Shown here: piece by piece, positions 1 to 64,000 of the stretch
How positions within the stretch are numbered: position 1 is the first letter of the stretch
How the letters are laid out: each line of letters starts with the position of its first letter
Assembly: GCF_013315695.1 (NCBI RefSeq)
Contig: NZ_CP054353.1
Origin: Escherichia coli
GTDB lineage: Bacteria; Pseudomonadota; Gammaproteobacteria; Enterobacterales; Enterobacteriaceae
DNA: 64,000 bases
Strand: one strand, 5' to 3'
The notes under the pieces: model-generated
Told to the model about the DNA's origin: nothing
What the model saw: the letters and a program-made list of their open reading frames with translations, nothing else
The model's database searches: none
Position numbers and translations under genes: made by a program

Positions 1-603
1 CTGCTTATATAAATGGGCCTGATACCCAGCGACAATACCCAGTAAGAGAAGAATGAACAGAAGTAAATTACGGCAACGTAGCCCGGACGTGCCGGTTAAA
101 GGATGCCTTGTCGGCCAGCCGTATCCCAGCGAAAAACTGATATGCGTTCCAACGGGAATAATGACTATCCACCAGTACTCACCACCGACTAATGAGACTA
201 ACAAAACACCCAGCCAGGGAAGCATAAGATCTGCCAACCAACCTGAAACCATCTGGCGAAATTGATAATCTGCCAGATGTAGCGTGATTATCCAGCCAAC
301 CAGGGTTAATAAAGCGGGAACTAAAAAAAGACATTGTCGCCAGGCGGCTATTTCTCTGTTTTCTGGTGCGCTATCGCCCGCCCACACTCGCCCAGAGAAA
401 AATAGCAGTAATGCGCCCAGCGTCAGCATAAAGACGTTGAGTAGAAGATAAATTGTTGGTGTAAAGAGTAAATTGCAAAACTCAAGAATAGCGGCAAGCC
501 CGGCCCCCAGCATGGCAACAACCGCTGCCAAAAATTGCGCCAGTATGGGGATGCCAAAAAAAGTCATTACCAGCGAGGTCAAAATCCATTTTCCGTTTTG
601 CAT
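1..603 (-). CDS. Hypothetical polytopic inner-membrane protein, 5' part only (about 201 codons in window; 3' end lies beyond position 1)
   Basis: Reverse-strand frame opens with ATG at 603..601 (MQNGKWILTSLVMTFFGIPILAQFLAAVVAML...) and stays open to position 1; several hydrophobic segments. Not in the ORF track, presumably because no stop falls inside the window. Identity not recognised. Confidence 0.45.
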   Translation of the reverse strand, partial: MQNGKWILTSLVMTFFGIPILAQFLAAVVAMLGAGLAAILEFCNLLFTPTIYLLLNVFMLTLGALLLFFSGRVWAGDSAPENREIAAWRQCLFLVPALLTLVGWIITLHLADYQFRQMVSGWLADLMLPWLGVLLVSLVGGEYWWIVIIPVGTHISFSLGYGWPTRHPLTGTSGLRCRNLLLFILLLLGIVAGYQAHLYKQ

Positions 604-686
604 TATTCTTTCCATTCTTGCTGAATGGCGAAATTATACTCCCCGATAACCCTCGCCCCCTCTGGACACTTTTCCTAAATAAAGGC

Positions 687-724
687 GAAAAAAAACGGGA
701 CCTTTTGGCCCCGTTCTGTTTTTT
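687..724 (-). terminator. Rho-independent terminator downstream of glgP (probably bidirectional)
   Basis: Hairpin ACGGGACC-TTTT-GGCCCCGT at about 695..714, flanked by an A-run on one side and a T-run on the other; sits 8-40 nt past the glgP stop. Confidence 0.6.
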
Positions 725-731
725 AGCGAAC

Positions 732-3197
<2,466 letters not shown>

Positions 3198-4631
3198 CTA
3201 TTTCAAGCGATAGTAAAGCTCACGGTACGACTTCGCCGCGACCTGCCAGCTAAAATCCATTGCCATAGCCTGACGTTGCACAAACCGCCACAGTGAAGGA
3301 CGGGACCACAGTACAAAAGCACGTCGAATAGCCCGTAATAGCGACCAGGCATTACTATCTTCAAAGACAAACCCACTGGCGACGCCATCTGCAAGGTTCT
3401 CAAGAGAACAGTCAGAAACCGTATCAGCAAGCCCACCGGTGCGCCGCACTAACGGCAGCGTACCGTACTTCAATCCATAAAGTTGCGTTAAGCCGCACGG
3501 TTCAAAACGGCTGGGCACCAGAATGACGTCCGCGCCGCCCATAATGCGATGCGAAAATGCTTCGTGATAGCCAATCTGAACGCCCACCTGGCCGGGGTAT
3601 TCCGCTGCCGCCGCAAGGAAACCTTCCTGCAGCACCGGATCGCCCGCGCCGAGTAGCGCCAGTTGCCCGCCCTGCTCCAGAAGACCCGGTAAGGCCTCCA
3701 GCACCAGGTCGAGACCTTTCTGGCTGGTCAGACGGCTCACCACTGCAAAAAGCGGCACTTTATCGTCAACCTTAAGCCCCATTGCGATTTGTAACTGGCG
3801 CTTATTTTCCGCTTTATCTTCCAACGTATCGCGGGTGTAACGCGAGGCCAACAGTAAGTCCGTCTCTGGACTCCAGATTTTCTCGTCCACGCCGTTCAGT
3901 ACGCCGGAAAGACGCCCTTCACGGTGACGCTGTTGCAACAGACCTTCCATACCGTAGGCAAACTGCGGTTCGGTGATCTCGCGAGCGTAGGTTGGGCTGA
4001 CTGCCGTAATGTGATCGGCATAGTACAGACCGGCCTTCAGGAAAGAGATTTGTCCGTTGAATTCCAGCCCATGAATATTAAAGAATGACCATGGCAATTG
4101 GATGTCATTCATATGATGTGCATAAAACATGCCTTGATAGGCCAGGTTGTGCACAGTAAACACCGACTTCGCCGGACGCCCGCGCGCCGCCAGATACGCA
4201 GGCGCAAGACCTGCATGCCAGTCGTGCGCATGCACCACATCAGGACGCCAGAATGGGTCAAGCCCGCTGGCCATTTCTGCCCCAACCCACCCCAGCAGCG
4301 CAAAACGCAATACGTTGTCGGTATAGGCAAATAAGTTGGTATCGTGATACGGGCTTCCCGGACGATCATAGAGATGCGGCGCGTCAATCAGGTATATGCC
4401 AACCCCGTTGTAATGACCGAACAACAGCGTGATATGTCCGGCGAAGGTATCACGACGGGATACTACCTGCGCATCGGTCACGCCACGGCGAATATCGGGA
4501 AATGCAGGCAACAGTACGCGAGCGTCAACGCCGTCTGCGATTTGTGCTGCGGGTAATGCCCCAATAACATCAGCCAGACCGCCGGTTTTAAGCAGCGGGA
4601 ACATCTCTGAACATACATGTAAAACCTGCAT
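3198..4631 (-). CDS. glgA: Glycogen synthase (ADP-glucose transglucosylase)
   Basis: 477-aa ORF; N-terminal KTGGLADV motif; sits between glgC and glgP. Confidence 0.97.
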
Positions 4632-5926
4632 TATCGCTCCTGTTTATGCCCTAACTTCCGTAGCATTTCGCGCGTTACCAGCACGATGCCTTCTTCTGAA
4701 CGATAGAAACGACGTGCATCTTCCTCTGCGTTTTCACCAATCACCATGCCTTCCGGGATAACACAAGCACGATCGATGACGCAGCGGCGCAGACGGCACG
4801 AGCGACCTACCCATACTTCCGGTAACAATACGGCGGAATCAATGTTGCAGAATGAATTCACGCGAACGCGCGAGAACAGAACGGACTGCACCACCACCGA
4901 ACCGGAGATCACACAACCGCCGGATACCAGTGAGTTAAGGGTCATCCCGTGGCTACCGGAGCGATCCTGCACGAATTTCGCTGGCGGTAATGATTCATTG
5001 TAGGTGCGAATTGGCCAATTGCGATCGTACATATCCAGTTCCGGCACCACAGAGGCCAGATCGAGGTTCGCTTTCCAGTAAGCTTCAAGCGTACCCACAT
5101 CGCGCCAGTACGGCTCGGCATCCGGGTCGGATTGTACGCAAGAGAGCGGGAACGGATGCGCATAGGCCAGACCGGCTTCGGTGATCTTGGGAATCAAATC
5201 TTTGCCAAAGTCGTGGCTGGAGTTCTCATCGCGATCGTCTTCTTCCAGCAGTTCATACAGATAGTCGGCGTCAAAGACGTAGATACCCATACTCGCCAGA
5301 GATTTGCTCGGATCGTTCGGCATTGACGGTGGGTTAGCAGGTTTTTCAACGAATTCGATAATTTTATCGTTCTCATCAACCGCCATAACGCCAAATGCGG
5401 AGGCTTCTTCAATCGGTACTGGCATACAAGCAACGGTGCAACGTGCGCCTTTTTCGACGTGGTCGATAAGCATACGCGAGTAGTCTTGCTTGTAGATATG
5501 GTCGCCCGCCAGGATCACCACGTATTCCGCTTTATAACGGCGGATAATGTCGAGGTTTTGGGTAACTGCATCTGCGGTGCCGCGATACCAGTTTTCCCCT
5601 TTCATTCTCTGCTGTGCTGGCAGCAGAGCGACAAACTCGTTCATTTCTTCATTGAAGAATGACCAGCCGCGCTGAATGTGCTGCACCAGAGTGTGGGACT
5701 GGTACTGGGTGATCACGCCCATACGACGGATCCCGGAGTTGATGCAGTTAGACAGCGCAAAGTCGATAATGCGGAACTTACCGCCGAAGTGTACGGCCGG
5801 TTTTGCTCGCTTATTGGTTAAATCCTTCAGGCGGGTACCACGTCCTCCCGCCAGTATCAGGGCAACAGATTTCAATGGCAGCTGGCGCGCCAACATTAAG
5901 TGATCGTTCTTCTCTAAACTAACCAT
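4631..5926 (-). CDS. glgC: Glucose-1-phosphate adenylyltransferase
   Basis: ORF track starts 12 codons upstream (5962); the ATG at 5926..5924 with GGAG 8 nt upstream gives the 431-aa protein starting [33 protein letters not shown]; its stop overlaps the glgA start by 1 nt. Confidence 0.95.
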
Positions 5927-5943
5927 GACTAACTCCTTTTTTA

Positions 5944-7917
5944 TCATCTCTGGAACACACACAATCCGTGTGCAGGTCCCTGCCAGACAGCCGTAATCAC
6001 TGGGTTATCCTCTCCAGCGAATGGGGGAATGGCGTGCCACTCCCCAGCAGGTAAAACAATCTCTGTTACCTCAAGCGTGGCGTTAATTGCGATCAAAAAG
6101 CGATCCGAGAGCAGAATTTGCAGCTGTTTCGGCCCGTTTTGCCACTCATCCGTGCTTAAAGGTTGAGCATATCGATTTAGCCAACGGACATTGCCGTCGC
6201 CTTCTTCCCACCAGCGATTCTCCATCAAAGCGGGAATGCGCTTGCGCAGATGGATTAACGCGGCGGTAAATGCGGTTAAACCACTGCTTGCCTGCGACCA
6301 GTCCAACCAGGTTAATTGGTTATCCTGACAGTAGGCATTGTTATTGCCATGCTGGCTGTGACCATGTTCGTCACCGGCCAGTAACATCGGCGTACCCTGG
6401 GAGAGCAACAACGTTGTTAACAGGGCGTGAATGCTGTCGCGCCGCCGTTCAACCAGATCAAGAGTACCGCCTAACCCTTCTTTACCATGATTGTTACTGT
6501 AATTGTTGTTGGTCCCGTCGCGATTTTCTTCTCCGTTTGCTTCATTGTGTTTATGGTTGAAGCAAACGCAGTCGCGAAGCGTAAAACCGTCATGCGCGGT
6601 GACGAGATTAATCGCGGCACTCGGCAGACGACCATTACGTTTAAAAACATCGCTGGAGGCAGCAAAACGCCCGGCAAACGCCCCCAGAGGCAAATCATAA
6701 TGCAGCCAGAAACGACGGGCAGCATCGCGGAAATGATCGTTCCACTCGGCAAACAGCGGCGGGAAATTTCCCACCTGATAACCACCAGGAGCAATATCCC
6801 ACGGTTCAGCAATTAACTTCACCTGCGAGAGCACCGGGCAGTTCTGGATAGCGGTAAACAACGGCGCATCCTGACGGAACTCTGGCGTACGGCCCATGAC
6901 TGCCGCCAGATCAAAGCGGAAACCATCGACGTGGCAGGTTTCTACCCAATAACGCAGGCAAGCGCTGGCATAATCCACTACCGCCGGATGACTCAAATTG
7001 AGCGTGTTACCACAACCGGTCCAGTTGTGATAATCGCCGTCTTCTCTTATCCAATAATAGCTACGGTTGTCGATCCCACGCAGCGAGAATAACGGGCCGT
7101 CGAGGTCTAGTTCCGCACTATGGTTGAGCACGATATCAAGAATGACTTCGATACCCGCTTTATGCAGTGCTTTGATTGCATCGCGAAACTCATCCAGCGC
7201 CGTTTCTGGGGAGCAGGCATACGCCGGATGCAGCGCAAACATCGCCACCGGGTTATAACCCCAGTAGTTACTTAGACCCATACGTTGCAGGCGTGGTTCG
7301 CTGGCAAACTGCGCCACCGGCAGCAGTTCCAGCGCGGTAATGCCCAACTGTTTCAAATAGTTGATCATCACCGGATGCCCGAGGGCTTTATAAGTGCCAC
7401 GGATCTCGACCGGGATCTCCGGATGCAGGTACGTTAATCCTTTGACATGGGCTTCATAAATGATGGTGCTGCCCCATGGCGTGCGCGGCGGGGCATCATC
7501 TTCCCAGTCATAGTGATCAACCACCACTACGCATTTCGGCGCAATGGCGGCGTTGTCGCGATAGTCAGGTTCATTATGACCGGCGTGTAGCAGCGGGTTA
7601 TCTTTAAACTCCCCGTCAATTTGCCGCGCGCAAGGATCAATCAACAACTTCGCCGGGTTAAAGCGATGCCCCTCGGCGGGTTGCCAGGGGCCATGAACGC
7701 GATAACCATAACGCAAACCCGGACGCGCATCCGGCAGATAACCGTGCCAAATGTCGCCACTGTGCCCTGGCAAGTCATAGCGATGTTCCTGGCCATTGGC
7801 GTCAAAGACACACAGCTCTACCCGCTCGGCATGAGCGGAGAAAAGTGTGAAGTTGACGCCCTGACCGTCGTAATGCGCGCCGAGGGGTGCGGGTTTGCCA
7901 ATGGCGAGTTGTGTCAT
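5944..7917 (-). CDS. glgX: Glycogen debranching enzyme
   Basis: 657-aa ORF, GH13-type sequence; overlaps the glgB stop by 4 nt. Confidence 0.97.
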
Positions 7918-10100
7918 TCTGCCTCCCGAACCAGCCAGATAGTGGCCAGCGGTGGTAGTGTCAGGCTTAGTGAATGCTGACGACCGTGGCTGGCAATCTC
8001 ATCGCTGTGTACCGTGCCGCCATTGCCGGCATTACTGCCGTGATAGTGCATGGAATCGGTATTGAGGATCTCACGCCATTTACCCGGCTGGTTAATGCCG
8101 AAGCGATAATCATGACGCGGCACCGGAGTAAAGTTACTGGCAACGATGATTTCGTTACCCTCTTTATCGCGACGCACAAAGATCAGCACCGAGCGTTCTT
8201 TGTCATCCACCACCAGCCATTCAAAGCCGTACGGGTCAAAATCCAGTTCATGCATTGCTTTATGGTGGCGGTAGGTGAGGTTCAGATCGCGCACCAGACG
8301 CTGGACACCGTGGTGCCAGTTATCGCCGCCTTCCAACAGATGCCAGTCGAGGCTGGCGTCATGGTTCCACTCGCGGCCCTGGGCAAATTCGTTCCCCATG
8401 AACAGCAGTTTCTTGCCCGGGAATGCCCACATCCAGCCATAGTAGGCGCGCAGGTTAGCGAATTTCTGCCATGCGTCGCCCGGCATCCGGTCGAGAATCG
8501 ATTTTTTACCGTGGACCACTTCATCATGCGACAACGGTAGGACGAAGTTTTCAGTGTAGTTGTAGAGCATCCCGAAGGTCAGTTTATCGTGATGATACTG
8601 ACGATAAATCGGGTCGAGCTTCATGTAGTCCAGGGTGTCATGCATCCAGCCGAGGTTCCACTTGTACCAGAAGCCCAGACCGCCCATATCCTGTGGACGA
8701 GAAACGCCAGGGAAATCGGTAGACTCCTCCGCCATTGTCACCGCACCGGAAACCTGCTCACCAAGAATACGGTTGGTATTACGCAAGAATTCAATCGCTT
8801 CAAGATTCTCGCGACCGCCAAATTCGTTCGGGATCCACTCCCCCTCTTTACGGCTGTAGTCGCGATAAATCATTGACGCCACCGCATCGACGCGCAGCGC
8901 ATCAATACCAAAACGTTCAATCCAGTAAAGCGCGTTACCGACAAGGAAGTTACTAACTTCACGGCGACCATAGTTGTAGATCAGCGTGTTCCAGTCCTGA
9001 TGATAGCCTTCGCGCGGATCGCTGTGTTCATACAAGTTCGTGCCATCAAATTCGGCAAGCGCAAAGTCATCGGTCGGGAAGTGGCCTGGCACCCAGTCGA
9101 GAATCACGTTCAGACCAGCTGCGTGTGCGGCATCAATGAAATAACGGAAGTCGTCGCGAGTACCAAAACGGCGGGTCGGTGCATACAGGCCGGTTGGCTG
9201 ATAACCCCAACTGCCATCGAAGGGATGCTCGTTAATGGGCAGTAGCTCGAGATGGGTAAAGCCCATCCATTTAGCATAAGGCACAAGTTGATCGGCCAGC
9301 TCGCGGTAGCTTAACCAGAAATTGTTGTCGGTGTGGCGACGCCAGGAGCCCAGGTGAACTTCATAAATAGAGATTGGCGCATCAAACTGATTCGCTTTTT
9401 TGCGCTCTTCAGTCTGCACAACCTTTTCCGGCAGCCCGCAAATAAGAGACGCGGTTTCCGGGCGCATTTGCGCTTCGAAGGCATAAGGGTCGGACTTCAG
9501 ACGCAAGTTGCCATTGGCATCAATCATCTCATATTTATAGAGCTGACCGTTATGCGCCCCAGGGATAAACAGTTCCCAGATGCCGCTCTCTTTACGCAGG
9601 CGCATCGGATGACGGCGACCGTCCCAGTAGTTGAATTGCCCAACCACCGAGACCCGACGGGCGTTTGGAGCCCAGACAGAAAAACGCGTACCTGTGACGC
9701 CATCCATAGTATCTGCATGCGCGCCTAAGGTTTCATACGGGCGCAGGTGAGTACCTTCAGATAATAGCCAGGCATCCATTTCCTGGATTAGCGGACCAAA
9801 ACGGTAAGGATCATCTATCAGGTTTTGCTGACCATGCCAGACAACAGCCAACTGATAGCGGAAAAAATTCTTACGTCGCGGAATGACACCGCTAAAGAAT
9901 CCACGGGAGTCGAGACACTCCAGTTTTGCGAGTTTGCGCCCGGTTTTCGGTTCAATCACCCACACATCGGTAGCGTCGGGTAAAAGGGCACGGACTTCCA
10001 GTCCCGCGGTGGTTTTATGCATCCCCAGTACGGAAAAAGGATCCGCAAAATGGCCTGCAATTAGCGCGTTAATCACGTCTCTATCGATACGATCGGACAT
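7914..10100 (-). CDS. glgB: 1,4-alpha-glucan branching enzyme
   Basis: 728-aa ORF, GH13 branching-enzyme sequence; first gene of glgBXCAP. Confidence 0.97.
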
Positions 10101-10372
10101 GCTTGTCTTCCTGTTTTATTGTGTCACCCCATCCAACTGAATTTTTGACTTCTGGTTGTGACATTTTTTTGACCTGAACGGCGCAGCACTCTGTGCATCC
10201 TCTCTGCGTCGTCCTCACTTCAGGTAAGGCTGTGAATACTCGTGTATTCCGCCACCCTTAAAGAATAGCCAATGCTCTATTTAACTCCCGGTAAATCATG
10301 AAACATCTGCGCTTACTCCTGTATTACGCACTAGCAGGGGCGGCATCGCGCCCCAGATTTAATGAATAAAGA

Positions 10373-11476
10373 TTACGCCAGTTGACGAAGCATCCGACGC
10401 AGCGGCTCCGCGGCCCCCCACAGCAGCTGGTCGCCCACGGTAAAGGCTGACAGGAACTCCGGTCCCATATTCAGCTTACGCAGGCGGCCTACCGGCGTGG
10501 TCAGCGTGCCGGTAACGGCAGCTGGGGTTAGCTCACGCATAGTGATTTCCCGATCGTTCGGAACGACTTTCGCCCACGGATTGTGCGCAGCCAGCAGTTC
10601 TTCCACGGTCGGAATAGACACATCTTTTTTCAATTTAATAGTGAATGCCTGGCTGTGGCAGCGCAATGCCCCGACACGCACACATAAACCATCTACCGGA
10701 ATTACGGAAGATGTGTTGAGGATCTTGTTGGTTTCCGCCTGCCCTTTCCACTCTTCGCGGCTCTGACCGTTATCAAGCTGTTTGTCGATCCACGGAATCA
10801 GGCTACCCGCCAGCGGCACGCCAAAGTTATCTACCGGCAGCTCACCGCTACGGGTTAAGGTTGTGACTTTGCGTTCGATATCGAGAATAGCAGAGGACGG
10901 GGTCGCGAGTTCATCTGCCACATGGCCATACAGATGGCCCATCTGGGTTAATAACTCACGCATATGTCGCGCACCACCGCCGGAAGCGGCCTGGTAGGTT
11001 GCAACGGACACCCAATCAACAAGATCATTGGCGAATAAACCACCCAACGACATCAACATCAGGCTTACGGTACAGTTACCGCCAACAAAAGTCCTGATGC
11101 CATTATTTAATCCGTCGGTAATGACGTCCTGATTGACGGGGTCAAGAATGATGATGGCGTCATCTTTCATGCGCAGAGATGATGCTGCGTCAATCCAGTA
11201 ACCTTGCCATCCGCTTTCACGAAGCTTTGGATAGATTTCGTTGGTATAATCGCCGCCCTGACAGGTCACAATGATATCGAGGGCCTTTAGCGCCTCCAGA
11301 TCAAAGGCATCCTGAAGTGTGCCAGTGGTTCCGCCAAAAGACGGCGCAGCCTGACCAAGCTGAGAAGTAGAAAAGAAGACAGGGCGAATGGCGTCGAAGT
11401 CGCGCTCTTCAACCATGCGTTGCATGAGAACGGAGCCGACCATACCGCGCCAGCCGATAAAACCAACATTTTTCAT
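10373..11476 (-). CDS. asd: Aspartate-semialdehyde dehydrogenase
   Basis: ORF track starts 20 codons upstream; ATG at 11476 gives the 367-aa protein [17 protein letters not shown]... with the active-site [10 protein letters not shown]. Confidence 0.95.
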
Positions 11477-11667
11477 AAGCGTTTTTTCCTGCAAAGATGT
11501 GTGCTGTATAAATGTGCCGGTCTCCTCCTGGCACATCTTTCACCATACAAAAAGCAGCCAAAGTCGCAAGTGAAATTAATCAATGATAGCGAAGCCATCA
11601 GTAATGCGACTTATCCTGCTTTGTTAGCACGCAGAAAGTCCGCGGCAATTATCAGGGAATTTGAGTT

Positions 11668-12261
11668 ATGAATGAAATCATTTCTGCAGCAGTTTTATTG
11701 ATCCTGATTATGGATCCGCTCGGAAACCTACCTATTTTCATGTCCGTACTGAAACATACTGAACCGAAAAGACGGCGGGCAATCATGGTGCGAGAGTTGC
11801 TTATTGCTCTCCTGGTGATGCTGGTGTTCCTGTTTGCGGGTGAGAAAATTCTGGCATTTCTCAGCCTGCGAGCAGAAACCGTCTCCATTTCTGGCGGCAT
11901 CATTCTGTTTCTGATCGCCATTAAGATGATTTTCCCCAGCGCTTCAGGAAATAGCAGCGGGCTTCCGGCAGGTGAAGAGCCGTTTATCGTGCCGTTGGCA
12001 ATTCCGTTAGTCGCCGGGCCGACTATTCTCGCCACGCTGATGTTGTTGTCTCATCAGTACCCGAATCAGATGGGACATCTGGTAATTGCTCTGCTGCTGG
12101 CCTGGGGTGGCACCTTTGTCATCCTGCTACAGTCTTCGCTATTTTTACGTCTGCTGGGCGAGAAAGGGGTGAATGCACTTGAACGCCTGATGGGATTGAT
12201 TCTGGTGATGATGGCAACTCAGATGTTCCTCGACGGCATTCGAATGTGGATGAAGGGGTAA
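11668..12261 (+). CDS. yhgN: MarC-family (UPF0056) inner-membrane protein
   Basis: 197-aa hydrophobic ORF, divergent from asd. Confidence 0.9.
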   Translation: MNEIISAAVLLILIMDPLGNLPIFMSVLKHTEPKRRRAIMVRELLIALLVMLVFLFAGEKILAFLSLRAETVSISGGIILFLIAIKMIFPSASGNSSGLPAGEEPFIVPLAIPLVAGPTILATLMLLSHQYPNQMGHLVIALLLAWGGTFVILLQSSLFLRLLGEKGVNALERLMGLILVMMATQMFLDGIRMWMKG

Positions 12262-12269
12262 GGTTCAAA

Positions 12270-12306
12270 CAGGTGCTGCACACAACCAGACGCGGCACCT
12301 GTTTTA
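12270..12306 (+). terminator. Rho-independent terminator of yhgN
   Basis: CAGGTGC (12270..12276) pairs with GCACCTG (12295..12301), followed by TTTT; ends immediately before the stop of the DprA-like gene on the other strand. Confidence 0.6.
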
Positions 12307-13509
12307 TTACCTGAACTGATAATGACCTTCGCCCAATCGAATAACCCTTCCCTCTTCTTCTGCGCGGTTCAGCCACACACTAATTTGTTCGATGGTTAAA
12401 CCAGTACAAGACGCCAGCCTTTCAATACTTATCGATTCCTTTGCAAGGATCGCCAGTTCCGCCACAAAGAGTTGATAAAAATCGACAGGCGTATGCGCGG
12501 GCATTACTGCGTAATTTGCGTCATCTTCATGCAGCGAAAACAGTTCTGGTTGAACGTTACGGAGTGCTTTGTCATACATCAGCCCAGGAACGTCTGGCAG
12601 TCTGATCGTCACATTCTCAGCCTGTTCAGCACTCCATGACGCCCCATTTTCTACTAATCGTGAATTGGCTGATTGCACATCCTGATTTGGTTTAACCAGA
12701 ACAGGCAGCCACTGATGTTTTAACGCCTCCATCGCTCCGGTTATCGTTCCACCGGTCATTCCCGCACGTACAACCATTGCGCTTTCAGCAAGGCAATAAA
12801 TATATTTATTCCGCGCCATTGCATTGCCGACGGTGAAACGTACCTCTGGGTAAAACGGTGAAATCAACACCAGGTTGCCTGCTATAAGCCCTTCACGCCA
12901 TTTCACTAACGTACTCGTTTTTAACAAGCTATCAGCTAATACGCCAACGGCAGTTCCCCCGGCCTCCAGTGCCGACGCCATTGCACATTCATCAATACCT
13001 CGCGCACCACCAGAGATAACGCAAATCCCCTGTTGGGCCAGTTTCGCTGCCAGTTGTTGGGTATAGCGCAAATCGGCAGTCGGAGCATCTCGCGAGCCAA
13101 CAATCGCCATACCTTCCGCTTGCAGTAATGCTTTATTCCCGCAGCCAAATAAAACGGGAGGTGCATCCGTTCGCAATCGGTTTTTCAAGCGAACGGGATA
13201 ATCGGCATCTCCGCGGGTTAAGATCCATAAACCGGCGCGTTGCCACTTATCTACCGCCAACGCCAGACTATGACCACGCGCCAGCAAGCCAAGAATACGC
13301 TCCTGAGAAATACGCGGATCGCTCCAGCCTGTAAGTTTCTCTTGCGGTTGCGGCACCAGAAGATCGGCGGGACTGATACGTTGGTGCTTCAGCCATAATG
13401 CAAACTTCCCCCATTCACTATTACTAAGAGGTTTATACTCACTCGCCGCCGCGCGAGAAAAATCGCTGGTTAGCAGGAGAGTTGCTTGTGCATTGGCTGA
13501 AAGATTCAT
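12307..13509 (-). CDS. DprA/Smf-like protein; putative partner (PsyrA/RqlI-like) of the upstream helicase
   Basis: 400 aa from ATG at 13509..13507 (the ORF-track start at 13602 lies inside the upstream gene). Rossmann motif VISGGARGIDECAMASAL typical of DprA, and a C-terminal winged-helix-like tail. Start shares one base with the upstream stop (TGATG). Confidence 0.75.
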   Translation of the reverse strand: MNLSANAQATLLLTSDFSRAAASEYKPLSNSEWGKFALWLKHQRISPADLLVPQPQEKLTGWSDPRISQERILGLLARGHSLALAVDKWQRAGLWILTRGDADYPVRLKNRLRTDAPPVLFGCGNKALLQAEGMAIVGSRDAPTADLRYTQQLAAKLAQQGICVISGGARGIDECAMASALEAGGTAVGVLADSLLKTSTLVKWREGLIAGNLVLISPFYPEVRFTVGNAMARNKYIYCLAESAMVVRAGMTGGTITGAMEALKHQWLPVLVKPNQDVQSANSRLVENGASWSAEQAENVTIRLPDVPGLMYDKALRNVQPELFSLHEDDANYAVMPAHTPVDFYQLFVAELAILAKESISIERLASCTGLTIEQISVWLNRAEEEGRVIRLGEGHYQFR

Positions 13510-15605
13510 CAATTTTTTACCGAGGTAGAAGCAAGGGCAAGAGGATAAACCGTCGGGCAACCTGCCTGGCGTAACAGTGCTGTCAGAACTGTCAGCGTCC
13601 ATGCAGAATCCACGATATCATCAACCAGCAACGCCGGACCTGGCATCAAAGGAGGGGTAATCACAAACGCCCCGTCGAGATTTTGACACTGGTGAAAACG
13701 GTTTTGCTGCATTTTCTGCGGTGGATTGTCCACGACTTTTTCAATGGCATCAATAAAAGGTAAGCCAAGTTTCGCCGCCAGTCGCCGGGCAAAATCAGGA
13801 ACCAGGTCGAGGTGCCTTAATGAAGGAACGCAGCATACCCAGGTTGGTTCAGGATGCGGATTCCAGCGTTGGCGAACCATTTCCGCACATGCTTCTACCA
13901 GCTCATCACTTAAGCGCCCCGTTTTTTTCTCCTGTGCTACCTGCTTTCCCCACCCGGAATCTCCCCAACGAGAAAGGATTCGCCCCGTAGATCCTTGTAA
14001 ACCCGCAGGCAAGTTCCCTTTAAATCCGTATTGCGTAAAAGCCCCAGCTGCCACCTGTTTATTGAGATTTAACGGCAGGTCAGCGTGTTTAATAAATAAA
14101 TTTGCCGCATGGAGTAAGCCGCTATCAATGTCGGGCGACAATAACGGATGCTGAAGACAACTGCTACATTTACCACAACGTTCGGCACTTGGCTCATCGA
14201 GTGCACGGCGCAGAAATTGCATTTTGCACTCCTTGGTCGTGATATAGCTTTCAACGTCTGCCAGTTCACTTTTTCTCTGATTCATCAAATGGTTAATTCG
14301 TTCATGATCAGGAGAAAAACTGACGATAGTTCTGCGCCATAATTTCTCGGTATACACCACAGGCGATGGATTTTCCGCTACCAATAATTTCAGTGCTTTT
14401 TCTATTTGCCCATAACGAAGATTCGTCCGTTGTTCAATGCCTCGTAGGGTAAGACCGTCATTCTCGCTAAGTACGTTGAGTATTTCATGAATTTGCGCCT
14501 CCGCAGGAAAGGCGCTTTCACGGAAGAATTGATGAATAGCGCGGTCTTCACCACCACAAAGCAATATGCCAACTGCGGAATCTATAGCACGCCCGGCACG
14601 CCCCACCTGTTGGTAGTAACCGACAATAGACCCCGGCATCTGATAATGAATGACGAAACCTAAATCAGGTTTATCAAACCCCATACCTAATGCCGTCGTC
14701 GCGACCAGCACTTTGATTTTATTTGCCAGCAGTGCCTGCTCCAGATATTCCCTGGCAGTATTAGAATCTTCCGCGCCTTCACAAGTCACGCCGCTGTAGT
14801 AAGCAAATGCACTGATACCATTTTTCCTTAACCACTCGGCGACAAGTTCAGCATCGCGAGTCGTCAGGGTATAAACAATTCCCGATTTGGAAAACTGAGG
14901 GATAACCGTTGCTAACCATGCCAGACGGGATGACTGTTCTCCTAAGACTAAGGCATCAAGCGCCAAACTTTCGCGAGCCAGCGTTCCACGCTGAATCACA
15001 ATGTCACCCAATTGCTGACGGATATCCTCAACAACACGGTTATTCGCTGTCGCGGTTGTACCCAGAACAGGGGTATTCGCAGGCAGTTGGCGCAAAATAT
15101 CTAATATACGTCGGTAATCCGGGCGAAAATCGTGGCCCCAATCAGAGATGCAGTGCGCCTCGTCGACCACAAGCAAGCCAATACGATCGGCTATAGGATA
15201 TAAAACCGTTTCGATAAAGTCCTGGTTTGCCAAACGTTCCGGGGAAACCAGCAAGCAATCGACCTCACCTTGCAGCAACTTATCGCTAATGCGCTGCCAT
15301 TCTTCCCTGTTTGTAGAATTCAACGTTTCAGCCGTAATACCTAACCGTTCAGCGGCGGCAACCTGGTTACGCATCAGGGCAAGCAAAGGAGAGATGATAA
15401 TTGTCGGGCCAGCGCCGCGATCGCGGAAGATTTTACTGGCGATGAAGTACACGGCACTTTTCCCCCAGCCGGTGCGCTGTACAACCAGCAGTTTTCGCCG
15501 CTGATTAACCACTGCATCTATGGCTTCCCATTGCCCTTCCCTGAAAGTAGCGGTGGTATTTCCTAACATCCGCTGTAAAAGCAATTCAGCTCCGTGCTTT
15601 TCCAT
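13509..15605 (-). CDS. RecQ-like DEAH helicase fused to a C-terminal ComF-type PRTase-like domain (PsyrT/RqlH-like)
   Basis: 698 aa. Helicase motifs TGWGKS, VVDEAHCISDWGHDFRPDY, LGTTATA, ATTALGMGFDKPD, YYQQVGRAGRA; CGKCSSC zinc-like motif; C-terminal segment with LLVDDIVDSAWT resembling the PRPP-binding loop of type-I PRTases. Confidence 0.8.
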   Translation of the reverse strand: MEKHGAELLLQRMLGNTTATFREGQWEAIDAVVNQRRKLLVVQRTGWGKSAVYFIASKIFRDRGAGPTIIISPLLALMRNQVAAAERLGITAETLNSTNREEWQRISDKLLQGEVDCLLVSPERLANQDFIETVLYPIADRIGLLVVDEAHCISDWGHDFRPDYRRILDILRQLPANTPVLGTTATANNRVVEDIRQQLGDIVIQRGTLARESLALDALVLGEQSSRLAWLATVIPQFSKSGIVYTLTTRDAELVAEWLRKNGISAFAYYSGVTCEGAEDSNTAREYLEQALLANKIKVLVATTALGMGFDKPDLGFVIHYQMPGSIVGYYQQVGRAGRAIDSAVGILLCGGEDRAIHQFFRESAFPAEAQIHEILNVLSENDGLTLRGIEQRTNLRYGQIEKALKLLVAENPSPVVYTEKLWRRTIVSFSPDHERINHLMNQRKSELADVESYITTKECKMQFLRRALDEPSAERCGKCSSCLQHPLLSPDIDSGLLHAANLFIKHADLPLNLNKQVAAGAFTQYGFKGNLPAGLQGSTGRILSRWGDSGWGKQVAQEKKTGRLSDELVEACAEMVRQRWNPHPEPTWVCCVPSLRHLDLVPDFARRLAAKLGLPFIDAIEKVVDNPPQKMQQNRFHQCQNLDGAFVITPPLMPGPALLVDDIVDSAWTLTVLTALLRQAGCPTVYPLALASTSVKN

Positions 15606-15707
15606 CTTTATCTCCTGCGATCTTTAGGCAGTGATTAGAACGGATTATTAGCAGGTAAATTTGCGAGAGAGATCAAAAAGATGAAGAGAGGAGATAAGAG
15701 AAATGAA

Positions 15708-15735
15708 TTACTGCGAGCAAGCTCGCAGTAATTTG
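15708..15735 (-). terminator. Terminator-like perfect hairpin downstream of gntU
   Basis: TTACTGCGAGC-AA-GCTCGCAGTAA at 15708..15731, about 14 nt past the gntU stop, with T-rich flank. Confidence 0.5.
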
Positions 15736-15744
15736 TCGCAGTAA

Positions 15745-17085
15745 TTAACTCAACAGCTGGAACGCAATCATCCCAACGATGGCACCAACAGTGCCGAGTA
15801 TGGTTTCCATCATGGTCCAGGTTTTCAGCGTTTCGGCTTCGGTCGCGCCGGTAAATTTACCGAACAACCAGAAACCGGCGTCGTTAACGTGGCTGACAAC
15901 AATCGAACCACCGGCGATACAAATCGACAGCGCCGCCATTTGCGCACCGGAGTAGTTCAGTTGTTCAATAACCGGCATCACCAGTCCCACCGCCGTTAAA
16001 CAGGCAACGGTGGCAGAACCCTGAATGATGCGCACTGCAGCTGCCAGCACGAAGCAGGTGATGGCAATCGGCAGGCCCATGCCGGTTAACGCTTCGCCCA
16101 GTGCCGGACCTACGCCTGAGTCAACCAGCACCTGTTTGAACACGCCGCCCGCACCAATCACCAGCAGAATGATCCCCGCCGGTTGCAGCGCGTGACCGCA
16201 AATTTCCATCACTTTATCTTTCGGCATGCCCTGACGCATTGCCAGACCGTAAATCGCCACCAGGCAAGCAACCAGAATCGCGGTAAACGGATGACCAATA
16301 AACTCGAACCATTCGTAAGCAGTAGAGCCTTCTGGCACAAAACGCGCGGCAATGGTTTTCAGCCCCACCAGCACCAGTGGCAACAGGATCAGCGACAGGC
16401 TGAATCCGAAGGACGGCATTTTGCCTTCGCCGAGATGCGGTTCGCTGATGTCGTCAGGAATATGCAACTCCACGTAGCGGCTGATGAAATTACCCCACAG
16501 CGGCCCGGCAATAATCATTCCCGGAATTGCCGCACACAGGCCAATCAGGATCATCCAGCCAAAGTCGGCGTTCATCTGCGATGCCAGCAGCATTGGCGCT
16601 GGTCCAGGCACCAGGAACGCAGCCGCGGCCGCCACGCCTGCAAATAATGGGATTACCAGCTTCACCAGGTTCGTACCGGTGTGGCGCGCCATTGAGAAAG
16701 CAACGCTAATCAGCAGAACAATCGCCACTTCAAAGAACAACGGCAACGCACAGACCAGCCCCGCAAGGCCGATGGCATAATGCGCGCGGCTGTGACCGAA
16801 GGATTTGAGCATTTTGACGGCAATCTGATCGACTGCGCCGGTTTCATGTAAGATCTTGCCAAACATGGCTCCCAGGGCGACAACCACCGCCAGGAAGCCG
16901 AGGGTGCCTCCCATCCCTTTTTCCATCGTCGCTGCGATTTTATCGAGCGGCATACCGGAAAAAAGGCCAGCCCCCATAGACACCACCATTAAAGCCAGGA
17001 AAGCGTGCATACGCGCCTTCATGACTAAAAACAGCAGCAGTAAAACAGACCCTACTGCTGTTAAAACAAGCGTTAATGTAGTCAC
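15745..17085 (-). CDS. gntU: Low-affinity gluconate:H+ symporter
   Basis: 446-aa GntP-family permease; annotated start is GTG at 17085..17083, 3 nt after the gntK stop (see finding on the internal hairpin). Confidence 0.9.
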   Translation of the reverse strand: MTTLTLVLTAVGSVLLLLFLVMKARMHAFLALMVVSMGAGLFSGMPLDKIAATMEKGMGGTLGFLAVVVALGAMFGKILHETGAVDQIAVKMLKSFGHSRAHYAIGLAGLVCALPLFFEVAIVLLISVAFSMARHTGTNLVKLVIPLFAGVAAAAAFLVPGPAPMLLASQMNADFGWMILIGLCAAIPGMIIAGPLWGNFISRYVELHIPDDISEPHLGEGKMPSFGFSLSLILLPLVLVGLKTIAARFVPEGSTAYEWFEFIGHPFTAILVACLVAIYGLAMRQGMPKDKVMEICGHALQPAGIILLVIGAGGVFKQVLVDSGVGPALGEALTGMGLPIAITCFVLAAAVRIIQGSATVACLTAVGLVMPVIEQLNYSGAQMAALSICIAGGSIVVSHVNDAGFWLFGKFTGATEAETLKTWTMMETILGTVGAIVGMIAFQLLS

Positions 17086-17088
17086 TAC

Positions 17089-17616
17089 TTATTTGCCTTT
17101 TTTAATAACCTCAATGGTGCTTGCCACAACACCTTCCAGCGGTTGATCGATATCCACCACCAGTACATCGGTTTCGTCCGCACCCGGCTCCTGCAGCGTT
17201 TCAAACTGCGTCACTAACATTTGGGTTTTAAAGAAATGGCCTTTGCGCGCTTTCAGGCGGCTTTCAATCACATCAAAATCGCCTTTCAGGTAGATGAACG
17301 AGAGATTCGGATTACCTTCACGCAGCAAGTCGCGATAGTGTTTTTTCAGTGCAGAACAGACGATCAGCGACACTTTATTGGTACGCTGCATGGCAAACGC
17401 GGCGTCGTTCAGCGCCTGCAACCACGGTTTGCGATCGTCGTCATTCAGCGGTTCACCAGACGCCATTTTTTCGATATTGCGCCGTGGATGGAGGAAATCG
17501 CCATCAAGAAACGCGGCATGAAGTTGATGCGCCACTTCACTGGCGACCGCAGATTTGCCGCTGCCCGATACGCCCATCAAGACGTAAATGTGGTGATCAT
17601 GGTTAGTCGTGCTCAA
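17089..17616 (-). CDS. gntK: Gluconokinase (thermoresistant)
   Basis: Protein matches GntK from (L)STTNHDHHIYVLMGVSGSGKS (P-loop); the codon at 17616..17614 is TTG, so the gene seems to use a TTG start; the ORF track extends 7 codons further up to another TTG. Confidence 0.9.
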   Translation of the reverse strand: MSTTNHDHHIYVLMGVSGSGKSAVASEVAHQLHAAFLDGDFLHPRRNIEKMASGEPLNDDDRKPWLQALNDAAFAMQRTNKVSLIVCSALKKHYRDLLREGNPNLSFIYLKGDFDVIESRLKARKGHFFKTQMLVTQFETLQEPGADETDVLVVDIDQPLEGVVASTIEVIKKGK

Positions 17617-17646
17617 AGTGGTGCCCCCACAATACAAGAATTAAAA

Positions 17647-17675
17647 ATGTTACGGGTAACTGTTATCGGTAACAT
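17647..17675 (-). promoter_or_regulatory. Tandem GntR operator half-palindromes in the gntK promoter
   Basis: ATGTTACGGGTAAC and TGTTATCGGTAACAT lie adjacent, 10-40 nt upstream of gntK; match the palindromic GntR operator ATGTTACCGGTAACAT. Confidence 0.6.
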
Positions 17676-17754
17676 TGTCCAGCCGGACAATATCAGAAGC
17701 AATATCCATCCGTGCCTTAAGTGTATAAGTGTGAGCTACTTCAAATTTGTGGGC

Positions 17755-18750
17755 TTAAATAGATCCGCCCGGTGACAAGGTGAAACCTAAATCTAACATT
17801 TTCGGTGTCACAGATTCGCCACGAATACGCGCCAGCAGGCGTTCAGCGCCAATACTGCCCATCCGCTCACGCGGCGTCAGTACGCTCGCCAACCGTGGTT
17901 CCATCACCTGACCAATGTCATGACCATGGAAACCGGCAATCGCCATATCGTCAGGAACTTTCAACCCCAGACGCTGGCATTCAAACGCCGCGCCGACCGC
18001 CAGGTCATCATTAGTACAGAACACGCCATCCAGCTGCGGATATTCCCGCCTCGCCTGGCGAATCAGTTCAATACCGGAAGAGTAAGAAGAAGATTGTTCA
18101 ACCATCACGCTATACGGCACCAGGCCTGCATCCAGCATCGCCTGCTCATATCCCTTCTGTTTGATGATAGTACGTTCGTCGAGGCGTGCGCCGAGATAGG
18201 CAATGTGACGATGCCCGCGAGCAATAATGGCGGTGGTCATCTGGCGTGCCGCTTCAAAGTTATCAAAACCGACGGCGATATCGAGACACGGCGACTGGCT
18301 GTCCATCAGTTCCACCACGGGAATCCCCGCCACTTCAATCATCTTTAAGGTGCGCGGCGTGTGCGTACGTTCAGTGAGGATCAGGCCGTCGATATTCCAG
18401 GAGAGCATGGATTCGAGGCGTTCTTGCTCCATTTCCGGTTTATAACCGTAGTGGGCCAGCATGGTCTGATAACCGTGCGCGTCGGTGACGCTTTCGATTC
18501 CGCGTAATACTTCCGCAAAAACCTGGTTGGTGAGAGAAGGTAACAGGACGCCAATCGCCCGGCTGGTGGCGTTAGAGAGGATATCGGGCGCACGATTGGG
18601 AATATAGCCCAGTTCATCAAGAGCGGCGGCAATCTTGCCGCGTAGAGCGACGGAAACCTGCTCCGGGTTACGCAAAAAGCGGCTGACCGTCATTTTGGTC
18701 ACGCCTACACGGTCAGCCACATCCTGAAGTACGGGTCTTTTCTTTTTCAT
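17755..18750 (-). CDS. gntR: LacI-family gluconate repressor
   Basis: 331-aa ORF; N-terminal HTH LQDVADRVGVTKMTVSRFL. Confidence 0.97.
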   Translation of the reverse strand: MKKKRPVLQDVADRVGVTKMTVSRFLRNPEQVSVALRGKIAAALDELGYIPNRAPDILSNATSRAIGVLLPSLTNQVFAEVLRGIESVTDAHGYQTMLAHYGYKPEMEQERLESMLSWNIDGLILTERTHTPRTLKMIEVAGIPVVELMDSQSPCLDIAVGFDNFEAARQMTTAIIARGHRHIAYLGARLDERTIIKQKGYEQAMLDAGLVPYSVMVEQSSSYSSGIELIRQARREYPQLDGVFCTNDDLAVGAAFECQRLGLKVPDDMAIAGFHGHDIGQVMEPRLASVLTPRERMGSIGAERLLARIRGESVTPKMLDLGFTLSPGGSI

Positions 18751-18973
18751 CGTCCTGAAGGTACAAAAGAGATAGATTCTCTTAGTTTAACACGGACGCA
18801 TCAGAACCTTCCCGGGGAAAACAGTGCTTGTTTACAATTATTAGATATACACTAAATCAATTGCATCGCATTGTGCTAACGACGCGGCAAAACCCCGGAA
18901 GCGTACATCAGCACGCGACCGGAGCGAGCGAGGAAGCCTGCAAAAAGGCAGGCTTCAAAGATGCCGTTGAGTT

Positions 18974-19669
18974 TTAAACTGGCGGCAGATCGAACAGTAA
19001 CACTTCGCTGTCGCTATCCGCATGAATGGCGATTGCCTGCTCATCCCAGATTGCCAGACCATCGCTGGTCGAGGCTTTCACGCCGTTAATGGTGACATTG
19101 CCTTTCACCACCTGGATCCAGACGCGGCGTTCAGCGGCAATCTGATGCACTGACTGCTCATCTTTCAGCAATGCCCAACGATACAGTTCCATATCCTGAT
19201 GCACTTTCAGCGAACCATCTCGCGCATCCGGCGAGAGCACCAGCTGTTTGCCCTGTACGGCATCGAAGCGACGCTGTTCATAACGCGGCGTAATGCCGTT
19301 TTCTTCAGGCATGATCCAGATCTGATACAGATGCAGACGCTCGGTGCTGCTTGGGTTGTACTCAGAGTGACGGATACCCGTACCCGCACTCATAATCTGG
19401 AACTCACCCGCCGGAACCTGCTCTTTATTGCCCATGCTGTCCTGGTGCTCAACAGTACCTTCCAGCACGTAGGTCAAAATTTCCATATCTTTATGCGGGT
19501 GAGTGCCAAAGCCCTGCCCTGCTTCAATCACGTCGTCGTTAATCACGCGCAGCGCGGAGAAGCCCATAAAGTTCGGATCGTAATAGTTGGCAAAAGAGAA
19601 AGTATGCCAGGAATCCAGCCAGCCATGATTTGCATGACCACGTTCATTTGCTTTGCGTAAGTAGATCAT
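18974..19669 (-). CDS. yhhW: Pirin-like cupin (quercetin 2,3-dioxygenase)
   Basis: 231-aa ORF with cupin His motifs (GFGTHPHKDMEILTYVLEG). Confidence 0.9.
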   Translation of the reverse strand: MIYLRKANERGHANHGWLDSWHTFSFANYYDPNFMGFSALRVINDDVIEAGQGFGTHPHKDMEILTYVLEGTVEHQDSMGNKEQVPAGEFQIMSAGTGIRHSEYNPSSTERLHLYQIWIMPEENGITPRYEQRRFDAVQGKQLVLSPDARDGSLKVHQDMELYRWALLKDEQSVHQIAAERRVWIQVVKGNVTINGVKASTSDGLAIWDEQAIAIHADSDSEVLLFDLPPV

Positions 19670-19791
19670 TTGTATTCGCCCCCTGAATGTTTTCGATGGG
19701 CTTAGTGTGGACCCGATCTGCCTGGGATGATAGAGGGTGAAAATTGACCCCTCTGTTCAAAAAAATTGAACTATTCGAGGGGCCATCAAAC

Positions 19792-20829
19792 TTACTTCGC
19801 GAGAGTCACTGTGGAGGGAGAGGCTTGCTCAAAACCGCGTTCAAGGATTTCCAAATTGGTAAGAACTTCAGATTCCTTGACGTAATTTGGCGCACCATTG
19901 GTGATGGTTTGGTACAACGCATCATAAACGCGCCCGTAATCGCCCATCTCTGGCTTCATCTCTTCTCTGACCGTCACGCCTTCGTCATTGACATACTCCA
20001 GCACACCGACCGAATCATCCGCTGCGAATCCTGGTTCGCCCGGCATAATATTAGCCTTCAGGCTGGTTTCCTGCTGGTCGATACCGTATTTAATAAACGA
20101 ACCTTTCTTACCGTGAACGATAAATTTCGGATAATCGATTTTCACCAGATGGCTGGTTTTGACGATGGCTTTTAGATCGCCATAAAACAGCTGCGCTTCA
20201 AAGGTGTCGTCCGGATTGGCTTTATTACGCAGGCTGCGGATGTCATAAGCGACGTGATCCGGGCGACCGAACAGAGAAATAATCTGGTCCATCGTATGCA
20301 CACCAAGGCCATAGAACGCGCCATCCTGCGGCAGCCCAGGTTTGGTTTCTGCCACCGGGCGGTAATAGTCAAAATGGCTTTCCACTTCAACAATCTCTCC
20401 CAGCTTACCGCTTTCAATCGCTTTTTTCGCCGTCAGGAAGCAGGAATCAAAGCGACGATTCTGATACGGCGTGACGGTCAGCCCTTTGCTTTTCGCCAAC
20501 GCAAACAGCGCCTTCGCCTGGGCAAGCGTCGGGGTGAACGGTTTTTCGACCAGCACATTTTTCCCGGCTTCCAGCGCGCGCTTCGCGTATTCGAAATGGC
20601 TATCCGCGTGGGTGCAGACGACAACCAGCTTAACATCGGGATCGTTTAGCACTTCGTCGAGATCGCTGGTGAAATGGATATGAGAGTAAATGGGAGCCTG
20701 TTCTTCCGGCTTCGCATGGCGGCGAAAAATATGCGCGACATGCCAGCTATCCTTGCGGTTAAGTACATACGGCAGATGGTAACGGGTGGTGCTTTTGCCG
20801 AAGCCAATAAAGGCGCAGTTGATGACCAT
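19792..20829 (-). CDS. yhhX: Gfo/Idh/MocA-family NAD(P)-dependent oxidoreductase
   Basis: 345-aa ORF; N-terminal Rossmann INCAFIGFGKSTTRYHLPY. Confidence 0.9.
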   Translation of the reverse strand: MVINCAFIGFGKSTTRYHLPYVLNRKDSWHVAHIFRRHAKPEEQAPIYSHIHFTSDLDEVLNDPDVKLVVVCTHADSHFEYAKRALEAGKNVLVEKPFTPTLAQAKALFALAKSKGLTVTPYQNRRFDSCFLTAKKAIESGKLGEIVEVESHFDYYRPVAETKPGLPQDGAFYGLGVHTMDQIISLFGRPDHVAYDIRSLRNKANPDDTFEAQLFYGDLKAIVKTSHLVKIDYPKFIVHGKKGSFIKYGIDQQETSLKANIMPGEPGFAADDSVGVLEYVNDEGVTVREEMKPEMGDYGRVYDALYQTITNGAPNYVKESEVLTNLEILERGFEQASPSTVTLAK

Positions 20830-20950
20830 GATTTCGTCCTTATTAAGGTGGTTATTTACACCTTAGCGCAAAGCGGATGTGGTTCCTACTGGAGTGCGCA
20901 TAACGAACACAAGCACTCTCGTGGATAAATTGAGAACGAAAGATCAAAAA

Positions 20951-21040
20951 AAAAGCCAGCACCCGGCTGGCTAAGTAATACTGGAAGCAATGTGAGCAAT
21001 GTCGTGCTTTCAGGTTCTCCGCGAGGGTCTTCCTGATCGC
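20951..21040 (-). ncRNA. ryhB: RyhB small RNA (Fur-repressed, Hfq-dependent)
   Basis: Reverse complement of 20951..21040 reads GCGATCAGGAAGACCCTCGCGGAGAACCTGAAAGCACGACATTGCTCACATTGCTTCCAGTATTACTTAGCCAGCCGGGTGCTGGCTTTT, the RyhB sequence as I know it, ending in a GCCAGC/GCTGGC terminator hairpin and U-tract. ORF-track entries 20852..21100 and 21010..21225 across it are spurious. Confidence 0.9.
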
Positions 21041-21042
21041 GA

Positions 21043-21065
21043 GACAATAATAATCATTCTCATTC
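21043..21065 (-). promoter_or_regulatory. Fur box overlapping the ryhB promoter
   Basis: Minus strand just upstream of the RyhB 5' end reads GAATGAGAATGATTATTATTGTC, a GATAAT/ATTATC-type Fur-box array. Confidence 0.6.
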
Positions 21066-21162
21066 GCACTTGTCCAACACTTTTTGCAAAAAAAATGCAT
21101 TTGACTCGCATTTGAAAGTCAATGATGTTGAAAGGGACATTTACCCCAAAGAGGACAAAGGA

Positions 21163-21651
21163 ATGAGTGAGATAGTAATACGCCATGCTGAAACGCGGGA
21201 CTACGAGGCCATCAGGCAGATTCACGCCCAGCCGGAGGTGTATTGCAACACACTACAGGTGCCTCATCCTTCCGATTATATGTGGCAGGAGCGACTCGCC
21301 GATCGTCCCGGCATCAAGCAACTTGTCGCCTGTATTGATAGAGACGTCGTGGGCCATCTCACTATTGACGTGCAACAACGCCCACGCCGCAGTCATGTTG
21401 CCGATTTTGGTATCTGTGTCGACTCTCGCTGGAAGAACCGCGGCGTCGCCAGCGCCCTGATGCGCGAAATGATTGATATGTGCGACAACTGGTTGCGGGT
21501 AGATCGTATCGAGCTAACGGTGTTCGTCGATAACGCGCCAGCAATTAAGGTCTATAAAAAATTCGGCTTTAAGATTGAAGGGACTGGCAAAAAGTACGCA
21601 TTACGTAATGGTGAATATGTCGATGCGTATTATATGGCGCGGGTGAAGTAA
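21163..21651 (+). CDS. yhhY: GNAT-family N-acetyltransferase
   Basis: ORF track starts at TTG 21070; ATG at 21163 with AAGGA RBS gives the 162-aa protein MSEIVIRHAETRDYEAIRQIH... Confidence 0.9.
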   Translation: MSEIVIRHAETRDYEAIRQIHAQPEVYCNTLQVPHPSDYMWQERLADRPGIKQLVACIDRDVVGHLTIDVQQRPRRSHVADFGICVDSRWKNRGVASALMREMIDMCDNWLRVDRIELTVFVDNAPAIKVYKKFGFKIEGTGKKYALRNGEYVDAYYMARVK

Positions 21652-21886
21652 GATAGTGCCCTTTTTCTGAGATGGAAAAAGGGCGTCATTCAAAATCGGC
21701 ATATCTTCCTTTAATGTATTTATTTGCCCAATAAATATATTGAGATTTACCTCATAATTACGTCCTAAAGTGTAATATTTTATTATTAATATATACGCCT
21801 ACAATTTCCTGGAGTAAATAAATAACAATTAACAAGCATAATAGTGCCATTAATAAAATAGCATGCCATAAAAGGACTTTTCAGGG

Positions 21887-23065
21887 ATGAGTAATATTGT
21901 TTACCTGACAGTAACGGGAGAACAACAAGGAAGCATCTCCGCAGGTTGTGGGACTTCTGAGTCTACAGGTAATCGCTGGCAGAGCGGGCATGAGGATGAA
22001 ATATTTACATTCTCACTCTTAAATAGTATTACTAATACGGGGCTTGGTTCACAGTTCCATGGTATAACATTTTGTAAATTAATTGATAAAAGCACTCCAT
22101 TATTTATTAATTCCATTAACAATAATGAACAATTATTTATGGGATTTGACTTCTATCGAATAAATAGATTTGGTAGATGGGAAAAGTATTATTATATACA
22201 ACTAAGAGGCGCTTTTTTATCGGCTATTCATCATCAGATCATTGAAAATCAACTGGATACAGAAACAATAACTGTTAGTTATGAATTTATCCTCTGTCAA
22301 CATATTATCGCAAATACCGAGTTCAGCTATTTGGCACTCCCTGAAAATTATAACTGTTTGTTTTTACCAAATTCAAAAAACCAAACAAATAATCGTTTCA
22401 AAACGTTAAACAGCAAAGCTATTGGCAGGCTACTTGCTGCTGGTGGCGTATACAATGGGAACATTGAAGGATTCAGAGATACTGCGGAAAAACTGGGTGG
22501 AGATGCAATAAAAGGCTATGATCAAATACTAAATGAAAAAACAGCGGGCATAGCGATAGCAACAGCATCTATTCTTTTAACAAAGCGTTCTAATGTTGAT
22601 ACATATACAGAAATAAATAGTTACTTAGGCAAACTTAGAGGTCAACAAAAACTTCTTGATGGTATAGACATAATAGAAATAATATACATTAAGAGACCTT
22701 CAAAAGACTTAGCTAACTTACGAAAGGAGTTTAATAAAACTGTAAGAAAAAATTTTCTTATCAAACTTACAAAAACCTCCGAAGCATCTGGAAGATTCAA
22801 CGCCGAAGACCTTTTAAGAATGAGAAAGGGCAATGTTCCTCTAAATTATAATGTTCACCATAAACTATCTCTAGATGATGGTGGTACTAATGATTTCGAA
22901 AATTTAGTATTAATCGAAAACGAACCATATCATAAAGTTTTTACTAACATGCAATCACGAATAGCTAAGGGAATATTAGTAGGTGAAAGCAAAATCACTC
23001 CCTGGGCCATTCCATCTGGCTCAATTTATCCTCCCATGAAAAATATTATGGAACCCACAAAATGA
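21887..23065 (+). CDS. yhhZ: Hcp-family (T6SS tube-like) protein with C-terminal HNH-type nuclease motif; orphan Hcp-toxin fusion
   Basis: 392 aa; Hcp-like N-terminus MSNIVYLTVTGEQQGSISAGCGTSESTGNRWQSGHEDEIFTF; C-terminal NYNVHHKLSLDDGGTNDFENLVLIENEPYHKVF (HH..N..H pattern); AT-rich codon usage. Confidence 0.85.
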   Translation: MSNIVYLTVTGEQQGSISAGCGTSESTGNRWQSGHEDEIFTFSLLNSITNTGLGSQFHGITFCKLIDKSTPLFINSINNNEQLFMGFDFYRINRFGRWEKYYYIQLRGAFLSAIHHQIIENQLDTETITVSYEFILCQHIIANTEFSYLALPENYNCLFLPNSKNQTNNRFKTLNSKAIGRLLAAGGVYNGNIEGFRDTAEKLGGDAIKGYDQILNEKTAGIAIATASILLTKRSNVDTYTEINSYLGKLRGQQKLLDGIDIIEIIYIKRPSKDLANLRKEFNKTVRKNFLIKLTKTSEASGRFNAEDLLRMRKGNVPLNYNVHHKLSLDDGGTNDFENLVLIENEPYHKVFTNMQSRIAKGILVGESKITPWAIPSGSIYPPMKNIMEPTK

Positions 23066-23556
23066 TGACTAAAACCCAAATAAATAAATTAAAAAAAATG
23101 ATGAATGATTTAGACTATCCATTTGAAGCACCGCTCAAGGAATCATTTATTGAAAGTATAATCCAAATAAAATTTAATTCTAATTCAACTAATTGCCTGG
23201 AGAAGTTATGTAATGAAGTTAGTATTCTCTTTAATAATCAACCTGATTATCTTACTTTTTTAAGAGCAATGGATGGATTCGAAGTTAATGGATTACGATT
23301 ATTCAGCCTCTCGATTCCAGAACCTTCAGTTAAAAACCTTTTTGCCGTAAATGAATTTTATAGAAATAATGATGATTTCATAAACCCTGATCTACAAGAA
23401 CGGTTAGTGATCGGGGATGATAGCATTTCAATATTTACTTATGACATTAAAAATAACTTTTTTGAAATTAGAGATAATATTGGCACAGAAAATATATTCA
23501 GTTCGTTTAGTGATTTCTCTTCATTCTTAAACGAAATCATGGACAGTTGTTCATAA
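23062..23556 (+). CDS. yrhA: Hypothetical protein, candidate immunity protein for the YhhZ nuclease
   Basis: 164-aa ORF whose ATG overlaps the yhhZ stop (ATGA); AT-rich; immunity role inferred from arrangement only. Confidence 0.65.
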   Translation: MMTKTQINKLKKMMNDLDYPFEAPLKESFIESIIQIKFNSNSTNCLEKLCNEVSILFNNQPDYLTFLRAMDGFEVNGLRLFSLSIPEPSVKNLFAVNEFYRNNDDFINPDLQERLVIGDDSISIFTYDIKNNFFEIRDNIGTENIFSSFSDFSSFLNEIMDSCS

Positions 23557-24005
23557 TAATCAAAAGGTAACAAAAATCATTATAAACCATGCCATCTTTT
23601 TAGAGATTACCAGCAGAAAATTCCTTGTTCGAAACTTAGCAATGCAAGCTATGGAAAAACTTACAACGGAACTACACTCCTTAAGTGAGATGGACCGAAG
23701 ACATGTAATCTCTATTTTAGCCGAAATAGCTAATGGCTATGATGATTTTAGTGACATGTTGATTTAGTTAGAATTTCACCCGAATCATAAGATTCTGATA
23801 TCTTAAATAAGAAAATCCCGTTCGACGTTCTGAAAAAGAAATCACAAAACATTAGCAGATACTTATTTCGTGACTGTATATTATCCGATGAACTTTTTTC
23901 AAAACCAGCATTTAATAATATCTTTGACGAAGATGAACGCGTCTTTTCTCAAAGTATAACGCAAGAATAATAATATAACGATCAACAATAATATTTATTA
24001 TAATT

Positions 24006-24290
24006 ATGATTACTTATCACGACGCATTCGCGAAAGCGAACCATTACCTTGATGATGCAGATCTCGCCGTCATCATTACTCTACATGGACGCTTTAGCCA
24101 GGGCTGGTATTTCTGTTTCGAAGCACGAGAATTTCTCGAAACTGGTGATGAGGCCGCGCGTTTAGCCGGTAACGCACCTTTTATTATTGATAAAGACAGT
24201 GGTGAAATTCATTCCCTTGGAACGGCAAAGCCGCTGGAAGAATATCTACAGGATTATGAAATAAAAAAGGCTACCTTCGGCTTGCCCTGA
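24006..24290 (+). CDS. yrhB: YrhB-family small protein (reported heat-stable chaperone-like protein)
   Basis: 94-aa ORF MITYHDAFAKANHYLDDADLAVIITLHGRFSQGWYFCFEAREFLETGDEAARLAGNAPFIIDKDSGEIHSLG..., recognised as YrhB. Confidence 0.8.
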   Translation: MITYHDAFAKANHYLDDADLAVIITLHGRFSQGWYFCFEAREFLETGDEAARLAGNAPFIIDKDSGEIHSLGTAKPLEEYLQDYEIKKATFGLP

Positions 24291-24296
24291 CAATAC

Positions 24297-24320
24297 GGCC
24301 CTCTTCCCACGAAGAGGGCC
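24297..24320. terminator. Bidirectional terminator hairpin between convergent yrhB and ggt
   Basis: Perfect 10-bp stem GGCCCTCTTC-CCAC-GAAGAGGGCC between the two stops. Confidence 0.6.
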
Positions 24321-24327
24321 GCTAACC

Positions 24328-26061
24328 TTAATACCCCGCCGTTAAATCATCTACTGAGCGCGGGTCGGATGCGCCGTACAACTCACCGTCAGGCCCAACC
24401 ATAATGCTTTGTGTACTGCCCATCGCCTCTTTCAGCACTACTTTCTGACCTTTTGCTTCCAGCAGCTTGAGCGTATCCGGGCTAAATCCTTTCTCGACAC
24501 GCAGCTCGTCCGGCAACCACTGATGGTGGAAACGCGGTGCATTGGTCGCTTCGGCGACATTCATACCATAATCGATGCTATTCACCACCATTTGCAGCAC
24601 GGTAGTGATGATCCGGCTACCGCCTGGGCTACCAGTCACTAACCAGGTTTTACCGTCTTTCACCACAATGGTTGGTGACATCGACGACAGCGGGCGTTTA
24701 TTCGGCCCGACCGCGTTGGCGTCACCACCCACCAGCCCGTAAACGTTCGGTACGCCAGGTTTGGCGGAGAAATCATCCATCTGGTTATTGAGCAAAATAC
24801 CGCTCTCGCCCGCGACAATGCCCGTCCCGAAGGTGGTGTTCAGCGTATAGGTCACCGCCACCGCGTTACCGTCTTTATCCACCACTGAGTAATGGGTAGT
24901 TTGATTACTCTCATAAGGCGCAAGCTTGCCGGGGCGAATTTCGCTGGATGGCTTCGCTTTATTGATATCGATTTGATCGGCAATAGATTTGGCATAGGCT
25001 TTATTGGTCAGCGCCTGCCACGGTACTTTGACAAAATCCGGGTCGCCAAGATATTCCGAGCGGTCGGCATAGGCGTATTTCTCAGCTTCTGCCATGATTT
25101 GCATCGCGTCGGCGCTGCCAAAGCCGTACTTCTGCATATCGAAGTTTTCCAGAATATTGAGGATTTGTACGATATGGATCCCGCCGGAGGATGGCGGTGG
25201 CATGGAGTAAACCTGATACCCGCGATAATCGCCGCTTATCGGTGTGCGTTCGACCGCTTTATATGCCGCTAAATCTTCTTTGCTGATCAAGCCACCGTTT
25301 TTCTGCATCTCCTGGGCAATCTGTTCCGCTATCGTGCCTTTGTAGAATTCATCCGGGCCGTTTTCGGCAATCATCTCCAGGCTCTTTGCCAGGTTCGCCT
25401 GCACCAGCTTGTCGCCCTTTTTCAGCGGTTCGCCCTCTTTCCAGAAGATAGCTTTGCTGTTTTCGTGGTTCAGCAGCACTTCACTGCCGTAGGTTTTGAG
25501 ATCGTCAGCCAGCGCGTCGTTAACGATAAAACCATCGCGTGCCAGTTTAAACGCCGGTTGCACCACTTTATTCAACGGCATGGTGCCGTATTTATCCAGC
25601 GCCAACGAGAAACCCGCTACCGTACCGGGTGTGCCGGAAGCCAGATGCGAAGTGAGTGATTTTTTGCTGTCCGGGTTGCCCTGATCATCGAGGAACATAT
25701 CGCGGGTCGCTTTGGCGGGTGCCATTTCGCGGAAATCGATAGCCGTGGTATTGCCATTTTTCGAGCGGATCAGCATAAAACCACCGCCGCCCAGATTCCC
25801 TGCCTGCGGATGCGTTACTGCCAGCGCGTAGCCCACCGCCACGGCAGCATCAACGGCATTCCCGCCCTCCTTTAGAATATCTACCCCCACTTGGGTGGCA
25901 GTGGCATCGACAGACGCCACCATCCCCTGTTTCGCGCGTACCGGATGGAAGACATCTTCCTCCACACCATAAGAAACAGGAGGCGCGGCTACCGTACTAA
26001 AACAACTTCCTGTGAGCAGAGCAGCAATGGCCACCCGGCGTAAAAACGTCGGTTTTATCAT
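24328..26061 (-). CDS. ggt: Gamma-glutamyltranspeptidase
   Basis: ORF track starts 9 codons upstream; ATG at 26061 gives MIKPTFLRRVAIAALL... with a signal peptide; catalytic-threonine region TTHYSVVDKDGNAVAVTYTLN. Confidence 0.95.
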   Translation of the reverse strand: MIKPTFLRRVAIAALLTGSCFSTVAAPPVSYGVEEDVFHPVRAKQGMVASVDATATQVGVDILKEGGNAVDAAVAVGYALAVTHPQAGNLGGGGFMLIRSKNGNTTAIDFREMAPAKATRDMFLDDQGNPDSKKSLTSHLASGTPGTVAGFSLALDKYGTMPLNKVVQPAFKLARDGFIVNDALADDLKTYGSEVLLNHENSKAIFWKEGEPLKKGDKLVQANLAKSLEMIAENGPDEFYKGTIAEQIAQEMQKNGGLISKEDLAAYKAVERTPISGDYRGYQVYSMPPPSSGGIHIVQILNILENFDMQKYGFGSADAMQIMAEAEKYAYADRSEYLGDPDFVKVPWQALTNKAYAKSIADQIDINKAKPSSEIRPGKLAPYESNQTTHYSVVDKDGNAVAVTYTLNTTFGTGIVAGESGILLNNQMDDFSAKPGVPNVYGLVGGDANAVGPNKRPLSSMSPTIVVKDGKTWLVTGSPGGSRIITTVLQMVVNSIDYGMNVAEATNAPRFHHQWLPDELRVEKGFSPDTLKLLEAKGQKVVLKEAMGSTQSIMVGPDGELYGASDPRSVDDLTAGY

Positions 26062-26180
26062 CGTTATTCTCCAGAGATTAAGGGGCAACCCCAGCTAAGC
26101 CTGGTATATAACTCTGAATTAATCATCGTTTTGCCGGGAAGCGAGTAAACTTAAAGAATATCTTCAGAGGAGGATACGCG

Positions 26181-26621
26181 ATGAAACGACTTCTGCTTTT
26201 GACGGCACTCCTGCCGTTTGTCGGCTTTGCACAGCCCATTAATACTCTGAACAACCCTAACCAGCCGGGATATCAGATCCCCAGCCAGCAGCGGATGCAA
26301 ACTCAAATGCAGACGCAGCAAATCCAGCAAAAAGGGATGCTGAACCAGCAACTGAAAACGCAAACGCAGCTGCAACAGCAGCATTTAGAAAACCAGATAA
26401 ACAATAATTCTCAGCGGGTGTTGCAGTCACAGCCGGGGGAGCGAAATCCCGCCCGGCAGCAAATGCTGCCCAACACCAACGGCGGGATGTTAAACAGCAA
26501 CCGTAATCCGGATAGTTCGTTGAATCAGCAGCATATGCTGCCGGAGAGGAGAAACGGCGACATGCTGAATCAGCCCAGCACGCCGCAGCCTGACATTCCG
26601 TTGAAAACTATTGGGCCGTAA
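26181..26621 (+). CDS. yhhA: Secreted Gln-rich protein (DUF2756 family)
   Basis: 146-aa ORF with signal peptide [17 protein letters not shown] and a Q-rich low-complexity body. Confidence 0.85.
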
Positions 26622-27351
26622 AGTTCGGACCAATCACGTCAATCGCATCGGTACAGATGCAATCCACGCCCCAGCGCAGCAACTCTGCCGCGCGCTGGGG
26701 TTTATTGACGGTATAAACCAGAATTCGCAGTCCTGCATCTTTCAACTGCATCACTCGCGCTTTATCGAGCAACTTATGATTGAGATGAATAGAGACGCAG
26801 CCCAGTCGCGCGGTCAATTCTCGCCAGTCGTCGCGCCATTCATCAAGCAATAAACCACGCGGCAGTTCCGGTGCTGCCTGTTGCGCGGCTTCTAAAGCAT
26901 CAATCTCAAACGATGACAGCAGCGGCGGCGTCATACCGGTCCACAGTTCGCGTGCCGCCAACGCCACCATTTTGCCCGTTAATGGTCCAGTGCCAGTGGT
27001 GGGTTTGATTTCGATATTCGCCATCATCCCGTGTTTGCGACAACGTTCCGCCACCTGCGAAAGCAACGGCAGTGGCTCACCTTTAAACGCTTTGCTGTAC
27101 CAACTGCCTGCATCCACGCGCAGTAAATCCTGCCAGTTCAGATCGCCCGCGACGCCCCAGCCGTTGCTGGTGCGTTCAAGATTGTCGTCATGGAGCAGGA
27201 AGATCTCGCCATCTTTCGATAACTTCGCGTCAAATTCGATCATCTTATGACCGTATTTTGCCCCGACGTCGATTGCTGCCAGGGTGTTCTCCGGGGCCAG
27301 TTTACCGCCGCCACGATGGGCGACGATGCGGGGATAAGGCCAGTTACTCAT
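26608..27351 (-). CDS. ugpQ: Glycerophosphodiester phosphodiesterase (cytoplasmic)
   Basis: 247-aa ORF; GDPD motif [15 protein letters not shown]; last gene of the ugp operon. Confidence 0.95.
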
Positions 27352-28418
27352 ACTCGTTGTCCTGTTTCACCATCAAAAAGATGTAGCTGATTTTCCGGCA
27401 GATGCAGCCACAGCGTGCTGCCTGCCGTCGGGCGCTCCTGATGTGCCAGTCGCACCACCAGCTTCTGTTCGCCCCAGCGTCCGTGCGCCAGGTTATCTGC
27501 GCCGAGGATCTCCAGCGTGTCCATCACCAGCGGCACACCACCTTCTGCCTGCGAGCTTAGCGCTATATGTTCCGGGCGAATGCCGAGGGTCATTTTACGC
27601 CCGGCATACTGACGGTAGCCACCGTTTAGCGGCAGCGTAATACAACCATCCAGTTCGAAATGCGTACCTTCGTTATTCACGCGACCTGCCAGCAGGTTCA
27701 TCGCCGGGCTGCCGATAAAACTCGCTACAAACAGGCTGGCGGGCTTTTCGTAGACTTCCACTGGCGTGCCAATCTGTTCGGCAACGCCGCCGTTCATCAC
27801 CATTACTCGCTGGGCGAGCGTCATCGCCTCAACCTGATCGTGGGTAACGTAGAGTGAAGTCGTTTTCAGGCGACGGTGCAGCTGTTGCAGTTCAAGACGC
27901 ATCTGCACACGCAGCTTGGCATCGAGGTTAGAGAGCGGCTCATCAAACAGGAACACTGCCGGCTCACGCACAATCGCACGCCCCATCGCCACACGCTGAC
28001 GCTGACCGCCAGATAGCTCACGCGGGCGGCGCTTAAGCAGGCCGTCCAGCTCCAGAATGCGCGCCGCTTCTTTAACACGTTCGGCAATTTGTTGCTTGCC
28101 CATGCCGCGAATTTTCAGCCCCCACGCCATGTTCTCCTCTACGCTCATATGCGGATAGAGCGCGTAGTTCTGGAACACCATCGCAATCCCGCGATCTTTC
28201 GGCTCCATTTCGGTGACACGCTTGCGGTCGATCCAGATATCGCCCGTCGTTACCCGCTCCAGTCCGGCCACCATTCGCAATAACGTCGATTTCCCGCAGC
28301 CAGACGGCCCGACCATCACGATAAATTCGCCATCCGCCACATCAAGGGTCAGCGGTTTAATGACCTGGGTTTTGCCATCCCAGCTTTTGGTTACTGCCTG
28401 TAATTTCAGTCCTGCCAT
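27348..28418 (-). CDS. ugpC: sn-glycerol-3-phosphate ABC transporter ATPase
   Basis: ORF track starts 13 codons upstream; ATG at 28418 gives 356 aa [13 protein letters not shown]...; Walker [10 protein letters not shown] and LSGGQRQR signature. Confidence 0.95.
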
Positions 28419-28419
28419 C

Positions 28420-29265
28420 TTATTTCTCACTATCGACCAGGCCGCGCACGAAGGCACGCTGCATCACTAAAACAATCACTACTGGTGGGATCAGGGTTAA
28501 CAACATCGCCGCCATCACCGAGTTCCATTCCGTGGTGCCTTCGCCTGTGGCGATCATCCCTTTAATCCCTGCTACGGTGGTGCCGAGATCCACATCGGTA
28601 ATAATCAACAACGGCCACAAATACTGGTTCCAGCCGTAGATAAAGGTGATCACAAACAGCGCCGCCAGATTGGTTTTGGACAGCGGAAAAACGATGTCGC
28701 AAAAGAAACGCATTGGTGACGCGCCGTCGATCCGCGCGGCTTCCACCAGCTCATCCGGCAGCGTCATAAAGAACTGGCGGAACAGGAAGGTGGCGGTCGC
28801 CGAGGCCATCAGCGGCAGCGTTAAGCCGGCGTAGCTGTCGAGCATCTTCAGATTGGCGATGACTTCCACCGTCGGGAAGATACGCACTTCAACCGGCAGC
28901 ATCAGGGTGATAAAAATCATCCAGAAGAAGAGGTTACGTAGCGGAAAACGAAACCAGACAATGGCAAATGCCGAGAGCATCGAGACGGTAATTTTGCCGA
29001 GCGTAATGCTGAACGCCATCACGAAGCTGTTAAGCAACATCCGCCAGAACGGCGCACTATTCGTGCCTACCCCGTTTACCCAGATGTTGTGGATGTTTTC
29101 CAGCAGATGTGTGCCGGGGATTAGCGTCATCGGCGCGGCATAGACTTCTTGTTTATCCAGCGTCGCCGCGACAAACGCCACGTACAGCGGGAAGAGGATC
29201 ACCGCGATCCCGAGGATCAGCATGGTATGGCTGAATATTGTCAGCCACGGACGGTTCTCAATCAT
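28420..29265 (-). CDS. ugpE: sn-glycerol-3-phosphate ABC transporter permease
   Basis: 281-aa membrane ORF in the ugp operon. Confidence 0.95.
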
Positions 29266-30149
29266 TGGTAACGTACCTTGCTTTCAACATAGCGGAACTG
29301 CACCACCGTCAGCACGATGACGAGGAACATCAACACCACCGACTGCGCGGCAGACGAAGCCAAATCCAGTCCGGTAAAGCCTTCGCGGTAGATCTTATAA
29401 ATCAGCGTCGTGGTGGCCTGAACGGGTCCGCCGGACGTGGCGGCGTCGATGACCGGGAAAGTATCGAAGAAGGCGTACACCAGGTTCACCACCAGCAGGA
29501 AGAAACTCACCGGAGCGATAAGCGGCAGCGCAATCTTAAAGAAGCGGCGAATCGGGCCTGCACCGTCGATGGCTGCGGCTTCGATCAACGAACGGGGAAT
29601 GGATTGCAGCGCGGCATAGAAGAACAGAAAGTTGTAGCTGATTTGCTTCCACACTGAGGCAAACACCACCAGGAACATCGCCTGACCGCTGTTTTGCGCG
29701 TGGTTCCAGTCGTAGCCGAACTCAGCGAGAAAATGGGTGATCAGCCCGCGACCGGGGTTAAACAGAAAGATCCACAATACGGCGGCAACGGCGGGAGCCA
29801 CGGCATACGGCAGCAGCATCAAAGTTTGATAGAAACGGCTGCCGCGCACGATGTACTCCACCAACGCCGCGAAGAACAGTGACACCAGCAAACCGCTGAC
29901 GGTGACAAAGGTGCTGAATTTTATCGTCGTCCAGAAGGAGTCGAGATAATAGCTGTCATGAAACAGCGCGACGAAGTTATCCAGGCCGACAAACTGGCTG
30001 GAGAAACCAAATGGATCGACACTTTGCAGCGAGTACCACAACGCTTCGCCCGCAGGCCAGATAAAAAAGATAACGGTGATGATGAGCTGCGGCGCGACCA
30101 GCAGATAAGGCAGCCAGCGCGAGCGGAACACCGGACGGGATGATGACAT
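29262..30149 (-). CDS. ugpA: sn-glycerol-3-phosphate ABC transporter permease
   Basis: 295-aa membrane ORF, overlaps ugpE by 4 nt. Confidence 0.95.
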
Positions 30150-30170
30150 TACAGTTAATTCCTGAACTGT

Positions 30171-30238
30171 GCCGGATGCGCTTCGCTTATCCGGCCTACA
30201 CGCGATGCCAGGTCAGATAAGCGAAACGCATCCGACAT
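30171..30238. repeat. REP/BIME palindromic element between ugpA and ugpB
   Basis: GCCGGATGCGCTTCGCTTATCCGGCCTACA (30171..30200) and inverted partner GGTCAGATAAGCGAAACGCATCCGACAT (30211..30238). Confidence 0.7.
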
Positions 30239-30246
30239 TACACTGA

Positions 30247-31563
30247 TTAAGACTTCGTCGATTTCTCAAAGCGGCGCAGTAACTGGTTCCCACGCTCAAC
30301 GGCAGTATCCAGCGCCTGCTGTGGTGTCTTCTTACCGGTCCACACGCTCTCCAGCTCTTCATCCACAATCACGCGGATCTGCGGCATGTTGCCCAGACGC
30401 AGCCCTTTGGTGAACGGCAACGGCGGCTTGTTCAGCATCTGACGCGTCGCAATATCCGCTCCTGGGTTTTTCTCGTAAAAGCCCTGCTCACGGGTCAGGT
30501 CATACGCCGCTTTAGTGATTGGCAGATAGCCGGTTTTCTGATGCCACTCGGCAGCGTTTTCTGGCTTTGCGAGGAAGTCGAGGAACTTCGCCACGCCGGT
30601 GTAGGTTTCTTTATCTTTACCCTGCATTACCCACAGGCTGGCTCCGCCGATAATGGCGTTTTGCGGCGCGTCTTTCGCATCGGCATCGTAAGGCATCATG
30701 CCTACGCCATAGTTAAATTTGGCGTACTCGCGAATGTTGGCGAGAGAACCGGAAGAGGCGGTGGTCATCGCGCAATCACCGTTATAGAACTTCTCGGTGG
30801 ATTCATCCTTACGCCCAACGTAGCTGAAATCGCCCTTCTTGTTCATCTCTTCGAGCATGGCGATGTGTTTCACCTGCTCCGGCTTGTTGAACTCAAGCAC
30901 CGCGTCTGTGCCGTCAAAGCCGTTGTTTTTGCTGGCAAACGGCAGACCGTTCCAGGCGCTAAAGTTTTCCAGTTGGATCCAGCCCTGCCAGCCGCTGGCG
31001 TAGCCGCACTTCATACCGGAGGCTTTCAGTTTCGCGGCATAGTCAGCCAGATCCTGCCAGGTTTTCGGCGGCTGTTCCGGGTCTAAACCGGCTTTCTTGA
31101 AGGCGTCTTTGTTGTAATAGAGAACGGGAGTCGAGCTGTTGAACGGCTGGGAGAGTAAGTGGCCGGTTTTGCTGTCGGAGTAGTAGCCTGAAACCGTCGG
31201 CACAAACTGCGACTCATCGAACTGAATCCCCGCATCTTTAAACACGTCATATACCGGTTTAATGGCTTTCGACGCCATCATGGTGGCGGTGCCAACTTCA
31301 TAAACCTGCAAAATAGCCGGAGCGTTGCCGGTACGAAATGCGGCAATCCCCGCGCTTAAATTCTGTTCGTAGTTGCCTTTATAGGTCGGTACAATTTTGT
31401 AATCCGGGTTTTCGGCGTTAAAACGTTGGGCCAGAGAATCCACCTCTTTACCCAGTTCCCCTTCCATAGAATGCCAGAACGGAATGGTCGTCGCTGCCTG
31501 CGCATTTGCCATTAAAGCCAGTCCGAGCGCCAGTGCTGAAGCTGTATAACGTAACGGTTTCAT
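30247..31563 (-). CDS. ugpB: sn-glycerol-3-phosphate periplasmic binding protein
   Basis: 438-aa ORF with signal peptide [23 protein letters not shown]. Confidence 0.95.
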
Positions 31564-31640
31564 TGATTATCTCTCTTGTTGTACCGAATGCGCGAATTCA
31601 CGCGTTTTATGCTCGCGGGGTAACATGACATGCTCGAATT

Positions 31641-31700
31641 ACAGAAAAATAACTATTTTGTTACATTTTTAAGATAGTAAGGTGTCAGAAAGATGACAAG
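31641..31700 (-). promoter_or_regulatory. Pho-box array of the ugp promoter (PhoB sites)
   Basis: Minus strand reads CTTGTCATCTTTCTGACACC then TTACTATCTTAAAAATGTAA, resembling tandem pho boxes (CTGTCATA-type), about 80-140 nt upstream of ugpB. Confidence 0.5.
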
Positions 31701-31922
31701 GCGGTGACGGCGCGGGCGAGGGAAAATGGGAGATGGGGCACGGATATCCCGAGAATGCACTGAAAAGAGGCGATTAACGGCCAGCTAATCGCCAGAACTC
31801 CTTACCATGAAGAGCAAAAATGGCAGCAAATTCTGCGTCCAGTTTTGCTGCCCGATGAGAGCTACATTTTTCAATTTTAACAAAAGATTGCCGCGACACT
31901 GGTCTAACGGCAAAGAAGATTT

Positions 31923-32669
31923 TCATTGCACCACACTCTGCTTCAGCCGTTCATTGGCGGTCTTAATCCATTCCCGGTGGTGTTTTCTATAATGTGGTTT
32001 TGAACGTTTAGCCGTATCAACCACAGCAATATACTGCTCGTTGGCTTCACGTAACCGACTCATTTTCGCCAACATTTCCGCATAGTAAATACGTGCCTGC
32101 GGGCCGGGGTAATAAGAAACAAGCACCTCAAACTCACTTTCCGCATCAGCGTATTTTTCTTGTGCGGCTAACGCTCTGGCAAATAACAAATGCCCGTCTG
32201 CCGACTGAAAATCGGGGTTATAACGCATCACATCTTCCAGCGTCTGCTGACAGGCGGCGAACTCCTGAATAGCAAATTGCACCTGCGCCAGGCTTAACAT
32301 CATTACCGCTTCATGGGCGAAAATTCCGCTTAACGCCTGCTGATAATGGGGAACGGCTTCGTGATAACGCCCAAGGCGCGCCAGTTCGTTAGCTAACGCA
32401 TAATGGTTTTGATTAGTCTCGGCAATCGCCAGCTCTTCGGTTAATTTGTGCAGGTGGCGTTCCGGGCTGATTTTGTCCTGCAGGCGCATCAGCAAAGTAC
32501 GCCCGTGACGGTCAGCGCCCGTTTCAGGCAGCATGACCATGACGAAATACGCCACGCAGCCAATCACCGGAAAACAGAAGATAATAAAAATCCAGTATCG
32601 CTCTTGTCCGGAGCGATAAGCGTGAATACAGCAAAGCAGTTCAAGCATGACGACAACGGCATAATGCAT
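31923..32669 (-). CDS. Hypothetical membrane-anchored protein: PLDc_N-like two-helix N-terminus plus TPR-like repeat domain
   Basis: 248 aa. N-terminus HAYRSGQERYWIFIIFCFPVIGCVAYFVMVMLPE resembles the PLD-superfamily N-terminal membrane domain (compare cardiolipin synthase N-terminus); the rest is helical-repeat-like. I do not recall a gene between ugpB and livF in K-12. Confidence 0.7.
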   Translation of the reverse strand: MHYAVVVMLELLCCIHAYRSGQERYWIFIIFCFPVIGCVAYFVMVMLPETGADRHGRTLLMRLQDKISPERHLHKLTEELAIAETNQNHYALANELARLGRYHEAVPHYQQALSGIFAHEAVMMLSLAQVQFAIQEFAACQQTLEDVMRYNPDFQSADGHLLFARALAAQEKYADAESEFEVLVSYYPGPQARIYYAEMLAKMSRLREANEQYIAVVDTAKRSKPHYRKHHREWIKTANERLKQSVVQ

Positions 32670-32753
32670 GGGAGGGAACCTTTCCGTGGCAAATAAGTGG
32701 TCTGGTTTTAATCCTCCCGGTCAGTTGAAACAAGTCTGTATACGGACGAAGAA

Positions 32754-32776
32754 CCCGGCAGAAGCTGGCTGCCGGG
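32754..32776 (-). terminator. Hairpin downstream of livF (possible livKHMGF terminator)
   Basis: CCCGGCAG-N7-CTGCCGGG about 12 nt after the livF stop; weak U-tract. Confidence 0.4.
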
Positions 32777-32787
32777 TATTCGATAAT

Positions 32788-33501
32788 TTACCCGCCTAAA
32801 TACGCACTTCTCACCGCTTCGTTTGCCAGCAGCGCATCGCCGGTATCGGAGAGCACCACATGACCGTTTTCCAGCACGTAGCCGCGATCCGCCAGCTTTA
32901 GCGCCTGGTTGGCGTTCTGCTCGACGAGGAAGATGGTCATCCCCTGCTCGCGCAGTTGTTCGATGGTGTCGAAAATTTGCTGGATGATAATCGGTGCCAG
33001 CCCGAGCGATGGCTCATCAAGCAGTAGCAAACGCGGGTTACTCATCAAAGCGCGACCAATCGCCAGCATCTGCTGTTCACCGCCGGACATAGTGCCCGCT
33101 CGCTGAACACGGCGCTCATGCAGACGTGGAAACAGTTCGTAGACCCACTTTATGCGCTCCTGGAACTGGTCGCGTTCGGCAAAAAAGCCGCCCATCGCCA
33201 GGTTCTCTTCCACCGTCATCCGCGAGAAGACGCGACGCCCTTCCGGGACAATCGCTACCGCTTCGCGCATGATTTTCGCCGTCTGCCAGTCGGTAATGTC
33301 TTTATCATCAAACACAATTCGCCCGCTGGTGGCGCGCGGATCGCCGCATAACGTGCCGAGCAAGGTGGTTTTCCCCGCCCCGTTCGCGCCAATCAGCGTG
33401 ACAATTTCGCCCTGATTGATATGCAGGCTCACCTCATGCAGCGCCTGGATTTTGCCGTAGTGGGCGCTGACTTTGTCAAAGGACAACATGACTTTTTCCA
33501 T
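32788..33501 (-). CDS. livF: Branched-chain amino acid ABC transporter ATPase
   Basis: ATG at 33501 (ORF track starts 4 codons upstream at GTG) gives 237 aa MEKVMLSFDKV...; Walker A GANGAGKTT. Confidence 0.95.
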   Translation of the reverse strand: MEKVMLSFDKVSAHYGKIQALHEVSLHINQGEIVTLIGANGAGKTTLLGTLCGDPRATSGRIVFDDKDITDWQTAKIMREAVAIVPEGRRVFSRMTVEENLAMGGFFAERDQFQERIKWVYELFPRLHERRVQRAGTMSGGEQQMLAIGRALMSNPRLLLLDEPSLGLAPIIIQQIFDTIEQLREQGMTIFLVEQNANQALKLADRGYVLENGHVVLSDTGDALLANEAVRSAYLGG

Positions 33502-33502
33502 C

Positions 33503-34270
33503 TTATGCCTCACCTAAATAGGCTCGGATCACGTCCGGGTTATTACGGATCTGCTCCGGTGTACCGTTTGCCAGCGGCGTCCCCTGGTTGACCACGTAAA
33601 TTCGGTCTGAAATTCCCATCACCAGCTTCATATCGTGTTCAATCAACAAGATAGTGGTGTTGTGATGATTACGCAGTTCGGCAATCAGCTCATCCAGCTC
33701 TTTCGTCTCTTTCGGGTTAAGTCCTGCTGCCGGTTCGTCGAGCATTAAAATCTCCGGCTGCGTCACCATGCAGCGGGCGATCTCCAGACGACGCTGGTCG
33801 CCATAGGCCAGGTTACTCGCCTGACGGTTGGCGTGTTCCAGCAAACCAATGCGCTCAAGCCAGGTGGCGGCGCGGTCGAGCGCTTCGCTCTGGGCGCGAC
33901 GGAAAGAAGGCGTTTTCAACAGGCCGGAGAACAGCCCGGTTTTCAGTTGCTGATGCTGTGCCACCAGCAGGTTTTCAATCACCGTCATTTCACGGAACAG
34001 ACGTACATGCTGGAAGGTGCGCACCACGCCCATGCGGGCAATTTGCTGCCCCGGTAAACCTTCCAGATGCTGATCGCGCAGTAAAATGGTGCCGCCGGTG
34101 GGTTTATAGAATCCGGTCAGGCAGTTGAAGACCGTGGTTTTTCCGGCACCGTTAGGGCCGATTAACGAGACGATCTCCTGCGGGTACAGTTCGAGATTGA
34201 CGTTGTTCACCGCCAGCAGGCCGCCGAAGCGCATCATCAGACCGTTAACAGATAATAATGTCTGACTCAT
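33503..34270 (-). CDS. livG: Branched-chain amino acid ABC transporter ATPase
   Basis: 255-aa ORF; Walker [10 protein letters not shown]. Confidence 0.95.
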
Positions 34271-35544
34271 GCCTGCTCTCCTTTCGCTGCGCCGTTCTTC
34301 AGCTTGAGTTGCGGGCGCGTCATGGGCAGCAAGCCCTGCGGACGCCAGATCATCATCAGCACCATCAAACCACCAAGCATTAACATGCTGTATTCGTTGA
34401 AATCACGCATCAACTCGCGCGATACCACCAGCAAAACAGCCGCCAGAATCACTGCAAATTGCGAGCCCATACCGCCGAGCACCACTATCGCCAGCACAAA
34501 CGCCGATTCGGCAAAAGTGAAGGATTCAGGGCTGACAAAGCCCTGGCGCGCAGCAAACAACGTTCCGGCAAAACCGGCAAACGCAGCGCTGATGGTAAAG
34601 GCAGTCAGCTTGATACGACGCGGGCTTAAGCCCAGCGAACGGCAGGCGATCTCGTCTTCACGCAACGCTTCCCACGCACGACCCAGCGGCATCCGCAGCA
34701 GGCGGTTAATGACAAACAGGCTTAACACCACCAGCAGCAACGCCACCAGGTAGAGGAAAATGACGCGATCGGAGGGATCGTATTTCAGGCCAAAGAAATT
34801 ACTGAACGTGTCCCAGCCGCCTTCGCGGGCGGTACGGCTGAACTCGAGGCCGAAGAAAGTCGGTTTCGGGATCTGACTAATTCCGTTCGGGCCACCGGTG
34901 ATTTCAGTGTTATTGAGCAGCAAGATGCGCACAATTTCGCCGAAACCGAGGGTAACGATCGCCAGATAGTCGCCACGTAAACGCAACACCGGGAAGCCGA
35001 GCAGGAAGCCCGCCGCCGCCGCCATCAACCCGGCAATCGGCAGACAGGTCCAGAAGCCCAGACCGTAATAGTGATTGAGCAGCGCAAAAGTGTAAGCGCC
35101 GATGGCGTAAAAGCCGCCGTATCCCAGCACCAGCAGACCAGAAAGACCTACCACCACGTTCAGCCCGAGACCGAGAATAATGTAGATCATGGTCAGGGTG
35201 GCGATATCCACCGTCCCACGTGAAACCATAAACGGCCACGCCACCGCAATCACCAGCAGCGCCACGAGAAACAGCTTTTGCTTCACCGTGGAGCCATCAA
35301 TCGCTGGCAGAATAAACTTAGGCCCGGAAACGCTTTTCAGCCCTTTCTGGAAAGCCGGTCGCAAAATCTGGAAGAAAAAGACCACCGCCGTGCCGATAAA
35401 CACCCACTGCCAACGGATGTCTGAAGCCGTGTCGACCACCAGTTTGGTGCCATCCAGCTCCAGTTGCACGCCCATAAAGACGCCAGCGAGGACAAAGAAC
35501 ATCGCGGCAGAGAGCAGCGCCATTGCAATATGCATCGGTTTCAT
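34267..35544 (-). CDS. livM: Branched-chain amino acid ABC transporter permease
   Basis: 425-aa membrane ORF. Confidence 0.95.
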
Positions 35545-36467
35545 ACTTTCTCTACCTCCGGGCGACCCAGAATACCGGTCGGCATCACCAGCAACACCAG
35601 AATCAGCAGGGCGAATGAGACCACATCTTTATATTCCGTACTCAGATAGGCAGAAGAGAGCGCCTCCGCAATCCCCAGAATCAGGCCGCCAATCATCGCT
35701 CCCGGAATGCTGCCAATCCCACCGAGCACCGCAGCGGTAAAGGCTTTCATCCCGGCCATAAAGCCGATGTAGGGGTTAATTACGCCGTAGAACTGACCGA
35801 GCAGCACACCCGCCACCGCCGCCATCGCCGCGCCAATCACAAAGGTCAGCGCAATCACCCGATCGGTGTTGATGCCAAGCAGGCTCGCCATTTTCAGATC
35901 TTCCGCGCAGGCACGACAGGCGCGCCCCATGCGGGAATAGCGAATGAAAATCGTCAGCGCCAGCATGGCGAGGAAAGTAACAATCCAGATCACCGCCTGC
36001 ATGGTGGTAATAGAGGCAGAGAAGTTTTCGCTATGGCCCACCACCCACTGACCGTTAAACAGGCTCGGCAGCGCCACGTCGCGCGAACCTTCGGTCAGGC
36101 TGACGTAGTTTTGCAGGAAGATAGACATGCCGATTGCGGAAATAAGCGCAATCAGGCGCTTAGAGTTACGCACCGGGCGATAGGCCACCCGTTCGATACT
36201 CCAGCCGTAGGCGCTGGCAATGACGATTGCGCCAACGAATCCCGCCGCCACCAGCAGCCAGCCGGTATCAATTCCCAGCATCATCAGTGCAGCGATGATC
36301 ATAAAGGAGACGTAGCTGCCGATCATATAAACCTCACCGTGGGCGAAGTTGATCATGCCGATAATGCCGTAAACCATGGTGTAGCCGATGGCTATCAGCG
36401 CGTAGGTACTGCCCAGCGTGACGCCGTTAAACATCTGCTGCAAGAAATACAAAAACTGCTCAGACAT
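35541..36467 (-). CDS. livH: Branched-chain amino acid ABC transporter permease
   Basis: 308-aa membrane ORF. Confidence 0.95.
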
Positions 36468-36514
36468 AAGGTAACCTTTCTAAACCCGCCCGTTTTTCAC
36501 GGGCAGTGGGATGA

Positions 36515-37624
36515 TCACTTGGCTGCCGTGGATGAACCGTCGGCGTGCCACTGGAAGACACCAAAATCAAATCCCTTAAGATCGCCTTTTTCATCCCAGT
36601 TCAGCGGCCCAATTACGGTGTTTGCACCGTTAGCTTTTAAATCTTTCACCAGCGCCAGCGGCTCATCGCTGCCGGTACGCTCAAGTGCAGTCGCCAGAGA
36701 TTGCACCGCCGCGTAAGTGATCCAGACATATGGCCCGGACGGATCTTTCTTGTCTGCTTTCAGCGCATCAACGATGTCCTGATTTGCCGGATCCTGGTCA
36801 TAGCGTTTTGGCATAGTGACCAACATGCCTTCGGCAGCATCGCCAGCAATATTCGACAACGACGCATTACCCACACCTTCCGGCCCCATAAACTGGGTTT
36901 TCAGGCCAACGGAACGGGCCTGGCGCAGCATCTGCCCCATTTCCGGGTAGTAACCGCCGTAGTAAACGAAGTCGATGTTTTCTTTTTTCAGGCGGGCGAT
37001 CAGCGCGGAGAAATCTTTCTCTCCAGCGGTAATGCCGTCGAAGAAGACGACGTTGGCGTTAGCCGCTTTCAGCCCGTCCTGCACCGAACGTGCCAGTCCT
37101 TCGCCATACTGTTGTTTGTCGTGAATGATGGCGATGCGCTGGGGCTTCACCGTCTCAAGAATGTATTTTGCCGCCGTTGGCCCCTGGGAAGAGTCCAGCC
37201 CGGCAGTACGCATGATGTATTGATAACCGCGTTGGGTCAGCTCCGGATTGGTCGCTCCCGGCGAGATCATCAGAATACCTTCGTCTTCATAGATATCTGA
37301 TGCAGGTTGGGTAGAGGAGGAACACAGATGACCAATAACATATTTAATGCCGTCGTTAACGATTTTGTTGGCGACCGCAACGGCTTGTTTCGGGTCGCAG
37401 GCGTCGTCATATTCCACGCCAACCAGTTTATCGCCCTTAATTCCCCCTTTGGCATTAATGTCTTTAATTGCCTGACGCGCGCCGTTAAATTCCATATCGC
37501 CCCACTGGGCAATCGGGCCGGACATCGCGCCGACAACGGCGACTTTAATATCGTCAGCCATAGCGGTGTGTGAAATTGTCAGTGCAATCATCCCTGCGAT
37601 GATAGTTTTCGCATTCCGTTTCAT
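36515..37624 (-). CDS. livK: Leucine-specific periplasmic binding protein
   Basis: ATG at 37624 gives 369 aa [32 protein letters not shown]...; ORF track starts 18 codons upstream. Confidence 0.95.
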
Positions 37625-38047
37625 AGTCAAAAATCCCCATTCGTGATGTTGTGTTGCTTTGTTTTTATGTGTTAACAAATCAGACTGTTCTTTTTTTATA
37701 CTGCACTGTTTTTACCTGTCTGATTAAGGGTTTAGCGCAGTACTTTGTGATGATAGCGATTAAAACCCCTATTTTTCAGTCGATTAATAACAGATAATAT
37801 TCTGAATTTATTGATAGATAAACAGAAAAAAGCGCCGTTGTCAGCATAAAATAACGGTACAAAGGGCAGAATAATTCACTACCATTTAGGGGATTATGCT
37901 GGATATTTTTCATTCTCTAATGTTTTAACTTTGTAATTATTGCTGAAAAAAAATTAATCACCTGCCAAAAGAAATAAAAAAGAGAAAGCCTCCGATTAAA
38001 TTATTTCGCTACACTGGTTCCACTTTTGTGATTTACACGGGTTCCCC

Positions 38048-38431
38048 ATGAAGCTGACCATCATTCGATTAGAAAACTTTAGCGACCAGGACCGGATTGA
38101 CCTGCAAAAGATCTGGCCGGAATATTCCCCTTCCTCTTTACAGGTTGACGATAACCACCGCATCTACGCCGCGCGTTTTAACGAGCGCCTGCTCGCGGCC
38201 GTGCGGGTAACCTTAAGCGGCACTGAGGGGGCACTGGATTCCCTGCGCGTGCGGGAAGTCACCCGCCGTCGCGGTGTGGGGCAATATCTGCTGGAAGAGG
38301 TTTTGCGTACCAATCCTGGCGTTTCATGTTGGTGGATGGCGGATGCTGGCGTGGAAGATCGCGGCGTGATGACGGCGTTTATGCGAGCACTGGGATTTAC
38401 GGCACAACAGGGTGGCTGGGAGAAGCGTTAA
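38048..38431 (+). CDS. panM: PanD maturation/regulatory factor (GNAT-like)
   Basis: 127-aa ORF MKLTIIRLENFSDQDRIDLQKIWPEY... between the liv operons. Confidence 0.9.
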   Translation: MKLTIIRLENFSDQDRIDLQKIWPEYSPSSLQVDDNHRIYAARFNERLLAAVRVTLSGTEGALDSLRVREVTRRRGVGQYLLEEVLRTNPGVSCWWMADAGVEDRGVMTAFMRALGFTAQQGGWEKR

Positions 38432-38460
38432 TCGTCAAGTTTGATTTCACAAGTGATATT

Positions 38461-38560
<100 letters not shown>

Positions 38561-38618
38561 TGAAGCAACGTACTCGATATTAGCAATTTGGCGGCAACCC
38601 AAAGTTGCCGATTAATGA

Positions 38619-39722
38619 TTACTTCGCATCGGTCGCCGTGCCGTTGGCGTGCCAGTCAAATACGCCGAACTCAAAGCCTTTCAGATCGCCTTTCTCATCC
38701 CAGCTAAGCGGCCCCATCACCGTATCAACCGAGTTCGCTTTCAGGTATTTAGCGATCTCCGCCGGATCGTCAGACTGATTCAGCCCCGCTTGCAAAGATT
38801 GCAGCGCGGCGTAGGTGGTCCAGACGAACGCGCCGCTTGGGTCCTGTTTTTTCGCTTTGATCGCGTCAACAATCGGTTTGTTCGCCGGAACCTGATCGTA
38901 GTTCTTCGGCTTGGTCACCAGCAGCCCTTCCGCTGATTCGCCTGCAATGTTAGACAGCGAGACGTTAGCCACGCCTTCCGGCCCCATAAACTGAGTTTTC
39001 AACCCTGCCGCGCGTGCCTGACGCAGGATTTGCCCCATTTCCGGGTGATAACCACCGTAGTAAACGAAGTCGATATTCTCTTTCTTCAAACGCGCCACCA
39101 GGGTAGAGAAATCTTTTTCCCCAGCGGTGATACCATCAAAGAACACCACGTTAGCATTGCCTTTCTTCAGGCCGTCCTGCACCGCACGCGCCAGACCTTC
39201 GCCGTACTGCTGTTTGTCGTGGACGATAGCAATACGCTGCGGTTTCACTTTCTCAAGAATATATTTCGCCGCCGTCGGCCCCTGGTCGGAGTCCAGGCCG
39301 GTAGTGCGCAGGATCAGCTGATAGCCACGGGCGGTCAGCTCTGGCGCGGTTGCCGCTGGGGTGATCATTAAAATGCCTTCATCTTCATAGATGTCTGACG
39401 CTGGCTGCGTTGATGAAGAACAGAGGTGACCAATCACATATTTAATGCCGTCGTTAACGACTTTGTTCGCCACCGCAACCGCCTGTTTCGGGTCACAGGC
39501 ATCGTCATATTTCACGATTTGCAGTTTGTTGCCTTTGATACCACCTTTAGCATTGATATCCGCAACCGCCTGCTCAGCACCAGTAAACTCCTGGTCACCG
39601 TACTGCGCCACCGGACCGGACATTGCGCCTACGACGGCGACTTTAATATCTTCTGCCAGAGCCATATTGCTGAATGCCAGCGCGATACATCCTGCCAGTA
39701 ACGCTTTACCCTTTATGTTCAT
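38619..39722 (-). CDS. livJ: Leu/Ile/Val periplasmic binding protein
   Basis: ATG at 39722 gives 367 aa [32 protein letters not shown]...; ORF track starts 33 codons upstream. Confidence 0.95.
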
Positions 39723-39993
39723 CCTGAGAATCCCCACTCTTCTGGTTATTACGTGTGTTGTGATGTTGTTGTGCAGCACTTTATTTCGTTTTATACGTAG
39801 CCACCCGTGCTTTAGCAGCATACTCTGCTAAAACATACCCCATTTTTATGATATTGGAATAGCTATTTTGACAGTTTATTAACAATCTGCGTGGGGATTG
39901 GCGTTTTGCCGGAGGGGGAAACTGATTATTGTAGAGGCCCAAAAAACAAAAACCCCGGACTCTCATCCAGGGTTCTCTGCTTAATAGCGGAAA

Positions 39994-40848
39994 TTACGCT
40001 TCAATGGCAGCGCGCAATTTTTTCATCGCGTTCTTTTCCAGCTGACGCACACGCTCAGCGGAAACACCGTAACGGTCAGCCAGTTCCTGCAACGTGGACT
40101 TGTTGTCTTCGTCCAGCCAGCGCGCGCGGATGATATCCTGGCTACGCTCGTCCAGACCTTGCATCGCGTCGGTCAGACGGTTTGCCGCCTGCTCTTCCCA
40201 GTTATCATCTTCGATGCCGTCAGCAAAGTTAGATGATTTATCCTGCAGATAGAGCACCGGAGCCATCGGCTGGCTGTCGGAATCGTCATCGGAAGACAGG
40301 TCAAAGGTCATGTCCTGTGCCGCCATACGCGATTCCATCTCACGTACGTCTTTGCTGGTTACGCCCAGTTCACGGGCCACCATTTCGACTTCATCCTGAT
40401 TAAACCAGCCCAGACGCTGCTTGGTTTTACGCAGGTTGAAGAACAGTTTGCGCTGCGCTTTGGTGGTCGCAACTTTGACGATACGCCAGTTGCGCAGAAC
40501 GTATTCGTGGATCTCTGCTTTGATCCAGTGAACGGCGAAGGAGACCAGGCGCACACCCACTTCCGGGTTAAAACGGCGCACTGCTTTCATCAGGCCGATG
40601 TTACCTTCCTGAATCAAATCCGCCTGTGGCAGGCCATAGCCCGCATAATTACGAGCAATATGAACAACAAACCGCAGGTGAGACAGGATCAGCGTTTTAG
40701 CTGCTTCCAGATCGCCATGGTAATGCAGCTTTTCAGCCAGCGCCCGCTCCTCGTCAGCCGACAACATCGGCCACGCGTTAGCTGCCCGGATGTAGGAATC
40801 CAGGTTGCCAACTGGGGCTAAAGCTAAACTTTGCATTTTGTCAGTCAT
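39994..40848 (-). CDS. rpoH: RNA polymerase sigma-32 (heat-shock sigma factor)
   Basis: 284-aa ORF with the RpoH-box region [17 protein letters not shown]. Confidence 0.97.
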
Positions 40849-40942
40849 TCAAATCCTCTCAATCGATATCTTCTGGCGCTTCAGTGGTAGCAACAACTGT
40901 GCCAGAGCTTAAGAGCAACGAGGTTATCATTCACTGTTTTAT

Positions 40943-40968
40943 CAGACAGTGATTTTATCCACAAGTTC
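40943..40968 (-). promoter_or_regulatory. Sigma-E-type promoter upstream of rpoH (P3-like)
   Basis: Minus strand reads GAACTT-N15-GTCTGA, matching the sigma-E consensus (GGAACTT ... TCTGA), about 100 nt upstream of the rpoH start. Confidence 0.6.
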
Positions 40969-41042
40969 AATGCAACGCTGTGAATAAATTACGCACAAAA
41001 TGTGACATAGAGATGAAATACCGGGAAGAGACAACGGGGTCT

Positions 41043-41075
41043 CTTTCCCTGCTACGGAACCCATTGCAGGGAAAG
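41043..41075 (-). terminator. Stem-loop just downstream of ftsX (terminator-like, no clear U-tract)
   Basis: Perfect 10-bp inverted repeat CTTTCCCTGC ... GCAGGGAAAG with a 13-nt loop, about 18 nt after the ftsX stop. Confidence 0.35.
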
Positions 41076-41092
41076 AGTATAACACGCTTTTA

Positions 41093-42151
41093 TTATTCAG
41101 GCGTAAAGTGGCGTAAATGTTGTACCGTGGCAAGCCACGCTGCCACCCAGCCAATCATCGAGCATACCAGCAGCAATAGCAGGCATTCATCGAACGATAA
41201 GCCATTGATATCAAACTTTGTTCCGAAAACCTGTGCCACTTCCGCAACCGCCGATGACAAACGCAGTACCAGAATTTCTGACAAAATTAGTGACAACAAT
41301 GCGCCAGAAAATCCCAGCAGTGCGCCACCGTACAGGAACGGGCGCAGGATGAAACCATCCGTCGCACCAATCAGTTTCTGCACGTTAATGGAGTCACGGC
41401 GAGCAAAGATACTCAGGCGCACACTGTTACCGATGACGAGGAACACTGCCGCCACCATCAACACGCCGATCATCGCGGAAACGCGCCCGACCAGCCCGGT
41501 TAACGCCGCCAGACGGGCAAACCAGCTGTCATCCATCCGCACTTCGTCAATGCCGTTGATCTGGGTGATACGATCACGCAGCGTATTCAGTGATTCCGTC
41601 CCCTGAAAATCGAGTTTCGGGATCACCACCGCCACTGCCGGAAGCGGGTTTTCTTCCAGCATATCCAGCGCACCACCAAAACCAGACCAGTTACGGAACT
41701 CGCCCAGTGCGTCTTCACGAGAAAGATAATTCACTTTCTCCACGCCTTGCTCAGCCTGCAACTGTGCCACCACGCCCGCAGCGGCGTCATCATCCAGCGT
41801 TTTTTGCAGATAAACAGTGATTTGCGGTGACGGATAATATTGCGTCGCCGCCTGGTTAACGTTTTTGTACACCATATAACAGACGCTGGGCAGCGTCAGG
41901 GAGATGGCGATAACCATCACCGTTAAAAACGTGGCGAACGGTTTGCTTTTCAGATCTTGCAATGCGCCGTGGAAGGCATAGCGCACCTGTTCGTTGAAAA
42001 CGTTGGTTTTGCGATTTACCGGTTTTGGCGAGGATTTCGCACGTTTCGGCGCGTTACGACCGCCGTCGCCAGAGCCGCCGACCGATTTACGGAAGCGATC
42101 CAGACGCCCGCCAAACTGCCGAATATGATTGATTGCATCGCGCTTATTCAT
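41093..42151 (-). CDS. ftsX: Cell-division ABC-transporter-like permease
   Basis: ATG at 42151 gives 352 aa [20 protein letters not shown]...; ORF track starts 9 codons upstream; overlaps the ftsE 3' end. Confidence 0.95.
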
Positions 42152-42812
42152 GGCCCACGCCTCCATGCAAGTGACCATCGCTCAGGGTGAGCATGCGATA
42201 GGAACGCCGCGAGATCAGGTTGATGTCGTGCGTTGCCATCAATACGGTTACCCCAACGCGGTTAAACTCTTCAAACAGCCGTAGAATCCCTTCCGACAAC
42301 GCGTCGTCCAGGTTACCGGTCGGTTCGTCCGCCAGCAATACCGCGGGCTTGTTCACCACCGCGCGGGCAATGCCAACACGCTGTTGTTCACCGCCCGAAA
42401 GCTGAATAGGGAAGTTCTTCGCTTTGTCCAGTAGCCCGACTTTATCCAGCGCCGCCGACACCCGGCGACGAATATCGTCACCGCTGGCACCGGCGATAAT
42501 CAGCGGGATCGCCACGTTATCGTAGACGGTACGGTCCATCAGCAGATGGTGATCCTGAAAAATCATACCGATCTGACGACGCAGAAATGGCACCTCGCGA
42601 TTTTTCAGTCGCGTGATGTCATGGCCGCTAAACCAGATTTTCCCAGCACTGGGCCGCTCAATCCCACAAATCAGCTTCAGGAGGGTACTTTTCCCTGCGC
42701 CGGAATGACCGGTCAGAAACGCCATCTCACCCGGCTGCATATGGAACGTCACGCCCTGCAGCGCTTGCCTCCCACCGAGATAAGCCTTGCTGACATGTTC
42801 AAAGCGAATCAT
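42144..42812 (-). CDS. ftsE: Cell-division ATPase
   Basis: 222-aa ORF; Walker [10 protein letters not shown] and LSGGEQQRV signature. Confidence 0.97.
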
Positions 42813-42814
42813 TG

Positions 42815-44329
42815 TTAATCCTCTCGGGCAAAAAGTGCCTCAATAAAGTCGTCCGCTTTAAACGGACGCAAATCCTCAATACGTTCGCCGACACCAATGT
42901 AGCGGATAGGAATACCAAACTGGTCAGCCACCGAGAAAATTACCCCACCTTTCGCTGTACCGTCCAGTTTCGTCAACGTAATGCCGGTTAAACCAACCGC
43001 TTCGTGGAACAGTTTGGCCTGGCTTACCGCATTCTGCCCGGTGCTGGCGTCAATTGTCAGCATAACTTCATGCGGGGCTTCAACGTCGAGCTTCTTCATC
43101 ACGCGGACGATTTTCTTCAGCTCTTCCATCAGGTGCGATTTGTTCTGCAAACGTCCGGCGGTATCGGCAATTAATACGTCGATGTTACGTGCCTTCGCAG
43201 CCTGAATGGCATCGAAGATAACAGAGGCAGAATCGGCACCAGTATGCTGAGCAATCACCGGAATATTGTTGCGCTGGCCCCAGACCTGAAGCTGTTCAAC
43301 CGCTGCCGCACGGAAGGTATCGCCCGCCGCCAGCATCACCGATTTACCCTGCTGCTCAAACTGACGCGCCAGCTTACCGATAGTGGTGGTTTTACCCACG
43401 CCGTTGACGCCTACCATCAGGATCACAAACGGCGCTTTGCCTTCGACGTTAAGCGGTTCATCGACTTTTGCCAGAATCTCGCCCATCTCTTCTTTCAACA
43501 GGCCGTAGAGCGCCTCAGCATCGCGAAGCTGCTTGCGGGTCGCGCCTTCGGTCAGATTAGTGATGATTTTGCGCGTAGTTTCCACACCCACGTCGGCAAT
43601 GAGCAGTTGTTCTTCCAGCTCTTCAAACAGATCATCGTCGATTTTTTTGCCACGGAACAGGCTGATAAATCCTGAACCGAGGTTTTCTTTAGTCTTCAGA
43701 AGGCTGCGTTTCAGGCGCGCGAAGAAACCTTCTTTGGTTGGTTTTTCCTGCTCCTGGGCAATTTCTTCAACCAACGGCTCTTCTTCTACCGCAGGAACAA
43801 GCTCCACCGCCTCTTCTGCGGCTTCATCAGCCAACGCCTGCGCTTCCAGCTCTTCGTCGGTAATCTCTTCTTTTGCCGCTTCTTCTTCCGCCGCGTCGAC
43901 AATCTCTACCGTTTCTGCTTCTGCCTGCCATTCTTCTGGCGAAATCTCTTCGGCTTTGACTTCTTCCGGCAGCGGTTGCTCTTCACGCTCACTAGCCACA
44001 GGCTCAGGTGTGGCTTCAGATTCAACTACCGGTTCCGGCTCTGCAATAACTTCCGGTTCGCTAACCGCTTCCGGCTGCGCTTTTTCGTTTTCGGCAACCT
44101 GTTCAGTGACTTGAACGACGTCGGCAGCGAAAGTTTCCGCCTCTGCTTCAGTATGTGTCTGAGGCAGCTCTTCTGTAGGCTGTTCAGCGACCTTCGCAGG
44201 CTCTTGCGCCTGAACGGTCTCTTCTACAACCGGTTGATCGTTCTGGACTTCTGTCTCTTTTTCCGGGGTCTGCTCTTTTTGACCAAAGCCCAGCCAGGAA
44301 AAAAAGCCACGTTTTTTTTCTTTCGCCAT
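42815..44329 (-). CDS. ftsY: Signal recognition particle receptor
   Basis: 504-aa ORF; acidic Glu/Ala-rich N-domain; GTPase motifs GVNGVGKTTTIGKLA and DTAGR. Confidence 0.95.
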   Translation of the reverse strand: MAKEKKRGFFSWLGFGQKEQTPEKETEVQNDQPVVEETVQAQEPAKVAEQPTEELPQTHTEAEAETFAADVVQVTEQVAENEKAQPEAVSEPEVIAEPEPVVESEATPEPVASEREEQPLPEEVKAEEISPEEWQAEAETVEIVDAAEEEAAKEEITDEELEAQALADEAAEEAVELVPAVEEEPLVEEIAQEQEKPTKEGFFARLKRSLLKTKENLGSGFISLFRGKKIDDDLFEELEEQLLIADVGVETTRKIITNLTEGATRKQLRDAEALYGLLKEEMGEILAKVDEPLNVEGKAPFVILMVGVNGVGKTTTIGKLARQFEQQGKSVMLAAGDTFRAAAVEQLQVWGQRNNIPVIAQHTGADSASVIFDAIQAAKARNIDVLIADTAGRLQNKSHLMEELKKIVRVMKKLDVEAPHEVMLTIDASTGQNAVSQAKLFHEAVGLTGITLTKLDGTAKGGVIFSVADQFGIPIRYIGVGERIEDLRPFKADDFIEALFARED

Positions 44330-44481
44330 CTGCGACTACACTCCTCGCTGTTGCTTCATGGCACAGCGTTAACGACGCTATGTACATAGCAGCTATAAAA
44401 ATGATGAAATAGTCTATCACTTAACTTAATTCACATCACCGCCTGCAAGTATGTGTTAACAGGCGGATTGAGCAAATTGTC

Positions 44482-45078
44482 ATGAAAAAACCGAATCATT
44501 CCGGCAGCGGCCAAATCCGCATTATTGGCGGTCAGTGGCGAGGCCGTAAACTCCCGGTTCCGAATAGCCCTGGTCTGCGCCCCACCACCGATCGCGTACG
44601 TGAAACGCTGTTTAACTGGCTGGCGCCAGTCATTGTTGATGCGCAATGTCTGGATTGTTTCGCCGGCAGCGGCGCACTGGGGCTGGAAGCCTTGTCGCGC
44701 TACGCTGCGGGGGCTACGCTGATTGAGATGGAGCGCACAGTTTCTCAGCAGTTAATCAAAAATCTGGCGACGCTGAAAGCAGGCAATGCACGCGTGGTGA
44801 ACAGTAATGCGATGTCATTCCTGGCGCAAAAAGGTACGCCGCATAATATCGTATTTGTCGATCCGCCATTCCGTCGTGGCTTGTTAGAAGAGACGATTAA
44901 TTTACTGGAAGATAACGGCTGGCTGGCTGACGAAGCCTGGGTTTATGTCGAAAGCGAAGTCGAAAACGGTCTGCCCACCGTTCCGGCAAACTGGTCGTTA
45001 TATCGCGAAAAAGTAGCGGGTCAGGTTGCTTATCGCCTGTATCAACGTGAAACACAAGGAGAAAGTGATGCTGATTAA
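44482..45078 (+). CDS. rsmD: 16S rRNA (guanine966-N2)-methyltransferase
   Basis: 198-aa ORF; SAM-binding LDCFAGSGALGLEALSRYA and DPPF motif. Confidence 0.93.
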   Translation: MKKPNHSGSGQIRIIGGQWRGRKLPVPNSPGLRPTTDRVRETLFNWLAPVIVDAQCLDCFAGSGALGLEALSRYAAGATLIEMERTVSQQLIKNLATLKAGNARVVNSNAMSFLAQKGTPHNIVFVDPPFRRGLLEETINLLEDNGWLADEAWVYVESEVENGLPTVPANWSLYREKVAGQVAYRLYQRETQGESDAD

Positions 45079-45337
45079 TATTGGACGCTTGTTAATGCTC
45101 TGCGTATGGGGATTTTTAATCCTTAATATTTTTCAGCCCTTCCCACGCCCGCTGAATATTTTCGTTAATGTGGCGCTGATTTTTACCGTGCTGATGCATG
45201 GTATGCAACTGGCGCTATTGCAATCGACCTTACCAAAAGATGGCCCGCAGATGACGACCGCCGAAAAGGTGCGTATTTTCCTTTTCGGCGTGTTTGAACT
45301 GTTAATCTGGCAGAAGAAATTTAAAGTTAAAAAATAG
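45068..45337 (+). CDS. yhhL: Small inner-membrane protein (DUF1145)
   Basis: ATG at 45068 gives 89 aa MLINIGRLLMLCVWGFLILNIF...; overlaps the rsmD 3' end by 11 nt. Confidence 0.85.
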   Translation: MLINIGRLLMLCVWGFLILNIFQPFPRPLNIFVNVALIFTVLMHGMQLALLQSTLPKDGPQMTTAEKVRIFLFGVFELLIWQKKFKVKK

Positions 45338-45339
45338 CG

Positions 45340-45699
45340 TTATTGCTCACCAACAAAGCTGACAAAGCGCGTTCCTTTATAGCTCAGCGTACCTTTCTCC
45401 CCCACCGTCAGGGCGTGGTACTGCTGAGCATCAAGGCGGAAGGTCTGCTCCAGCCCGCCGCTTTGCGGTTTGAAACTTGCCTCATAGCGCATGCTGGTTC
45501 CAGCCGGAGTGACCTCCTGCTGACGCGAACGGCGATCGTTAATCGGTTTTTCCCGCTTGTTGCTCACCACCACCAGCTTTTGCTGGAGCGGAGCCATATC
45601 ATTATCAGCTTTTTCCCGTCGCTGCTGCATAAAGCGAAACGATGCAGCGACAATAATTAAGCCAATGATAACAATAAAGAAAAGAGGTGGTTTACTCAT
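45340..45699 (-). CDS. yhhM: DUF2500-family protein with N-terminal membrane anchor
   Basis: 119-aa ORF MSKPPLFFIVIIGLIIVAASFRF... Confidence 0.85.
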   Translation of the reverse strand: MSKPPLFFIVIIGLIIVAASFRFMQQRREKADNDMAPLQQKLVVVSNKREKPINDRRSRQQEVTPAGTSMRYEASFKPQSGGLEQTFRLDAQQYHALTVGEKGTLSYKGTRFVSFVGEQ

Positions 45700-45839
45700 C
45701 GTTATCCCTCATCGGAAAATGAGGAAATAAGCATACCCTGCCAGTTATGGTGTTGTCATCCGTCCACCCTCGCCACTAAACTGGAGGCAAGACCGTAAGC
45801 ATTCCGCTTACGAAAAAATAACGAATTCAAGGAACTAAG

Positions 45840-46466
45840 ATGCTTTGGTCGTTTATCGCTGTCTGTCTTTCCGCATGGCTATCTGTGGATGCATCGTATC
45901 GTGGGCCAACCTGGCAACGCTGGGTGTTTAAACCGTTAACCCTTCTTCTCCTGCTGTTGCTGGCCTGGCAAGCGCCGATGTTCGACGCCATTAGCTATCT
46001 GGTGCTGGCGGGGCTGTGTGCCTCACTGCTGGGCGATGCGCTAACCCTGTTGCCACGTCAACGTCTGATGTACGCCATCGGCGCGTTTTTCCTCTCGCAC
46101 CTGCTGTACACCATCTATTTCGCCAGTCAGATGACGCTCTCCTTCTTCTGGCCTCTGCCGTTGGTGCTGTTGGTTCTGGGCGCGCTGTTACTGGCGATTA
46201 TCTGGACGCGTCTGGAAGAGTATCGTTGGCCTATCTGCACGTTTATCGGCATGACGCTGGTGATGGTGTGGCTGGCAGGTGAACTGTGGTTCTTCCGTCC
46301 GACCGCTCCGGCACTCTCTGCGTTTGTCGGCGCTTCGTTGCTGTTTATCAGTAACTTTGTCTGGCTGGGTAGTCACTATCGCCGACGCTTCCGTGCGGAC
46401 AACGCGATTGCTGCGGCCTGCTACTTTGCTGGTCACTTCCTCATCGTCCGCTCGCTGTATCTCTGA
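45840..46466 (+). CDS. yhhN: YhhN-family (TMEM86-like) integral membrane protein
   Basis: 208-aa polytopic membrane ORF. Confidence 0.88.
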
Positions 46467-46475
46467 TAAAACTTG

Positions 46476-46497
46476 ACTCTGGAGTCGACTCCAGAGT
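46476..46497 (+). promoter_or_regulatory. ZntR (MerR-family) operator within the zntA promoter
   Basis: Perfect 22-bp palindrome ACTCTGGAGTCGACTCCAGAGT between a TTGACT -35-like hexamer and a TATCCT -10-like hexamer, the long-spacer layout of MerR-type promoters. Confidence 0.75.
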
Positions 46498-46539
46498 GTA
46501 TCCTTCGGTTAATGAGAAAAAACTTAACCGGAGGATGCC

Positions 46540-48738
46540 ATGTCGACTCCTGACAATCACGGCAAGAAAGCCCCTCAATTTGCTGCGTTCAAACCGCTAA
46601 CCACGGTACAGAACGCCAACGACTGTTGCTGCGACGGCGCATGTTCCAGCACGCCAACGCTCTCTGAAAACGTCTCCGGCACCCGCTATAGCTGGAAAGT
46701 CAGCGGCATGGACTGCGCCGCCTGTGCGCGCAAGGTAGAAAATGCCGTGCGCCAGCTTGCAGGCGTGAATCAGGTGCAGGTGTTGTTCGCCACCGAAAAA
46801 TTGGTAGTCGATGCCGACAATGACATCCGTGCCCAGGTTGAATCTGCGGTGCAAAAAGCGGGCTATTCCCTGCGCGATGAACAGACCACCGACGAACCAC
46901 AAGCATCACGCCTGAAAGAGAATCTGCCGCTGATTACGCTAATCGTGATGATGGCAATCAGCTGGGGTCTGGAGCAGTTCAATCATCCGTTCGGGCAACT
47001 GGCGTTTATCGCGACCACGCTGGTTGGGCTGTACCCGATTGCTCGTCAGGCATTACGGCTGATCAAATCTGGCAGCTACTTCGCCATTGAAACCTTAATG
47101 AGCATAGCCGCTATTGGGGCGCTGTTTATTGGCGCAACGGCTGAAGCTGCGATGGTGTTGCTGCTGTTTTTGATTGGTGAACGACTGGAAGGCTGGGCCG
47201 CCAGCCGCGCGCGTCAGGGCGTTAGCGCGTTAATGGCGCTGAAACCAGAAACCGCCACGCGCCTGCGTAACGGTGAGCGTGAAGAGGTGGCGATTAACAG
47301 CCTGCGACCTGGCGATGTGATTGAAGTCGCCGCAGGTGGGCGTTTGCCTGCCGACGGTAAACTGCTCTCACCGTTTGCCAGTTTTGATGAAAGCGCCCTG
47401 ACCGGAGAATCCATTCCTGTGGAGCGCGCGACGGGCGATAAAGTTCCTGCAGGCGCCACCAGCGTAGACCGTCTGGTAACGCTGGAAGTGCTGTCAGAAC
47501 CGGGTGCCAGCGCCATTGACCGGATTCTGAAACTGATCGAAGAAGCCGAAGAGCGTCGCGCCCCCATTGAGCGGTTTATCGACCGTTTCAGCCGTATCTA
47601 CACGCCAGCGATTATGGCCGTCGCCCTGCTGGTAACGCTGGTGCCGCCGCTGCTGTTTGCCGCCAGCTGGCAGGAGTGGATTTATAAAGGGCTGACGCTG
47701 CTGCTGATTGGTTGCCCGTGTGCGTTAGTTATCTCCACGCCCGCGGCGATTACCTCCGGGCTGGCGGCAGCAGCGCGTCGTGGGGCGTTGATTAAAGGCG
47801 GCGCGGCGCTGGAGCAGCTGGGTCGTGTTACCCAGGTGGCGTTTGATAAAACCGGTACGCTGACCGTCGGTAAACCGCGCGTTACCGCGATTCATCCGGC
47901 AACGGGTATTAGTGAATCTGAACTGCTGACACTGGCGGCGGCGGTCGAGCAAGGCGCGACGCATCCACTGGCACAAGCCATAGTGCGCGAAGCACAGGTT
48001 GCTGAACTCGCCATTCCCACCGCCCAATCACAGCGGGCGCTGGTCGGGTCTGGCATTGAAGCGCAGGTTAACGGTGAGCGCGTGTTGATATGCGCTGCCG
48101 GAAAACATCCTGCTGATGCATTTGCTGGTTTGATTAATGAACTGGAAAGCGCCGGGCAAACGGTAGTGCTGGTAGTACGTAATGATGACGTGCTGGGTGT
48201 CATTGCGTTGCAGGATACCCTGCGCGCCGATGCTGCAACTGCTATCAGTGAACTGAACGCGCTGGGCGTCAAAGGGGTGATCCTCACCGGCGATAATCCA
48301 CGCGCCGCGGCGGCAATTGCCGGGGAGCTGGGGCTGGAATTTAAAGCGGGCCTATTGCCGGAAGATAAAGTCAAAGCGGTGACCGAGCTGAATCAACATG
48401 CGCCGCTGGCGATGGTCGGTGATGGTATTAACGACGCGCCAGCGATGAAAGCCGCCACCATTGGGATTGCAATGGGCAGTGGCACAGACGTGGCGCTGGA
48501 AACCGCCGATGCAGCATTAACCCATAACCACCTGCGCGGCCTGGTGCAGATGATTGAACTGGCACGCGCCACTCACGCCAATATCCGCCAGAACATCACC
48601 ATTGCGCTGGGGCTGAAAGGCGTTTTCCTCGTCACCACACTGTTAGGAATGACCGGGCTATGGCTGGCGGTGCTGGCAGATACGGGTGCGACGGTGCTGG
48701 TGACAGCGAATGCGTTAAGATTGTTGCGCAGGAGATAA
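46540..48738 (+). CDS. zntA: Zn(II)/Cd(II)/Pb(II)-exporting P-type ATPase
   Basis: 732-aa ORF; N-terminal GMDCAACARKVE metal-binding motif, CPC motif GCPCALVISTP, phosphorylation site DKTGTLT. Confidence 0.97.
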   Translation: MSTPDNHGKKAPQFAAFKPLTTVQNANDCCCDGACSSTPTLSENVSGTRYSWKVSGMDCAACARKVENAVRQLAGVNQVQVLFATEKLVVDADNDIRAQVESAVQKAGYSLRDEQTTDEPQASRLKENLPLITLIVMMAISWGLEQFNHPFGQLAFIATTLVGLYPIARQALRLIKSGSYFAIETLMSIAAIGALFIGATAEAAMVLLLFLIGERLEGWAASRARQGVSALMALKPETATRLRNGEREEVAINSLRPGDVIEVAAGGRLPADGKLLSPFASFDESALTGESIPVERATGDKVPAGATSVDRLVTLEVLSEPGASAIDRILKLIEEAEERRAPIERFIDRFSRIYTPAIMAVALLVTLVPPLLFAASWQEWIYKGLTLLLIGCPCALVISTPAAITSGLAAAARRGALIKGGAALEQLGRVTQVAFDKTGTLTVGKPRVTAIHPATGISESELLTLAAAVEQGATHPLAQAIVREAQVAELAIPTAQSQRALVGSGIEAQVNGERVLICAAGKHPADAFAGLINELESAGQTVVLVVRNDDVLGVIALQDTLRADAATAISELNALGVKGVILTGDNPRAAAAIAGELGLEFKAGLLPEDKVKAVTELNQHAPLAMVGDGINDAPAMKAATIGIAMGSGTDVALETADAALTHNHLRGLVQMIELARATHANIRQNITIALGLKGVFLVTTLLGMTGLWLAVLADTGATVLVTANALRLLRRR

Positions 48739-48839
48739 GGCAAACCGATCGCAACATTGAGCGCGATCGGTCCCCTCGCTCCTCTGGGGAGAGGGTTAGG
48801 GTGAGGGGAAAAGGCGGCATCGAAGCCAATCTTTCCCCA

Positions 48840-49085
48840 TCAACCGCCTTTGCGAATCAAATAACGATAAGGCAGTCCATCCGTCTCTTTCGCAACCAGT
48901 TCGTGTTCCATAAAGGTACAAAACCCAGGAATATCGCGTGTCGTCGCCGGATCGTCAGCAATAATCAGCAACGTTTCACCTGGCTGCATATTGCGCACTG
49001 TTTTGCGCACCATCATTACTGGTTCCGGGCAGCGCAGGCCAAGTGCGTCGAGTGTGTGGTCAGGGCTGGAAAAGAGATCGGTCAT
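48840..49085 (-). CDS. tusA: Sulfur-carrier protein (2-thiouridine tRNA modification)
   Basis: 81-aa ORF with the [17 protein letters not shown] motif. Confidence 0.95.
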
Positions 49086-49305
49086 TTTCTTCTCATCACA
49101 TAAAAAAACGGCGCTAGTTTACGCCCTGTGAGTCCGTAAGCAAACCAGGTTAACGATTGCGTGAAAATTAACCATTGCATTGTCAACGTAAAGCAGTATC
49201 ATGCGGCGGCTCGAAAAAAGGGTCAGCACGTTATTATGTTAAGGTAACAGACGTGTCGTACGTATTGGGTTCCCTCACCCCAATGGTTAATCAAAAAGGT
49301 ACAAT

Positions 49306-49971
49306 ATGAACGTTTTCTCGCAAACGCAACGCTATAAGGCGTTGTTCTGGTTATCGTTATTTCATCTTCTGGTGATCACCTCCAGTAACTATCTGGTTCA
49401 GCTTCCCGTCTCCATTTTTGGTTTCCATACCACCTGGGGCGCGTTTAGCTTTCCGTTTATTTTCCTTGCTACCGACCTGACTGTGCGTATTTTTGGCGCA
49501 CCGCTGGCTCGTCGCATCATCTTTGCGGTAATGATCCCCGCATTGCTGATCTCCTACGTCATCTCATCGCTGTTTTATATGGGGTCATGGCAAGGATTCG
49601 GCGCGCTCGCCCACTTCAACCTGTTTGTCGCCCGTATCGCCACCGCCAGTTTCATGGCCTACGCGCTGGGGCAGATCCTCGACGTGCACGTTTTTAACCG
49701 CCTGCGTCAGAGTCGTCGCTGGTGGCTGGCACCGACGGCTTCCACCCTGTTTGGTAACGTCAGCGACACGCTGGCCTTCTTCTTCATTGCCTTCTGGCGC
49801 AGCCCGGATGCCTTTATGGCTGAACACTGGATGGAAATCGCGCTGGTCGATTACTGTTTCAAAGTGTTAATCAGTATCGTTTTCTTCCTGCCAATGTATG
49901 GCGTATTACTCAATATGCTGTTGAAAAGACTGGCAGATAAATCCGGAATCAACGCTTTGCAGGCGAGTTAA
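49306..49971 (+). CDS. yhhQ: Queuosine-precursor transporter (COG1738 membrane protein)
   Basis: 221-aa polytopic membrane ORF. Confidence 0.9.
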   Translation: MNVFSQTQRYKALFWLSLFHLLVITSSNYLVQLPVSIFGFHTTWGAFSFPFIFLATDLTVRIFGAPLARRIIFAVMIPALLISYVISSLFYMGSWQGFGALAHFNLFVARIATASFMAYALGQILDVHVFNRLRQSRRWWLAPTASTLFGNVSDTLAFFFIAFWRSPDAFMAEHWMEIALVDYCFKVLISIVFFLPMYGVLLNMLLKRLADKSGINALQAS

Positions 49972-50043
49972 AGGTTCGTTATCAGAGTTGTGATAAGATG
50001 GATGAATGAGCCGTTATGGCCGTTTATCGAAAGGAAGAAGTCA

Positions 50044-50601
50044 ATGCGCAATCTGGTTAAATATGTCGGAATTGGCCTGCTGGTTATGGGGCTTGCGGCC
50101 TGTGATGATAAAGACACTAACGCTACGGCGCAGGGTTCGGTCGCGGAAAGTAACGCTACCGGGAATCCCGTCAACCTGCTTGATGGCAAGTTAAGTTTCT
50201 CGCTGCCAGCGGATATGACCGACCAGAGCGGTAAGCTGGGAACGCAGGCTAATAACATGCATGTCTGGTCCGACGCCACCGGGCAAAAAGCAGTCATCGT
50301 CATCATGGGCGATGATCCGAAAGAAGATCTGGCGGTGCTGGCGAAGCGCCTGGAAGATCAGCAACGTAGCCGCGATCCGCAGCTGCAAGTGGTAACCAAT
50401 AAAGCCATTGAGCTGAAAGGTCACAAAATGCAGCAGTTAGACAGCATTATCTCCGCGAAAGGCCAGACGGCGTACTCTTCCGTTATTCTGGGTAACGTGG
50501 GTAATCAACTGCTGACCATGCAAATTACGCTGCCCGCTGACGATCAGCAAAAAGCACAGACCACCGCAGAAAACATCATTAATACGCTGGTTATTCAGTA
50601 A
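50044..50601 (+). CDS. dcrB: Periplasmic lipoprotein DcrB
   Basis: ATG at 50044 gives 185 aa with lipobox [20 protein letters not shown]; ORF track starts 18 codons upstream. Confidence 0.9.
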
Positions 50602-50604
50602 GTT

Positions 50605-51822
50605 TTAAGATGATGAGATGGCCTCAGGTACTTCCACCGGAGGCCGTTTTTTTAATCGCCACGTCAGTAATAACGCGATTGCGACCAGTCCCGCCGCCGC
50701 CAGATAAATCACCGGGACGCCCGCCCAACTCATCACCAGCCCAGCCAGTGGTCCGGTCACGCCAAGCGATAAATCCATAAATACGGTGTAAGTTGCCAGC
50801 GCCGCCCCCTGATTTTGCTGCGGAACCGCTTTTACCGCCACTACGCCCAATGCCGGGAACACCAGCGAAAACCCCGCCCCCGCGAGTAAGACGCCGATTT
50901 TCGCCATCCACGGCATAGTCGCCACGCCAACCAGTAGCAGGCCGATTATCTCAACGCTAAAGCAAATCATCGCCACGTTTAAGCCGCCGATACGGTTAAT
51001 GCCGTTAGGAAATAACAAACGCGTACCGACAAACGCACAGCTAAACAGCGTCAGCGCGAAAGCCGCACCGTCCCAACCTTTAGCGTCATAAAACAGCGTG
51101 ATAAAGGTGGCGATAACGCCAAATCCGGCGGAAGCCAGTGCCAGCGCCATACCGTACAGCCAGACGCGCCCAAGCACCGCACGAAACGGCAGCGGTTTGC
51201 CTTTACTGGCTTTTACCGTCGGACGCGGGATCGCCAACAAAATGGCCACCAGCGCCACGCCCATAATGATTAACGCTAACGCCTGCAATCCGCCCCAGTG
51301 ATAAAACACGACACCTAACGGCGCACCCATCGCCATCGCCCCGTAAGTGACAATACCGTTCCACGAAATCACCCGCCCGATATGTAGCGAACCAACCACG
51401 CCAACACCCCACAGGGTCGATCCCGTTCCGGCAAAACTTTGCCCAATCCCAAGGATTACGCGCCCCAGGCACAGTAATAACAGGCTGATGACGGGCAGAC
51501 TGGCGGTTAATCCCGCCGTCAGATATCCCAGACCGCTCAAAAAGCAGCCGCATAAACCGAAGACGACAATCTTTTTGGGTCCCAGCAAATCGGCGTAACG
51601 TCCGGCATGAGGACGGCTCAGCAAGGTGGCGAAATATTGCAGGCTGATAACCAACCCTGCCCAGAAGGCACTAAATCCCATCACATCATGGACATAGCCC
51701 GGTAATACAGCGAGCGGCAACCCGATGGTGAGGTAGCTGGCGAAGTTAAACATGACAATGGAGACAATGCGCAAATTCAGGCGCAATCCGTTTAGCGCGG
51801 GTTCGGCTACGGGTTCGGGCAT
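50605..51822 (-). CDS. yhhS: MFS transporter
   Basis: ATG at 51822 gives 405 aa MPEPVAEPALNGLRLNLRIVSIV...; 12-TM-like. Confidence 0.9.
   Translation of the reverse strand: MPEPVAEPALNGLRLNLRIVSIVMFNFASYLTIGLPLAVLPGYVHDVMGFSAFWAGLVISLQYFATLLSRPHAGRYADLLGPKKIVVFGLCGCFLSGLGYLTAGLTASLPVISLLLLCLGRVILGIGQSFAGTGSTLWGVGVVGSLHIGRVISWNGIVTYGAMAMGAPLGVVFYHWGGLQALALIIMGVALVAILLAIPRPTVKASKGKPLPFRAVLGRVWLYGMALALASAGFGVIATFITLFYDAKGWDGAAFALTLFSCAFVGTRLLFPNGINRIGGLNVAMICFSVEIIGLLLVGVATMPWMAKIGVLLAGAGFSLVFPALGVVAVKAVPQQNQGAALATYTVFMDLSLGVTGPLAGLVMSWAGVPVIYLAAAGLVAIALLLTWRLKKRPPVEVPEAISSS
50620..50653 (+). terminator. Rho-independent terminator of dcrB
   Basis: GGCCTCAGG ... CCGGAGGCC hairpin followed by GTTTTTTT; lies inside the 3' end of convergent yhhS. 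Confidence 0.6.
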
Positions 51823-51953
51823 GAGGATCACCACATTTTTACAACAGTGTTTCATTTTTACCACGTGCTGACGTGAAAATCAGCAGTAAGAATCAGAATA
51901 TTGCTGGCGTGACTCCCGCTACACTTAATACAAAAAGTCACAAGGAAGCCCCA

Positions 51954-53003
51954 ATGGAAACCCCTCAACCCGATAAAACGGGCATGCACATTCTGCTCAA
52001 GCTGGCCTCGCTGGTGGTGATCCTCGCGGGAATTCACGCAGCGGCAGATATCATTGTGCAGCTATTACTGGCGCTGTTTTTTGCCATCGTTCTCAACCCG
52101 CTCGTCACCTGGTTTATTCGTCGGGGAGTACAACGCCCCGTTGCCATTACGATTGTGGTTGTGGTGATGCTGATCGCACTCACCGCGCTGGTCGGCGTAC
52201 TGGCGGCATCGTTTAACGAATTTATCTCTATGCTGCCGAAGTTTAATAAGGAGCTGACGCGCAAACTTTTTAAATTGCAGGAGATGTTGCCTTTTCTTAA
52301 TTTGCATATGTCGCCGGAGCGAATACTGCAGCGGATGGACTCGGAAAAAATGGTTACCTTCACCACGGCGCTAATGACCGGGCTTTCCGGGGCAATGGCG
52401 AGCGTGCTTTTGCTGGTGATGACCGTAGTTTTCATGCTGTTTGAAGTGCGCCACGTCCCTTACAAAATGCGTTTTGCGTTGAATAATCCACAGATTCACA
52501 TCGCCGGACTACACCGCGCCTTAAAAGGTGTTTCGCACTATCTTGCATTGAAGACACTGCTAAGTTTATGGACAGGCGTAATCGTCTGGCTGGGGCTGGC
52601 GCTAATGGGCGTACAGTTTGCGCTGATGTGGGCAGTACTGGCGTTTTTGCTCAACTACGTGCCCAATATCGGCGCGGTAATTTCCGCCGTACCGCCAATG
52701 ATTCAGGTGCTGCTGTTTAATGGCGTTTACGAATGTATTCTGGTCGGCGCATTGTTTTTAGTGGTCCATATGGTCATCGGCAATATTTTAGAACCTCGGA
52801 TGATGGGCCATCGCCTGGGGATGTCCACCATGGTGGTATTTCTTTCATTGTTAATTTGGGGATGGCTGCTCGGCCCGGTAGGGATGCTACTTTCGGTGCC
52901 ATTAACCAGCGTGTGTAAAATCTGGATGGAAACCACCAAAGGCGGTAGCAAACTGGCGATTTTACTGGGGCCAGGCAGACCGAAAAGTCGGTTACCGGGA
53001 TGA
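51954..53003 (+). CDS. yhhT: AI-2E/PerM-family membrane transporter
   Basis: ATG at 51954 gives 349 aa METPQPDKTGMHILLKLASL...; ORF track starts 27 codons upstream. Confidence 0.9.
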   Translation: METPQPDKTGMHILLKLASLVVILAGIHAAADIIVQLLLALFFAIVLNPLVTWFIRRGVQRPVAITIVVVVMLIALTALVGVLAASFNEFISMLPKFNKELTRKLFKLQEMLPFLNLHMSPERILQRMDSEKMVTFTTALMTGLSGAMASVLLLVMTVVFMLFEVRHVPYKMRFALNNPQIHIAGLHRALKGVSHYLALKTLLSLWTGVIVWLGLALMGVQFALMWAVLAFLLNYVPNIGAVISAVPPMIQVLLFNGVYECILVGALFLVVHMVIGNILEPRMMGHRLGMSTMVVFLSLLIWGWLLGPVGMLLSVPLTSVCKIWMETTKGGSKLAILLGPGRPKSRLPG

Positions 53004-53057
53004 GGCGACAAGTGATACGATACGCACTTTCATTTTCCATTAAACGTTGGCCCTGAT

Positions 53058-53645
53058 ATGTATCGGATAGTTCTGGGGAAAGTTTCGACCTTAAGCGCAG
53101 CTCCTCTGCCACCGGGTTTACGCGAGCAAGCACCGCAAGGTCCACGACGCGAACGCTGGCTGGCGGGGCGTGCATTGCTTTCGCACACGCTTTCCCCGCT
53201 ACCGGAGATCATCTATGGCGAACAAGGCAAACCTGCATTCGCGCCGGAAACGCCGCTATGGTTCAACTTAAGCCATAGCGGTGACGATATCGCCCTGCTG
53301 TTGAGCGATGAAGGCGAAGTCGGCTGCGATATCGAAGTGATTCGCCCGCGCGCCAACTGGCGCTGGCTGGCGAACGCCGTATTCAGCCTTGGGGAACATG
53401 CCGAGATGGACGCCGTGCATCCTGATCAGCAACTGGAAATGTTCTGGCGCATCTGGACGCGCAAAGAAGCCATCGTTAAACAGCGTGGCGGCAGCGCCTG
53501 GCAAATCGTCAGCGTAGACAGCACCTATAACTCCTCGCTGTCAGTCAGCCATTGTCAGCTAGAAAATTTAAGCCTGGCGATCTGCACCCCTACCCCCTTT
53601 ACGCTCACCGCCGACAGTGTGCAATGGATCGATTCAGTTAACTGA
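53058..53645 (+). CDS. acpT: 4'-phosphopantetheinyl transferase
   Basis: 195-aa ORF with PPTase-like core (WFNLSHSGDDIALLLS, VGCDIEVIRPR). Confidence 0.9.
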   Translation: MYRIVLGKVSTLSAAPLPPGLREQAPQGPRRERWLAGRALLSHTLSPLPEIIYGEQGKPAFAPETPLWFNLSHSGDDIALLLSDEGEVGCDIEVIRPRANWRWLANAVFSLGEHAEMDAVHPDQQLEMFWRIWTRKEAIVKQRGGSAWQIVSVDSTYNSSLSVSHCQLENLSLAICTPTPFTLTADSVQWIDSVN

Positions 53646-53690
53646 TCCGCCCACCCGACTGCCCATCTATTGATCCAGAACAGGTAATCA

Positions 53691-53718
53691 GTATGACGAA
53701 TACTTAAAATCGTCATAC
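53691..53718 (+). promoter_or_regulatory. NikR operator in the nikA promoter
   Basis: GTATGA-N16-TCATAC dyad (GTATGACGAATACTTAAAATCGTCATAC), the known NikR site architecture, about 40 nt upstream of nikA. Confidence 0.8.
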
Positions 53719-53755
53719 TTATTTCCGCCATCTATTTTAATCCATTGGGGTTACC

Positions 53756-55330
53756 ATGTTCTCTACACTCCGCCGCACTCTATTTGCGCTGCTGGCTTGT
53801 GCGTCTTTTATCGTCCATGCCGCTGCACCAGATGAAATCACCACCGCCTGGCCGGTGAATGTCGGGCCACTAAACCCGCACCTTTACACGCCTAACCAAA
53901 TGTTCGCCCAGAGCATGGTTTATGAACCACTGGTGAAATATCAGGCAGACGGTTCGGTGATCCCGTGGCTGGCAAAAAGCTGGACCCATTCAGAAGATGG
54001 CAAAACCTGGACCTTCACCCTGCGTGATGATGTGAAATTCTCTAACGGTGAACCGTTTGATGCAGAGGCCGCGGCAGAAAACTTCCGCGCTGTGCTCGAC
54101 AACCGTCAACGTCACGCCTGGCTGGAGCTGGCAAACCAGATTGTTGATGTCAAAGCTCTCAGTAAAACCGAGCTGCAAATCACCCTGAAAAGCGCCTACT
54201 ACCCTTTCCTGCAAGAACTGGCCCTGCCCCGTCCTTTCCGCTTTATCGCCCCCTCGCAGTTTAAAAACCACGAAACCATGAACGGAATTAAAGCGCCGAT
54301 TGGCACCGGGCCGTGGGTTTTACAGGAATCGAAACTGAATCAGTACGATGTCTTCGTCCGTAACGAAAACTACTGGGGCGAAAAGCCGGCGATTAAAAAG
54401 ATCACCTTTAACGTGATCCCGGACCCGACTACCCGCGCAGTAGCGTTTGAAACCGGCGATATCGATCTACTATACGGTAATGAAGGGCTATTACCGCTCG
54501 ATACCTTCGCCCGCTTTAGCCAGAACCCGGCTTACCACACCCAACTGTCACAGCCGATCGAAACCGTGATGCTGGCGCTCAATACTGCCAAAGCCCCCAC
54601 CAACGAGCTGGCCGTACGTGAAGCTCTCAATTACGCGGTAAACAAAAAATCGCTGATCGATAACGCGTTGTATGGCACCCAGCAGGTCGCCGACACCCTG
54701 TTTGCCCCTTCCGTGCCCTATGCCAATCTCGGCCTGAAACCGCGCCAGTACGATCCGCAGAAAGCGAAGGCGTTGCTGGAACAAGCAGGCTGGACGCTGC
54801 CCGCAGGCAAAGACATCCGCGAGAAAAATGGTCAGCCGCTGCGCATTGAACTGTCGTTCATCGGCACCGATGCGTTAAGCAAATCAATGGCCGAAATCAT
54901 TCAGGCTGATATGCGCCAGATTGGCGCGGATGTCACGCTGATCGGCGAAGAAGAGAGCAGTATCTATGCTCGTCAGCGCGACGGTCGTTTTGGCATGATT
55001 TTCCACCGTACCTGGGGCGCGCCATACGATCCACACGCCTTCCTGAGTTCAATGCGCGTACCGTCGCACGCTGACTTCCAGGCACAGCAAGGTTTAGCCG
55101 ACAAGCCACTGATTGATAAAGAGATTGGCGAAGTGCTGGCGACACACGACGAAACACAACGTCAGGCACTGTATCGCGACATTCTGACCCGTCTGCATAA
55201 CGAGGCGGTTTATCTGCCCATCAGCTATATCTCAATGATGGTGGTTTCAAAACCGGAACTGGGTAACATCCCCTACGCGCCGATCGCCACCGAAATCCCG
55301 TTCGAACAGATTAAACCGGTGAAACCTTAA
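53756..55330 (+). CDS. nikA: Nickel ABC transporter periplasmic binding protein
   Basis: 524-aa ORF with signal peptide. Confidence 0.95.
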
Positions 55331-56270
55331 TGTTGCGTTATGTATTACGCCGCTTTCTGCTGCTGATCCCGATGGTGCTCGCCGCCTCGGTGATCATTTT
55401 TCTGATGCTGCGCCTCGGCACCGGCGACCCGGCGCTCGATTATCTGCGTCTGTCTAACCTGCCGCCGACGCCGGAAATGCTGGCTTCTACCCGCACCATG
55501 CTGGGGCTGGATCAGCCGTTGTACGTGCAGTACGGAACCTGGTTGTGGAAAGCGCTGCATCTTGACTTTGGTATCTCATTCGCCAGCCAACGCCCGGTGC
55601 TGGACGATATGCTGACCTTCCTGCCCGCCACGCTGGAGCTGGCGGGTGCGGCGCTGGTATTAATTCTGCTCACTTCCGTGCCGCTCGGCATCTGGGCGGC
55701 GCGCCATCGCGACCGCCTGCCGGATTTCGCCGTGCGTTTTATCGCGTTTCTTGGCGTGTCGATGCCTAACTTCTGGTTGGCGTTTTTACTGGTGATGGCA
55801 TTTTCAGTGTATCTGCAATGGCTGCCCGCGATGGGTTACGGCGGCTGGCAGCACATCATTTTGCCTGCGGTTTCCATCGCTTTTATGTCGCTGGCGATTA
55901 ACGCGCGTCTGCTGCGCGCCAGTATGCTGGACGTCGCCGGTCAGCGTCATGTGACCTGGGCGCGACTGCGCGGCCTGAACGACAAACAGACCGAACGCCG
56001 CCACATCCTGCGCAATGCCTCGCTGCCGATGATCACCGCCGTGGGGATGCACATTGGCGAACTGATTGGCGGGACGATGATTATCGAAAACATCTTTGCC
56101 TGGCCGGGCGTCGGGCGCTATGCGGTGTCGGCGATTTTCAACCGTGACTATCCGGTGATCCAGTGCTTTACGCTGATGATGGTGGTGGTTTTTGTGGTCT
56201 GTAATTTGATTGTCGATTTGCTCAACGCCGCGCTGGACCCGCGTATTCGTCGTCATGAAGGAGCCCACGC

Positions 56271-56274
<4 letters not shown>
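55330..56274 (+). CDS. nikB: Nickel ABC transporter permease
   Basis: 314-aa membrane ORF. Confidence 0.95.
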
Positions 56275-59078
<2,804 letters not shown>

Positions 59079-59228
59079 CACCTACCCACGCGCCGTTATT
59101 TCCTGACGGCGCAGTAAATTCCTGCCAAATATCGACTCACGTCACATTTTTTTGATCACGATTTGGTCCCTCAAAATGTGAGACGCTTCGATCCTCTTTT
59201 TCTCCCGTTCACCTACTATACGCTTGAA

Positions 59229-59254
59229 GTTGTCCATGATTGTCCATAGACAAC
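59229..59254 (+). promoter_or_regulatory. Candidate operator dyad upstream of the HutC-type regulator / PTS cluster
   Basis: GTTGTCCATG-N6-CATAGACAAC (arms match 9 of 10), 20-45 nt upstream of the regulator start; contains the GT..AC core common in GntR/HutC operators. Confidence 0.4.
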
Positions 59255-59276
59255 TGTAAATGTTCAGGTGCGCGCC

Positions 59277-60023
59277 ATGAAATCATTAAGTAAGTCGTCA
59301 CAAATACCGCTCTATCAACAAGTGGTGGAGTGGATAAGAGAAAGTATTTATACCGGGGATCTGGTGGAAGACGATCGCATTCCTTCGGAATACCAGATTA
59401 TGGATATGCTGGAAGTGAGTCGGGGAACCGTTAAAAAAGCGGTCGCCCAACTGGTAAAAGAAGGCGTGTTGATTCAGGTCCAGGGGAAGGGAACTTTTGT
59501 CAAAAAAGAGAACGTGGCATATCCGTTAGGTGAAGGATTATTGTCATTCGCGGAATCGCTGGAAAGCCAGAAAATACATTTTACCACTGAAGTTATTACG
59601 TCACGGATTGAACCGGCTAATCGTTATGTGGCAGAGAAATTAAGAATAACGCCCGGTCAGGATATTCTTTACCTTGAGCGTTTACGTTCAATTGGTGATG
59701 AAAAAGCGATGCTGATAGAGAACCGTATCAATATTGAGCTATGCCCCGGCATCGTGGAAATCGATTTTAATCAACATAATTTATTTCCAACAATAGAAAG
59801 TTTGTCGCAAAGAAAAATTCGTTACTCGGAAAGTCGCTATGCCGCGCGATTAATTGGTAATGAACGCGGTCATTTTTTAGATATCAGTGAAGATGCACCC
59901 GTTTTGCATCTGGAGCAGTTAGTCTTTTTCTCCCGAGAGTTACCCGTTGAGTTTGGCAACGTCTGGTTAAAAGGAAATAAATATTATCTGGGCACCGTGC
60001 TGCAACGGCGGGAAGTGAGTTAA
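59277..60023 (+). CDS. GntR/HutC-family transcriptional regulator (HTH plus UTRA-type effector domain)
   Basis: ATG at 59277 with AGGTG RBS (ORF track starts at GTG 59268); N-terminal HTH LVEDDRIPSEYQIMDMLEVSRGTVKKAVAQLVKEG. Confidence 0.8.
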   Translation: MKSLSKSSQIPLYQQVVEWIRESIYTGDLVEDDRIPSEYQIMDMLEVSRGTVKKAVAQLVKEGVLIQVQGKGTFVKKENVAYPLGEGLLSFAESLESQKIHFTTEVITSRIEPANRYVAEKLRITPGQDILYLERLRSIGDEKAMLIENRINIELCPGIVEIDFNQHNLFPTIESLSQRKIRYSESRYAARLIGNERGHFLDISEDAPVLHLEQLVFFSRELPVEFGNVWLKGNKYYLGTVLQRREVS

Positions 60024-60047
60024 ATACACTTTTTTATGAGGAATAAA

Positions 60048-60521
60048 ATGCAAGGCATACAGTTTCAGGAAAATTATATTCAACGACTTCCGGCAGGGTT
60101 AAGCGTTGAACAGATCATCCGTCAGTTAGCGCAACCGTTGGTTGCTGCTGAGCTGGTGGTCCCTGATTTTGCCAATCACGTACTGAAACGTGAGGCGACG
60201 TACCCAACGGGGCTGCCTACCGAACCACCGTGCGTCGCCATTCCGCACACGGACCATAAACATGTCCGGCACAATGCAATTGCCGTCGGTATTTTGCCAG
60301 AGCCGGTAGAGTTTGCCGATATGGGCGGCGACCCTGATCCCGTACCTGTCAGGGTGATTTTTTTGCTCGCCTTAAGTGAAAGTAATAAACAATTAAATGC
60401 CCTGGGCTGGATTATGGAGATGATTCAGGATACGCCCTTTATGCGCGCCCTGCTTACGATGGAAACAACAGAAATACACACAGTAATCTTAAACAAAATG
60501 AATGAACGAGGTGAAATATGA
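60048..60521 (+). CDS. PTS EIIA component, galactitol-type (EIIA-2 fold)
   Basis: ATG at 60048 with GAGGA RBS; phospho-His region CVAIPHTDHKHV; overall similar to GatA-type EIIA. Confidence 0.8.
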   Translation: MQGIQFQENYIQRLPAGLSVEQIIRQLAQPLVAAELVVPDFANHVLKREATYPTGLPTEPPCVAIPHTDHKHVRHNAIAVGILPEPVEFADMGGDPDPVPVRVIFLLALSESNKQLNALGWIMEMIQDTPFMRALLTMETTEIHTVILNKMNERGEI

Positions 60522-60799
60522 GTCAAACCATTTTATTTGTCTGCGCCACAGGTATTGCCACATCCACGGCGGTAACAGAAAAAGTCATGGAGTATTGCAA
60601 AGAGCACGGCCTTAACGTCAATTATTCCCAAACCAACGTTGCCTCTTTACCCGGTAATACCGACGGCGTAGCGCTGGTTGTTTCAACGACTAAAGTGCCT
60701 TATGAACTCGACGTCCCGGTAGTTAACGGCTTGCCGATTATTACCGGTATTGGCGAAGAGAAAGTACTGGCGCAAATTGTTTCGATTCTTAAAAAGTAA
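60518..60799 (+). CDS. PTS EIIB component, galactitol-type
   Basis: 93-aa ORF with phospho-Cys motif ILFVCATGIATS near the N-terminus; ATGA overlap with the EIIA gene. Confidence 0.8.
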   Translation: MSQTILFVCATGIATSTAVTEKVMEYCKEHGLNVNYSQTNVASLPGNTDGVALVVSTTKVPYELDVPVVNGLPIITGIGEEKVLAQIVSILKK

Positions 60800-60872
60800 T
60801 TAATAATTAATTCCAACCCACTCCATCAGGCGCTAACGCGAGGTGCGCTCTCGCCTGAAAAAGAGGTTTATT

Positions 60873-62231
60873 ATGAACGATATCGCGCATACCCTCTATA
60901 ATATTGTGCAATATATATTGGGATTTGGCCCCACGGTAATGTTGCCGTTGGTGTTATTTATTCTTGCTCTCTGTTTTAAAGTAAAACCCGCTAAAGCCTT
61001 ACGCTCGTCATTAACAGTCGGCATTGGTTTTGTCGGTATTTATGCCATTTTCGATATTCTTACCAGCAATGTCGGGCCAGCGGCCCAGGCGATGGTTGAA
61101 CGCACCGGAATTAATTTACCGGTGGTGGATTTAGGCTGGCCGCCGCTTTCCGCTATTACATGGGGTTCGCCAATTGCCCCGTTTGTTATTCCCCTGACCA
61201 TTCTGATTAATGTCGCAATGCTGGCGTTAAATAAAACCCGCACCGTTGATGTAGATATGTGGAACTACTGGCATTTTGCCCTTGCCGGTACGCTGGTTTA
61301 TTACAGCACCGGCAGCCTATTCTTTGGTTTGCTGGCGGCCGCGATTGCCGCAGTGGTGGTGCTAAAACTCGCCGACTGGTCTGCGCCACTGGTACAAAAA
61401 TACTTTGGCCTGGAAGGGATCTCATTGCCGACGCTCTCTTCGGTGGTGTTCTTCCCGGTCGGTCTGCTGGTCGACAAAATCATCGACCATATCCCTGGCC
61501 TCAATCGTATTCATATCGACCCGGAAACCGTACAGAAAAAGTTTGGCATCTTCGGCGAACCGATGATGGTTGGCACTATTCTGGGCATTCTGCTCGGCGT
61601 AATTGCCGGATACGATTTCAAAAAAGTCTTGCTGCTTGGCATCAGCATTGGCGGTGTGATGTTCATCCTGCCACGCATGGTTCGCATCCTGATGGAAGGT
61701 TTATTACCGCTGTCTGAAGCCATTAAAAAGTATCTCAATGCCAAATACCCTGACCGTGACGATCTCTATATAGGACTGGATATCGCCGTTGCCGTAGGTA
61801 ACCCGGCGATTATCTCCACCGCCCTGCTGCTGACGCCAATCTCGGTCTTTATCGCGTTTGTCCTCCCAGGTAATGAAGTCCTGCCGCTTGGCGACCTTGC
61901 CAACCTGGCGGTAATGGCGTCGATGATTGCTTTAGCCAGCCGTGGCAATATTTTCCGCACCGTTCTGGCGGCGATCCCGGTGATTATTGCCGACCTGTGG
62001 ATTGCCACTAAAATCGCGCCGTTTATTACCGGAATGGCGAAAGACGTTAACTTCAAATTTGCCGAAGGCTCCAGCGGCCAGGTTTCCAGTTTCCTTGATG
62101 GCGGTAACCCGTTCCGCTTCTGGCTGCTGGAAATCTTCAACGGCAATCTCATCGCCATTGGTCTGGTGCCGGTTATCGCCCTGATACTGTATGGCATTTT
62201 CCGAATGACGCGGAGCACGGTTTATGCCTGA
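60873..62231 (+). CDS. PTS EIIC permease, galactitol (Gat) family
   Basis: ATG at 60873 with AGAGG RBS (ORF track starts at GTG 60843); conserved blocks GPTVMLP, GIGFVGI, VDLGWPP, GEP, GNIFRT shared with GatC-type EIIC. Confidence 0.8.
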   Translation: MNDIAHTLYNIVQYILGFGPTVMLPLVLFILALCFKVKPAKALRSSLTVGIGFVGIYAIFDILTSNVGPAAQAMVERTGINLPVVDLGWPPLSAITWGSPIAPFVIPLTILINVAMLALNKTRTVDVDMWNYWHFALAGTLVYYSTGSLFFGLLAAAIAAVVVLKLADWSAPLVQKYFGLEGISLPTLSSVVFFPVGLLVDKIIDHIPGLNRIHIDPETVQKKFGIFGEPMMVGTILGILLGVIAGYDFKKVLLLGISIGGVMFILPRMVRILMEGLLPLSEAIKKYLNAKYPDRDDLYIGLDIAVAVGNPAIISTALLLTPISVFIAFVLPGNEVLPLGDLANLAVMASMIALASRGNIFRTVLAAIPVIIADLWIATKIAPFITGMAKDVNFKFAEGSSGQVSSFLDGGNPFRFWLLEIFNGNLIAIGLVPVIALILYGIFRMTRSTVYA

Positions 62232-63732
62232 TAACAGCGCAGCTATCGTTATCGATATTGGCACCACCAATTGCAAAGTCACCTGCTTTTCCTGCCTGGA
62301 TGCAACGACGTTGGGCGCGCATAAATTCGTGACGGCAAAACAGATCTCCCCACAGGGCGATGTCGATTTCGATATCGACGTCCTCTGGCAGGAGGTCCGC
62401 CAGGCAATAGCGCAACTGAGCGCCGCTTCGCCGCTGCCGGTCAGGCGGATAAGCATTGCCAGTTTTGGCGAGTCAGGGGTGTTTCTTGACGAGCATGGCG
62501 AGATCCTGACGCCAATGCTGGCATGGTATGACCGCCGCGGTGAAGAGTACCTGGCAACGCTTAGTGAGGCAGACAGTGCGGCGCTTTATGACATCTGCGG
62601 GCTACCGCTGCACAGCAATTACTCTGCCTTCAAAATGCGTTGGTTGCTGGAGCATTATCCACTGCGTAATCGCCGCGGCCTGCGTTGGCTACATGCGCCG
62701 GAAGTACTGCTCTGGCGGCTGACTGGCGAACAGCGTACGGATATCACCTTAGCCAGCCGTACGCTGTGTCTGGACGTGCGTAAAGGCGAATGGTCAGCGA
62801 AAGCGGCGGCGTTGTTACACGTTCCCTGTTCAGCATTTGCGCCATTGGTGCAGCCAGGCGAGCACGCCGGATGGGTCAGCGAGTCGCTCTGCAAAACGCT
62901 TGGGTTCTTGCAACCGGTCAGCGTGACGCTGGCCGGGCATGACCATATGGTGGGTGCGCGGGCGTTGCAGATGACGCCGGGCGATATCCTTAACTCGACG
63001 GGCACCACAGAAGGCATTCTGCAACTGGATACACAACCGACGCTGGATGAACAGGCCAAACGTGACAAGCTGGCAAACGGCTGTTATTCGCTTGCAAACC
63101 AGTTCACCCTGTTTGCGTCGCTGCCGGTGGGCGGTTTCGCTCTGGAGTGGCTGCGCAACACGTTCCGGCTAACCGATGAGGAGATCGCCGCATCACTTAC
63201 TCGCGGACATGCGGATTACCTGGCGGGGAACTGGTCGCTCGATGACATTCCCGTTTTTATTCCGCATCTTCGCGGTTCGGGTTCGCCCTATAAAAATCGC
63301 CATACCCGAGGATTATTTTATGGGCTTGGCGATACGTTAAATATCGATATGTTAATTGCCAGCGTCTCACTGGGATTAACCATGGAATTTGCCAACTGCT
63401 TCGCCTGTTTTAATGTGCCCGGCACCAGCGCGTTAAAAGTGATAGGTCCGGCAACCCATAATCCCCTTTGGCTGCAATTAAAGGCGGATATTTTACAGCG
63501 TCCGGTTGAAGCAATTGCATTTAACGAGGCGGTTTCTGTCGGAGCATTATTAACCGCCGCACCGGATATTCCACCGCCGCAAGTCACCATAGCCCAACGT
63601 TTGTTACCGAATCGGGCGAGATACCATCAATTACAGCGTTATCAGCACAAATGGAAAAGCTGGTATCAGTTGAAATTACAGCAAGAAGGCGTGATGCCAT
63701 TACATCATCGGGAGGAGCACTATGTTGAGTAA
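62224..63732 (+). CDS. FGGY-family carbohydrate kinase (rhamnulokinase/fuculokinase-like)
   Basis: 502-aa ORF; N-terminal phosphate-binding loop AIVIDIGTTNCKV and the FGGY second motif region AGHDHMVGA; overlaps the EIIC stop by 8 nt. Confidence 0.75.
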   Translation: MPDNSAAIVIDIGTTNCKVTCFSCLDATTLGAHKFVTAKQISPQGDVDFDIDVLWQEVRQAIAQLSAASPLPVRRISIASFGESGVFLDEHGEILTPMLAWYDRRGEEYLATLSEADSAALYDICGLPLHSNYSAFKMRWLLEHYPLRNRRGLRWLHAPEVLLWRLTGEQRTDITLASRTLCLDVRKGEWSAKAAALLHVPCSAFAPLVQPGEHAGWVSESLCKTLGFLQPVSVTLAGHDHMVGARALQMTPGDILNSTGTTEGILQLDTQPTLDEQAKRDKLANGCYSLANQFTLFASLPVGGFALEWLRNTFRLTDEEIAASLTRGHADYLAGNWSLDDIPVFIPHLRGSGSPYKNRHTRGLFYGLGDTLNIDMLIASVSLGLTMEFANCFACFNVPGTSALKVIGPATHNPLWLQLKADILQRPVEAIAFNEAVSVGALLTAAPDIPPPQVTIAQRLLPNRARYHQLQRYQHKWKSWYQLKLQQEGVMPLHHREEHYVE

Positions 63733-63991
63733 AACCGTGGAGGTCAGAAACAGTACTGGCCTGCATGCACGTCCGGCGGCCTGTCTGGCGAAAGCCGCCA
63801 AAAAATATAGCTGTAAAGTGACGCTGCATTATGAAGGTAATGATATTAATGCCACCAGCATGATGAATATTATGCGCGCCGGAATAAAAGGCGGAAAAAC
63901 GGTGGAAATACGCTGCGAAGGTGATGATGAAAACGAGGCAATACAAACTCTCACTACCTTATTTCGCGACCGCTTCGGTGAAGCTGAATAA
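63722..63991 (+). CDS. HPr-like phosphocarrier protein
   Basis: 89-aa ORF with the HPr active-site context NSTGLHARPAA (phospho-His); overlaps the kinase 3' end by 11 nt. Confidence 0.75.
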   Translation: MLSKTVEVRNSTGLHARPAACLAKAAKKYSCKVTLHYEGNDINATSMMNIMRAGIKGGKTVEIRCEGDDENEAIQTLTTLFRDRFGEAE

Positions 63992-64000
63992 TTAACTGAT

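Follow-up and report, generated by a model that had tools for sequence, protein, structure and literature searches.

Layout and composition of the yhhY–ggt interval

The window, a 64-kb stretch of the genome of the isolate Escherichia coli AF3, carries an AT-rich islet that fills the whole intergenic space between yhhY and ggt. The features assigned to the islet are as follows.

21652..24327, no strand: AT-rich variable islet, the whole yhhY–ggt intergenic space, delimited by homology breaks against the empty-site genome EC07
21652..21886, plus strand: AT-rich leader 5' of yhhZ, with a 10-bp hairpin (21658–21684) right after yhhY, read from the sequence
21887..23065, plus strand: yhhZ (annotated tssD), specialised T6SS effector of the Hcp-ET1 type, intact ORF of 392 aa
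21887..22327, plus strand: Hcp/TssD tube domain of YhhZ, residues 1–147, recognised by TIGR03344, Pfam T6SS_HCP and solved structures
22328..22576, plus strand: conserved stretch of YhhZ between tube and tip (linker or pre-toxin), residues 148–230, defined by alignment with homologues bearing other C-termini
22577..23062, plus strand: C-terminal toxin tip of YhhZ (residues 231–392), a colicin-like DNase of the HNH (ββα-Me) type whose core spans 22847–22942
23062..23556, plus strand: yrhA, cognate immunity gene (ETI1 orthologue) with a SUKH fold, ORF of 164 aa
23651..23803, plus strand: yrhD remnant, a small ORF cut short by a TAG at 23765–23767
23809..23967, plus strand: degraded orphan immunity-like gene, lacking a start codon and interrupted by an early stop
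24006..24290, plus strand: yrhB, intact gene for a 94-aa immunity protein of the Imm35 family, an orphan
24297..24320, no strand: GC-rich hairpin between yrhB and ggt, GGCCCTCTTC-CCAC-GAAGAGGGCC

Homology to E. coli EC07 ends at 21651 (the yhhY stop) and restarts at 24328 (the 3' end of ggt), which gives an islet of 2,676 bp at a place where the empty allele has 61 bp. The GC content of the islet is 0.337, compared with 0.529 ± 0.024 for 560 other 2,676-bp segments of the same 64 kb; the lowest value among those segments was 0.461, and the islet lies approximately 8 standard deviations under their mean. An AT-rich interval had been described at 21660–24000 by a sequence-only reading of this DNA, and the composition bears this out, with a true extent slightly beyond those limits. 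That reading missed the continuation of the islet to ggt, with yrhB (Imm35) and two degraded genes, as well as the fact that the effector–immunity pair had already been characterised. A mobile element was considered for the islet and rejected, because neither direct repeats nor an integrase gene nor att-like ends were seen there and because the alleles differ across the entire intergenic space.

Consensus scans for promoters and terminators gave matches no more often than shuffled sequence would (11 against 12.2 expected for promoters), and for this reason no promoter is claimed. A paper on K-12 places two yhhZ promoters in the leader region and no terminator ahead of IS1E. At the other end of the islet, the hairpin at 24297..24320 is probably the ggt terminator and common to the allele encoding DUF4225, to which homology restarts at 24292.

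The Hcp–HNH effector and its immunity protein

YhhZ had been read from the sequence as an Hcp-like N-terminus joined to a C-terminal HNH-type motif, and HMM searches upheld the first part: TIGR03344 (NCBIfam) covered residues 1–147 with a score of 117.9 bits (cut-off 58.9), and Pfam T6SS_HCP (PF05638) matched at 8.8e-11. Among solved Hcp structures, 3he1 (Hcp3) matched at 1.8e-11, and 3he1, 6a2v, and 5mxn together span 1e-11 to 1e-9. When YhhZ was aligned with homologues carrying other C-termini, conservation extended to approximately residues 228–230 (…GRLLAAGG.YNGN..GFR.TAEKLG…ASI) and was then lost.

The HNH assignment of the tip also stood. In a systematic classification of His-Me finger proteins, YhhZ stands as a nuclease group. 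Homologues as distant as 51% identity all keep the HH…N…H residues, the C-terminal fold resembles active HNH nucleases and toxins in fold comparison, and a profile search ties the tip to the DNases of colicin E7 and pyocin S2; AF3 YhhZ retains all of its catalytic residues. It is conceivable that YhhZ is instead a structural Hcp with a dead, degenerate tip that is not a nuclease and that YrhA is an unrelated neighbour, since the Pfam HNH model matched only at E = 0.013 across 22 residues, and the motif as read has no counterpart of the fourth histidine of the colicin E9 HNH (H131), an extra C-terminal histidine of colicin DNases that is not evident in YhhZ. The domain was labelled degenerate in a 2009 paper. 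This reading is nevertheless very improbable in view of the invariant residues, the fold, the profile link, and the classification, to which may be added the DNase toxicity that secondary sources attribute to the orthologue, the immunity fold of YrhA, and the co-variation of YrhA with the toxin tip (see below).

With the toxin tip alone as the query, a search limited by its word index returned only Hcp-linked or short fragment proteins and none on Rhs, CdiA, or PAAR carriers. Database entries of 556 aa that fuse toxin and immunity protein are explained by a +1 frameshift in a C-run four codons before the stop; with only one or two records for each, they probably represent errors or else rare mutants.

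The start codon of yrhA overlaps the stop codon of yhhZ in an ATGA at 23062–23065, as the sequence-only reading had seen, and the two genes are probably translationally coupled. YrhA itself matched no Pfam SUKH model, and direct Pfam and PDB sequence searches returned noise only (antibody heavy chains, NPC1_N). A SUKH (SMI1/KNR4) α+β immunity fold was found for YrhA by the combination of a profile search, Pfam searches with distant relatives, and fold comparison: 10 of the 28 relatives scanned from the profile search match PF09346 at E ≤ 0.001 and 18 do so at E ≤ 0.1, and some close homologues are named SMI1/KNR4 in UniRef. The YobL–YobK pair of Bacillus subtilis belongs with the SUKH immunity superfamily; compared with that superfamily, YrhA is too diverged for any of its Pfam models and falls in a narrow, enterobacterial family, NF038335. 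A structure prediction of the fused toxin and immunity protein reached a pTM of 0.52, at which the relative placement of the two is unreliable, and no conclusion on their interface is therefore drawn.

A gene of the YrhA family follows an HNH-type Hcp toxin in all seven loci compared: the window, C227-11, and a further five of Citrobacter or metagenomic origin. Identity falls in step for the toxin tip (62 to 43%) and for YrhA (65 to 43%), and more slowly for the N-terminus (78 to 70%).

The locus was then matched to a published system. In E. coli C227-11 (O104:H4), the interval from yhhY to yrhD–yrhB–ggt holds AAF13_RS24950 (tssD) and AAF13_RS24945 (yrhA). YhhZ is identical to its C227-11 orthologue at 382 of 392 positions (97%), with none of the 10 substitutions in the HNH motif, and YrhA is likewise 97% identical to its counterpart, with 5 substitutions. 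A review table gives AAF13_24945 as the locus tag of Hcp-ET1 (Ma et al. 2017); in RefSeq numbering this published tag lands on yrhA, one gene off the Hcp gene. According to secondary sources, Ma et al. (2017) described Hcp-ET1/ETI1 from E. coli STEC004, O104:H4 C227-11, and 55989, and the accounts in the review and in a preprint include HNH-DNase toxicity of Hcp-ET1, neutralisation by ETI1, and T6SS2-dependent delivery. Based on the 97% identity, the shared yhhY–ggt locus, the Hcp-ET1 tag in the review, and the reported toxicity, neutralisation, and delivery, the finding is already known and the locus is of the characterised Hcp-ET1/ETI1 type. The effector–immunity pair proposed from the sequence is thereby substantiated, with 97% orthologues at the Hcp-ET1 locus, a SUKH fold, and YrhA always behind HNH-type tips. 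The two loci share the same genes, the same site, and the same arrangement of Hcp, HNH DNase, and overlapping downstream immunity gene; they differ in that AF3 has neither the aspV T6SS2 cluster nor a tssC match (two types), which makes delivery unlikely here.

Other known systems are set apart by carrier or by immunity protein. YhhZ would be delivered by its Hcp tube domain, whereas colicins E7 and E9 and pyocins S2 and AP41 use receptor-binding and translocation domains, and Serratia marcescens Rhs2-CT/RhsI2 and other Rhs- or PAAR-linked HNH toxins of the T6SS are carried in an Rhs cage on the VgrG/PAAR spike rather than in the inner tube. Immunity proteins of the Im7/Im9 type are four-helix proteins of 85 aa, in contrast to the 164-aa α+β SUKH fold of YrhA.

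Putative immunity remnants downstream and exchange of toxin tips

Three further genes or remnants lie 3' of yrhA. K-12 YrhD was located by tblastn at 92% identity over 51 codons, and yrhD is a pseudogene in RefSeq for AF3 and two other strains. The reading frame at 23809..23967 aligned with residues 2–54 of an 86-aa C. freundii protein (47% identity, E 1.3e-12, tblastn), whose gene immediately follows that of another Hcp toxin, of 417 aa, in C. freundii. YrhB matched the full-length Pfam Imm35 model (PF15567) at 9.7e-23 and shares 70–72% identity with Imm35 proteins of Citrobacter; a PDB sequence search with YrhB gave no match. On a Citrobacter contig with the same yhhY–ggt site, the Imm35 gene directly follows and overlaps a gene for an Hcp–Gln_amidase (PF15644) protein, and since the window contains no Gln_amidase toxin, YrhB is an orphan here. 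Its dN/dS is 0.06 against strains of phylogroups A and B1. The DNA 3' of yrhA may thus be read as an archive of immunity genes left from earlier or alternative toxin tips.

Uropathogenic E. coli offers a partial parallel in Usp (Hcp-ET3-4), which likewise joins an Hcp domain to a nuclease bacteriocin domain at its C-terminus and has several immunity genes (three Imu genes) behind it. Usp lies at a different locus, its toxin domains are of the pyocin S3 and colicin DNase types, and its extra immunity genes are reported to be duplicates of the cognate gene, whereas the extra genes of the islet belong to other toxin types.

In Citrobacter and other Enterobacteriaceae, the yhhY–ggt site holds Hcp toxins whose tips have been swapped, together with downstream genes to match. 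Conservation over the first 230 residues is 65–76%, and the C-termini change to Gln_amidase, Colicin_D, or other domains; the downstream gene changes with the tip, with Imm35 after Gln_amidase, Colicin_immun after Colicin_D, and the 86-aa protein after the 417-aa type. DNA homology to a C. freundii Hcp-X gene stops at position 22506 of the window. As judged from these alignments, toxin tips are exchanged at the end of the linker, near residue 230. Because related Hcp toxins fill the same site in Citrobacter and other Enterobacteriaceae, the yhhY–ggt interval is, on comparative grounds, an old and recurrently exchanged locus and not the site of a one-off insertion.

Across 5,426 complete E. coli genomes, the islet is present in 69% and absent in 31%, and the HNH version is found in about two thirds of complete genomes, including strains in which no T6SS was found. 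Among five alleles, dS for yhhZ–yrhA was 0.004–0.058, compared with 0.12–0.28 for yhhY and 0.04–0.23 for ggt; in the more distant pairs, dS of the islet was 4–20 times under that of the flanks. The dN/dS of yhhZ–yrhA in these alleles exceeded that of the flanking genes. Horizontal acquisition, which the sequence-only reading had proposed, agrees with this presence–absence pattern and low dS; it needs qualifying in that related Hcp toxins share the site in other genera.

Delivery and persistence where no T6SS was found

The pair had been described as stranded without T6SS core genes, and this was supported within the limits of the searches made. In the public annotation of the 64-kb window, no T6SS gene other than yhhZ is present. 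In AF3, tRNA-Asp is directly followed by yafV, leaving empty the aspV site that holds T6SS2 in O157 Sakai and, according to the preprint, in most STEC. A chimeric query for tssC matched a single place in the AF3 chromosome; because only one place was matched, AF3 was concluded to have no megablast match on its chromosome to tssC of either Sakai (aspV type) or CFT073 (metV type), the two types covered. The first 46 kb of the C227-11 pheU island, sought as a source of the third type of tssC, contained no T6SS genes. As neither the aspV T6SS2 cluster nor a close tssC of the two types was found, the AF3 toxin probably cannot be delivered. Taken together, yhhZ–yrhA (with yrhD–yrhB) is very probably a polymorphic T6SS module of the Hcp-ET1/ETI1 type with a downstream archive of immunity genes, probably undeliverable in AF3.

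Secondary sources give the following mechanism for the orthologue. Its Hcp part is presumed to join the inner tube of the T6SS, the loaded tube would be fired into a neighbouring bacterium, and the nuclease tip would then degrade the DNA of the target cell; ETI1, the YrhA orthologue, would neutralise the nuclease, and delivery would proceed via T6SS2. The preprint also records no killing of E. coli DH5α by the T6SS2 of an O157:H7 strain, an awkward observation for antibacterial delivery by T6SS2. In AF3 the module is most likely retained for protection against kin that fire Hcp-ET1, or else it is drifting towards loss.

An observation from K-12 also runs against the Hcp-ET1/ETI1 reading: yhhZ is intact there although IS1E splits yrhA. 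Either the K-12 toxin is silent, or it does no harm within its own cell, or the remaining piece of YrhA is still functional.

HNH nucleases and SUKH-type inhibitors occur in defence systems, and the module is carried by strains lacking a T6SS (AF3, for the two types tested, and K-12, according to the review). A role independent of the T6SS could accordingly be considered, in which YhhZ would act as an intracellular nuclease of a toxin–antitoxin-like or anti-phage (abortive infection) system or would be released by another route. Such a role is improbable. The complete Hcp domain is more conserved than the tip (78% vs 62%), as expected if incorporation into the tube matters, secondary sources give T6SS2-dependent delivery, and the tolerance by K-12 of an intact toxin gene beside a disrupted yrhA argues against an addiction module. 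Anti-phage defence in particular was rejected because PADLOC gave no model match at E ≤ 0.01 for YhhZ, YrhA, the yrhD ORF, or YrhB.

The toxin gene might also be a decaying relic, functionless in a lineage without a T6SS and drifting to loss, with selection keeping at most the immunity genes. Measured against the A and B1 strains, yhhZ gave a dN/dS of 0.8–0.9; for two other strains the ratio was 0.3–0.5, and the flanking genes lie at 0.02–0.2. These ratios, together with an internal stop in one allele, suggest weak constraint on yhhZ. Decay would also fit the absence of the islet from nearly a third of complete genomes, the IS1 insertion in K-12 yrhA, a spontaneous ΔyhhZ–yrhA deletion in laboratory K-12 mutants, and the failure of both tested tssC types to match in AF3. 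The AF3 ORF is nevertheless intact, with its catalytic residues all present and few differences from the C227-11 orthologue, and the 9–22 nonsynonymous changes counted are too few to separate neutrality from weak purifying or diversifying selection. Decay is less likely than not, although a real possibility; it is compatible with the Hcp-ET1 identity and bears on present use only.

A joint account that goes beyond the Hcp-ET1/ETI1 identity is offered tentatively, as plausible but somewhat short of probable. The yhhY–ggt interval would be an old exchange site shared across genera, in which tube and linker are kept, tip and immunity gene are swapped at approximately residue 230, and each swap leaves the prior immunity gene behind. 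YrhB would be not the heat-shock chaperone of its long-standing annotation but an Imm35 orphan directed against Hcp–glutamine-deamidase toxins that Citrobacter-like neighbours fire, and the HNH/YrhA version would have spread recently across the E. coli phylogroups and be kept mainly as a shield in strains lacking a T6SS.

For annotation, yrhB should be named an orphan Imm35 immunity gene and not a chaperone, and the entries "tssD" and "protein YrhA" should be replaced by Hcp-ET1 DNase effector and SUKH-type immunity protein, respectively. The comparative value of the locus lies in a single chromosomal site that, in several genera, carries interchangeable Hcp tips and a trail of retained immunity genes. 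It is a convenient natural system in which to ask why undeliverable toxins and "foreign" immunity genes are kept and how the exchange of toxin tips happens.

Limits and gene content of the islet

The window was 100% identical to the chromosome of AF3 (NZ_OZ547117.1), an E. coli blood-culture isolate from the UK whose nearest relatives at the islet locus were IAI39 and CE10. It corresponds to the K-12 map interval glgP–asd–gntRKU–yhhWXY–yhhZ–yrhA–yrhD–yrhB–ggt–ugp–liv–rpoH–ftsYEX–nik; yrhA is interrupted by IS1E at the K-12 locus and is intact in the window. The limits of the islet were set using an E. coli genome in which just 61 bp separate yhhY and ggt, and the variable stretch was found to run from the first base past the yhhY stop to the last base ahead of the 3' end of ggt. 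The sequence-only reading had described an AT-rich islet in which yhhZ and yrhA overlap in an ATGA. Both genes are indeed intact and overlapping, and the GC content of 0.337 is below that of every other 2,676-bp window of the same 64 kb (0.529 ± 0.024, minimum 0.461); on its right side the islet extends some 330 bp further than described. The GC content of yrhB is 0.45.

Features of the islet (window positions)
21652–24327: variable stretch
21887–23065: yhhZ, GC 0.34
23062–23556: yrhA, GC 0.285
23651–23803: yrhD, with a premature TAG
23809–23967: start-less, truncated remnant with 47% identity (E 1.3e-12) to an 86-aa immunity-like protein

The RyhB small RNA (20947–21011, minus strand; Rfam RF00057, 83.1 bits) lies just upstream of the islet, between yhhX and yhhY.

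Domains of YhhZ, by residue
1–147: Hcp/TssD domain
148–230: linker, conserved in all relatives to the same degree as the Hcp domain
231–392: C-terminal toxin domain (tip)

The Hcp-like N-terminus, for which an HMM search had been proposed, was recovered by TIGR03344 (residues 1–147, 117.9 bits, cut-off 58.9), by Pfam (8.8e-11), and by a solved Hcp3 structure (1.8e-11). A profile of the tip family extended to the DNase sequences of colicin E7 and pyocin S2 (about 1e-3 over 65–79 residues), with the match taking in the segment ahead of the HNH core. The tests for a predicted nuclease tip, modest one by one, agree when taken together. A few database records (P0001, P0003, P0005) carry a 552–556-aa in-frame YhhZ–YrhA fusion, explicable by one added base in a C-run four codons ahead of the stop (23050–23065), and record P0006 is a 348-aa YhhZ allele whose tip has a 44-residue in-frame deletion.

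YrhA belongs to the NCBIfam 'YrhA family' and gave no direct Pfam match and no PDB sequence match. From 1.8 billion representatives, a profile built on 17 family members retrieved some 115 relatives. Pfam SMI1_KNR4 (SUKH-1) was matched at E ≤ 0.001 by 10 of the 28 relatives scanned (42–18% identity to YrhA), although not by YrhA itself. SUKH proteins are classic immunity partners of nuclease toxins, reportedly described as such by Zhang et al. in 2011.

Identity with Hcp-ET1/ETI1 and T6SS genes in AF3

A review places Hcp-ET1, a T6SS effector (Ma et al. 2017), at locus AAF13_24945 of O104:H4 C227-11. In that genome, AAF13_RS24950 (tssD, 392 aa) and AAF13_RS24945 (yrhA) are flanked by yhhY on one side and by yrhD–yrhB–ggt on the other; the tag is off by one gene, but the two-gene unit is the same. 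YhhZ and YrhA of the window were 97% identical to these counterparts, with the HNH motif unchanged. The sequence-only interpretation was essentially right, and yhhZ–yrhA is the known, already described Hcp-ET1/ETI1 system. In the review and a 2024 preprint, killing by Hcp-ET1 is attributed to HNH-DNase activity neutralised by ETI1, and delivery is reported to require T6SS2, not T6SS1. YhhZ had earlier been termed an 'evolved Hcp' in one paper and filed in a His-Me finger nuclease group in another.

The sequence-only reading had also pointed to a search for T6SS genes elsewhere in the genome. At the aspV site of AF3, the tRNA-Asp gene is directly followed by yafV; the T6SS2 cluster sits at aspV in O157 Sakai and, according to the preprint, in most STEC. 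A query comprising 6.5 kb of the window and the tssC genes of Sakai (aspV-type) and CFT073 (metV-type) matched AF3 in one place only, the window itself, with no match to either tssC, so AF3 has a close copy of neither sheath gene; the test covers the chromosome, two of the three E. coli T6SS types, and clusters that are not strongly diverged. In strains taken as T6SS-less, such as AF3 and K-12, the toxin may have no use. A complete second flagellar cluster (Flag-2, with the lateral flagellin gene lafA) is located beside the empty aspV site (AF3 chromosome 4,684,926–4,718,000; L009).

Distribution, divergence, and other variable sites

Among 5,426 complete genomes of E. coli, 3,757 carried at least 80% of the region; in the remainder the site was empty, held a DUF4225 gene, or had yrhB alone. 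Some E. coli, such as MA11 (L013, 1963–2874), have a 303-aa DUF4225-domain gene together with roughly 700 bp of further AT-rich sequence in place of the Hcp islet.

Divergence among five E. coli alleles (few substitutions; the extreme AT bias may affect dS)
yhhZ: dS 0.004–0.058, dN/dS 0.3–0.9
yrhA: dS 0–0.057, dN/dS 0.13–0.57
yhhY (flank): dS 0.12–0.28, dN/dS 0.02–0.2
ggt (flank): dS 0.04–0.23, dN/dS about 0.03

Codon 267 of yhhZ is a stop in one of these alleles, in which yrhA is intact. These values fit a cassette that may have crossed lineages later than its flanks diverged, under weak or mixed selection. Between AF3 and C227-11, the 3' half of yhhY and a large part of ggt differ by up to 8.5–9% per 200 bp (21400–21600; 24600–26000), compared with 1–4% further out and just 0–2.5% in the intervening yhhZ, which suggests recombination breakpoints at the islet edges.

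Other sites in the window
12307–15605, minus strand: overlapping DprA-like and RecQ-family helicase genes, between yhgN and gntU
31923–32669, minus strand: tetratricopeptide-repeat protein gene, between ugpB and livF
about 59000–64000, plus strand: after nikR, a GntR-family regulator, PTS IIA/IIB/IIC (galactitol-type), FGGY kinase, and HPr

In C227-11 yhgN directly adjoins gntU, and the DprA-like/RecQ pair looks like a small strain-specific insertion, possibly a defence pair. The ugpB–livF gap, which holds no gene in C227-11 and a Fic/Phd toxin–antitoxin pair in C. koseri, is another small variable site.

Probable toxin-tip exchange and the genes downstream of yrhA

Among database relatives, the first ~230 residues of YhhZ were 65–76% identical, with complete divergence beyond; alternative C-termini included Gln_amidase (PF15644), Colicin_D (PF11429), PF21814, and unannotated tips. 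Related Hcp toxins occupy the yhhY–ggt site in C. koseri, C. freundii, a further Citrobacter contig, and three metagenomic or read-assembly contigs. Three Citrobacter loci (L015, L004, L016) have an extra gene between yhhY and the Hcp gene, absent from E. coli; its 294-aa product starts with a signal-peptide-like stretch and matched nothing in Pfam. The gene downstream of the toxin varied with the tip type.

Tip type and next gene
HNH: YrhA-family protein of 164–171 aa (seen in the window, in C227-11, and at five other loci)
Gln_amidase: Imm35, whose gene overlaps that of the toxin
Colicin_D: Colicin_immun (different locus)
417-aa type toxin: 86-aa protein

Across five cross-genus pairs, tip and YrhA diverged in parallel (62 to 43% and 65 to 43% identity, respectively) and the N-terminus more slowly (78 to 70%).

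Downstream of yrhA, yrhB encodes a full-length Imm35 protein (9.7e-23) with 70–72% identity to the Citrobacter copies, and yrhD carries a pseudogene label in three of the five strains inspected. YrhB and the other leftovers may serve as shields against foreign Hcp toxins. One C. freundii strain has the gene order HNH-toxin, YrhA, 85 aa, Imm35, 83 aa. The DNA after yrhA can be read as a probable archive of immunity genes from toxin-tip replacement.

Follow-up and report, generated by a model that had tools for sequence, protein, structure and literature searches.

The yrhA gene of the Escherichia coli strain considered here is, in all probability, the immunity gene of a two-gene toxin-immunity cassette, whose whole, 164-codon allele is ancestral and prevalent and whose K-12 allele is derived. 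Throughout, we refer to the stretch of DNA under analysis, 64,000 nucleotides in full, as the window. The value of this result as a discovery is small, since a whole yrhA is the normal state in E. coli: the uninterrupted gene is the ordinary, majority allele and is already known, the insertion of IS1E into yrhA of K-12 is well documented and indeed textbook material, and the effector-immunity pair is already published as Hcp-ET1/ETI1. Nonetheless, K-12 is both the usual laboratory ‘prey’ and the reference genome, and it carries a damaged immunity gene beside an intact DNase toxin gene. Therefore, annotation transferred from K-12, where yrhA is given as a pseudogene or as a ‘YrhA family protein’ of 138 aa, understates the gene content of wild strains. 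It also follows that K-12 may be exceptionally vulnerable to Hcp-ET1-bearing attackers. Our argument draws on direct observation of the open reading frame, of the insertion site and its duplication, of the population counts, of the fold, of toxin-immunity synteny and of the orthology to the published locus; the features involved are collected in Table 1.

Table 1. Features of the yhhZ-yrhA region, in window coordinates.
Feature	Position	Strand	Description
AT-rich accessory island	21650..24300		~29-37% G+C versus ~52% in the flanks; lies between yhhY and ggt; carries yhhZ, yrhA, yrhD, yrhB
yhhZ (annotated tssD)	21887..23065	+	392 aa; Hcp domain (aa 1-147) joined to an HNH nuclease toxin at the C-terminus
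Conserved linker/pre-toxin module of YhhZ (KTLNSKAIGRLLAAGGVYNGNIEGFRDTAEKLGGDAIKGYDQILNE...)	22400..22573	+	aa 172-229
YhhZ HNH catalytic core, NVHHKLSLDDGGTNDFENLVLIENEPYH	22850..22939	+	aa 322-351; HH...N...H motif present
yrhA	23062..23556	+	164 codons, ATG start, uninterrupted; predicted SUKH (SMI1/KNR4) superfamily; published as ETI1
Overlap ATGA, yhhZ stop/yrhA start	23062..23065	+	4 bp; sequence context ACAAAATGATGACT
Empty target site of K-12 IS1E, GACATTAAA	23443..23451	+	9 bp; duplicated on either side of IS1 in K-12, single-copy in the window
Empty target site of strain 200088 IS1, CAGTTCGTT	23499..23507	+	duplicated in strain 200088
yrhD remnant	23651..23767	+	TAT-to-TAG nonsense at 23765-23767; ends at codon 39 of 51 (alignment to K-12 yrhD)
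yrhB	24006..24290	+	94 aa; PF15567 (Imm35), 8e-23, 80.8 bits; second immunity-type gene, an orphan without adjacent cognate toxin

An earlier, sequence-only reading of the window had described yrhA as one continuous gene with no IS-like sequence in or near it. Both observations hold. The gene is a single, ATG-started open reading frame whose length is difficult to ascribe to composition: the yrhA segment has a G+C content of 28.5%, at which the chance of 164 stop-free codons is about 5e-7; when the AT-rich island was shuffled 500 times, an open frame of 164 codons never arose, and the best shuffle gave 130. A search of the whole 64-kb window for the IS1 terminal inverted repeat, with 3 mismatches tolerated, returned nothing. 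Similarly, the RefSeq annotation of isolate AF3 (NZ_OZ547117, from a UK blood culture), whose genome agrees with the window at 100% identity over 25 kb, lists no mobile element between yhhX and ggt; the gene order there is yhhX, yhhY, tssD (that is, yhhZ), yrhA, yrhD (pseudogene), yrhB, ggt. The start of yrhA overlaps the stop of yhhZ by the four bases ATGA, an arrangement of the kind expected for translational coupling.

The same reading had stated that yrhA of K-12 is disrupted by IS1, and had proposed an alignment with K-12 as the appropriate check. The alignment bears the statement out: IS1 is present at the site, and the reading frame of yrhA is unchanged. In a BLAST comparison of the window with the K-12 record NZ_CP014272, window positions 20301-23451 correspond to positions 2-3152 of the K-12 locus, and window positions 23443-25900 to positions 3921-6378. 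Between these two blocks, directly after codon 130, yrhA of K-12 holds a 768-bp IS1, recognisable by its inverted repeats (GGTGATGCTGCCAACTTACTGAT...). The two blocks share the nine bases GACATTAAA of the window, which in K-12 form a target-site duplication around the element and in the window form an empty site. When IS1 and one duplicate are excised in silico from the K-12 sequence, a 164-codon open reading frame is restored in the same frame, with 160 of its 164 residues identical to those of the window. That is, the K-12 locus (yrhA::IS1E, b3443-b3445; PMC12428005) contains the same gene as the window, interrupted by an element that has been named IS1E and located ‘within the uncharacterized yrhA gene’ (PMC12428005).

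The annotation of the K-12 record reads tssD, a 138-aa ‘YrhA family protein’, an IS1A-family transposase, yrhD, yrhB and ggt. The 138-aa product consists of 130 YrhA residues followed by 8 residues encoded by IS1; thus, IS1E has swapped the last 34 residues of the protein for these 8. In an AlphaFold2 model of the whole protein, the segment lost in K-12 (residues 131-164) comprises strand 133-138, strand 145-149 and, at the C-terminus, helix 152-163. It also includes FEIRD, which is the best-conserved C-terminal motif in the alignment of the YrhA family. The truncated YrhA of K-12 has likely lost its function.

We surveyed 5426 complete E. coli genomes for the two alleles. The gene is present in 3783 of them, and it is uninterrupted, by which we mean that at least 80% of yrhA lies in one unbroken place, in 3404 of these bearers, or about nine-tenths. 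The junction between yrhA and IS1 found in K-12 was matched in 357 of the 5426 genomes. Among the 60 junction genomes listed, 59 belong to K-12-type or laboratory strains (MG1655, W3110-type, DH5alpha, DH1, C600, J53, NCM3722 and similar), the single exception being strain 200088, from Mali. In this strain IS1 has entered yrhA on a separate occasion, at a point 56 bp downstream of the site used in K-12, and the element is flanked by its own duplication. Outside E. coli, relatives of yrhA in Citrobacter, Klebsiella, Leclercia and Dryocola encode proteins of 164-166 aa. The view that the uninterrupted state is ancestral, and the IS1 state of K-12 derived, is therefore supported by three lines of sequence comparison: the target-site duplication, the clean restoration of the gene in silico, and the distribution of the two alleles. 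In this respect too the sequence-only reading appears to have been right. We also considered strain JCM 20135 (source ‘feces from diphtheria convalescent’) as an ancestor of K-12 from before the IS1 insertion, and we rejected it because its chromosome is 4.9 Mb, its locus shares no more than 96.4% identity with the window, and its yhhZ and yrhD contain stops of their own.

We turn now to the gene upstream of yrhA, whose product would be the toxin of the cassette. The Hcp domain of YhhZ is recognised by TIGR03344 (117.9 bits, cut-off 58.9) and by PF05638 (43.3 bits, cut-off 23.5, E=5e-11), and YhhZ matches the Hcp structures 3he1, 6a2v and 5mxn. For the nuclease domain, the HNH model PF01844 scores 17.4 bits on aa 322-343 of YhhZ, which is under its cut-off of 21.4; the same motif in two relatives (loci L011 and L013, 43-49% identical) scores 27.1 and 25.2 bits, above the cut-off. 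In a published classification of His-Me finger nucleases, YhhZ is the named type of group 32 (PMC5714182).

The family to which YrhA itself belongs is small. In NCBIfam its match is NF038335 (‘YrhA family protein’, YPO0640_fam), which covers residues 4-163 of 164 and scores 127.5 bits where 55 is the cut-off (E=3.7e-37), and an exhaustive phmmer search of 1.84 billion clusters yielded 68 representatives at E<=0.001, many of them fragments. The Pfam SUKH models (PF09346, PF14567, PF14568, etc.) gave no match to YrhA of the window at E<=0.1, and PADLOC has no model for either YhhZ or YrhA. A Pfam match to NPC1_N (E=0.076) was set aside as chance-level, and antibody heavy chains, the sole phmmer matches of YrhA among PDB sequences (E 0.05-1.3), were likewise taken as chance. 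One apparent relative at 31% identity (P0131) proved to be an artefact, its contig being the E. coli locus itself with every A and G swapped; it forms 1 of the 44 rows behind the structure model of YrhA, and no effect on the result is expected.

Nevertheless, YrhA is best described, on the evidence of profiles and of its predicted structure, as a divergent protein of the SUKH (SMI1/KNR4) superfamily, too divergent for the Pfam models of that superfamily. We adopt this description because of the Pfam matches of its relatives, a profile match to a known SUKH structure, and the fold itself. Among the 44 aligned relatives, SMI1_KNR4 (PF09346, SUKH-1) is matched by 17, at best with 7e-11, SUKH_6 by 15 and SUKH_5 by 13, and the profile of the family matches the SUKH structure 2icg with E=0.0014. 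The AlphaFold2 model (pLDDT 90.9, pTM 0.87) was compared with the PDB by Foldseek. The top 13 matches (probability 0.72-1.0, TM ~0.41-0.61) are to YobK (2prv), Lin2918 (2icg), BF1740 (3d5p), Knr4 of yeast and PSPTO_5518 (2pag), every one of them a structure of the SUKH superfamily, with Syd next, and the best of them reach a moderate TM of 0.54-0.57. For example, YrhA would share its alpha+beta fold with YobK of B. subtilis at a Foldseek probability of 1.0. The SUKH superfamily is said to have been described, by Zhang, Iyer and Aravind in 2011 (NAR 39:4532), as consisting of immunity proteins for nucleic-acid-degrading toxins. Like such proteins, YrhA is encoded directly downstream of a nucleic-acid-degrading toxin.

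In order to ask what YrhA accompanies, we may look at loci far removed from the one in the window. Four relatives of YrhA (P0127, P0140, P0141 and P0151, at 25-50% identity; loci L011-L014) are encoded 9-10 nt downstream of HNH toxin genes. The C-terminal 210-230 aa of these four toxins, HNH motif included, are 43-53% identical to residues 154/172-382 of YhhZ, whereas their N-terminal 120-170 residues are not Hcp; one of them carries DUF8093 (precomputed Pfam), and another adjoins a TraG_N gene. Conversely, at locus L009 a linker of the YhhZ type leads into Ntox30 and not into HNH, and there the next gene encodes a different, 124-aa protein, with a YrhA-like gene lying further down as an orphan. 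The YrhA-like gene thus appears to track the toxin domain and not the delivery domain, which is the signature of cognate immunity in polymorphic toxin systems. We regard YrhA as the probable cognate immunity protein for the HNH domain of YhhZ because its relatives follow the same HNH module whatever the N-terminus of the toxin.

Together with the Hcp and HNH domains of YhhZ, the SUKH fold of YrhA and the published counterpart discussed below, this pattern agrees with the effector/immunity arrangement that the sequence-only reading had assumed. The mechanism that we consider most likely is the following. The two genes would share a transcript, with the ATGA overlap coupling their translation; the Hcp moiety would place the YhhZ toxin in the T6SS tube, from which it is delivered; and YrhA would bind and block the HNH domain, and so protect both the producer, in its cytoplasm, and any sister or kin cells that the toxin reaches. 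The binding of YrhA to YhhZ, the neutralisation and the delivery by T6SS-2 are steps that we infer or take from the literature. The same logic operates in colicins E7 and E9, where an HNH DNase is neutralised by a small protein, Im7 or Im9, encoded directly downstream. Im7 and Im9 are four-helix proteins, their fold being unrelated to the SUKH fold of YrhA; delivery differs as well, the colicins relying on receptor-mediated import and YhhZ on fusion to Hcp.

The published counterpart of the cassette is Hcp-ET1/ETI1 of STEC (STEC004, O104:H4 C227-11). According to two reviews and a preprint (PMC6730261, PMC6099711, 10.1101/2024.03.05.583533), which attribute the findings to Ma et al. 2017 (Virulence 8:1189) and through which we cite the experimental claims at second hand, Hcp-ET1 is an HNH DNase that is delivered by T6SS-2, degrades the DNA of target cells, and is neutralised by ETI1, encoded downstream. 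The accession given for Hcp-ET1 is AAF13_24945 of O104:H4 C227-11 (PMC6730261). In the RefSeq version of that genome RS24945 is yrhA and RS24950 is tssD, an offset of one gene from the published tag, and the pair lies between ggt/yrhB/yrhD and yhhY. The locus (yhhY-tssD-yrhA-yrhD-yrhB-ggt) and the two-gene architecture are the same as in the window, and the proteins are nearly so: YhhZ is identical at 382 of 392 residues and YrhA at 159 of 164, which leaves 10 and 5 substitutions, respectively. The window differs further in its truncated yrhD. In addition, the genome record of STEC O22:H8 strain 154 places its orphan Hcp-HNH at the same locus as yhhZ-yrhA, and the preprint equates this Hcp-HNH with Hcp-ET1/ETI1 (10.1101/2024.03.05.583533). 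By sequence and by position, then, YhhZ is the ortholog of Hcp-ET1, a published T6SS effector of the Hcp-ET (Hcp with extended toxin) type.

Several other explanations of these patterns deserve consideration. The yrhA gene of the window could be whole only secondarily, its ancestor having carried IS1 and the element having later been excised without a trace. Precise excision of IS1 does occur at low frequency, and beyond this formal possibility nothing speaks for such a history. The target site is single-copy in the window and free of any scar; the junction genomes listed, out of the 357, are nearly all K-12-type or laboratory strains; the uninterrupted form occurs in 3404 diverse genomes and in other genera; and the nearest named relatives of the window strain are IAI39 and CE10 (99.1% over 25 kb), K-12 not being close. 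Given this distribution we consider secondary excision effectively refuted, and its probability as next to nil. A different possibility is that YrhA confers no immunity at all, being instead a regulatory or housekeeping protein of the SMI1/KNR4 kind or a functionless hitch-hiker beside yhhZ. YrhA has, after all, no direct Pfam match, the SMI1/KNR4 proteins of yeast have other roles and Knr4 structures are among the fold matches, and K-12 tolerates a truncated YrhA beside an intact yhhZ. Yet it would then be hard to see why genes of the yrhA type are found behind one and the same HNH module in four unrelated settings that differ in the N-terminal domain of the toxin, and why another gene takes its place when the toxin domain is Ntox30. 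The 4-bp overlap with the toxin gene and the neutralisation by ETI1 reported in the secondary literature weigh in the same direction, and we judge a role other than immunity to be quite unlikely.

The third alternative accepts that yrhA is an immunity gene but questions whether the cassette, though whole, is an active weapon. K-12 is viable with a full-length yhhZ and a truncated yrhA, and so either its toxin is silent, or the truncated YrhA still works, or cytoplasmic immunity is dispensable. Silencing is the simplest reconciliation: the island has a G+C content of ~30%, and H-NS-bound ‘promoter islands’ have been reported inside both yhhZ and yrhA of K-12 (PMC3661553), which would fit it. 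K-12 is also without a T6SS (PMC6730261). Deletions designated delta(yhhZ-yrhA) have been reported (bioRxiv 2024.10.07.617030), and a gain in fitness on losing yhhZ would account for them. Extended to the window strain, the argument is that in the absence of T6SS-2 the pair yhhZ-yrhA would be a silenced orphan of defensive or selfish value: YrhA would guard against neighbours armed with Hcp-ET1, or toxin and immunity gene would persist as an addiction-like pair. Besides the low G+C content and the H-NS binding reported for the K-12 copy, it can be noted in favour of this idea that K-12 retains the island even though it has no T6SS, and that JCM 20135 has an internal stop in yhhZ while its yrhA is intact. 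Moreover, Hcp-ET1 is reported to be delivered by T6SS-2, whereas in AF3, identical to the window, yafV comes immediately after tRNA-Asp (aspV) and no T6SS cluster intervenes, in contrast to the ~37-kb T6SS cluster that separates aspV from yafV in O157 Sakai. On the other hand, the aspV site, which on the one example of O157 Sakai we presume to be the usual site of T6SS-2, is the one chromosomal site of AF3 that was inspected, and a T6SS could lie elsewhere. A yhhZ of full length with an intact HNH motif suggests, furthermore, continued selection on the toxin. We thus hold the orphan status of the cassette to be a tentative proposal, somewhat less probable than its opposite, and one that would refine the reading of yrhA as a cognate immunity gene without excluding it. 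In the window strain, immunity may be the main use of the cassette.

The island that carries the cassette is variable in its own right. It is missing or partial in many genomes, and O157:H7 matches in ggt only. The sequence-only reading had spoken of an ‘ancestral, intact effector/immunity arrangement’ in this strain, to which a small caveat applies: the yhhZ-yrhA pair is whole, but yrhD of the same island has a premature stop, and RefSeq marks it as a pseudogene in AF3 (100% identical over 25 kb).

A final observation concerns the linker of YhhZ. Residues 172-229 are 78% identical, over 58 aa, to the corresponding part of the DUF8093-Ntox30 toxin at L009, and the module is also found in the four non-Hcp HNH toxins, one of which adjoins a TraG-like gene. 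It is conceivable, although we consider it rather doubtful, that this module of ~58 residues is a portable junction by which toxin-immunity cassettes move between delivery systems. If so, it would join the Hcp carrier of the T6SS to another, uncharacterised delivery domain, and YrhA-like genes would be expected to collect behind unrelated toxins as orphans of the immunity type, L009 being a case in point. The module might also aid the passage of the toxin across the inner membrane of the target cell; it contains a glycine-rich stretch, and a hydrophobic stretch follows it.

In strain 200088 from Mali (NZ_CM128592), yrhA is interrupted by an independent 768-bp IS1, which lies in the same orientation as the K-12 element but 56 bp further downstream, at a site equivalent to window positions 23499-23507. 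The inserted copy is flanked by a 9-bp duplication, CAGTTCGTT, which is distinct from the K-12 duplication. The AT-rich 3' end of yrhA looks like a recurrent target of IS1. These same two strains, K-12 and 200088, encode Tyr at YrhA residue 119, where the window encodes Asp (codon 119, GAT, 23416-23418). The Asp belongs to a VIGDDS motif and is kept in other E. coli and in other genera; its replacement by Tyr could reflect relaxed constraint, or it could be merely a lineage polymorphism.

In strain JCM 20135 (NZ_AP043894), yhhZ contains an internal stop codon and the downstream yrhA is full, at 164 codons; this locus is a case of an immunity gene retained past the decay of its toxin. The genome measures 4.9 Mb, and its yhhZ-yrhA locus is not K-12-like. 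As an aside, the source text of the record, ‘feces from diphtheria convalescent’, recalls the origin of K-12.

In K-12 itself, a spontaneous deletion of yhhZ-yrhA has been reported in topoisomerase I mutants (bioRxiv 10.1101/2024.10.07.617030). We speculate that this deletion might be mediated by IS1E, and that it might be selected because a change in supercoiling would lift the silencing of a DNase toxin that is paired with a broken immunity gene.

Features of the window discussed in this section, with nucleotide and residue positions
Feature	Window position	Strand	Residues	Remarks
YhhZ linker	22400-22573		172-229	conserved ...GRLLAAGGVYNGN.EGFR.TAE.LGG.A..GYDQ.LNE...
Hydrophobic stretch of YhhZ			219-231	AGIAIATASILL, after the conserved linker motif
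PsyrT/PsyrA two-gene pair	12307-15605	-		between asd and gntU

The YhhZ linker is 78% identical to that of a DUF8093-Ntox30 toxin (comparison locus L009), and it is found in non-Hcp HNH toxins as well. It may serve as a junction for recombination or as a membrane-translocation module.

One apparent relative of YrhA, the ‘31% identical’ protein P0131, was rejected as a data artefact. The 1578-bp Logan contig that encodes it (from SRR33321306) is the E. coli yhhZ-yrhA locus with all A and G swapped: over 1578 ungapped bases it differs from that locus by 592 A>G and 246 G>A changes, and by only 12 others. Through this contig, public protein collections have acquired a spurious ‘31% identical’ protein cluster.

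The PsyrT/PsyrA pair, a known toxin-antitoxin system that acts in anti-phage defence, consists of a RecQ-like helicase of 698 aa and a DprA-like protein of 431 aa (PADLOC E-values 0 and 6e-201). In the O104:H4 strain C227-11, the asd-gntU interval holds yhgN only.

Downstream of yrhA, yrhD (23642-23767) carries, relative to K-12 and STEC, a TAT-to-TAG nonsense change at codon 39 of 51 (23765-23767), and an upstream G-to-A change creates an additional, earlier in-frame ATG at 23642. RefSeq annotates yrhD as a pseudogene in AF3, an isolate identical to the window over 25 kb. Between aspV and yafV, AF3 has no T6SS cluster (NZ_OZ547117, 4668001-4718000); near these genes lies a Flag-2 lateral-flagella cluster that looks complete (lafA, flhA/B, fliE-J, flgA-L), and in the same region an IS1 adjoins a truncated aldo/keto reductase gene.

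What the first reader, a model, noticed from the sequence alone, without database searches (positions are those of the whole stretch)
23642..23767. Unannotated 41-codon ORF in the AT-rich spacer after yrhA
Seen: ATG at 23642 opens a 41-codon frame (MQAMEKLTTELHSLSEMDRRHVISILAEIANGYDDFSDMLI) ending at 23767, below the ORF-track size cut-off. Inference: could be a remnant of a further immunity gene or a small protein; no strong RBS, so weak.
Basis: seen in the sequence. Interest (0 to 1): 0.25.

Follow-up and report, generated by a model that had tools for sequence, protein, structure and literature searches.

The report
Decayed immunity-gene relic, known as yrhD
The small open reading frame is the already-annotated E. 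coli locus yrhD, here cut short by a stop codon, and it is the decayed remnant of a toxin-immunity gene, so it is ordinary and almost certainly non-functional.

Summary
The 41-codon ORF (23642-23767) exists exactly as described, but it is not new. It is yrhD (b4612 in K-12), which RefSeq annotates as 'protein YrhD'. In this haplotype TAT->TAG at 23765-23767 truncates the 51-codon K-12 frame, and PGAP flags the identical sequence as a pseudogene. ORF length alone is what chance gives in this 31% GC spacer.

Homology shows what it is. Extended upstream to 23546, where there is no start codon, the frame aligns almost end to end with an 80-84-residue four-helix protein family. That family overlaps the 3' end of CdiA-CT toxin genes in Photorhabdus and Serratia. 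It also sits in orphan toxin/immunity arrays of CDI loci, and it is intact in the syntenic yhhY-ggt Hcp-effector island of Citrobacter braakii. The annotated yrhD ATG is an internal Met of that family.

pN/pS is about 1-2, and 8 of 19 family-conserved residues are lost. Another E. coli haplotype carries different knock-outs. A second immunity-gene relic (23806-23970) abuts it.

Verdict: a decayed orphan immunity gene. Interest is low.

The parts
23642..23767 (+). TAG): the window strain's truncated yrhD allele
23651..23806 (+). Span equivalent to K-12 yrhD (b4612, 51 codons + TAA). In strains identical to the window, RefSeq annotates 23651-23764 as pseudogene 'protein YrhD, incomplete'
23765..23767 (+). 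Premature stop TAG (TAT = Tyr39 in K-12-like alleles, TGG in BCE049-like)
23546..23806 (+). Whole relic of an 80-84-aa four-helix immunity-family gene. The frame is open from 23531, with no ATG/GTG/TTG before 23642. The profile match covers 23552-23746 (HMM positions 3-67 of 83). The 5' end overlaps the last codons of yrhA
23806..23970 (+). Second relic, in another frame: the N-terminal ~53 codons of a homologue of the 86-aa gene that follows the Hcp effector and precedes yrhB in Citrobacter braakii. The start codon is lost (AAT) and the 3' part is deleted. The K-12-like allele also has CAA->TAA inside
21887..23065 (+). Context: yhhZ, an Hcp fused to an HNH nuclease (T6SS Hcp-ET type effector)
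   Evidence: PMC5714182; PMC6730261
23062..23556 (+). Context: yrhA (YrhA/YPO0640 family). It overlaps yhhZ by 4 nt, which is the position of the cognate immunity gene
24006..24290 (+). Context: yrhB, Pfam Imm35 immunity-protein family
23469..23498 (+). Promoter-like site TAGAGA-18-TATATT inside the yrhA 3' end. The same hexamers are listed upstream of yrhD in a genomic SELEX study. This is a consensus-level match only
   Evidence: PMC3946193

Best explanation
The ORF is the window strain's allele of yrhD. yrhD itself is a dead fragment of an orphan immunity gene that once belonged to a polymorphic-toxin locus.

The ancestral gene encoded an ~83-residue four-helix protein. In Photorhabdus and Serratia this kind of protein is encoded overlapping the 3' end of a CdiA-CT toxin gene, so it presumably neutralises that toxin by binding it (inferred from position, not tested).

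In E. coli the gene sits in the low-GC yhhY-ggt island, behind the Hcp-HNH effector yhhZ and its immunity gene yrhA. It has lost its start codon and the codons for helix 1 are not translatable. Two of 7 invariant residues, and 8 of 19 residues conserved in at least 90% of the family, have been replaced. It evolves neutrally.

The annotated ATG is an internal methionine in the middle of helix 2. In this strain's haplotype a further TAT->TAG mutation removes helix 4. Any peptide made (38 or 41 aa) would be about one and a half helices of a four-helix bundle and is not expected to fold or protect.

Shown: the identity with yrhD, the nonsense mutation, the homology and its extent, the missing start, the contexts, and the lack of purifying selection. 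Inferred: the immunity function of the intact family, and the non-function of the remnant.
For: (1) Identity with yrhD. The spacer matches 3804 of 5426 complete E. coli genomes, where it is annotated 'protein YrhD'. K-12 MG1655 has b4612 at the same place. The identical strain AR_0013 and other window-like strains (EC6868, E118, RIVM_C037166) mark it as an incomplete pseudogene.

(2) Nonsense mutation. TAT->TAG is seen in the alignment and translations.

(3) Homology. An exhaustive HMMER search of 1.84 billion proteins found a 79-aa homologue, P0016 (E 2.4e-4, 38% identity over 65 ungapped residues), starting 25 codons upstream of the yrhD ATG. tblastn found homologues in Rahnella, Ralstonia and Pantoea. 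A profile search found 343 family members of 80-84 aa. A profile with no E. coli sequences hits only this frame in the window (59 bits, E 3.9e-17, HMM positions 3-67 of 83).

(4) No start codon. No ATG/GTG/TTG lies in frame between the stop at 23528-23530 and 23642.

(5) Context of intact members. The gene overlaps by 14 nt the end of a >2930-aa CdiA in Photorhabdus and of a PT-VENN orphan CdiA-CT in Serratia. The two toxin tails are nearly identical. Members are orphans inside CDI arrays in Leclercia, Buttiauxella, Pectobacterium, Pantoea, Rahnella and Ralstonia. One is intact in the syntenic yhhX-yhhY-...-Hcp-...-Imm35-ggt island of Citrobacter braakii.

(6) Neutral evolution. pN/pS is 0.9-2.3 for yrhD plus its extension, against 0.14-0.46 for yrhA and 0.08-0.57 for yrhB. 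Only 11 of 19 conserved columns are kept.

(7) Independent inactivation. The BCE049-like haplotype has ATG->ATA plus an internal TAA. Among carriers, about 475 genomes have the window-like allele, about 480 the BCE049-like allele and about 2847 the intact K-12-like allele.

(8) Structure. The AlphaFold model of an intact member has pLDDT 93.8 and four helices (4-22, 30-44, 49-63, 68-80). The yrhD Met maps to column 37.
Against: The K-12-like 51-codon frame is intact and nearly invariant in about 2850 genomes (68 identical copies were also noted in PMC3575317). A promoter-like site was reported upstream (PMC3946193). Lack of a Shine-Dalgarno sequence is not decisive, because yrhB, which has a family match, also lacks one. 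No expression data could be consulted. The pN/pS values rest on few substitutions (at most 10 N and 1 S in the 51 codons). The immunity function of the family is inferred from gene position only. Three of about 12 contexts sampled are solitary genes away from any toxin.
Confidence: 0.85

Rival explanations
1. yrhD encodes a functional small protein of its own, exapted from the C-terminal two thirds of the old gene. It would be 51 aa in K-12-like strains, with a shorter 38/41-aa variant here.
For: The 51-codon frame is intact and uniform in about 75% of carrier genomes (PMC3575317). It is annotated as a protein in K-12. A promoter-like site lies upstream.
Against: The uniformity extends to the whole 449-nt spacer, including non-coding parts, so it reflects a shared haplotype rather than constraint on the ORF. 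Substitutions between haplotypes are almost all non-synonymous, with pN/pS around 2. The start codon is lost in one haplotype, and stops are present in two haplotypes, about 25% of carriers. There is no SD. The product would begin mid-helix 2 of a four-helix bundle. About 30% of E. coli genomes lack the locus altogether.
Confidence: 0.08
2. It is a chance ORF in AT-rich non-coding DNA with no coding ancestry.
For: ORFs of at least 41 codons arise in 59% of simulated spacers. There is no RBS and no Pfam, NCBIfam or Rfam hit.
Against: The frame shows significant, non-circular homology to a protein family and to the syntenic Citrobacter gene.
Confidence: 0.01
3. The spacer now works mainly as a regulatory or leader region for yrhB, carrying a promoter, H-NS-bound AT-rich DNA or a 5' UTR. 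The ORF would be incidental to that role.
For: Promoter-like sites lie at 23946-23974 and 23982-24010, just upstream of yrhB. H-NS is listed at this region in PMC3946193. yrhB is kept even in island variants that lack yhhZ, yrhA and yrhD.
Against: The number of promoter-like sites does not exceed shuffled controls (5 against 3.8 +/- 2.0). Nothing ties such a role to the ORF. This role would be compatible with the relic explanation rather than an alternative to it.
Confidence: 0.05
4. The full-length frame is expressed as a YrhA-YrhD fusion by +1 ribosomal frameshifting at the end of yrhA. The relic frame is +1 relative to yrhA and stays open across its stop.
For: The frame is open from 23531 across the yrhA stop. 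Fusion proteins of 222-246 aa exist in databases.
Against: Those database fusions come from indel variants or single short contigs, not from the reference sequence. No frameshift-stimulating motif is evident at 23540-23560 (read). The downstream frame evolves neutrally and carries stops.
Confidence: 0.01

Closest known systems
yrhD (b4612) of E. coli K-12 MG1655, 'uncharacterized protein YrhD', 51 aa
   Same: Same chromosomal site between yrhA and yrhB. Nucleotide identity over the 156-nt gene is 97.4%, and the frame is the same.
   Different: The window allele has TAG instead of TAT at codon 39, so it is truncated to 38 aa from the RefSeq start. It carries Ile23, Ser36 and His45 instead of Val, Asn and Tyr.
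Orphan cdiA-CT/cdiI modules downstream of CDI loci (Poole et al. 2011, PMC3150448)
   Same: Intact homologues of the relic lie in exactly such arrays, and in two genera in the cognate cdiI position overlapping a CdiA-CT. A displaced immunity gene that lacks its toxin is the known pattern.
   Different: The E. coli copy lies in a T6SS Hcp-effector island, not a CDI locus. It has no start codon, is degenerate, and matches none of the Pfam CdiI or Imm models.
Hcp-ET effector/immunity islands of Enterobacteriaceae (Ma et al. 2017, as reviewed in PMC6730261; YhhZ as a His-Me finger nuclease in PMC5714182)
   Same: The relic sits in the yhhZ (Hcp-HNH)-yrhA-...-yrhB (Imm35) island. The Citrobacter braakii version of the island carries the intact gene.
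   Different: The relic is not the cognate immunity gene of YhhZ, because yrhA holds that position with a 4-nt overlap. It is a leftover from an earlier or neighbouring module.
Colicin/pyocin DNase immunity proteins (Im7/Im9 type, ~85-aa four-helix)
   Same: Similar size and an all-helical four-helix architecture in the model of the intact family. This resemblance is recalled from general knowledge.

Membership tests
E. coli yrhD (b4612) locus | Orthologous position (yrhA-yrhD-yrhB-ggt) and near-identical DNA | tested here: met
   100% to 92% identity across 3802-3804 genomes, with the same flanks
E. coli yrhD (b4612) locus | Intact 51-codon reading frame | tested here: not met
   TAG at codon 39. 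RefSeq marks the identical sequence as an incomplete pseudogene
Unnamed 80-84-aa four-helix family (YrhD-like; no Pfam/NCBIfam model) | Significant sequence match to a profile of the family | tested here: met
   59 bits, E 3.9e-17, profile without E. coli sequences; E 2.4e-4 against 1.84 billion proteins
Unnamed 80-84-aa four-helix family (YrhD-like; no Pfam/NCBIfam model) | Complete ORF with its own start codon covering all four helices | tested here: not met
   No ATG/GTG/TTG in frame before 23642. The frame is cut by TAG at 23765. The model gives the helix positions
Unnamed 80-84-aa four-helix family (YrhD-like; no Pfam/NCBIfam model) | Family-conserved residues retained | tested here: not met
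   11 of 19 columns conserved at >=90% are kept. Invariant F22 and D31 are replaced by I and N
Unnamed 80-84-aa four-helix family (YrhD-like; no Pfam/NCBIfam model) | Purifying selection on the frame | tested here: not met
   pN/pS 0.9-2.3, against 0.08-0.57 for yrhA and yrhB; based on few substitutions
CdiI-type immunity proteins (functional class) | Encoded immediately downstream of, or overlapping, a CdiA-CT toxin | tested here: met
   Met for intact family members: 14-nt overlap in Photorhabdus and Serratia. Not met for the E. coli relic itself, which follows yrhA
CdiI-type immunity proteins (functional class) | Binds and neutralises the cognate toxin | not testable with these tools
   Needs co-expression or competition assays
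CdiI-type immunity proteins (functional class) | Match to an existing CdiI or Imm Pfam model | tested here: not met
   No such hit at E <= 1-10 for the relic or for 6 family members
MafI family immunity protein (name NCBI gives to one member, P0077) | Match to an NCBIfam MafI model | tested here: not met
   hmmscan of P0077 and 8 other members against NCBIfam 20.0 at E <= 10 gave no MafI hit. The name is a lead only
Colicin/pyocin DNase immunity proteins | Pfam Colicin_Pyocin match or structural similarity to Im7/Im9 | tested here: not met

The most novel reading that the evidence does not exclude
The intact 80-84-aa family would be a previously undescribed CdiI immunity family. Its cognate would be an undescribed CdiA-CT toxin domain, the ~150-residue tail shared by Photorhabdus and Serratia, which has no Pfam, NCBIfam or PDB match. 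The E. coli K-12-type 51-aa remnant would still be translated from its internal Met and retain some activity, for example partial protection or a decoy role. Its loss in this strain's haplotype would then be a real phenotypic difference.
Probability: 0.05. Interest if true: 0.4.

Novelty: already known. Interest (0 to 1): 0.13.

Why it matters
It matters little for biology at large. It is useful for annotation: the K-12 'gene' yrhD would be better labelled as a gene fragment or pseudogene. The spacer between yrhA and yrhB consists of two juxtaposed immunity-gene relics, which records past turnover of toxin/immunity modules in the yhhY-ggt island. As a by-product, a widespread small family (343 or more members in Enterobacterales and Ralstonia) with no Pfam or NCBIfam model can be proposed as a CdiI-type immunity family. 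Its cognate toxin domain is also unclassified.

Tried and rejected
(1) I first 'repaired' the spacer into one 108-136-aa gene by joining yrhD to the downstream open frame. This was rejected. No database protein spans both parts, and the two parts match two different Citrobacter genes.

(2) Pfam, NCBIfam, PADLOC-independent family scans and PDB sequence searches gave nothing for yrhD, its extension or family members.

(3) The word-indexed protein search with the E. coli sequence returned only E. coli variants and yrhA-yrhD fusion calls.

(4) The scan of one genome per species found only one locus. It is an E. coli-like contig binned in a 'Flavihumibacter' MAG.

(5) P0001 is an 88-aa version with an ATG start in an ATGA overlap, and it looked like an intact E. 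coli allele. Its 588-nt scaffold is chimeric. The first ~55 nt belong to an unrelated high-GC organism, and no complete E. coli genome or plasmid has the junction.

(6) The 'MafI family immunity protein' label on one member was not reproduced.

(8) Rfam found nothing in 23400-24100.

(9) A distant blastn of the Citrobacter island against all complete E. coli genomes found no E. coli copy of the intact gene.

(10) Hemm et al. 2008 (small-protein tagging) is not held in the paper library. 'b4612' and 'yrhD' text searches gave no expression data.

Full report
**Observation**

The window region is the E. coli yhhX-yhhY-yhhZ-yrhA-[spacer]-yrhB-ggt-yhhA-ugpQ neighbourhood. ATG at 23642 and TAG at 23765-23767 give 41 codons, and the peptide is exactly as written.

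The ORF lies in a 449-nt spacer (23557-24005) of 31% GC. This spacer is inside a low-GC island (21887-24290, 34% GC) in a 52% GC window. By length alone the ORF is unremarkable: 59% of 2000 Markov simulations of the spacer contain an ORF of at least 41 codons. Neither ATG (23642 or 23651) is preceded by a Shine-Dalgarno-like sequence (read). No Rfam family matches the region.

**It is an annotated locus**

The spacer matches 3804 of 5426 complete E. coli genomes, always on the chromosome. The feature annotated under it is 'protein YrhD'. In K-12 MG1655 it is yrhD, b4612, 'uncharacterized protein YrhD', 51 aa.

The first ATG (23642) is GTG in K-12-like strains and ATA in a third haplotype. The K-12 frame ends at the position equivalent to 23804-23806.

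In the window a TAT->TAG change at 23765-23767 (Tyr39) truncates the frame. In the strain with an identical spacer (AR_0013) and in the other window-like strains sampled (EC6868, E118, RIVM_C037166), PGAP marks 23651-23764 as an incomplete pseudogene.

A search with the 156-nt gene sorts complete genomes into three haplotype classes plus non-carriers:

| Identity to window allele | Genomes | Allele |
|---|---|---|
| >=99% | 475 | Window-like, Tyr39 stop |
| 95-99% | 2847 | K-12-like, intact 51 codons |
| 90-95% | 480 | BCE049-like: ATG->ATA at the RefSeq start plus an internal TAA |
| no match | 1624 | Locus absent |

The allele of each identity band was checked only on the sampled rows.

**What the frame is**

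The yrhD frame is open upstream as far as 23531, across the yrhA stop codon. It contains no ATG/GTG/TTG before 23642.

- An exhaustive HMMER search of 1.84 billion representative proteins found, apart from E. coli variants, one distant homologue. This is P0016, 79 aa, E 2.4e-4. Its ungapped 65-residue alignment (38% identity) begins 25 codons upstream of the yrhD ATG.
- tblastn of P0016 against plasmids then found homologues in Rahnella, Ralstonia and Pantoea megaplasmids.
- A profile of these sequences retrieved 343 proteins, nearly all 80-84 aa. They come from Enterobacterales (Rahnella, Serratia, Citrobacter, Pantoea, Kluyvera, Klebsiella, Leclercia, Lelliottia, Photorhabdus, Pectobacterium, Salmonella enterica subsp. 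indica and others). None has a Pfam domain.
- A profile built from 68 of these, with no E. coli sequence, was run against every stop-to-stop peptide of the window (1853 peptides). The only hit above the inclusion threshold was 23531-23764, with 59 bits and E 3.9e-17. The aligned part is 23552-23746, covering profile positions 3-67 of 83.

In the multiple alignment the E. coli frame spans the family nearly from end to end. The family's start codon maps to about 23546, so the relic's first codons overlap the end of yrhA. The annotated yrhD Met is an internal position, column 37.

An AlphaFold model of an intact member, made with the 68-sequence alignment, is confident (pLDDT 93.8, pTM 0.82). It shows four helices at 4-22, 30-44, 49-63 and 68-80.

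- K-12 YrhD would therefore start in the middle of helix 2.
- The window's product would in addition lack helix 4.

**What the intact family does (inference from context)**

- In Photorhabdus the gene (P0116) overlaps by 14 nt the 3' end of a CdiA of more than 2930 residues (TPS and DUF637 domains).
- In Serratia proteamaculans a homologue (P0019) overlaps by 14 nt a PT-VENN orphan CdiA-CT. The last ~150 residues of the two toxins are almost identical. That tail has no Pfam, NCBIfam or PDB match.
- In Leclercia, Buttiauxella, Pectobacterium, Pantoea dispersa JL.02bL, Rahnella and Ralstonia the gene is an orphan. It sits among CdiA-CT fragments and known immunity genes such as CdiI, Imm63, colicin-immunity and SymE.
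- In Citrobacter braakii an intact copy (P0104, 41% identical to the E. coli frame) lies in the same chromosomal island as in E. coli. The order there is yhhW-yhhX-yhhY-[294 aa]-[P0104]-[88 aa]-[Hcp-ET, 417 aa]-[86 aa]-[Imm35 = yrhB]-[83 aa]-ggt-yhhA-ugpQ.
- Three contexts are solitary: Kluyvera, a Klebsiella-type defence island, and Pantoea VWJL.

Being encoded right after a CdiA-CT is the defining position of CdiI immunity genes. Arrays of displaced 'orphan' modules are well described (Poole et al. 2011, PMC3150448). I therefore read the family as a CdiI-type immunity family. Binding and neutralisation were not, and cannot be, tested here.

One member carries the NCBI name 'MafI family immunity protein', but no NCBIfam model matches it. 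Fold searches gave no specific relative.

**The E. coli copy is decaying**

Between the three haplotypes, substitutions in yrhD plus its upstream extension give pN/pS of 0.9-2.3. In the 51 codons proper there are up to 10 non-synonymous substitutions against 1 synonymous. The comparable pN/pS values are 0.14-0.46 for yrhA and 0.08-0.57 for yrhB. The counts are small, but they are incompatible with constraint of the strength seen in the neighbours.

Of 19 alignment columns conserved in at least 90% of the family, E. coli keeps 11. Two of 7 invariant residues are replaced, F22->I and D31->N.

The uniformity of the K-12-like allele was noted as 68 identical copies in PMC3575317. It is matched by equal uniformity of the whole spacer, so it reflects a shared haplotype, not selection on the ORF.

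The island as a whole is unstable:

- IS1 interrupts yrhA in K-12.
- yrhA is frameshifted in some strains.
- yhhZ carries an internal stop in BCE049.
- Some variants have only yrhB, others a DUF4225 gene, and others nothing between yhhY and ggt.

**A second relic**

Immediately after yrhD, in another frame, 23806-23970 reads NKKIPFDVLKKK...SITQE*. This is 47% identical (E 5e-15) to the first 53 residues of the Citrobacter 86-aa gene. That gene follows the Hcp-ET effector by 1 nt and precedes yrhB.

Its ATG is AAT in E. coli and its 3' third is deleted. The K-12-like allele also has an internal TAA. The 449-nt 'spacer' is thus two abutting immunity-gene remnants in front of the still-intact Imm35 gene yrhB.

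**Mechanism and rivals**

Best explanation (0.85): a non-functional remnant of an orphan immunity gene, further truncated in this lineage.

The main rival (0.08) is that the 51-aa K-12 frame has become a small protein in its own right. An intact frame in ~75% of carriers and a SELEX promoter-like site speak for it (TAGAGA-18-TATATT, window 23469-23498; PMC3946193). Everything in the previous section speaks against it.

Three further readings were considered:

- A purely chance ORF is excluded by the homology.
- A regulatory role of the spacer for yrhB is possible but would be independent of the ORF.
- A YrhA-YrhD frameshift fusion has no support beyond rare indel variants in databases.

**Comparison with the known, and novelty**

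The feature is the known locus yrhD, so it is already known as a feature, and its pseudogene status in this haplotype is already in RefSeq. This analysis adds three points:

- yrhD as such is a 5'-truncated gene fragment.
- Its parent family is an unclassified CdiI-type immunity family.
- A second relic sits beside it.

This is an incremental annotation insight and is not surprising for a toxin/immunity island. Interest is low (0.13).

Noticed in passing
window 23806-23970 (+): A second gene relic in a different frame. It is homologous (47% identity, E 5e-15) to the N-terminal 53 aa of the 86-aa gene that follows the Hcp-ET effector and precedes yrhB in Citrobacter braakii. The start is lost (AAT) and the 3' part is deleted.
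   Followed up: yes
window 21700-24300: The yhhZ-yrhA-yrhD-yrhB island is 30-34% GC against 52% for the window. It is structurally polymorphic among 5426 E. coli genomes. The full island is in 3757. Other variants are yhhY-yrhB-ggt, yhhY-DUF4225-ggt (O157:H7) and an empty yhhY-ggt junction. IS1-mediated deletions also occur.
   Followed up: partly
L019:7560-8014 and L027:5560-6014: The ~150-residue C-terminal tail of a Photorhabdus CdiA and a Serratia orphan CdiA-CT is nearly identical and has no Pfam, NCBIfam or PDB sequence match. It is a candidate unclassified toxin domain, cognate to the YrhD-like family.
   Followed up: partly
L031 (ENA metagenome scaffold, 588 nt) and L032: The database protein P0001 is an 88-aa 'full-length YrhD with ATG'. 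It comes from a chimeric scaffold that joins ~55 nt of an unrelated high-GC organism to E. coli DNA. This is an assembly artefact that mimics an intact allele.
   Followed up: yes
L004 (CABHOW010000200.1): A 3996-nt contig binned in an 'uncultured Flavihumibacter sp.' MAG carries the E. coli-type yrhD spacer at 92% protein identity. It is probably E. coli contamination or mis-binning.
   Followed up: no
window about 20946-21040 (-): By synteny with K-12 (ryhB lies between yhhX and yhhY), the small RNA gene ryhB should lie here. This was not checked with Rfam.
   Followed up: no
L021:8317-8583 and L021:10779-11030: The Citrobacter braakii island holds two paralogous 83-88-aa genes flanking the Hcp-ET module. 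They have weak EarA-like/Imm27 hits below threshold. E. coli genomes show blastn matches to them elsewhere, next to other tssD genes.
   Followed up: no
   Followed up: partly
L012:1662-1961 (Rahnella plasmid CP042359.1): PLSDB lists a predicted 'OXA-678 beta-lactamase, identity 100%' over a 300-nt hypothetical membrane-protein gene right after a CdiA gene. It looks like a spurious resistance-gene call.
   Followed up: no

Follow-up and report, generated by a model that had tools for sequence, protein, structure and literature searches.

The junction between the livF and ugpB genes of Escherichia coli raises two questions: what kind of protein is encoded there in the strains that have a gene at this site, and whether that gene was gained by its carriers or lost by the other strains. 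We analysed the junction in a 64-kb stretch of E. coli DNA (64,000 nucleotides; referred to here as the window), which matches the chromosome of E. coli MSB1_4I at 99.99% identity over its full length. An earlier note on this DNA had described a strain-variable, single-gene insertion between the ugp and liv operons, coding for a PLDc_N-like membrane anchor fused to TPR-like repeats.

The open reading frame lies on the minus strand at 31923–32669, exactly as the note had placed it, with an ATG start and 248 amino acids plus a stop codon. RefSeq names it 'tetratricopeptide repeat protein' (WP_174183281.1, and WP_000558835.1 in strain MSB1_4I, by annotation and exact-sequence look-up). Judged by its sequence it is a genuine gene, far beyond a chance open reading frame, because it has full-length homologues with E values down to 2e-157, about 786 clusters of relatives, and a dN/dS of 0.09–0.16. 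It shares its strand with livF and starts 118 bp beyond the end of that gene, and the 74 positions ahead of its start codon (32670–32743, minus strand) make up a 5' leader or promoter region that is near-invariant in Escherichia and partially conserved in C. freundii in our alignments. This leader includes a Shine-Dalgarno-like GGAAAGG at 32679–32685, 9 nt upstream of the ATG; a promoter scan found no strong or convincing sigma-70 consensus within it, and the structure of the leader RNA is not unusual (z +1.25).

Terminator-like structures are present on both sides of the gene. The intergenic hairpin following livF (32754–32776, minus strand; CCCGGCAG / CTGCCGGG, then UUCUUCGU) has a folding energy of -20 kcal/mol and a z score of -3.87, and was also recognized by direct reading; expression of the downstream gene may involve read-through past this weak livF terminator. 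On the 3' side there are two further minus-strand hairpins, the first at 31822–31852 (GGCAGCAAA / UUUGCUGCC, then AUUUUUG; RNA folding and direct reading) and the second at 31769–31793, where a 10-bp stem is followed by UCUUUUCAGU (terminator scan and RNA folding). Beyond these, the 183 bp immediately upstream of ugpB (31564–31746, minus strand) are common to carriers and non-carriers of the gene in matches and alignments, with a match in 5,424 of the 5,426 complete E. coli genomes; from established knowledge of the ugp operon, the pho-box promoter presumably lies within this region. Thus, of the two flanks that had been described, a liv hairpin and a pho-box promoter, the hairpin and a conserved ugpB upstream region are seen here, and the pho-box itself comes from established knowledge. 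The flanks of the gene contain no structured RNA in Rfam at E ≤ 1. A 50-residue open reading frame at 31774–31926, overlapping the stop codon of the gene through ATGA, was rejected as a gene because its start codon is missing in E. albertii, other Escherichia have a short 3' tail that is different, and the terminator hairpins fall inside it.

The protein is shown to be composed of a PLDc_N-type hairpin of about 50 residues followed by about 180–200 residues of linker helices, four TPRs and a C-terminal cap. The AlphaFold model, for which 21 sequences were aligned, has a mean pLDDT of 88, exceeding 92 through the repeats and ranging from 54 to 89 in the linker (residues 52–85). The N-terminal hydrophobic hairpin (residues 1–51; 32517–32669, minus strand), which is evident in the model, the hydropathy and the conservation, has its first helix at residues 2–20 and its second at 24–51, kinked at P34, with a short, basic inter-helix loop (R19-SGQER). 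Across 62 homologues the mean Kyte-Doolittle values of the two helices are 2.29 and 2.18, and H16, W26, P34, G37, Y41 and P48 are near-invariant. The Pfam PLDc_N model (PF13396) matches residues 26–43 of the query with an i-E of 1.1e-4, a partial and weak match covering 18 of 42 model positions (22–39); because it is so short, the test was widened to 62 diverse family members, with PLDc_N recognized in 21 at E ≤ 1e-3 and in 44 at E ≤ 0.1 (best 8.7e-7). The core of the match is the motif W-x7-P-x-x-G-x3-Y (residues 26–43; 32541–32594, minus strand), found by Pfam in the query and across the family and by BLASTP to ClsA, in which W26, P34, G37 and Y41 are each at least 92% conserved among the 62 homologues.

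A basic linker with two linker helices and an invariant P69 (residues 52–85; 32415–32516, minus strand; AlphaFold, charge counts and alignments) leads into four TPR repeats (residues 86–224; 31998–32414, minus strand), with bounds of about 86–119, 121–154, 157–189 and 190–224, and helix pairs in the model at 86–112, 121–150, 157–186 and 191–222. The query matches the Pfam profiles TPR_19 (1.5e-5), TPR_2 (1.3e-4) and TPR_1 (1.4e-4), TPR_19 is matched in 53 of 62 family members at E ≤ 1e-3, and a Foldseek comparison with the PDB gave target-normalised TM-scores of 0.75–0.80 to MamA and 0.84–0.86 to consensus TPR proteins. Conserved residues of the TPR domain are mostly at the canonical structural positions of the ~34-residue repeat, where small residues are expected at 8, 20 and 27 and Pro at 32, with A93/A105, A128/P152, A164/A176/P188 and A197/A209 sitting at positions 8, 20 and 32. 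The most conserved block in both family alignments is the signature N-P-D-F-x-S-A-D-G-H-L-L-[YF]-A-R-A-L at the start of TPR3 (residues 151–167; 32169–32219, minus strand), and a Y-Y-P-G-P-E-A block at the end of TPR3 is also conserved. Family-specific TPR residues are N88, F132, S156, D158, H160, R165, E179 and E191, several of which would face the groove, as suggested by canonical TPR numbering rather than by model coordinates. The C-terminal capping helices (residues 225–248; 31926–31997, minus strand) lie at 225–230 and 232–247 in the model and include the conserved W234 and A238. No catalytic domain was found in the protein with Pfam, and there is no PLDc match. Both parts of the proposed architecture are therefore borne out, the two-helix anchor by Pfam, by 21 of the 62 members, by the AlphaFold helices and by its register with ClsA, and the approximately 200 residues of TPR-like repeats by the Pfam TPR models, the AlphaFold helix pairs and Foldseek.

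This architecture is that of a large family. An exhaustive HMMER search recovered 786 clusters (at 50% identity) with E ≤ 1e-10, and 111 with E ≤ 1e-30; the members, typically about 245–250 residues long, nearly all fall within 240–256 residues and match end to end. Full-length relatives from E. fergusonii, Citrobacter, Pseudomonas and Exilibacterium came out of a word-indexed search, and a scan of the GTDB species representatives, started from the 21-sequence alignment and using the residue 151–167 signature as a pattern, recovered 155 relatives. In the Enterobacteriaceae these are in Escherichia, Citrobacter and Pseudocitrobacter, and elsewhere in the Gammaproteobacteria they are in the Pseudomonas alcaligenes/mendocina group, in Luteimonas, Lysobacter, Pseudoxanthomonas and Rhodanobacteraceae (Lysobacterales), and in Thiotrichales-like and other gammaproteobacterial metagenome-assembled genomes; Alphaproteobacteria with the family include Bradyrhizobium, Rhodopseudomonas, Xanthobacteraceae and Inquilinus. 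Neighbours in the AlphaFold database add Xanthomonas, Xenorhabdus and Gilliamella, all with generic names, and full-length relatives there are called 'TPR protein' or 'Cardiolipin synthase N-terminal domain-containing protein'. The gene is already catalogued and its kind, a membrane-anchored TPR scaffold, is a known one; the family is unstudied, and a literature search found no paper on it.

Within E. coli the gene is strain-variable, as the earlier note had supposed. By megablast, the gene segment is present in 659 of 5,426 complete genomes, always chromosomal and in single copy. The carriers (~12%) include O157:H7, O55:H7, O145:H28 and IAI39, and the non-carriers (~88%) include K-12, O104:H4 and O103:H2; in K-12-type genomes ugpB and livF are adjacent, in agreement with the note. 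Alignments, megablast and the K-12 filler sequence delimit the whole variable segment as ~1,040 bp (31747–32787). In K-12-type genomes the match ends 183 bp upstream of ugpB (31746, query base 183), and the remaining distance up to the stop codon of livF is taken up by an unrelated 215-bp segment, with a BIME made of two REP elements in inverted orientation and with another terminator; this filler holds no remnant of the gene.

The variable segment could be a foreign single-gene module that some strains acquired recently at the ugp–liv junction, in line with the insertion proposed in the note. The absence of the gene from K-12 and 88% of complete E. coli genomes is compatible with this, as is its patchiness among the Enterobacteriaceae, with most GTDB representatives outside the three genera above lacking it. 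The junction is also a structural hot spot in which the stretch separating the gene from ugpB varies: the window and O157 have a long version with two hairpins, a short version has one hairpin, the version of E. albertii contains REP sequence, and C. freundii and Escherichia sp. MOD1-EC7003 have versions with additional genes. However, other species have the gene at this very position, immediately following livF: it is there in E. albertii and E. whittamii, in another two species-level genomes of Escherichia, in the P0001 cluster that NCBI calls E. fergusonii, and also in Citrobacter freundii, Citrobacter sp. NCU1 and Pseudocitrobacter. Its protein identity drops with species distance, from 92–96% within Escherichia to 68–77% in Citrobacter-like genomes. 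Between the window and O157 the dS of the gene (0.22) is like that of its flanks (ugpB 0.18, livF 0.24, livG 0.21, ugpA 0.14), and its GC content of ~50% is unremarkable. There are no direct or inverted repeats at the breakpoints (31747 and 32787) and no mobility genes, integrase or transposase in the segment or adjacent to it in this window, and the site in non-carriers is not a clean empty site, being filled by the BIME segment. A recent insertion is therefore largely refuted and improbable, and the term would seem to have the polarity of the event wrong. The shared slot across species, the flank-like dS, the ordinary GC content, the lack of repeats and the 215-bp filler argue instead that the polymorphism is best read as an old, expendable resident gene that was lost or replaced in ~88% of E. 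coli, a polarity that we infer. Because most other Enterobacteriaceae representatives are without the gene, 'ancestral' applies to the Escherichia/Citrobacter neighbourhood, and repeated loss is required.

The gene could also be functionless and in decay, kept only by chance in some lineages. The loss from most E. coli fits such a reading, and the E. albertii type strain has a copy frameshifted near residue 186, a few carriers, H89 and H90 among them, have truncated or interrupted copies, and the dN/dS of the gene (0.10) exceeds that of the neighbouring transporter genes (0.00–0.03), constraint being weaker on the gene. Nonetheless, values of 0.09–0.16 against other Escherichia alleles indicate clear purifying selection, in 658 of the 659 carriers 80% or more of the locus is covered, and length and motifs are conserved over Gamma- and Alphaproteobacteria, such that decay is a very unlikely account of the gene.

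What such a conserved protein might do can be approached through its hairpin. When the protein was compared by BLASTP with residues 1–90 of K-12 ClsA, W26–F42 aligned with ClsA W40–L56 at 41% identity, with W, PxxG and A-Y keeping their register; W26, P34, G37 and Y41 thereby match W40, P48, G51 and Y55 of the second transmembrane helix of ClsA. ClsA likewise has a two-helix hydrophobic hairpin at its extreme N-terminus, with W-x7-P-x-x-G-x3-Y in helix 2, and, as in the PLDc_N-TPR family, both the loop joining the helices and the linker that leads to the soluble domain are basic (PMC11698083). The two proteins differ in that the ClsA hairpin is followed by PLD/HKD catalytic domains and the hairpin described here by a TPR array ending at residue 248; helix 1 is also shorter than that of ClsA, starting at residue 2. 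With the cardiolipin synthase model in NCBIfam (TIGR04265) the protein reaches 12.6 bits, where the cut-off is 290, and the match spans residues 22–97 only.

The charge pattern bears on which side of the inner membrane the TPR domain faces. In the 62 homologues the inter-helix loop has a mean of 2.2 K/R in 7 residues, with a conserved [KR]-[ST]-G-[RQ], and the 15 residues after helix 2 have a mean of 3.2 K/R against 1.1 D/E; in the Escherichia proteins the net charge of the linker is only about +1. Because the loop is basic too, the positive-inside rule gives no clean orientation. If the loop were inside and both termini outside, the TPR domain would be periplasmic and could have an envelope role like that of YfgM, CpoB/YbgF or NlpI. 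This is the main rival to a cytoplasmic placement, and the conserved basic loop, the N-terminus of just two uncharged residues ahead of helix 1, and a best, though weak, NCBIfam match to CpoB/YbgF (TIGR02795) speak for it. We consider it unlikely, since the linker that follows helix 2 has more basic residues overall, the CpoB score of 31.3 bits is far under its cut-off of 90.1, the structural matches are to generic TPR folds, and the loop of ClsA is similarly basic with its C-terminal domain still cytoplasmic by default (PMC11698083). In ClsA the hairpin and basic linker keep the C-terminal domain cytoplasmic under normal lipid conditions (Sawasato, Dowhan, Bogdanov, Sci Adv 2025, PMC11698083). 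As the loop and linker charge pattern of the PLDc_N-TPR family is the same as that of ClsA, a TPR adaptor on the cytoplasmic face is favoured.

Several envelope-attached TPR proteins offer points of comparison. CpoB/YbgF, YfgM, HemY and NlpI likewise have TPR domains attached to the envelope, but their anchors are different (a signal peptide, a single transmembrane helix, HemY_N or a lipobox) and their compartments probably differ from that of the protein described here; the TPR region of HemY gives 18 bits in NCBIfam, where the cut-off is 142. LapB/YciM is an inner-membrane-anchored cytoplasmic TPR adaptor acting in FtsH-dependent LpxC turnover, with a single transmembrane helix, some nine TPRs and, at its C-terminus, a zinc domain of the rubredoxin type in ~390 residues. 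Both proteins have a membrane anchor at the N-terminus that leads into a TPR domain, which in our protein faces the cytoplasm under the topology favoured here; our protein differs in its two-helix hairpin, its four TPRs and its length of 248 residues without a Cys-rich domain. One family member is auto-annotated in UniProt as 'Lipopolysaccharide assembly protein B', but the LapB family gives no NCBIfam match and the C-terminal Cys cluster is absent from this protein. The small bacterial TPR scaffolds of solved structure, MamA, YrrB, TTC0263 and consensus CTPR proteins, are only 13–21% identical to it and none has a PLDc_N anchor; what they have in common with it is the TPR fold in its generic form, from which neither a common partner nor a common pathway follows.

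Genome context provides no partner. For 83 homologous loci, open reading frames were called and then grouped by BLASTP similarity, once using a GC3 filter and once unfiltered, and the Pfam-annotated contexts of ten proteins were added; no conserved neighbour or partner gene was found in either set, synteny being at the genus level only, which agrees with the description of a stand-alone single gene. The gene is next to liv/ugp genes in the Enterobacteriaceae, to tilS and ispA-like genes in Lysobacterales, and in two Pseudomonas groups either to a LOG-family gene and MscS, or to nadR-like and FAD-monooxygenase genes. No family among the PADLOC-DB anti-phage defence models was matched at E ≤ 1, NCBIfam gave generic TPR matches only, far under their cut-offs, and sequence searches of solved structures returned generic TPR proteins only, with E ≥ 0.006. 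Since no neighbour, defence model, curated family or paper was found, any mechanism, the membrane-tethered adaptor or sensor suggested in the note included, rests on the architecture and on one experimental analogy, ClsA.

The reading we favour, with moderate confidence and by analogy, is that the gene encodes a small TPR adaptor or scaffold at the cytoplasmic face of the inner membrane, and is an old resident of the livF–ugpB junction. The hairpin would serve as an inner-membrane anchor, and the basic linker would retain the TPR domain on its cytoplasmic side, as experiments showed for ClsA. The concave TPR surface with N88, F132, S156, D158, H160, R165, E179 and E191 would then bind a segment of a partner protein, making the protein a membrane-tethered adaptor or scaffold. 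With no partner gene nearby, the partner is proposed to be a widely conserved protein encoded elsewhere. Most E. coli lineages would have swapped the gene for a REP/BIME-containing spacer.

The same resemblance to ClsA allows a lipid-linked role, in which the protein would sense lipid composition or osmotic down-shock, and might itself invert or join ClsA or cardiolipin-rich domains. The hairpin motif is in register with that of ClsA, PxxG included, and the native ClsA hairpin is required for inversion of the C-terminal domain upon phosphatidylethanolamine depletion or osmotic down-shock, the hairpin of LepB being no substitute and the conserved PxxG motif being dispensable for both activity and inversion (PMC11698083). 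Acidic residues added after ClsA helix 2 promote inversion (PMC11698083), and the Escherichia linker is weakly positive; in one Pseudomonas group the gene is adjoined by one for an MscS-type channel. These are analogies only, however, as the MscS adjacency is limited to that one subgroup, lipid-metabolism genes are not nearby in any surveyed lineage, and PLDc_N hairpins are found in many unrelated small proteins (PMC3581485). We regard a lipid-linked role as quite improbable. Its strongest form, also by analogy and highly unlikely, would make the ClsA-type hairpin a lipid-responsive topological switch, by which loss of phosphatidylethanolamine or osmotic down-shock would flip the TPR domain from cytoplasm to periplasm, giving a stress-gated adaptor with different partners on each side; the weakly positive Escherichia linker would then be especially prone to flipping.

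As it stands, the gene is an ordinary accessory-core gene, and the cytoplasmic-face adaptor remains our preferred description of its product. For E. coli, the finding means that the livF–ugpB difference between K-12 and O157:H7-type genomes would reflect an old gene lost to REP elements and not the acquisition of an island. The locus marks a conserved but unstudied membrane protein of pathogenic E. coli, and its absence from K-12 may be one reason that it went unstudied. The protein shares its type of hairpin with ClsA, in which lipid-dependent topological inversion was recently demonstrated, and if a role of the family in membrane or lipid homeostasis is true, the natural presence/absence polymorphism, with carriers making up ~12% of complete genomes, would provide an experimental handle.

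The junction between livF and ugpB, where the gene for the TPR-repeat protein (the TPR gene) is located, varies in content among the genomes. In Citrobacter freundii, the interval between the TPR gene and ugpB (L003 6850-8324) contains two ORFs coding for products of 93 and 135 aa, neither of which has a match in Pfam, together with a Phd/YefM-Fic toxin-antitoxin-like pair; these additional genes confirm that the junction is a hot spot for integration. The corresponding junction of Escherichia sp. MOD1-EC7003 (L009 5802-7001) is organized differently, with a 231-aa ORF, SMI1/KNR4-like in sequence as judged by eye, overlapping the TPR gene stop codon through an ATGA, and followed by an IS200-type transposase-like ORF. 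The gene order then continues directly with yhhA and yhhX, such that this genome appears to have lost both ggt and the ugp operon by deletion.

The 176 bp tail that separates the TPR gene stop codon from the shared ugpB upstream region (31747-31922) differs from its O157:H7 counterpart at a single position (99.4% identity), whereas the TPR gene is only 95.3% identical and the flanking genes have a dS of ~0.2. Tails in other Escherichia species are quite unlike that in the window, having either a short form with one hairpin or, in E. albertii, a form containing a REP element. Together, these sequence comparisons suggest either a mosaic, recombinant history or constraint on the tail. In the E. 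albertii type strain NBRC 107761, the REP element takes the place of the second hairpin 3' of the TPR gene orthologue (L013 8001-8760), which is itself frameshifted at about residue 186.

The tail also includes most of a leftwards-oriented 50-aa ORF (31774-31926, minus strand), whose start overlaps the TPR gene stop codon via an ATGA. It is probably not a gene, as both terminator hairpins fall within it, its start codon is absent from the E. albertii counterpart, and the segment containing it is missing from other Escherichia.

Elsewhere in the window, gntU and yhgN, which are neighbours in K-12, flank two overlapping genes (12307-15605, minus strand), one coding for a RecQ-family helicase and the other belonging to the DprA family, so that the pair looks like another strain-variable two-gene module. 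Beyond nikR, a cluster recognized from the closest annotated genome (59277-63991) includes a GntR-family regulator, galactitol-type PTS IIA, IIB and IIC genes, an FGGY-family kinase and an HPr-like gene, and is likely accessory sugar-utilisation cargo.

In one Pseudomonas subgroup, and confined to it, the TPR gene homologue is convergent with a gene coding for an MscS-family mechanosensitive channel (L006 6765-7616 and eight related loci), the two overlapping by 4 bp in L006 and separated by ~40 bp in the related loci. This adjacency is of note because osmotic down-shock triggers inversion of the N-terminal hairpin of the cardiolipin synthase ClsA (PMC11698083).

Follow-up and report, generated by a model that had tools for sequence, protein, structure and literature searches.

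The window analysed here is a stretch of 64,000 nucleotides from the Escherichia coli contig NZ_CP054353.1 (RefSeq assembly GCF_013315695.1), and the features discussed below are collected in Table 1. The open reading frame at 42815..44329 is an ordinary SRP receptor FtsY with the known acidic, length-variable front part. It had been assigned to ftsY from the sequence alone, and the assignment is confirmed by the NCBIfam equivalog TIGR00064 (385.8 bits, cutoff 260.7; residues 229–500 matched) and by two Pfam domains, the helical bundle PF02881 (SRP54_N) at residues 217–282 (E 4.4e-15) and the SRP54-type GTPase PF00448 at residues 300–500 (E 1.2e-79). The P-loop GVNGVGKTT is present, and residues 1–216 gave no Pfam domain match. 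Among solved structures, 5GAD and 2YHS, two full-length entries for E. coli FtsY, align with the protein at E 1e-285; most constructs in the solved FtsY structures begin at query residues 201–232, and the full-length sequence is contained in two entries only. The same gene is annotated as WP_001040609.1 in NZ_CP146670.1, a record with 100% identity. Downstream of it, ftsE and ftsX lie on the same strand, and rsmD is divergent, in synteny with the ftsYEX operon of K-12. The equivalog score, the N and G domains with their P-loop and the ftsYEX/rsmD context thus all identify FtsY. A Rfam search of the whole window returned no match at or near ftsY, the sole match being RyhB elsewhere.

Table 1. 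Features of the ftsY locus and of the surrounding recombinant block (positions in the window).
Feature	Position	Strand	Basis and remarks
ftsY CDS, SRP receptor	42815..44329	-	504 aa plus stop, ATG start; ORF list, TIGR00064, Pfam
Residues 1–19, including the N-terminal amphipathic lipid-binding helix	44273..44329	-	100% identical to K-12; helix role from PMC4602035, PMC2928010
Acidic low-complexity tract of the A domain, residues 20–196	43742..44272	-	composition, K-12 alignment
A-N junction lipid-binding helix, residues 202–214 (K-12 195–207)	43688..43726	-	identical to K-12; function from PMC2928010
Indel 1, 12 nt, VSEP, residues 89–92	44054..44065	-	absent in K-12, ST648 and PSJ-07; CGGAAG...CGGAAG flanks
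Indel 2, 6 nt, EA, residues 105–106	44012..44017	-	absent in K-12
Indel 3, one codon, Q164	43838..43840	-	absent in K-12
Spurious antisense ORF, 193 aa, Ser/Ala-rich	43533..44114	+	TTG start, codon mapping, no NCBIfam match
Recombinant block, E. albertii origin	42522..45798	.	informative sites, difference profiles; covers the ftsE 5' third, ftsY, rsmD, yhhL, yhhM
Left junction	42502-42521	.	inside ftsE
Right junction	45799-45907	.	yhhM-yhhN spacer
ftsE	42144..42812	-	first ~100 codons inside block; 0 aa differences vs E. coli
rsmD	44482..45078	+	inside block; 7–8 aa differences vs K-12/ST648, 0 vs E. albertii L085
yhhL	45068..45337	+	inside block; 5 aa differences vs E. coli, 0 vs E. albertii
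yhhM	45340..45699	-	inside block; 2–4 aa differences vs E. coli, 0 vs E. albertii

The front part of FtsY is built from few kinds of amino acids. Residues 20–190 contain 30.4% Glu, 15.8% Ala, 12.3% Val, 9.4% Pro and 7.6% Gln, and these five amino acids make up 75% of this segment compared with 33% of residues 197–504. The Shannon entropy is correspondingly 3.16 bits for residues 20–190 and 3.96 bits for residues 197–504, and the net charge of the former segment is -51. The original prediction had spoken of a segment dominated by E, A, V, P and Q repeats; the dominance of these residues holds, while the word repeats does not, as TRF run at its lowest score threshold reported only two overlapping two-copy arrays (unit 25–29 nt, scores 36–44), and a defined tandem-repeat unit was therefore rejected. 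The bias of the acidic tract is compositional and not of the tandem-repeat type. In-frame pairs of 8-mer direct repeats lying within 150 nt of each other occur at 18.8 per kb in the DNA encoding the A domain versus 1.1 per kb in the NG part, a difference of about 17 times. Beyond codon composition there is no excess of such short direct repeats, as 10 pairs were observed compared with 14.6 +/- 7 in codon shuffles. A special enrichment of direct repeats was consequently rejected, and their density is a by-product of the composition.

The FtsY protein of K-12 (b3464; PDB 2QY9, 1FTS, 2YHS, 5GAD) is encoded by the same gene in the same ftsYEX operon, has the same A-N-G order and, with 30.4% Glu, has the same acidic composition. 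The K-12 length of 497 aa, as given in the original prediction, is correct (ftsY of MG1655 has 1494 nt), and the alignment that had been proposed as a check reveals that both length and sequence of the two proteins differ. The protein in the window is longer by seven residues, which are contributed by three in-frame indels. Identity to K-12 FtsY is 100% in residues 1–19, 79.7% in residues 20–196 and 99.7% in residues 197–504: the acidic tract carries 29 substitutions, and the NG part shows the single change S264T. The junction KEGFFARLKRSLLKTKENL is the same as in K-12, with F203 corresponding to K-12 F196. Synonymous divergence from K-12 ftsY, determined with the Nei-Gojobori method, is about 0.5 throughout the gene (dS is 0.477 for the acidic tract and 0.495 for the NG part), with omega values of 0.185 for residues 20–196 and 0.006 for residues 197–504. 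As dS is equal in both parts, purifying selection on the acidic tract is about 30 times weaker than on the GTPase core. Some constraint nevertheless acts on the acidic tract as well.

That the A domain of FtsY is acidic, dispensable and variable in length has been known for decades and is textbook knowledge. It mediates the attachment of FtsY to the membrane by binding of anionic phospholipids, and its lipid binders are two helices, of which one, amphipathic, is N-terminal and the other is located at the A-N junction (PMC4602035; PMC2928010). The latter comprises K-12 residues 195–207, of which Phe196 is required (PMC2928010). A flexible stretch of the A domain, residues 143–176, cross-links to the C5 loop of SecY (PMC4602035; PMC2928010). 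The A domain is non-essential in E. coli and many bacterial FtsY homologues lack it; FtsY-NG+1 complements FtsY depletion, and the remaining A domain alters lipid stimulation only about twofold (PMC4602035; PMC2928010). The acidic linker between the helices is probably flexible or disordered, as indirectly suggested by the lack of a Pfam match and by the start of most crystallised constructs at residues 201–232; flexible is also the term used in the literature (PMC4602035). In the alleles of E. coli and E. albertii compared here, both lipid-binding helices are invariant and the linker varies in sequence and in length, which agrees with the literature on the A domain. The A domain may accordingly be pictured as two conserved amphipathic helices, at residues 1–14 and at the A-N junction, joined by an acidic linker that contacts SecY as well; being much less constrained than the NG core, this linker tolerates substitutions and in-frame indels. 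SRP receptors of other bacteria and of archaea have acidic, disordered extensions at their N-terminus, which are described as likewise charged, poorly conserved and membrane-attaching, and as being, similar to the A domain, variable in length and sometimes absent (PMC4602035).

The length comparison presented here covers Enterobacterales only. A total of 80 loci from species representatives of this order were scanned, and FtsY could be delimited in 73 of these species. Total FtsY length ranges from 456 to 576 aa; the segment between the GFFxRL junction motif and the end of the protein measures 304 aa in 71 of the 73 species, and the N-terminal (A) part varies from 152 to 272 aa (SD 28.8). The tract had been called a length-variable region, and this description is fully supported by the family. 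Length differences also exist within E. coli: in a spread sample of 30 genomes, ftsY alleles of 1488, 1494, 1497 and 1515 nt were found, and the E. coli proteins range from 458 to 504 aa, with 495 aa for the ST648 allele and 458 aa for the allele of strain PSJ-07. Protein cluster members named E. coli or Shigella add lengths of 466, 481, 490, 491 and 498 aa.

All three length differences between the window protein and K-12 (+4, +2 and +1 aa) lie within the acidic A domain. The VSEP segment, the largest of them, is shared by all non-coli Escherichia lineages sampled (5/5, among them E. albertii and E. whittamii), and in Salmonella and Citrobacter a wider stretch is missing around it. Because VSEP is found in all five non-coli Escherichia lineages sampled, its loss in E. 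coli sensu stricto is more probably the course of events than a gain, being the more parsimonious, though the outgroups do not settle the polarity. Two further deletions give an impression of how such differences may arise. In PSJ-07, a 117-nt deletion is bounded in the DNA alignment by two CAGAAGAG octamers and removes K-12 residues ~128–166, which means that most of the SecY-contact stretch can go in a wild isolate; the 9-nt deletion of ST648 sits in GAAG-rich sequence. The GAA/GAG/GCN-rich low-complexity composition by itself supplies the microhomologies, at which slipped-strand or microhomology-mediated deletion and duplication could occur; of these, the in-frame events would be kept and appear as length variation. 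Judging from three indel junctions, slippage or microhomology is the likely source of the length variation in this tract.

Strains of E. coli usually differ from each other by a dS far below 0.5. In a megablast search of 5,426 complete E. coli genomes, ftsY was found in 5,425, and the window gene is at least 99% identical to that of five genomes and 88–89% identical to that of the other 5,420. A 12-kb query around the gene retrieved the same five genomes, MS 21-1, MSB1_4I, OZ547117, OZ546925 and OZ546911, all at 100.0% identity, followed by ST648-type genomes at 96.6%. Compared with ST648, the closest E. coli background, the window shows 0–4 differences per 100 bp outside ~42500–45800 and 5–34 per 100 bp inside, and in a four-way alignment the picture is reversed for the E. 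albertii type strain, with 0–3 differences per 100 bp inside the block and 5–20 per 100 bp outside. At the 676 sites at which ST648 and E. albertii differ, the window carries the albertii-type base in 313 of 325 cases inside the block and in 20 of 351 outside (Fisher p ~1e-148). The divergent sequence reaches 1.5 kb past ftsY into rsmD, yhhL and yhhM and ends at sharp junctions. The comparison with E. albertii covers ~8 kb around the ftsY locus.

In the scan of species representatives, the best relative is E. albertii NBRC 107761, the type strain, whose FtsY is 99% identical, likewise has 504 aa, differs at 3 aa and shows the same indel pattern; in several other E. albertii genomes the protein is identical to that in the window. 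What separates the window from E. albertii are the flanks: zntA-yhhN on one side and ftsE(3')-ftsX-rpoH on the other are E. coli-type and 6–10% different from E. albertii. The exact window protein is a MULTISPECIES entry found on 873 contigs, and its cluster contains further 504-aa proteins that bear the name E. albertii. Contigs encoding the exact protein fall into two classes. In the first (L086 with 16 similar places, and L092), E. coli-type flanks are identical to the window; in the second (L085, L087–L091), the flanks are 6–10% different and the block differs from the window at 1, 1, 2, 13, 15 and 15 of 3269 nt. Over 7.3 kb, the genomes of the second class share 99.0–99.4% identity with the type strain of E. 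albertii and are therefore taken as members of this species. The allele is present in each of the seven E. albertii genomes examined, where its diversity is 0.03–0.5%, and the divergence of the block from E. coli (~8–10%) matches the species-level divergence of the flanks. E. albertii is thus the species in which the allele is native and varied, and in E. coli it is both rare and uniform. The transfer accordingly went from E. albertii to E. coli, and as some E. albertii genomes differ by 1 nt in 3269, it was recent. The sharp two-sided switch, the lineage in which the allele is native and the restricted distribution among recipients together characterize the block as an import by homologous recombination. 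Similar to interspecies recombination tracts described in core genomes, it replaces a short colinear segment (~3.3 kb), its junctions are sharp and its donor is identifiable, and, as in known mosaic tracts, no mobile-element genes are found in it; what sets it apart is a donor that is ~8–10% diverged.

Other explanations of the 504-aa allele have to be weighed against such an import. The occurrence of the exact FtsY protein in both species might also be expected if the block were an ancient polymorphism kept in both (incomplete lineage sorting), or if it had moved from E. coli to E. albertii. However, the block of the E. coli carriers and of some E. albertii genomes is only 1–2 nt apart in 3269, with flanks 6–10% apart, which excludes retention since speciation. 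The allele is moreover present in 7/7 E. albertii genomes examined versus 5/5426 complete E. coli genomes, and the block is as divergent from E. coli as the two species are in its flanks; we therefore regard either version of this explanation as highly improbable. Even less credit is due to the idea that the seven additional residues are a strain-level polymorphism which a native E. coli ftsY acquired locally through replication slippage. The acidic tract is indeed rich in short in-frame direct repeats, and the deletions of ST648 and PSJ-07 are in-place indels known in E. coli strains, but slippage would leave unexplained the dS of ~0.5 across the whole gene including the indel-free NG part, the identity of only 88–89% to 5420 E. 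coli genomes, the length and indel pattern shared with E. albertii FtsY and the continuation of the divergence into rsmD, yhhL and yhhM up to sharp junctions. On the grounds of the dS and the mosaic structure, a local origin of the +7 aa by slippage was rejected. The original prediction was right about the difference of 504 versus 497 aa, the cause of which could not be seen from the sequence alone: it is not local length drift of an E. coli allele, the whole gene and its neighbours being an E. albertii allele brought in by recombination. Finally, E. albertii reads merged into an E. coli assembly could produce sharp switches of affinity, as chimeric assemblies are able to do; this artefact is just as hard to believe, given that five independent complete genomes share this 12-kb mosaic at 100.0% identity, that the further assemblies with E. 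coli flanks (the L086 group and L092) carry it too, and that the junctions lie within syntenic, colinear sequence.

The opposite strand of the acidic tract contains an ORF rich in Ser and Ala, which had been noticed in the original prediction and dismissed there as spurious, and rightly so. With 63 Ser and 24 Ala among its 193 aa, it lies within a stop-free run of 201 codons, and its composition follows from the sense codons: Glu codons of ftsY are read as Ser (50 codons), Ala as Ala (24), Val as Thr (16) and Pro as Gly (12). In this frame, the bases of an antisense codon are the complements of position 2 and position 1 of an ftsY codon and of position 3 of the preceding codon; hence, GAR (Glu) reads as TCN (Ser) and GCN (Ala) reads as Ala. 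A stop in the antisense frame requires a Tyr codon, or a His or Gln codon following a T-ending codon, and Tyr is absent from FtsY residues 20–196. Codon-shuffled A domains have a mean open run of 96/176 codons in the same frame, and another antisense frame of ftsY is more open still, with 3 stops in 1515 nt. The antisense ORF thus results from the way in which the genetic code reads in this frame. That a reading frame of this length encodes a real Ser/Ala-rich protein overlapping ftsY is scarcely conceivable, as each of its codons, and hence its composition, can be predicted from FtsY, it is no more open than this codon usage leads one to expect, it starts with TTG and has no NCBIfam match, and the substitution pattern (omega 0.006–0.185) fits selection on the ftsY frame.

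An FtsY with its A-domain linker, contained in an E. albertii-derived block and accompanied on the opposite strand by an ORF that is an artefact of the code, explains these observations jointly, and we assign this reading a probability of about 90%. On this reading, the 504-aa FtsY is the standard E. albertii form and was not generated in this strain; it arrived with a single homologous-recombination tract of ~3.3–3.4 kb, in which the 5' third of ftsE, the whole of ftsY, rsmD, yhhL and yhhM, and the promoter region between ftsY and rsmD were exchanged. We infer that the import was near-neutral.

According to a recent population study, recombination between E. albertii and E. coli does not reach a level that would join the species (PMC9830988). 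The tract described here is a rare exception to this statement and does not contradict it. A full-text literature search found no paper naming ftsY together with albertii, and a broader search yielded nothing specific. The variability of the A domain and the existence of interspecies mosaic core genes are both known, and the block adds a new instance to them. It provides a clean and datable case of homologous exchange across ~10% divergence, between species reported as non-recombining at the population level. An E. albertii ftsY that is 11% divergent from other E. coli and resides in a strain labelled E. coli may mislead cgMLST, species-diagnostic PCR and k-mer assignment, and phylogenies that disregard recombination may likewise be misled by the imported block. 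For the function of the SRP receptor, the natural FtsY alleles of 458–504 aa represent a ready series for probing the importance of the A domain, including the 458-aa allele of PSJ-07, in which most of the SecY-contact stretch is missing. It is conceivable, though we consider it unlikely, that the tract is one piece of a recent and possibly repeated flow of core genes from E. albertii into an E. coli lineage that is human-associated and successful, or that selection favoured the replacement, for instance because of the FtsY A domain, of RsmD or of the ftsY-rsmD promoter region. If gene flow or selection of this kind did take place, housekeeping genes would cross the barrier between the two species more readily than tests at the population level suggest.

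At the left end of the tract of Escherichia albertii origin, which begins inside ftsE, the encoded FtsE is exactly the E. coli protein, despite the E. albertii DNA over approximately the first 100 codons. The imported differences in this part of the gene are 100% synonymous; two residues distinguish the E. albertii FtsE, so both must be encoded beyond the imported DNA. Compared with ST648, the E. coli background closest to the window, smaller clusters of differences are found in the zntA/tusA/yhhQ region at 48100-48800 and 49500-49600, the latter with up to 11 differences per 100 bp, and both may be ordinary recombination patches within the species.

On the strand opposite to ftsY (42815..44329), the plus-strand frame of 42815 contains 3 stops in 1515 nt and its longest open run comprises 218 codons. 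This second antisense frame explains the listed plus-strand ORFs 43244..43675 and 43976..44389, which are by-products of the same kind as the plus-strand ORF 43533..44114.

Further features are compiled in the table. The gene order between ggt/IS1 and yhhY is the annotated tssD, followed by yrhA, yrhB and the yrhD pseudogene. At the Rfam gathering threshold, the 64-kb window yielded no match besides RyhB.

Features of the window and the basis of their assignment
Feature	Window coordinates	Strand	Basis or remark
RyhB small RNA	20947..21011	-	Rfam RF00057, 83.1 bits (gathering score 55)
"tssD, Hcp1 family type VI secretion system effector" (392 aa), with yrhA, yrhB, yrhD	~21110..22800		annotation label
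IS1A-family transposase copy	~23533..24230		annotation of the 100% identical NZ_CP146670.1 (record 374630-375327); adjoins ggt
5' part of ftsE in E. albertii tract	42522..42812		
GntR-family regulator, PTS IIA/IIB/IIC (galactitol-type), FGGY-family kinase, HPr-like protein	~59277..63991		gene cluster past nikR, at the right end of the window

A naturally short FtsY of only 458 aa is encoded by E. coli PSJ-07 (NZ_AP027619.1, 268440-269816), in which 117 nt between two CAGAAGAG octamers have been deleted in frame, with the loss of K-12 residues ~128-166. Residues 143-176 of FtsY are the stretch reported to cross-link to SecY (PMC4602035; PMC2928010), and most of this stretch is gone in PSJ-07.

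Follow-up and report, generated by a model that had tools for sequence, protein, structure and literature searches.

Between the convergent Escherichia coli genes zntA and tusA lies a GC-rich, palindromic stretch: what does it do, and to which kind of sequence does it belong? We addressed this question in a 64,000-nt stretch of contig NZ_CP054353.1, referred to here as the window, in which zntA on the plus strand and tusA on the minus strand leave a spacer of 101 nt at 48739-48839 (Table 1). A first-pass annotation of the letters alone had described the site as nested inverted repeats with no clear U-tract on either strand, and had offered two readings: a bidirectional termination or mRNA-stabilizing structure, or a degenerate repeat element. 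The features that it listed, namely the first hairpin, the GC-rich segment behind it and the convergence of zntA and tusA, are all present where it had placed them. Positions 48440-49140 (701 nt) are 100% identical to strain MS 21-1, where the two genes are annotated as zntA and tusA. Identity of at least 99% over the same 701 nt is found in only 9 of 5,426 complete E. coli genomes, with most E. coli genomes 95-99% or 90-95% identical, which places the window, for this locus at least, in an uncommon lineage.

The GC-rich stretch is a known BoxC element at a known position, one that has been catalogued twice in K-12. BoxC cores are 34-37 nt long and consist of a C-block CCCTC(G/T)CCC(C), a loop of 3-5 nt, a G-block GGG(G)AGAGGG, a second loop that reads TTA in type A or CCG in type B, and a further G-block GGGTGAGGG(G), and the core in the window has each of these parts. 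It shares with the catalogued copies the tripartite core, the TTA second loop, a G/A mismatch in the stem, the conserved flanks and the genomic position. Holder et al (2015; NAR 43:10126, PMC4666352) tabulated 23 copies in K-12 MG1655 as TMECO, and they regard it as the same repeat that was called BoxC in the 1990s and that Hoyne and Maher named the "PIT" element; the name BoxC is credited to Bergler (1992) and Bachellier et al (1999), and PIT to Hoyne and Maher (2000/2002). TMECO no. 16 in their Table 1, CCCTCGCCCCTCTGGGGAGAGGGTTAGGGTGAGGGG, is of type "A mm" and lies at 3,608,684-3,608,719 in K-12, and the article contains the exact string GGGTTAGGGTGAGGGG 13 times (PMC4666352). In K-12, zntA ends at 3,608,649 and tusA occupies 3,608,751-3,608,996. 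These coordinates bracket TMECO no. 16, and the site in the window is therefore orthologous to it. The two cores are identical at 35 of 36 positions and the two spacers align at 98%. The sole difference in the core is a single-nucleotide polymorphism, T at 48780 in the window and C in K-12, which adds a T.G mismatch or wobble to the stem formed by the C-block and a G-block. Kaplan et al (2016; NAR 44:9083, PMC5100583) independently list HPGQ no. 40, of their group HPG1, between zntA and tusA with its midpoint at 3,608,708, and describe HPGQ copies as a putative G-quadruplex/hairpin/duplex switch. BoxC was also recovered from E. coli in a systematic repeat survey, as a 50-bp model with 22 copies, where literature figures of 56 bp and 32 copies are quoted (PMC2267715).

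The spacer sequence is common in the genome. When complete E. coli genomes were searched by blastn with the 101-nt spacer as query, 5425 of 5426 gave matches, at a median of 17 places each (range 1-32), which makes the sequence a dispersed repeat. The first-pass annotation had proposed a genome search for other copies of the motif, and that search shows that the motif is not unique, with 23 copies in K-12; its suggestion of a repeat element was correct, but the element is not degenerate, as the 35/36 match to K-12 no. 16 indicates. The 23 K-12 copies are found at 18 loci, all intergenic, of which 7 are convergent, 9 tandem and 2 divergent. Convergent spacers make up about 15% of spacers as a baseline, against which 7 of 18 corresponds to P ~0.01. 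A convergent bias is the pattern expected where a repeat does least harm and is not specific to a function at 3' ends. One of the K-12 copies separates pstA from pstB within the pst operon. No further BoxC copies were found within the 64-kb window.

REP or BIME (PU) elements resemble BoxC in being short, GC-rich, palindromic and dispersed intergenic repeats of enterobacteria that are frequent at 3' ends and in convergent spacers. They have known binding partners and a documented mRNA-stabilizing effect; neither is known for BoxC. The two also differ in sequence family: the spacer in the window contains no REP core of the GCCGGATG type, the REP consensus GCCGGATGCGGCG...CCTTATCCGGCCTAC is absent from it, and the REP cores closest to it lie at 38461 and 38550. 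When 48000-49600 was scanned against Rfam with a permissive E-value, no family reached its gathering threshold. The best-scoring match, at 48738-48821 on the minus strand, was Hrs13 (Hfq-regulated sRNA 13), whose 19.7 bits (E = 0.062) fall short of the threshold of 52. This match overlaps the BoxC copy; it may reflect no more than a BoxC-like repeat in the Hrs13 seed.

The borders of the repeat unit were drawn by fetching the 18 K-12 loci, putting the 23 copies in a common orientation and aligning them with the window. Anchored on the core, the information content per position is raised from -21 to +13. In type-A copies the left flank is ~21 nt long with the consensus CAAAAAnGnGCnCGnACGGTC, which reads CAACATTGAGCGCGATCGGTC in the window, and the right flank is ~13 nt long with the consensus GAACAGnCCGnC, which reads GAAAAGGCGGCA / GAAAAGGCGGCAT in the window, that is, (G)AAAAGGCGGCAT. 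Each flank is an imperfect inverted repeat of the other. The unit delimited here is wider than the published 36-nt core, and its conserved flanks are consistent with the 50-56 bp units of the repeat survey (PMC2267715). The right arm of hairpin 1 matches the flank consensus GnGCnCGnACGGTC of other BoxC copies and, because the conserved flank reaches -21, both the loop and the right arm of this hairpin belong to BoxC itself. The locus-specific portion of hairpin 1 is its left arm only. Both arms contain the self-complementary hexamer CGATCG as a direct repeat, which partly explains why the stem is perfect. The wider unit, which is an addition of this work, means that a seemingly independent neighboring hairpin is half made of repeat flank.

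Table 1 Features of the zntA-tusA spacer and its flanking genes, in window coordinates.
Feature	Position	Strand	Sequence or description	Basis
zntA CDS	46540-48738	+	Zn/Cd/Pb P-type ATPase	ORF list; annotation in MS 21-1 and K-12
zntA stop codon	48736-48738	+	TAA	ORF list
Hairpin 1	48744-48752 / 48763-48771		perfect 9-bp inverted repeat ACCGATCGC / GCGATCGGT, 10-nt loop	
Full BoxC unit	~48752-48820	+	type A, G-rich strand on +	23 K-12 copies and window aligned
BoxC core	48773-48808	+	CCCTCGCTCC-TCT-GGGGAGAGGG-TTA-GGGTGAGGGG	sequence; position equals TMECO no. 16 and HPGQ no. 40
C-block	48773-48782	+	CCCTCGCTCC, then loop TCT	
First G-block	48786-48795	+	GGGGAGAGGG, then loop TTA	
Second G-block	48799-48808	+	GGGTGAGGGG	
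Hairpin 3	48802-48842		GGGGAAA(G).../...CTTTCCCC around inner GGC/GCC stem	window folds
tusA stop codon	48842-48840	-	TGA	ORF list
tusA CDS	48840-49085	-	sulfurtransferase, 81 aa	ORF list; annotation in MS 21-1 and K-12

In structure predictions, both strands of the spacer fold as three side-by-side stem-loops. The fold of a 107-nt spacer segment is at -46.8 kcal/mol on the plus strand (z = -3.3 relative to shuffled sequences) and at -49.8 kcal/mol on the minus strand (z = -5.1). The inner part of hairpin 1, CCGATCGC-N10-GCGATCGG at 48745-48770, extends to the perfect 9-bp stem, and is followed by CCCCTCGCTCCTCTGGGGAGAGGG at 48772-48795 and then by TTAGGGTGAGGGG up to 48808. The stem of hairpin 3, GGGGAAAG.../...CTTTCCCC, uses the last BoxC G-block and overlaps the tusA stop codon. 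This third hairpin is present in the window strain, where downstream substitutions make it stronger than in K-12; in K-12 (CAGCCCCT) it is weakened by the substitutions, which alter the fold, and it is therefore not conserved within E. coli. The description of the repeats as nested holds for a single enclosing pair, TCCCCTC/GAGGGGA (48771-48777 / 48803-48809), around an inner CCTC..GAGG pairing, and otherwise the hairpins are adjacent to one another. Neither component is expected by chance at this density: shuffled sequences give 0.01 expected occurrences of the hairpin 1 motif and 0.00 of the G-block motif when as many as 3 mismatches are allowed, and ~0.007 perfect 9-bp hairpins are expected per 101 nt. 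Hairpin 1 also carries two GATC (Dam methylation) sites, at 48747-48750 and 48765-48768, one in each arm and 18 bp apart.

The spacer is polymorphic, with at least four alleles in E. coli and a decayed copy in E. albertii. Allele A, found in the window and in K-12, is the 101-nt spacer with an intact BoxC. Of 5,426 genomes, 5,098 contain at least 80% of the allele A spacer, with allele B included in this number, and in this 94% majority allele BoxC is nearly intact. Allele B, from strain PA45B, has three REP sequences between zntA and BoxC and an imperfect, longer-looped hairpin 1. Allele C, from MP1, is like allele B with a BoxC that is missing one G-block. Allele D, from CREC-544 and found in 318 of 5,426 genomes, has an extra ORF of 102 aa together with REPs, and retains the left flank of BoxC with the core gone. 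At this locus REPs are confined to E. albertii and the E. coli alleles B, C and D, and they adjoin BoxC in alleles B and D. The E. albertii spacer is 1.1 kb long and ends in a homolog of hairpin 1 and a decayed BoxC, in which the C-block is kept and the G-blocks are eroded. As read from these sequences, BoxC copies decay through the loss of internal repeated blocks. The allelic series at zntA-tusA (intact, one block lost, core lost), which is a further addition of this work, traces the path of that decay.

A stem homologous to hairpin 1 with a 17-nt loop is found in E. albertii, in E. coli alleles B and D, and in a Pseudocitrobacter metagenome-assembled genome (MAG). In the Pseudocitrobacter MAG the corresponding spacer carries an intact BoxC, and the stem there is CCGATCG/CGATCGG (7 bp). 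Among 80 tusA loci from other species, the spacer of most Enterobacteriaceae is short, contains simple or REP-like hairpins and lacks BoxC. From E. albertii, Pseudocitrobacter and the other exceptions it follows that the long form of the spacer is probably ancestral, in which case allele A could have arisen by loss of the zntA-proximal part together with 7 nt of the hairpin 1 loop. Two-block hairpins that resemble BoxC, CCCTCTCCC-N3-5-GGGAGAGG with the third block absent, occupy the same spacer in Enterobacter soli (L026) and Enterobacteriaceae RIT691 (L084). Their presence in other genera suggests either repeated colonization of the spacer or an ancient presence followed by decay.

The longer alleles hold additional coding potential. 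The extra ORF of allele D (L004:432-740 in CREC-544) encodes a hypothetical protein of 102 aa on the tusA strand that appears hydrophobic by eye, and a Pfam search with it returned no family. Both E. albertii (L022) and the GTDB representative of E. coli (L023) also have sequence homologous to this ORF. Besides the small ORF and a REP, the E. albertii spacer (L022:1725-2880, reverse complement) contains an apparent second ORF of ~170 codons, as estimated by eye. The comparison of the window with allele D had raised the idea that a BoxC segment was the source of the last two tusA codons and the stop codon, which we rejected: in a seven-way alignment the tusA stop and last codons (TCAACCGCC vs TTAACCCGA) are homologous in every allele and outgroup.

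The stems could be thought to stop RNA polymerase in both directions, or to block 3'-to-5' exonucleases as REPs do, in which case the GC-rich stems would set the ends of the zntA and tusA mRNAs. A GC-rich stem-loop common to two convergent transcription units is what the site shares with an intrinsic bidirectional terminator, and a terminator role was speculated on by Kaplan et al (PMC5100583). The three stable adjacent stem-loops on both strands, the location between convergent genes (as at 7 of the 18 K-12 loci) and the retention of hairpin 1 across alleles, with changes that are G.U-compatible on the zntA-sense strand, are in keeping with such a role. The site differs from an intrinsic terminator, however, in having no A-tract or U-tract flanks. 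As the first-pass annotation had noted, no stem is followed by a U-tract on either strand, the sequences after the stems being CCCCTC, AAAAGG and TCACCC, and a terminator scan of 48739-48839 on both strands found no terminator-like site. The other check that the annotation had proposed, 3'-end mapping, is available for K-12 in the Term-seq tables of Adams et al (2021; eLife 10:e62438, PMC7815308), which contain no curated 3' end at 3,608,400-3,608,999, and thus none at the stem bases. Both zntA and tusA are absent from the 3'-end lists of that study (PMC7815308), which are curated and threshold-dependent and come from K-12 cultures without zinc induction, so that zntA was perhaps too weakly expressed to give callable 3' ends; the strain also lacks the stronger hairpin 3 of the window strain. 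The TERMITe supplements mention neither gene. The same Term-seq study reports a bicyclomycin-sensitive Rho region on the minus strand at K-12 3,607,955, antisense inside zntA and ~800 nt past the tusA stop (PMC7815308), which corresponds by offset to about 48044 in the window. Upstream of that region 90 reads were counted without bicyclomycin and 128 with it, against 24 and 100 downstream (PMC7815308). The 800-nt upstream stretch used for these counts begins almost exactly at the tusA stop, so transcripts of tusA pass through the spacer before Rho terminates them. Moreover, when Hoyne and Maher assayed PIT elements, they detected neither promoter nor terminator activity and found RNA polymerase unaffected, as summarized by Holder et al (PMC4666352), and according to the same summary the assays used copies other than the one at zntA-tusA. 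Hairpin 3 varies within E. coli, and some copies lie within operons, as between pstA and pstB, where a terminator would do harm. That the stems terminate both transcripts or stabilize their ends, and so set the 3' ends of the two mRNAs, is consequently very unlikely, and nothing in this analysis supports a role as an exonuclease barrier. Antisense Rho regions similar to the one after tusA follow the BoxC copies at tauD-hemB (388,499 -) and adk-hemH (498,060 +). We considered whether the C-rich strand of BoxC might serve as a rut site, given the Rho regions after the tusA and hemB copies. The adk-hemH region follows a copy whose G-rich strand is transcribed, no Rho region is listed after the aaeR copy, and antisense Rho regions are common genome-wide; with no strand specificity, the idea was dropped.

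Two further explanations place the role of BoxC in the DNA itself. Positions 48786-48808 fit the canonical G-quadruplex motif G3+N1-7 x4 and form part of a three-block triplex pattern, a potential that is read from the sequence. By folding into a triplex or G-quadruplex, the G-rich strand might stall replication or promote recombination, as in the rearrangement hotspot of Holder et al (PMC4666352), or act as the structural switch of neighboring genes put forward by Kaplan et al (PMC5100583). Consensus oligonucleotides do form an intrastrand triplex or G-quadruplex in vitro (PMC4666352, PMC5100583), but duplex DNA was dominant in vitro and the triplex went undetected by DMS footprinting in vivo (PMC4666352). 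Holder et al also associated TMECO loci with elevated local variability (PMC4666352), which the zntA-tusA locus fits with its at least four indel alleles and with decay that falls precisely between repeated blocks: one G-block in MP1, the G-blocks in E. albertii and the core in CREC-544. However, REP/BIME elements and the inserted ORF, themselves known sources of change, add to the variation there, and no link was found between the elements and the function of neighboring genes. We regard a role through non-B DNA as unlikely. Elsewhere in the 64 kb a single further G-quadruplex-type motif occurs, GGGCGAGGGAAAATGGGAGATGGGG at 31714-31738 (+), and it does not resemble BoxC. BoxC might instead be a MITE-like, non-autonomous mobile element that spread by transposition or by a copy-and-paste process, which would make the zntA-tusA copy an old insertion. 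The large number of nearly identical copies bounded by imperfect inverted flanks (GTGC..GTCCCCTC / GAGGGGAAC..GCAC), the 1 to 32 matching places per genome, and the occurrence of BoxC or two-block hairpins in the same spacer of the Pseudocitrobacter MAG, Enterobacter soli and RIT691, with most other Enterobacteriaceae lacking them, are all compatible with mobility. On the other side, a search for a clean empty site that would give the borders found none, a target-site duplication is not evident, and Holder et al found no transposase or mobile-element context (PMC4666352). Allele D, in which BoxC is missing, retains the left flank and thus resembles an internal deletion rather than the sequence before insertion. 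Overall, we consider a MITE-like origin rather doubtful.

The site is very likely a single near-consensus type-A BoxC copy that is carried as a passenger and does not act as a polymerase stop. BoxC is an imperfect palindrome of ~70 bp, its core composed of one C-rich and two G-rich 10-nt blocks, so that the C-block can pair with either G-block once the sequence is single-stranded, as RNA or as DNA that replication or transcription has opened. Hairpin 1 is a hybrid, with its loop and right arm supplied by the left flank of BoxC and its left arm by older, locus-specific sequence. The repeat itself appears to be selfish or neutral and tolerated in the 3' region shared by the two convergent genes. 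It is transcribed into both 3' UTRs, with tusA transcripts running through it until Rho ends them in antisense zntA. Its most visible effect at this locus is probably local, indel-prone variability, and we infer that any protection that it gives to the 3' ends is minor.

Two observations count against the status of passenger: the element is nearly intact in the 94% allele, and hairpin 1 persists across Escherichia and in the Pseudocitrobacter MAG. The changes in the left arm within Escherichia, all but one of which (a mismatch in allele B) can still form G.U pairs on the zntA-sense strand, could hint at selection. Hairpin 1 might then be a selected structure of the zntA 3' UTR, such as the processed and protected 3' end of a Rho-terminated, zinc-induced mRNA, although we consider this highly improbable. 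If true, the flank of a selfish repeat would have been co-opted into a gene-specific RNA element. Read as a passenger BoxC copy, the site has little significance beyond annotation, as the family and this individual copy have been published under four names with no function established. Recognizing BoxC does guard against annotating such a site wrongly as a terminator or as a new RNA element.

Perfect hairpins are frequent elsewhere in the window. In the 64 kb there are 17 with stems of at least 9 bp and loops of 3-20 nt, compared with 4.2 +/- 2.2 expected under a first-order Markov model. Other examples lie at 15706-15733, 24296-24321 and 41041-41077, and several are probably terminators or REPs.
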